Sequence record: AB841360.1
Direction: 5' to 3' (one strand)
Origin: a phage
DNA: 890 bases
Shown: positions 1 to 890 of the stretch, piece after piece
Layout: each line of letters begins with the position of its first letter
Numbering within the stretch: the first letter of the stretch is position 1
Notes under the pieces: generated by a model
What the model was told of the DNA's origin: nothing
What the model saw: the letters and a program-made list of their open reading frames with translations, nothing else
Database searches by the model: none
Translations under genes and position numbers: made by a program

Positions 1-794
1 AGCTTCCCGCCTACCGTTACAGTTCTGCCATCTGCTAACTGAACTGTACGCTCATTATTCCCAACCGCCCCTTTCATTGATGCTCTCTGCATCGATAAAT
101 CCTGACCGCGCATCGTGATGTTCTGGCCTCGTGCTGTTAGCGCCTCGCCAGCCTGATTGCTGCGGATTGTCTCTGCCAGTCTGCCTCGGTCAATCTCACG
201 ACCAACGATTCTGTCTTGTGCCTGAAAATATTGTTCTGGACCAAGTGCAGCCATTCCAAGGTGATCAACAAACTCTGTGAAACCTTGTGGATTTTGCTGA
301 TACATTTTCGCCACATCCAGAGGGTCTACTCCGGCACGAGTAAGCTCAGATGAGTTGTTCTGCAACCATGACATCATGGCTTCTGGAGATGAAGCTGCGA
401 GTCTGGCACTTGCTGCCAGTGTACCGACAGTGGAACGCTGGTCTTCATCGACAAATTTCATGCCGTTTCTTACAGCGTCAAACTGCTCAGGATACTGTGA
501 TGCCAGCTTTCGCATTGCATCGCGGTCACCAGATGTATATGCATCAGCATAAGCCTGCTGAAACTCTTGCTGCCGCTTCTGCTGATCCATCTGCTTATAC
601 ATATCCATGACAGATGAAATGCCCTGCAAAGCCTGCAAGCCAACGTTATTACGTCCTGAGCGCTCCATTTCGTTGTTCTGGCGAATATAGGCCAACGCCT
701 CACTTACATCACTTGCCTTTGGCGCATTTGAGTTTTGCCCACCGATACCAGCAAGAAAACCGCCTGAGTTGATTCCTTGTTGCCAAGTAGCCAT
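1..794 (-). CDS. Hypothetical Gln/Ala/Met-rich protein, N-terminal 264 aa; 3' end lies beyond the window start. Possibly a phage structural or internal virion protein, but function is unassigned.
   Basis: Hand translation of the minus strand from ATG (complement of 792..794) gives 264 sense codons with no stop down to position 3. None of the plus-strand triplets at positions 3,6,...,792 is tta, cta or tca. A stop-free run this long is expected by chance at roughly 10^-5 to 10^-6 in random ~50% GC sequence. Translation begins MATWQQGINSGGFLAGIGGQNSNAPKASDVSEALAYIRQNNEMERSGRNNVGLQALQGISSVMDMYKQMDQQKRQQEFQQAYADAYTSGDRDAMRKLASQYPEQFDAVRNGMKFVDEDQRS... and ends in-window ...GQDLSMQRASMKGAVGNNERTVQLADGRTVTVGGK. 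The start is preceded by an SD-like AGGTG with a 5-nt spacer. By hand count there are about 28 Gln and no Cys. Product assignment is inference only; I recognise no catalytic motif. Confidence 0.85.
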   Translation of the reverse strand, partial: MATWQQGINSGGFLAGIGGQNSNAPKASDVSEALAYIRQNNEMERSGRNNVGLQALQGISSVMDMYKQMDQQKRQQEFQQAYADAYTSGDRDAMRKLASQYPEQFDAVRNGMKFVDEDQRSTVGTLAASARLAASSPEAMMSWLQNNSSELTRAGVDPLDVAKMYQQNPQGFTEFVDHLGMAALGPEQYFQAQDRIVGREIDRGRLAETIRSNQAGEALTARGQNITMRGQDLSMQRASMKGAVGNNERTVQLADGRTVTVGGK

Positions 795-798
795 ATTC

Positions 799-805
799 CC
801 ACCTT
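799..805 (-). promoter_or_regulatory. Shine-Dalgarno-like ribosome-binding site for the downstream minus-strand gene, overlapping the upstream stop codon (translational coupling).
   Basis: Minus-strand sequence reads 5'-TTT TAA GGTGGG AAT ATG-3'. AGGTG (complement of 800..804) matches the AGGUG portion of the canonical SD and sits 5 nt before the ATG at 794..792. The upstream TAA (806..804) overlaps the SD. Confidence 0.65.
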
Positions 806-890
806 AAAACAATGATCCAAGACCACCGATAATACCGCCACCAATAGCGCCAACAGCTGTACCTATTCCAGGCACCACAGAACCAATCAT
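804..890 (-). CDS. C-terminal end of an upstream ORF (or a complete 28-aa peptide if the ATG at 890..888 is the true start) with a glycine-zipper hydrophobic tail; 5' extent unknown.
   Basis: Minus-strand translation from 890 gives MIGSVVPGIGTAVGAIGGGIIGGLGSLF followed by TAA (complement of 804..806). Gly at residues 10, 14, 18 and 22 forms a GxxxGxxxGxxxG zipper in an otherwise hydrophobic stretch. The frame is open to the right window edge, so the ATG at 890..888 may be an internal Met of a longer protein. Confidence 0.55.
   Translation of the reverse strand: MIGSVVPGIGTAVGAIGGGIIGGLGSLF

Follow-up and report, generated by a model that had tools for sequence, protein, structure and literature searches.

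The window, that is, the whole stretch of 890 bases analysed here (49.6% G+C), carries on its minus strand (794..1) what is almost certainly the N-terminal 58% of an ejection protein of the gp20 family, located in the late operon of a P22-like prophage of Escherichia coli, with a function carried over from a homologue of about 48-52% identity. The prophage is of the Lederbergvirus type, a temperate P22-like podovirus that has integrated in E. coli. The gene, its family, its context and its mechanism have already been described, and the identical protein is public under the correct name; the biological weight of the finding is very little, this being an ordinary known gene.

The frame runs on the minus strand from 794 to 3 with 264 sense codons. 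It opens with an ATG at 794-792 and is free of stops up to the left edge, bases 2-1 being a partial codon. When the mononucleotides of the window were shuffled 20,000 times, a single shuffle gave an open stretch of at least 264 codons in any frame, and the longest open stretch among the remaining frames was 88 codons. The earlier note had taken this long frame leaving the left edge as the main gene, and had remarked that it was absent from the ORF track as it was unbounded in the window. Both points held: the listing took in solely ORFs closed inside the window, and the 264-codon frame was missing because it exits the window. In a short window the main gene can stay hidden from a track of this kind, which in this case also made a fake ORF of 28 residues, which is discussed below.

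The 264-residue product was compared with profile collections. It matched Pfam PF16928 (Inj_translocase, "DNA/protein translocase of phage P22 injectosome") with E=3.8e-74 and 249.5 bits, against a gathering cutoff of 29.7, residues 12-227 corresponding to positions 1-217 of the 218 in the model. Two PHROGs carrying the label 'released from the phage upon host infection' were also matched, PHROG 917 with E=1.1e-127 and PHROG 2534 with E=1.1e-111 to 1e-112, while NCBIfam held no model for the gp20 family. By tblastn, 147 phage records were matched; gene 20 of P22 showed 47.7% identity over residues 1-264 (E=8e-71; 52% in the MAFFT alignment) and gene 12 of Sf6 showed 68.3% over residues 1-240 (E=1e-98; range 65-68%). 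The matches obtained by megablast of the window against phage records were confined to P22-like phages of Escherichia, Shigella and Salmonella, and the matched genes, genes 11 and 12 of Sf6 among them, are annotated as DNA transfer, DNA ejection or injection proteins.

The matches to PF16928 and PHROG 917 bear out the ejection-type virion protein that the earlier note had put forward, and the profile search which it had proposed was the one that gave the confident gp20-family match. The same note had left the family as unassigned and possibly poorly characterised. Neither statement can be kept, considering the E values of 3.8e-74 for PF16928 and 1e-127 for PHROG 917 and the fact that P22 gp20 has behind it 50 years of genetics and, since 2026, an in situ cryo-EM structure.

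It was also observed that the naming of the gp20 family in GenBank is inconsistent. The family appears as 'capsid scaffolding protein' in phiv205-1, as 'hypothetical protein' in Louie and as 'acyltransferase' in several entries of E. coli and Salmonella (proteins P0054 and P0061), the records with inconsistent names being MN340231.1, PQ850616.1 and MW790496.1. With names that disagree and no NCBIfam model, the family may go on being marked as unknown by guesses from composition.

Extension of the gene and its neighbourhood

A large protein search retrieved P0001, a protein of 453 residues from E. coli which is 100% identical to the product over all 264 residues, and which is named 'DNA transfer protein / phage DNA ejection protein [Escherichia coli]' in NCBI and UniRef. 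At least 24 contigs, drawn from NCBI, ENA and Logan assemblies, carry its sequence (for example, DAZBEW010000016.1 and DABAWH010000020.1). Four E. coli contigs (L088-L091) matched the window at 889 of its 890 bases, and their lone difference, at position 882, was synonymous. Through these contigs the frame was extended to the left and the flanking genes were inspected, both of which the earlier note had proposed; the frame reached 453 residues, and capsid, portal, tail and terminase genes of P22 type were found around it. The window itself holds 264 of the ~453 codons, and the C-terminal domain and gene 16 were read in the near-identical contigs.

The order of genes in the four contigs was small and large terminase, portal (PF16510), scaffold, coat (PF11651), gp4 (PF11650), gp10 (PF11134), tail needle (PF16532), gp14 (PF11039), gp7 (PF25688), gp20 (PF16928), gp16 (PF26808), an immI-like region (Arc, antirepressor), tailspike and integrase. 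Phage Louie, P22, Sf6 and one E. coli prophage have the same order in their annotation. In L088 the end of the gp20 homologue and the start of the gp16 homologue overlap in a junction of the ATGA type. The gp16 homologue of L088 (11362-13227) carried PF26808 (Phage_P22_gp16) in the precomputed table and had no match at E<=0.001 in the local Pfam copy, a discrepancy that is probably due to a difference between Pfam versions. In the related E. coli prophage FDAARGOS_1251, sieA (superinfection exclusion protein A) adjoins gene 16 (L004 3860-4354), and the equivalent place in L088-L091 is taken by a P63C / Arc / antirepressor region. HNH endonuclease genes were seen inserted in the virion modules on the opposite strand, between scaffold and coat in phage Louie (L001 15326-15853) and upstream of the tailspike in L088-L091 (L088 16529-16987).

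Immediately upstream, at 804..890 on the minus strand, there are the last 28 codons and the stop of the homologue of gene 7 of P22 and gene 11 of Sf6, which encodes the ejection protein gp7 and is cut by the right edge of the window. The 28 residues at 890-807, MIGSVVPGIGTAVGAIGGGIIGGLGSLF, were 100% identical to the C-terminus of the 'DNA ejection protein' of phage Louie, a gp7 homologue, and this allele is the one found in Louie and in 29 of 84 related loci. The segment is hydrophobic and of the glycine-zipper kind, gave a weak match to a Gly-zipper profile and ends in GSLF, a motif present throughout the family. In L088 the full homologue has 224 residues and matched PF25688 (P22_gp7) with E=3.9e-89. 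The listed 28-residue ORF at 804-890(-) is an artefact of the window edge and not a separate small gene, its apparent start being an internal Met which by chance is the first complete codon inside the window. The glycine zipper carries a 4-residue GGGI insertion when compared with gp7 of P22 and gp11 of Sf6.

The junction between the two genes lies at 795..806 on the minus strand, where the TAA of the gene 7 homologue (806-804) is followed by a spacer of 9 nt and the ATG at 794-792. A Shine-Dalgarno-like AAGGTGG (805-799) overlaps the stop of gene 7 and ends 4 nt before the ATG, and the gp7 and gp20 homologues are read in the same frame. Of the 84 related loci, 42 have a gap of 9 nt and 39 have one of 12 nt. 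The closest E. coli prophages from complete genomes have a TTG start after GGAGG and the gap of 12 nt (L004 7589-7606).

Relatives with a complete ORF (n=86) measured 431-490 residues. Some match to the window, annotated 'phage DNA ejection protein', was present in 1104 of 5426 complete E. coli genomes, and 152 genomes covered at least 80% of the window. No match above ~91-93% nucleotide identity was found in the phage, complete E. coli, IMG/VR and GTDB-representative collections; the GTDB species representatives contributed three relatives with 67-87% identity. Taking into account that P22-like prophage fragments are so common, with a small share of the matched genomes covering most of the window, and that the window stops inside the gene, so that its integrity has to be read beyond the window, the gene might be a decaying remnant of a defective prophage, in which the gp20 homologue is no longer expressed or functional. 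We regard this as very unlikely, since the 264 codons are stop-free with the start codon and the ribosome-binding site intact, the 889/890 contigs hold the full 453-residue gene in a complete-looking virion module that goes from the terminase to the tailspike and integrase, and the identical protein sequence recurs on at least 24 contigs.

A mosaic allele with a junction at 654-660

The window was tiled against 87 related loci. Every base was matched somewhere, and each tile of 60 nt was 97-100% identical to some locus, save the tile spanning nt 654-660. Positions 660-890 were 98-100% identical to the type of phage Louie and positions 240-654 were of the FDAARGOS_1251 type. The switch at 654-660 (codons 45-47) was sharp, with the last Louie-type mismatch at 654 and the first FDAARGOS_1251-type mismatch at 660; more allele switches were located near nt 240 and 150. 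The type of gp7 C-terminus present in the window occurred in 29 loci and the type of its gp20 membrane helix in 39, and the two were found together in none of 84 loci. A 41-mer across the junction was absent from IMG/VR and from the JGI metagenomes, and none of the complete E. coli genomes exceeded 90% identity across it.

A switch as sharp as this one, a pairing of gp7 and gp20 types that occurs in 0 of the 84 loci first fetched and a junction missing from the metagenomes and from complete genomes are what could be expected if the window were chimeric, with two different P22-like prophages fused by the assembly at about nt 654-660. However, the same 264 residues form part of a 453-residue protein on at least 24 independent contigs (NCBI, ENA and Logan), the four contigs that were checked match 889 of 890 nt across the junction, and mosaicism within gene 20 has been described as natural in P22-like phages (PMC10461980). 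The chimera was rejected on the recurrence of the identical allele, and its probability is negligible. Because the exact allele is present on at least 24 contigs, the allele of the window is a natural circulating recombinant. Gene 20 has been described as freely swapping modules within the gene, which has been put down to subunits that are extended and pack side by side (PMC10461980).

The junction (residues 45-47) falls where, in P22 gp20, the segment in the gp7* lumen (1-47) gives way to the outer-membrane helix. The recombinant, present on at least 24 E. coli contigs, pairs a Louie-type gp7 hairpin, the one with the GGGI insertion, with a gp20 membrane helix of another lineage, and the C-terminal hairpin of gp7 and the membrane helix of gp20 pack together in the outer-membrane pore. 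That this pairing is functionally relevant seems to us improbable. If it were, the stability of the pore or its sensitivity to exclusion systems such as SieA, for example, could be changed, and the allele would serve as a natural test of how well the gp7-gp20 membrane interface tolerates the exchange of modules.

Composition, anatomy and the channel mechanism of P22

The composition of the 264-residue product was Gln 28/264 (10.6%), Ala 11.7%, Met 5.3% and no Cys, and the run MDQQKRQQEFQQ corresponds to residues 69-80 of the gp20-family product. These counts agree with the earlier note, which had described a cysteine-free protein rich in Ala and Met, with about 10% Gln and a Q-dense run, and which was right as well in seeing no enzymatic motif and probably right in expecting a helical protein. 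It had also offered a tape-measure-type identity. A tape-measure or another extended helical protein of the tail or virion, in place of an ejection protein, would be in line with the Gln/Ala-rich, Cys-free composition and with the predicted helical fold, and there were weak matches to tape-measure PHROGs (E ~0.05), solely with the 28-residue glycine-rich peptide of the neighbouring gene. Nevertheless, the match to the gp20 family is specific and full-length, no tape-measure family of the Pfam and PHROG profiles matched the 264-residue protein, and the context is that of a short-tailed P22-like phage, which has a tailspike and a tail needle but no genes for a tail tube or a tape measure. Family matches and gene context together rule out the tape-measure identity, and we give this alternative practically no weight against that of a gp20-family ejection protein.

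The Rfam scan of the window gave no match at E<=1, the scans for terminators and repeats found none, and two promoter-like sites were counted where 1.0±1.2 are expected by chance. Short ORFs of the plus strand do appear in the mechanical ORF list, but that one of them (for example 350-610, 86 residues) is the true gene and the long minus-strand frame incidental is extremely improbable, since all of them have fewer than 90 residues and lie wholly within the strongly conserved gp20 frame, no Rfam family, terminator or repeat accompanies them, promoter-like sites are at chance level on both strands, and annotated relatives have no plus-strand gene at the same place.

The anatomy of the gp20-family product was traced by alignment with P22 gp20, which has been described in situ by cryo-EM in a 2026 preprint as a dodecamer ~32 nm long (bioRxiv 10.64898/2026.09.03.749273). 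The alignment was free of gaps over columns 1-100. Residues 1-47 (654..794, minus strand) are the equivalent of the segment which in P22 lies inside the lumen of the gp7* extracellular channel and forms H-bonds through Q6, S10, N21, N23 and D29 (bioRxiv 10.64898/2026.09.03.749273); all five of these residues are identical in the window. Residues 48-67 (594..653, minus strand) correspond to the outer-membrane helix, formed in P22 with V51, L53, L56, L59, V62, I65 and Y66; twelve of these helices, together with 24 from the V-shaped C-terminus of gp7, make the 36 helices of the P22 outer-membrane pore (bioRxiv 10.64898/2026.09.03.749273). At positions 51, 53, 56, 59, 62, 65 and 66 the window reads V L L I V M Y and P22 reads V L L L V I Y, with five identical residues and two conservative changes.

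Residues 68-184 (243..593, minus strand) align with PP1 of P22 (68-185), the seven-helix bundle under the outer membrane, and residues 185-243 (66..242, minus strand) with PP2 (186-255), the 12-helix barrel across the periplasm, of which the window has a short form (bioRxiv 10.64898/2026.09.03.749273). Residues 244-264 and the 2-base partial codon (1..65, minus strand) are the start of PP3, which in P22 (256-435) is the plinth on the cytoplasmic membrane and the presumed docking place of gp16 (bioRxiv 10.64898/2026.09.03.749273). An 11-residue insert, AATARRGQDLA (P22 gp20 236-246), is present in P22 and in about half of the IMG/VR relatives, and it looks as if the adjacent RGQDxS motif of the PP2 barrel helix had been duplicated. 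The window lacks this insert after residue 235 (nt ~90), so the length of the periplasmic barrel may vary between alleles.

A single-sequence AlphaFold2 model, made with no alignment, was all-helical, with a mean pLDDT of 63 and values of 70-85 over residues 70-200, the confidence being low elsewhere. It placed helices at 91-100, 102-112, 117-133, 137-146, 148-153, 158-167 and 169-184 with pLDDT 70-85, besides a helix at 50-88, of low confidence before residue 70, and a long helix at 186-237 of low pLDDT. The predicted layout would agree with PP1 and PP2 of P22, which is not strong evidence by itself. Foldseek of this model against the PDB gave nothing at E<=0.001, only generic helical bundles at E>1. 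Searches of PDB chains with the fragment (phmmer) and with a family profile of 38 sequences (hmmsearch) gave no match better than E=0.54. As the searched copy of the PDB has no entry for the gp20 family, the P22 preprint is the sole near-atomic description.

In P22, the internal virion proteins gp7, gp20 and gp16 are released after adsorption and before the DNA, and all three are essential for DNA delivery and K+ efflux (bioRxiv 10.64898/2026.09.03.749273, PMC10461980). gp20 has been described as ejected, essential and channel-forming (PMC8954989, PMC10461980), and it works solely in cis (bioRxiv 10.64898/2026.09.03.749273, PMC10461980). Packaging in the virion, ejection and the trans-periplasmic channel are established for P22 and partly for Sf6, and the detailed mechanism of the channel comes from one 2026 preprint (bioRxiv 10.64898/2026.09.03.749273). 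The exclusion protein SieA, of prophage origin, acts according to published work on gp16 and gp20 of incoming P22-like phages; the escape mutations in gp20 fall at residues 338-350, outside the window (bioRxiv 10.64898/2026.09.03.749273, PMC10461980).

By homology to P22, the gp20-family product would be a non-enzymatic structural subunit of a channel for DNA delivery, and from P22 we infer as well the packaging, the ejection, the stoichiometry and the channel formation of the allele in the window. A few dozen copies would be packaged in the lumen of the portal and tail of the virion. After adsorption and the release of the tail needle, gp7* would be ejected and would assemble on the tail hub into an extracellular channel, a dodecamer. 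It would be followed by twelve copies of gp20, their first ~47 residues lining the gp7* lumen and their helix at ~48-67 joining 24 helices of gp7 in the outer-membrane pore, so that gp20 would stabilise the gp7* pore in that membrane. Residues ~68-184 would then build a helical chamber beneath the outer membrane; from ~185 onwards, the long helix would contribute to a 12-helix barrel running through the peptidoglycan and the periplasm, which gp20 alone would span. The C-terminal domain, outside the window, would form the plinth on the inner membrane, and gp16 would complete the conduit.

Comparison with known systems

The P0001 gene of E. coli, with a protein 100% identical over 264 residues and DNA identical at 889 of 890 positions, is effectively the same gene; its contigs have a gp7 homologue upstream and a gp16 homologue downstream. 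The product of the gene of Escherichia phage Louie (CDS0013, 453 residues, 'hypothetical protein') is 79% identical overall. The C-terminus of gp7, residues 1-45 of gp20 and the C-terminal part from ~200 are identical or nearly so in Louie, whereas residues ~46-200 belong to another allele type, with 63-82% nucleotide identity to the window.

P22 gp20 (471 residues, NP_059637.1) is the type member of PF16928 and, like the gene in the window, it sits between genes 7 and 16. With 47.7-52% identity, it has in common with the window the residues in contact with gp7*, the hydrophobic membrane helix and probably, going by the predicted helices, the layout of PP1 and PP2. About half of the residues differ between the two, mostly in PP1; the window is without AATARRGQDLA after residue 235 and without two single-residue inserts, and the full-length relative of the window has 453 residues against the 471 of P22 gp20.

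Sf6 gp12 (431 residues) belongs to this family too and its gene order agrees, with 65-68% identity over residues 1-240. From ~residue 240 the divergence is complete, and Sf6 has a different C-terminal module. Purified Sf6 gp12 forms in vitro a decameric tube of 15 nm (PMC8954989, PMC10461980), and this decamer is probably non-physiological according to the in situ study of P22 (bioRxiv 10.64898/2026.09.03.749273).

T7 gp15 (PDB 7K5C), the periplasmic tunnel protein of the T7 ejectosome, has been proposed as a functional counterpart: it is an internal virion protein which, once ejected, makes up the stretch of the DNA conduit in the periplasm, and its gene lies between those of the ejection proteins of the outer membrane and of the inner membrane (PMC8954989). 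No homology to it was detected by sequence, by the 38-member profile (PDB chains, E<0.5) or by fold search. T7 gp15 has 747 residues and forms a hexameric tunnel after ejection (PMC8954989), in contrast to the dodecameric gp20 of P22, and what links it to the gp20 family is function and gene order alone.

Follow-up and report, generated by a model that had tools for sequence, protein, structure and literature searches.

A glycine-rich, in-frame junction in a P22-like phage most probably separates two ejection-protein genes, homologs of P22 genes 7 and 20

In situ cryo-EM of infecting P22 has shown that twelve gp7* subunits make the extracellular channel, and that the C-terminus of gp7* forms a V-shaped helix pair in the outer membrane, with I191, L204, I208, I218, I222, L224, L225 and F229 as the residues of this hydrophobic hairpin (preprint 10.64898/2026.09.03.749273). 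In the same work, the N-terminus of gp20 lines the gp7 channel and makes hydrogen bonds via gp20 residues Q6, S10, N21, N23 and D29, and gp20 residues ~51-66 (with V51, L53, L56, L59, V62, I65 and Y66 as the residues of this outer-membrane helix) provide a third transmembrane helix per protomer, i.e., 36 helices in all (10.64898/2026.09.03.749273). P22 gp7, gp16 and gp20 are separate virion proteins, present in about 12, 12 and 30 copies, respectively (PMC8402733). A three-gene layout of this kind (OM pore, tunnel, IM) is general in podophages (PMC8954989 Table 1).

With these systems as the reference, we analyzed an 890-nt stretch of phage DNA (sequence record AB841360.1; hereafter “the window”, meaning the whole of this stretch), in which two glycine-rich open frames on the minus strand are separated by a single TAA. 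Re-reading the window bore out the letters of the junction as given in an earlier note on this DNA: the upstream frame ends ...GGLGSLF, and is followed by TAA, the 9-nt GGTGGGAAT, an ATG and MATWQQGINSGGFLAGIGG. We read positions 792-890 (minus strand) as the junction of two adjacent, separately translated genes of a late operon, whose glycine-rich segments would have different roles in an injection channel, and we give this reading a probability of roughly 95%. The upstream gene is a gp7 homolog (P22 ejection protein 7, PF25688), of which the last 28 codons (MIGSVVPGIGTAVGAIGGGIIGGLGSLF) lie at 807..890 on the minus strand, where the gene leaves the window; its TAA stop codon occupies 804..806 (minus). 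The intergenic spacer, which is 9 nt long and holds a Shine-Dalgarno (SD)-like site for gp20, lies at 795..803 (minus), and stop codon and spacer together read UAAGGUGG. The downstream gene is a gp20 homolog (P22 ejection protein 20, PF16928 Inj_translocase), which begins with the ATG at 794..792 (minus) and of which the first 264 codons lie at 1..794 on the minus strand, the frame after the ATG (MATWQQGINSGGFLAGIGGQNSNAPKASD...) staying open down to position 1, where this gene also leaves the window. The gp7 and gp20 frames are in one phase, with the stop (3 nt) and the spacer (9 nt) adding up to a multiple of three.

Both sides of the TAA are indeed glycine-rich, glycine making up 36% of the 28-residue gp7 tail and 32% of gp20 residues 1-19, against 9.8% across all of the 264 residues of gp20 that the window encodes. 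The further claim that these sides form one continuous hydrophobic segment of about 50 residues did not hold, with mean Kyte-Doolittle values of +1.54 for the gp7 tail, +0.31 for gp20 residues 1-19 and -0.25 for gp20 residues 1-30. Overall, our analysis partly confirmed the observation made in the earlier note and partly supported its interpretation. An internal duplication, i.e., homology of the two glycine-rich segments, was also considered and rejected: the two share only a 9-nt low-complexity match, and differ in hydropathy and structural roles.

Searches with profiles and with the DNA placed both frames in known families. The PF16928 Inj_translocase profile matched the gp20 fragment of the window with 249.5 bits (cut-off 29.7; E 3.8e-74 to 1e-73) over positions 1-217 of 218, and a full-length gp20 of 453 aa (P0001), found on at least 24 contigs, is 100% identical to the 264 residues in the window. 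By megablast, the window matches P22-like podophages and also prophages in 1,107 out of 5,426 complete genomes of E. coli. In phages and E. coli prophages alike, the matched regions are annotated as ‘DNA transfer protein’ or ‘phage DNA ejection protein’. For the upstream frame, we made use of the near-identical loci L086-L089, four of the contigs that carry P0001, which match the window in all but one of its 890 nt, the sole difference being synonymous (GGT/GGC). In these loci the upstream gene encodes 224 aa and ends in exactly the 28 residues seen in the window, whose share of gp7 is the C-terminal eighth. The PF25688 P22_gp7 profile matched the gp7 of L086 with 298.9 bits (cut-off 28; E=3.9e-89) over positions 21-230 of 230; the 28-aa fragment from the window, which is too short, gave no match to this profile by itself. 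The C-terminus [GS][ST][LM]F-stop is found in 11 of 13 aligned gp7 sequences, with GSLLF and GSLL as the two variants.

The gene order agrees with these assignments. Phages Louie, Sf6 and P22 share the synteny gp4-gp10-gp26-gp14-gp7-gp20-gp16, as do an E. coli prophage and contigs with the same gp20; in this late operon the gp7 homolog follows the homolog of gene 14 (DUF2824) and precedes that of gene 20. In L086, gp20 (6001-7362) is followed by gp16 (PF26808; 7362-9227), with the gene 20 stop overlapping the gene 16 start, and in the lineage of the window genes 14 and 7 have 26 nt in common. We also aligned 12 diverse gp20 sequences, 49-93% identical to that of the window, in which residues M1, A2, T3, W4, G11, L14, A15, G18, N21, N23, A24, P25 and D29 are invariant. 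A search of genome contigs with a single gp20 sequence as query returned 3 loci, and a second search, of viral contigs with alignment A1 as query, returned among its best 80 matches mostly the same close relatives, with few new junction types. The likeness to phage ejection proteins suggested in the earlier note is thus upheld by Pfam and by synteny and, to judge from this evidence, the two genes of the window are homologs of P22 genes 7 and 20 and of Sf6 genes 11 and 12.

To characterize the junction itself, we took segments of 600 nt around it from 172 loci, among which 97 are distinct. Of these 97 segments, 96 have a stop codon (TAA or TGA), a short G-rich, SD-like spacer and a MATW start (or LATW, when translation starts at TTG), the sole exception being L027, a rearranged locus without gp7. 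The duplex of the spacer of the window with the 16S anti-SD has an energy of -8.2 kcal/mol, near the strongest in the window, where the coding background averages -3.5 kcal/mol, with -6.5 as its 5th percentile and -8.3 as its minimum; the seven spacer types tested all pair with the anti-SD at -6.9 to -10.6 kcal/mol. Among the best 150 representatives listed, gp20-like ones reach down to ~27% identity; most full-length proteins of this kind align from their own residue ~8-12 to the query position just after the junction, and distant relatives, down to ~27-30% identity, begin within ~10 residues of the same point. The gp20 and gp7 alignments described above show that both termini are conserved as termini. 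The earlier note had favored two genes, possibly coupled, with a well-placed SD and had thought readthrough unlikely, and both views stood; the split ancestral gene or sequencing error that it had offered beside them did not.

We propose that the junction comes from an Escherichia phage or prophage of the P22-like (Lederbergvirus-type) kind, in which gp7 would end at the TAA, the 9-nt G-rich spacer would serve as the ribosome-binding site, and gp20 would begin at the ATG. Ribosomes that are done with gene 7 would probably initiate or re-initiate on gene 20. Such translational coupling over the 9-nt spacer is suggested by the spacing and the SD, and the idea fits the tight packing of this operon, i.e., the stop-start overlap of genes 20 and 16 and the 26-nt overlap of genes 14 and 7. 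On this reading, a spacer length of 9 nt, itself accidental, is all that brings the two frames into phase.

Comparison of the spacers in homologs bears directly on this last point. Spacers of 9 nt (TAA / ATG), with at least nine different spacer sequences, and of 12 nt (TAA / TTG; TGGAGGTGTCTC and TGGAGGTATCTC) place the two genes in the same frame. Different frames result from spacers of 8 nt (TGA / ATG), which occur in two lineages (GGTGAAAA and GGTGAAAG; GGTGTTAA), and of 10 nt (TAA / ATG; GGGGTAATCA, as in P22); L049, L080, L061 and L082 have spacers of 8 or 10 nt. In-frame spacers (9 or 12 nt) account for 11 of 15 junction types, and apart from the SD-like G-run the letters of the spacer vary freely among homologs. 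In P22, genes 7 and 20 lie at 2370-3059 and 3070-4485 of L084, and the spacer is that of Sf6, GGGGTAATC, plus one A. An exact-pattern scan of IMG/VR for this GGGGTAATC family gave, among at least 120 matches listed, a spacer of 9 nt in 72 contigs and of 10 nt in 48. In both length classes the upstream frame is open for ~250 codons in most of the listed contigs, and in the length classes that occur most often every downstream gp20 ORF is complete (424-491 codons). One-base indels in the spacer of a single family thus toggle the frame freely in nature (72 vs 48 contigs listed), and since they do so in a large share of natural genomes, P22 included, the frame shared by gp7 and gp20 is, as far as comparison of homologs can tell, incidental and not under selection. 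The shared frame reduces to chance and shared ancestry, relatives with 8- or 10-nt spacers being common and intact. A weak preference for the shared frame is conceivable, but the in-frame majority is accounted for by shared ancestry, the 9-nt spacer having been inherited.

The same data bear on the possibility of a programmed, low-level readthrough of the TAA in the 9- and 12-nt lineages, which would give a minor gp7-X-GGN-gp20 fusion in the virion or the channel. Such a product would agree with the count of 11 in-frame types out of 15 and with the 12-nt variant, which keeps the frame, but we consider it very improbable. At least two to three independent indel lineages (8 nt, 10 nt), which are abundant and include P22, the infectious archetype, break the frame relation, and the spacer sequence is free to vary outside the SD-like G-run. 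Furthermore, the stop codon of all in-frame types is TAA, an efficient terminator, and indeed the most efficient terminator in E. coli.

Less probable again, to the point of deserving hardly any credence, is that a nonsense mutation broke up a single ancestral gene, or that the TAA is a sequencing error, so that the true product would be one gp7-gp20 polypeptide. The coincidence of the frames, the glycine-rich composition that runs on across the stop, and the existence of two fused proteins (P0083 and P0084) could all be read in this way, but 96 of the 97 distinct junction segments, and every annotated phage examined, have the stop, and no fusion is found among the top matches in 5,426 complete E. 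coli genomes and 50,697 phage records. In addition, the two genes differ in frame in P22 and in 48 of the at least 120 listed contigs of the GGGGTAATC family, nearly all of which have both ORFs open; distant gp20 homologs (~27-45% identity) begin at the same point; the gp20 N-terminus is not hydrophobic; and the two fused proteins are the result of 78-nt deletions between 11-nt direct repeats, not of reading through the stop. The earlier note had named two separate genes with varying frame and spacing in homologous loci as the finding that would speak against its idea of a split gene or readthrough, and this is what our comparison of homologs revealed. A split gene is effectively refuted, and we return to two separately translated genes.

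The two fused proteins were the only ones with both Pfam domains in a search of 5.8 billion proteins: P0083, of 598 aa (UniParc/MetaClust), and P0084, of 623 aa, which is encoded on one 8.2-kb Logan contig (L085; run SRR17386249). Compared with Sf6, the fusions lack 78 nt, which comprise the final 6 codons of gp7, the stop with the spacer, and gp20 codons 1-16. In L085 this deletion is bounded precisely by the two copies of GCTGGTATCGG, a direct repeat of 11 nt that codes for A-G-I-G in each glycine-rich segment, and P0084 has a second deletion, of ~84 nt, inside gp7. With P0084 as the HMMER query, no fusion covering both halves was present in the best 150 of 1.84 billion 50%-identity representatives. 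Against complete E. coli genomes and phage records, a 281-nt fused query gave best matches in 2-3 pieces that in every case extend over 443 bp, and these therefore represent undeleted loci. Other deletion chimeras are present among the representatives, i.e., coat::gp7, gp10::gp7, gp26::gp20 and DnaB-like::gp7. The gp7-gp20 fusions are most likely microhomology deletions in decaying prophages. That the two, independent as they are, should be functional and not prophage debris is in our view unlikely, at long odds; if true, it would mean a covalent 1:1 gp7:gp20 outer-membrane pore, and a gp7 C-terminus and 16 N-terminal gp20 residues that are dispensable.

A deletion at the junction that leads to a single-chain gp7-gp20 is possible because the shared frame and the similar Gly/Ile codons give in-phase repeats. 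The window has a 9-nt, in-phase direct repeat of its own, TATCGGTGG, with copy 1 (codons I-G-G) at 823..831 and copy 2, in the N-terminal Gly-rich codons of gp20, at 739-747, both on the minus strand and 84 nt apart; it is analogous to the 11-nt GCTGGTATCGG of Sf6-type phages. The microhomology-mediated, in-frame gp7-gp20 fusion is the only mildly new item here; the gene 7/20 boundary of P22-like phages is an ordinary, already known junction, and has little weight as a discovery.

An independent 28-aa glycine-zipper micro-protein gene (e.g., for a small membrane peptide) that starts at an ATG at 890 and precedes gp20 would match the ORF listing, which gives a 28-aa ATG ORF at 804..890, and the hydrophobic nature of the peptide with its (GxxxG)3 motif, but its probability is close to nil, as in near-identical loci the frame extends upstream by 196 more open codons, to a complete P22_gp7 domain, phage Louie, with the same junction, reads ...KSGAMIGS... 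here, with an Ala codon, not a stop, directly before the Met, and the ATG coincides with the place where the window was cut. Because the frame stays open upstream in the near-identical loci, the ATG at 890, taken as a start codon in the earlier note, is not a start; it is an internal Met (...SGAMIGSVVPG...) of the 224-aa protein of the P22_gp7 family in L086-L089, and the 28-aa ORF is an artefact of the window edge. An internal Met at the edge of a window may thus mimic a mini-ORF.

With the two genes assigned, the glycine-rich segments can be placed on the P22 channel. In an alignment with P22 gp7, the 28 gp7 residues in the window start near the end of arm 1, pass through the Pro-Gly turn and take in all of arm 2 as far as the terminal Phe. 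The gp20 of the window aligns with P22 gp20 without gaps over residues 1-100. Its residues 1-47 (654..794, minus strand) keep all five of the residues that make hydrogen bonds in P22 (Q6, S10, N21, N23 and D29). In residues 51-66 (VGLQALQGISSVMDMY; 597..644, minus strand), the counterpart of the outer-membrane helix of P22 gp20, 5 of the 7 helix residues are identical and 2 are conservative (I59, M65). Searches of PDB sequences with gp7 and gp20 gave no entry that matches either; neither the in situ models of P22 nor the low-resolution work on Sf6 gp12 has a sequence among them.

The channel roles of the gp7 and gp20 of the window are transferred from P22, to which gp7 is 64% identical and gp20 49% identical over the first 240 residues. 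A dodecameric extracellular and outer-membrane channel, with the N-terminal 20 aa cleaved, is known for P22 only, and the gp7 of the window would be expected to form the same. The C-terminal glycine zipper of gp7 (G-x3-G-x3-G-x3-G) would then be arm 2 of a V-shaped hairpin in the outer membrane of the host, and, on the outside of the cell, the first 47 residues of gp20 would form the lining within the gp7 dodecamer, with the outer-membrane helix (residues 51-66) coming after them. The hydropathy of the two segments (+1.54 for the gp7 tail vs -0.25 for gp20 residues 1-30) agrees with the assignment of one to a membrane hairpin and the other to the lining of the lumen. The glycine-rich segments would, on homology to P22, be two functionally different, physically interacting pieces of two proteins, and this mapping onto the trans-envelope channel of P22 would explain the strong conservation of both termini.

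Among known systems, P22 shares with the window the synteny 14-7-20-16 and the domain families, a nearly identical stretch of gp20 residues 1-29 (MATWQQGINSGGFLAGIG[G/A]QN[S/E]NAPKA[S/R]D), and a gp7 that ends ...G[LG]LGSLF and is followed by TAA and a G-rich SD spacer. The two differ in that the P22 spacer is 10 nt (GGGGTAATCA) with the genes in different frames, whereas that of the window is 9 nt (GGTGGGAAT) with a common frame. They also differ in the gp7 hairpin, where arm 2 is 4 residues longer in the window (AIGGGIIGGLGSLF) than in P22 (GGGIGLLGSLF; alignment A2) and the turn is VPG in the window and GSSTPWG in P22, and in the central part of gp20, which is only ~49% identical. In Escherichia phage Louie (CDS0012/CDS0013), the junction (TAA GGTGGGAAT ATG) and the 28-aa gp7 tail are identical to those of the window; however, its gp20 is mosaic relative to that of the window, and overall the DNA of the phage covers 75% of the window at 88% identity. 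Genes 11 and 12 of Shigella phage Sf6 have the same 9-nt, in-frame layout (TAA GGGGTAATC ATG), but the gp11 tail (TSTPWGAGIGAGIGLLSSLF) and the gp12 N-terminus (MATWQGSNGGLLAGIGG) differ in sequence from their counterparts in the window. The G-x3-G-x3-G-x3-G of the gp7 tail resembles glycine-zipper motifs (GxxxGxxxG) as a motif only, and the match of PF13436 Gly-zipper_OmpA to gp7 (18.4 bits, E=0.0019) is under the gathering score of 27, so that gp7 is not a member of this family. Further afield, the T7-like gp14, gp15 and gp16 are three consecutive, separately encoded internal proteins that offer a functional analogy (PMC8954989), the first protein being the outer-membrane pore, the second the periplasmic tunnel and the third the inner-membrane part (PMC8954989). 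T7-like gp15 is 747 aa long, compared with 453 aa for gp20 of the type found in the window, and the likeness between them is one of function.

The gene for P0084, one of the two proteins in which gp7 and gp20 are joined, is an in-frame gp7-gp20 fusion of 623 aa located at L085:4604-6475 on a Logan contig (SRR17386249), with the fusion junction near L085:5164-5200. This fusion originated when 78 nt were lost from between two copies of an 11-nt direct repeat (GCTGGTATCGG), which bound the deletion in the L085 gene. The gp7 part of P0084 also contains a second, internal deletion of ~84 nt, and the other fused protein, P0083 (UniParc UPI0004AFA8FC), contains the first, 78-nt deletion only. The genes neighboring the fusion on L085, gp14 and gp16, appear intact. 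The window itself contains an in-phase 9-nt direct repeat on the minus strand (TATCGGTGG, 823-831 and 739-747), with copies 84 nt apart, both read as I-G-G codons, one in the gp7 tail and the other in the gp20 N-terminus; this repeat is a potential substrate for an in-frame fusion deletion of the kind seen in L085.

Other chimeric proteins involve different partners. Four proteins from P22-like prophages are deletion chimeras, joining coat protein to gp7 (P0135), a gp10-like protein to gp7 (P0148), the tail needle gp26 to gp20 (P0139, with the exact join ...AAII-MATWQ), and a DnaB-like protein to gp7 (P0234), which suggests that internal deletions are common in decaying prophages. In P0186, a 480-aa representative from the HMMER scan, where the gp7 domain covers Pfam profile positions 19-215 of 230, ~270 residues following ...GSVVPG stand in place of the last hairpin arm, and this C-terminal part has no Pfam match. 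P0186 may be a natural fusion of gp7 to a non-gp20 partner, from another phage group, or a chimera. At L027:1174-3856 (IMGVR_UViG_3300029253_000364), the gp20 homolog has a shortened and changed N-terminus (VNKCRLLAGIGG...), and the locus is rearranged or defective, since an unrelated 441-aa ORF stands before this gene, where gp7 would be.

The gp20 gene is mosaic, with the limits of megablast matches marking recombination breakpoints within it: UPF_BP1, phiv205-1, and JEP4 are among the phages matching window positions 1-204 only (~97%), the Kapi1 match is limited to 640-890 (87%), and most E. coli prophage matches end at query position 797 or start at 62. One large lineage (L003:4039 and 38 IMG/VR loci) starts gp20 with TTG, at a junction reading TAA TGGAGGTGTCTC TTG, where the 12-nt spacer contains a perfect GGAGG; the N-terminus (M)ATWQQ is retained.

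Upstream, in the window's lineage, gp7 as annotated begins within the gene 14 homolog (DUF2824), giving a 26-nt overlap (L001:3413-3438, L086:5317-5342), whereas a 2-nt gap separates gene 14 and gp7 in Sf6 and P22. The first ~20 residues of gp7 are also wholly unlike those of Sf6/P22 (MLIFQIANKH... versus MLYAFKLGRK...); in P22, the N-terminal ~20 residues of gp7 are cleaved.

Follow-up and report, generated by a model that had tools for sequence, protein, structure and literature searches.

A glycine-rich tail at the edge of a P22-like phage sequence reads as the C-terminus of a gp7-type DNA-ejection protein that probably enters the host outer membrane

What does a short, glycine-rich reading frame encode when it runs off the end of a phage sequence, and does the spacing of its glycines mean anything? 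In the window considered here, by which is meant the whole stretch of 890 nucleotides of phage DNA that was analysed (sequence record AB841360.1), translation of the minus strand from the right edge gives MIGSVVPGIGTAVGAIGGGIIGGLGSLF, followed by a TAA stop at 806..804. A mechanical list of open reading frames enters this as a 28-amino-acid ORF (804..890); the frame is open at the right edge, and the ATG at 890..888 is the very end of the window. Ten of the 28 residues are glycine (positions 3, 8, 10, 14, 17, 18, 19, 22, 23 and 25), none is charged, and the mean Kyte-Doolittle hydropathy is +1.54. An earlier note, made from the letters of this stretch, had drawn attention to a perfect GxxxGxxxGxxxG array (Gly 10, 14, 18 and 22) in a hydrophobic background, which is indeed present, and had set several readings side by side: the end of an upstream ORF, possibly the hydrophobic segment of a phage ejection protein, a holin-like or channel-forming peptide, or a glycine-zipper micropeptide that starts at the terminal ATG.

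The relatives of this peptide are informative as to its identity. A 224-residue 'DNA ejection protein' of phage Louie and a 226-residue protein of an E. coli ST3 prophage both terminate in this same 28-mer, and nine 90%-cluster representatives of 198-231 residues carry the identical sequence, always at the terminus and never as a separate product. The Louie protein matches the Pfam family PF25688 (P22_gp7) with 302.5 bits (E=3.1e-90, against a cut-off of 28 bits), its residues 18-224 lying on profile positions 25-230 of 230, such that the match reaches the last position of the profile, as does that of the ST3 protein; full-length relatives also match phrog_598, 'DNA ejection', at 1.5e-88. A search of 5.8 billion proteins returned 1127 homologues of gp7, and window 640-890 is present in 382 E. 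coli genomes, where the product is annotated as an ejection or DNA transfer protein. Likewise, the megablast matches of the window lie in P22-like phages and prophages, and the features that they cover carry annotations such as DNA transfer, DNA ejection or injection protein. The source would be an Enterobacteriaceae phage or prophage of P22-like (Lederbergvirus) type, and we would put at roughly 0.93 the probability that the 28-mer constitutes the last 28 residues of a P22 gp7-type DNA-ejection protein of about 224 residues, the C-terminus of which inserts into the host outer membrane. Two of the options raised in the earlier note, that the peptide ends an upstream ORF and that it is the hydrophobic segment of an ejection protein, are borne out by these matches. 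Exact patterns drawn from window 799-890, 610-677 and 841-890 had no match in genome, metagenome and viral contig collections, and a pattern from window 331-390 was found in 37 IMG/VR contigs, none of which (0/37) has the gp7 tail type of the window. Full-length gp7 had no match among PDB sequences at E<=1, and NCBIfam holds no family for the gp7 or the gp20 protein.

The notion of an independently translated 28-residue glycine-zipper micropeptide, whether from a gene of its own or from an internal start in gp7, derives its appeal from the ATG at the window's end and from the entry in the mechanical ORF list, and in relatives a G-rich run, AGGGG, lies just upstream of this codon. The part of gp7 that extends beyond position 890 is taken from relatives that are 98-100% identical over window 651-890. 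In all those with the identical tail the frame, which the earlier note had proposed to follow rightward, remains open for about 196 further codons upstream of the methionine, with continuous Pfam gp7 homology throughout, and in Louie the methionine is residue 197 of 224. Among 44 distinct C-terminal tails, obtained from the 120 best homologues, this position is occupied by Ala in 24, Met in 8, Gly in 7 and Thr in 2, so that it does not represent a conserved start; replacement by Ala, Gly or Thr, in 33 of the 44, occurs in tails that are otherwise conserved. Functional Shine-Dalgarno sequences are spaced about 5-10 nt from the start codon. The upstream sequence in relatives reads ...GCA TCA GGG GCG ATG, in which AGGGG, part of Ser-Gly codons, is the only purine-rich run and ends 2 nt before the ATG, too close for the ribosome-binding site that the earlier note had suggested looking for. 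Moreover, the 28-mer alone has no match in Pfam or PHROGs (it is too short to score against PF25688). A stand-alone gene, with a start that is not conserved, no usable ribosome-binding site and some 196 open codons ahead of it, was rejected; this micropeptide is very improbable, and the apparent 28-residue ORF is an artefact of the window edge.

A second frame on the minus strand, a 49-residue ORF at window 704-853, spans the gp7/gp20 junction. Among the gp7 homologues a single database protein has the ending LLGNKESTQAVFLLVSVGKTQMRQRQVM, read in this alternative frame, and the probable cause is a frameshift or a wrong gene call in a public assembly, with no real product.

The gene order needle (26)-14-7-20-16-tailspike is found in Louie, ST3, P22, Sf6, APSE-1, phiSG1 and ST64T, and it bears on the suggestion that the segment might be holin-like, or part of a pore-forming toxin, and act at the inner membrane for lysis. 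A hydrophobic peptide with GxxxG motifs would suit that role, as would the weak match to the Pfam family Gly-zipper_OmpA (PF13436), but the latter is sub-threshold (16.7 bits against a cut-off of 27 bits, E=0.0065) and membership of that family was rejected. A holin would be expected to be a small lysis-cassette protein with a charged tail; here the parent is a virion component of 224 residues with an uncharged tail and no charged C-terminal domain, encoded between genes 14 and 20 in the virion ejection module 14-7-20-16 and not in a lysis cassette. A lysis function is therefore scarcely credible, and the holin-like and channel-forming peptides named in the earlier note can be dropped on account of the same gene context.

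What follows in the window also supports the gp7 reading (Table 1). The adjoining downstream gene, with its ATG 9 nt after the gp7 stop, is a gp20 homologue: its portion in the window matches PF16928 (Inj_translocase) with 249.5 bits (E=3.8e-74) and phrog_917 at 1.1e-127, and is 49% identical to P22 gp20 in a gapless alignment over residues 1-234. Residues V51, L53, L56, I59, V62, M65 and Y66 align with V51, L53, L56, L59, V62, I65 and Y66 of P22. The Shine-Dalgarno sequence of gp20 overlaps the TAA of gp7, and the same layout, with a gap of 9-10 nt between stop and ATG, is seen in Louie, ST3, P22 and Sf6; this overlap fits translational coupling of the two pore partners gp7 and gp20. On the plus strand, antisense to the gp7 tail, window 804-833 contains a sigma-70-like pair (TTAAAA, an 18-nt spacer and GATAAT; 9 of 12 matches). 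The promoter scan of the window gave two promoter-like sites against a shuffle expectation of 1.0 +/- 1.2, and since this count lies within expectation the pair is treated as chance. A terminator scan of the window found none.

Table 1. Features of the gp7 tail and its gp20 neighbour in the 890-nt window, with positions of distant gp7-like loci
Feature	Position	Strand	Basis
Final 28 codons of a DNA-ejection ('DNA transfer') protein of the P22 gp7 family	807..890	-	translation; identical C-termini in Louie and ST3
M1-V6, corresponding to P22 gp7 G203-I208, C-terminal end of arm 1	873..890	-	alignment
P7-G-I-G-T11, putative turn at the hairpin apex, with Gly8 and Gly10	858..872	-	homology
A12-F28, arm 2 / terminal helix, with G14xxxG18xxxG22xxG25 and the ...GSLF end	807..857	-	gapless alignment to P22 P213-F229
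Glycine codons of arm 2: G14, G18, G22, G25	851..849, 839..837, 827..825, 818..816	-	
TAA stop of gp7	804..806	-	sequence
Shine-Dalgarno AAGGTGGG for gp20	798..805	-	read from sequence
gp20-family ejection protein, first 264 codons, ATG at 794..792, open at left edge	3..794	-	PF16928 match
gp20 residues 51-66 (VGLQALQGISSVMDMY), outer-membrane helix packing against the gp7 tail in P22	597..644	-	alignment to P22 gp20
Distant gp7-like loci of Lumpael, IME279, Aeromonas phage 4_4512 and Vibrio phage 1.039.O	L008:1144-1803, L010:1144-1803, L009:1153-1770, L011:1126-1752		

The structural context of such a tail has been described for P22 in a 2026 preprint, not peer-reviewed, whose model of the outer-membrane region started from AlphaFold3 predictions and was refined at about 4 A (bioRxiv 10.64898/2026.09.03.749273). 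According to this in situ cryo-EM work, the C-terminus of P22 gp7 is V-shaped with both arms in the outer membrane, where 24 gp7 helices, contributed by 12 copies, and 12 gp20 helices make up a 36-helix pore, and upon release of the gp26 needle twelve gp7* molecules assemble on the gp10 hub as an extracellular helical channel. The membrane-embedded residues are I191, L204, I208, I218, I222, L224, L225 and F229 in gp7 and V51, L53, L56, L59, V62, I65 and Y66 in gp20; residues 1-47 of gp20 line the lumen of the gp7 tube, and the outer-membrane part of gp7 depends on gp20 for its stability (bioRxiv 10.64898/2026.09.03.749273). The word 'glycine' has no occurrence in that preprint.

In an alignment of twelve gp7 homologues the tail of the window pairs with that of P22 (...GLAKLI-GSSTPWGAAIGGGIGLLGSLF) at 14 identities in 28 positions. 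At the end of arm 1, I2 and V6 take the positions of the membrane-embedded L204 and I208. In arm 2, the counterparts of G14, G18, G22 and G25 are P22 G215, G219, G223 and G226. Residues P7-T11 fall opposite the P22 turn G209-S-S-T212, with a one-residue indel at the Pro, and we infer a turn at residues 7-11. The two tails are of different subtypes, ...MIGSVVPGIGTAVGAIGGGIIGGLGSLF here and ...GLAKLIGSSTPWGAAIGGGIGLLGSLF in P22, and are 50% identical over the 28 residues. The turn is one residue longer here (Pro-Gly-Ile-Gly-Thr versus Gly-Ser-Ser-Thr-Pro-Trp), the additional glycine G10 lengthens the array by one period, and the bulky residues of arm 2 are shifted, being I16, I20 and I21 here and I218, I222 and L224 in P22. 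Nevertheless, P22 gp7 (mature gp7*), Sf6 gp11 and HK620/CUS-3 gp7 belong to the same family as the protein of the window, as judged by its full-length relative with the identical tail. The protein shares with P22-type gp7 the gene position in 14-7-20-16 and the size class of 216-231 residues; its tail shares the uncharged, Gly-rich C-terminus, the conserved GxxxGxxxGxxG motif and the ...GSLF end, and the window includes the gp20 partner with its conserved hydrophobic helix 51-66.

Taken over from P22, a hairpin in the outer membrane would be the disposition expected of the window's tail. By this analogy, gp7 of about 224 residues would have its first 20 residues cut off by the host protease OpdA, as in P22, the only phage for which this N-terminal propeptide cleavage is documented (PMC8402733). 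The virion would contain about 12 copies, which would leave through the tail once the gp26 needle is released and assemble on the gp10 tail hub as a dodecameric helical tube. The Gly-rich, uncharged C-terminal portion of about 45 residues would then adopt a V-shaped helix-turn-helix dipping into the host outer membrane, where 24 gp7 helices could assemble with 12 helices of gp20 into a 36-helix pore for the passage of DNA; the gp20 residues concerned, 51-66, are encoded in the window as well. Of this hairpin the window would cover the end of arm 1, the turn and the whole of arm 2.

Regardless of the homology to P22, one has to ask how much weight the glycine array can bear. A run of at least four glycines at a spacing of four arises in 13% of 200,000 shuffles of the 28-mer (p about 0.13), and the four-Gly array by itself is therefore not significant given the composition. 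The signal above chance resides in the conservation of the glycine positions: counted from the C-terminus, Gly is found at -15, -11 and -7 (G14, G18 and G22) in 35-37 of the 44 distinct tails and at -4 (G25) in 31, the tails that have no Gly at those positions are mostly one residue longer, and the terminal S-L-F is nearly fixed. Gly10 (-19), which falls in the putative turn, is Gly in 27 of the 44. Thus, of the array to which the earlier note had given weight, G14, G18 and G22 stand by virtue of their conservation, whereas the four-membered version does not, with Gly10 variable and in the turn and chance reaching the array so readily. Judged by the aligned tails, the best description of the pattern is that the terminal helix of gp7 carries a conserved GxxxGxxxGxxG motif. 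Across 804-890 the window, Louie and ST3 differ at four nucleotides, all of them synonymous third-position changes.

Transmembrane glycine zippers follow the motif (G/A/S)xxxGxxxG or GxxxGxxx(G/S/T), which Kim et al. are said to have described in PNAS in 2005. This pattern is found in arm 2 as G14xxxG18xxxG22, conserved and in a helix whose membrane location comes from the P22 homologue. On a helical wheel of arm 2 the face of bulky hydrophobic residues (Ile, Leu, Val and Phe) and the face formed by G14, G18, G22 and G25 lie 143 degrees apart, the corresponding angle in P22 being 132 degrees. The conserved Gly face would presumably act as a glycine zipper through which helices pack closely, and the Ile/Leu/Phe face would be directed to lipid. 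There are no charged residues after K193, and hydropathy along the protein peaks in the tail; the highest Kyte-Doolittle value over 19 residues is 1.51, slightly short of the classical transmembrane threshold of 1.6. An AlphaFold2 monomer model of the protein with the identical tail, made with a 38-sequence alignment, has a mean pLDDT of 39 and about 25 in the tail and is uninformative; low values of this kind are expected for a protein that folds only as a dodecamer in a membrane.

Could the tail instead be flexible and compositionally biased, with no specific role in membrane insertion or packing, the GxxxG pattern being a by-product of 36% glycine? The frequency of the array among shuffles and the very low AlphaFold2 confidence would both agree with this, as would the distant gp7-like proteins that are Gly-rich at their ends with no strict zipper and the compositional matches of the tail to PHROG families of tape-measure and endolysin proteins. 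Yet G14, G18, G22, G25 and the terminal SLF are conserved where neighbouring positions vary, charges are wholly absent, the hydrophobic and glycine faces are opposed, and in P22 the cryo-EM density places both arms in the outer membrane, packed on gp20 (bioRxiv 10.64898/2026.09.03.749273). A tail shaped by composition alone is therefore very unlikely, and a membrane-inserted gp7 terminus remains the preferred reading.

The zipper itself has a narrower distribution than the protein. In a wider sample of 420 family representatives at E<=0.001, GxxxGxxxG occurs within the last 30 residues in 27 of 82 full-length-like representatives, many of which end in ...GG(L/G)F, and distant gp7-like proteins often have a Gly-rich end of low charge with a terminal aromatic residue. 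Arm 2 is apparently absent from the proteins of Salmonella phage Lumpael, Klebsiella phage IME279, Aeromonas phage 4_4512 and Vibrio phage 1.039.O, which close with a short Gly-rich stretch whose last residue is hydrophobic or aromatic, for example FGGMFGGMI or GLPGLGKLF. Because only a part of the 82 has GxxxGxxxG and some distant members seem to be without arm 2, the zipper characterizes the Lederbergvirus/APSE/Sodalis-type subfamily, and gp7-like proteins do not all share it.

Several other known systems invite comparison. T7 gp14 and the 'gp14-like (OM)' proteins have the same role, in that each is a small internal virion protein (about 200 residues) that is expelled first and places alpha-helices into the outer membrane, and like gp7 it starts the trans-envelope DNA conduit. 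However, no sequence similarity between gp14 and gp7 was detected in the search of PDB sequences, and the gp14-like (OM) ejection proteins of podoviruses have 4-5 predicted transmembrane helices (review PMC8954989), as opposed to the one C-terminal hairpin of gp7. With regard to glycine zippers as a class, the gp7 tail does not belong to the Gly-zipper families of Pfam (PF13436, PF13488, PF13441), and its helix would be part of a phage-built outer-membrane pore and not of a resident membrane protein. A literature search that combined 'glycine zipper' with phage ejection gave no relevant paper. Tape-measure proteins have Gly-rich hydrophobic segments of similar composition and with a similar presumed role of membrane insertion in DNA delivery, and phrog_23574 (tape measure) matches gp7 residues 167-221 at E=3e-6, but this match is confined to the low-complexity tail with no homology elsewhere, and phage morphotype and protein architecture differ. 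Residues 126-222 of Louie gp7, the tail of which corresponds to window 807-890, also draw the endolysin family phrog_10341 and several PHROG families of unknown function. Such matches look like the result of a shared low-complexity, membrane-active composition and not of homology.

The window also records a history of recombination. A mosaic joint lies at about window 650-665 (gp20 codons ~44-48): window 1-650 is 98-100% identical to an IMG/VR locus (L049), while window 651-890 is 94-100% identical to ST3 (L002) and Louie (L001) and only 33-78% to L049. To the right of the joint the window is of the Louie/ST3 type, which takes in the gp7 tail together with the channel-lining N-terminal segment of gp20. 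The joint itself falls where gp20 residues 1-47, the lining of the gp7 channel in P22, give way to the outer-membrane helix of gp20. The comparison suggests that the gp7 tail and the gp20 N-terminus are co-inherited, and the interacting parts seem to travel together because in L049 the gp7 tail (…MPGWGTAIGAGVGLLGSLF) and the gp20 N-terminus are both of another kind. A bolder version, which we consider possible and somewhat doubtful, is that the Gly face of arm 2 (G14/G18/G22/G25) locks gp7 to the gp20 helix, and that the gp7 tail and gp20 residues 1-~47 form a co-adapted, co-inherited recombination module. A second, small mosaic patch is found at window 201-250 (gp20 residues ~182-198), which is only 66% identical to L049, Louie and ST3, with flanks 100% identical to L049. 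Window 1-209 has matches of about 97% in phages UPF_BP1, JEP4 and phiv205-1.

This returns us to what the tail signifies. The feature is already known, in that the structure and role of the P22 counterpart in the outer membrane are described in the 2026 preprint (10.64898/2026.09.03.749273), and its importance beyond correct annotation is slight: the segment would be the outer-membrane anchor of well-studied phage DNA-delivery proteins, and the 28-residue ORF, made by the edge of the window, should not be annotated as a micropeptide. The GxxxGxxxGxxG motif could help to choose positions for mutagenesis in the gp7-gp20 outer-membrane pore, and if the gp7 tail and gp20 residues 1-~47 do form a module, it would set which ejection proteins work together.
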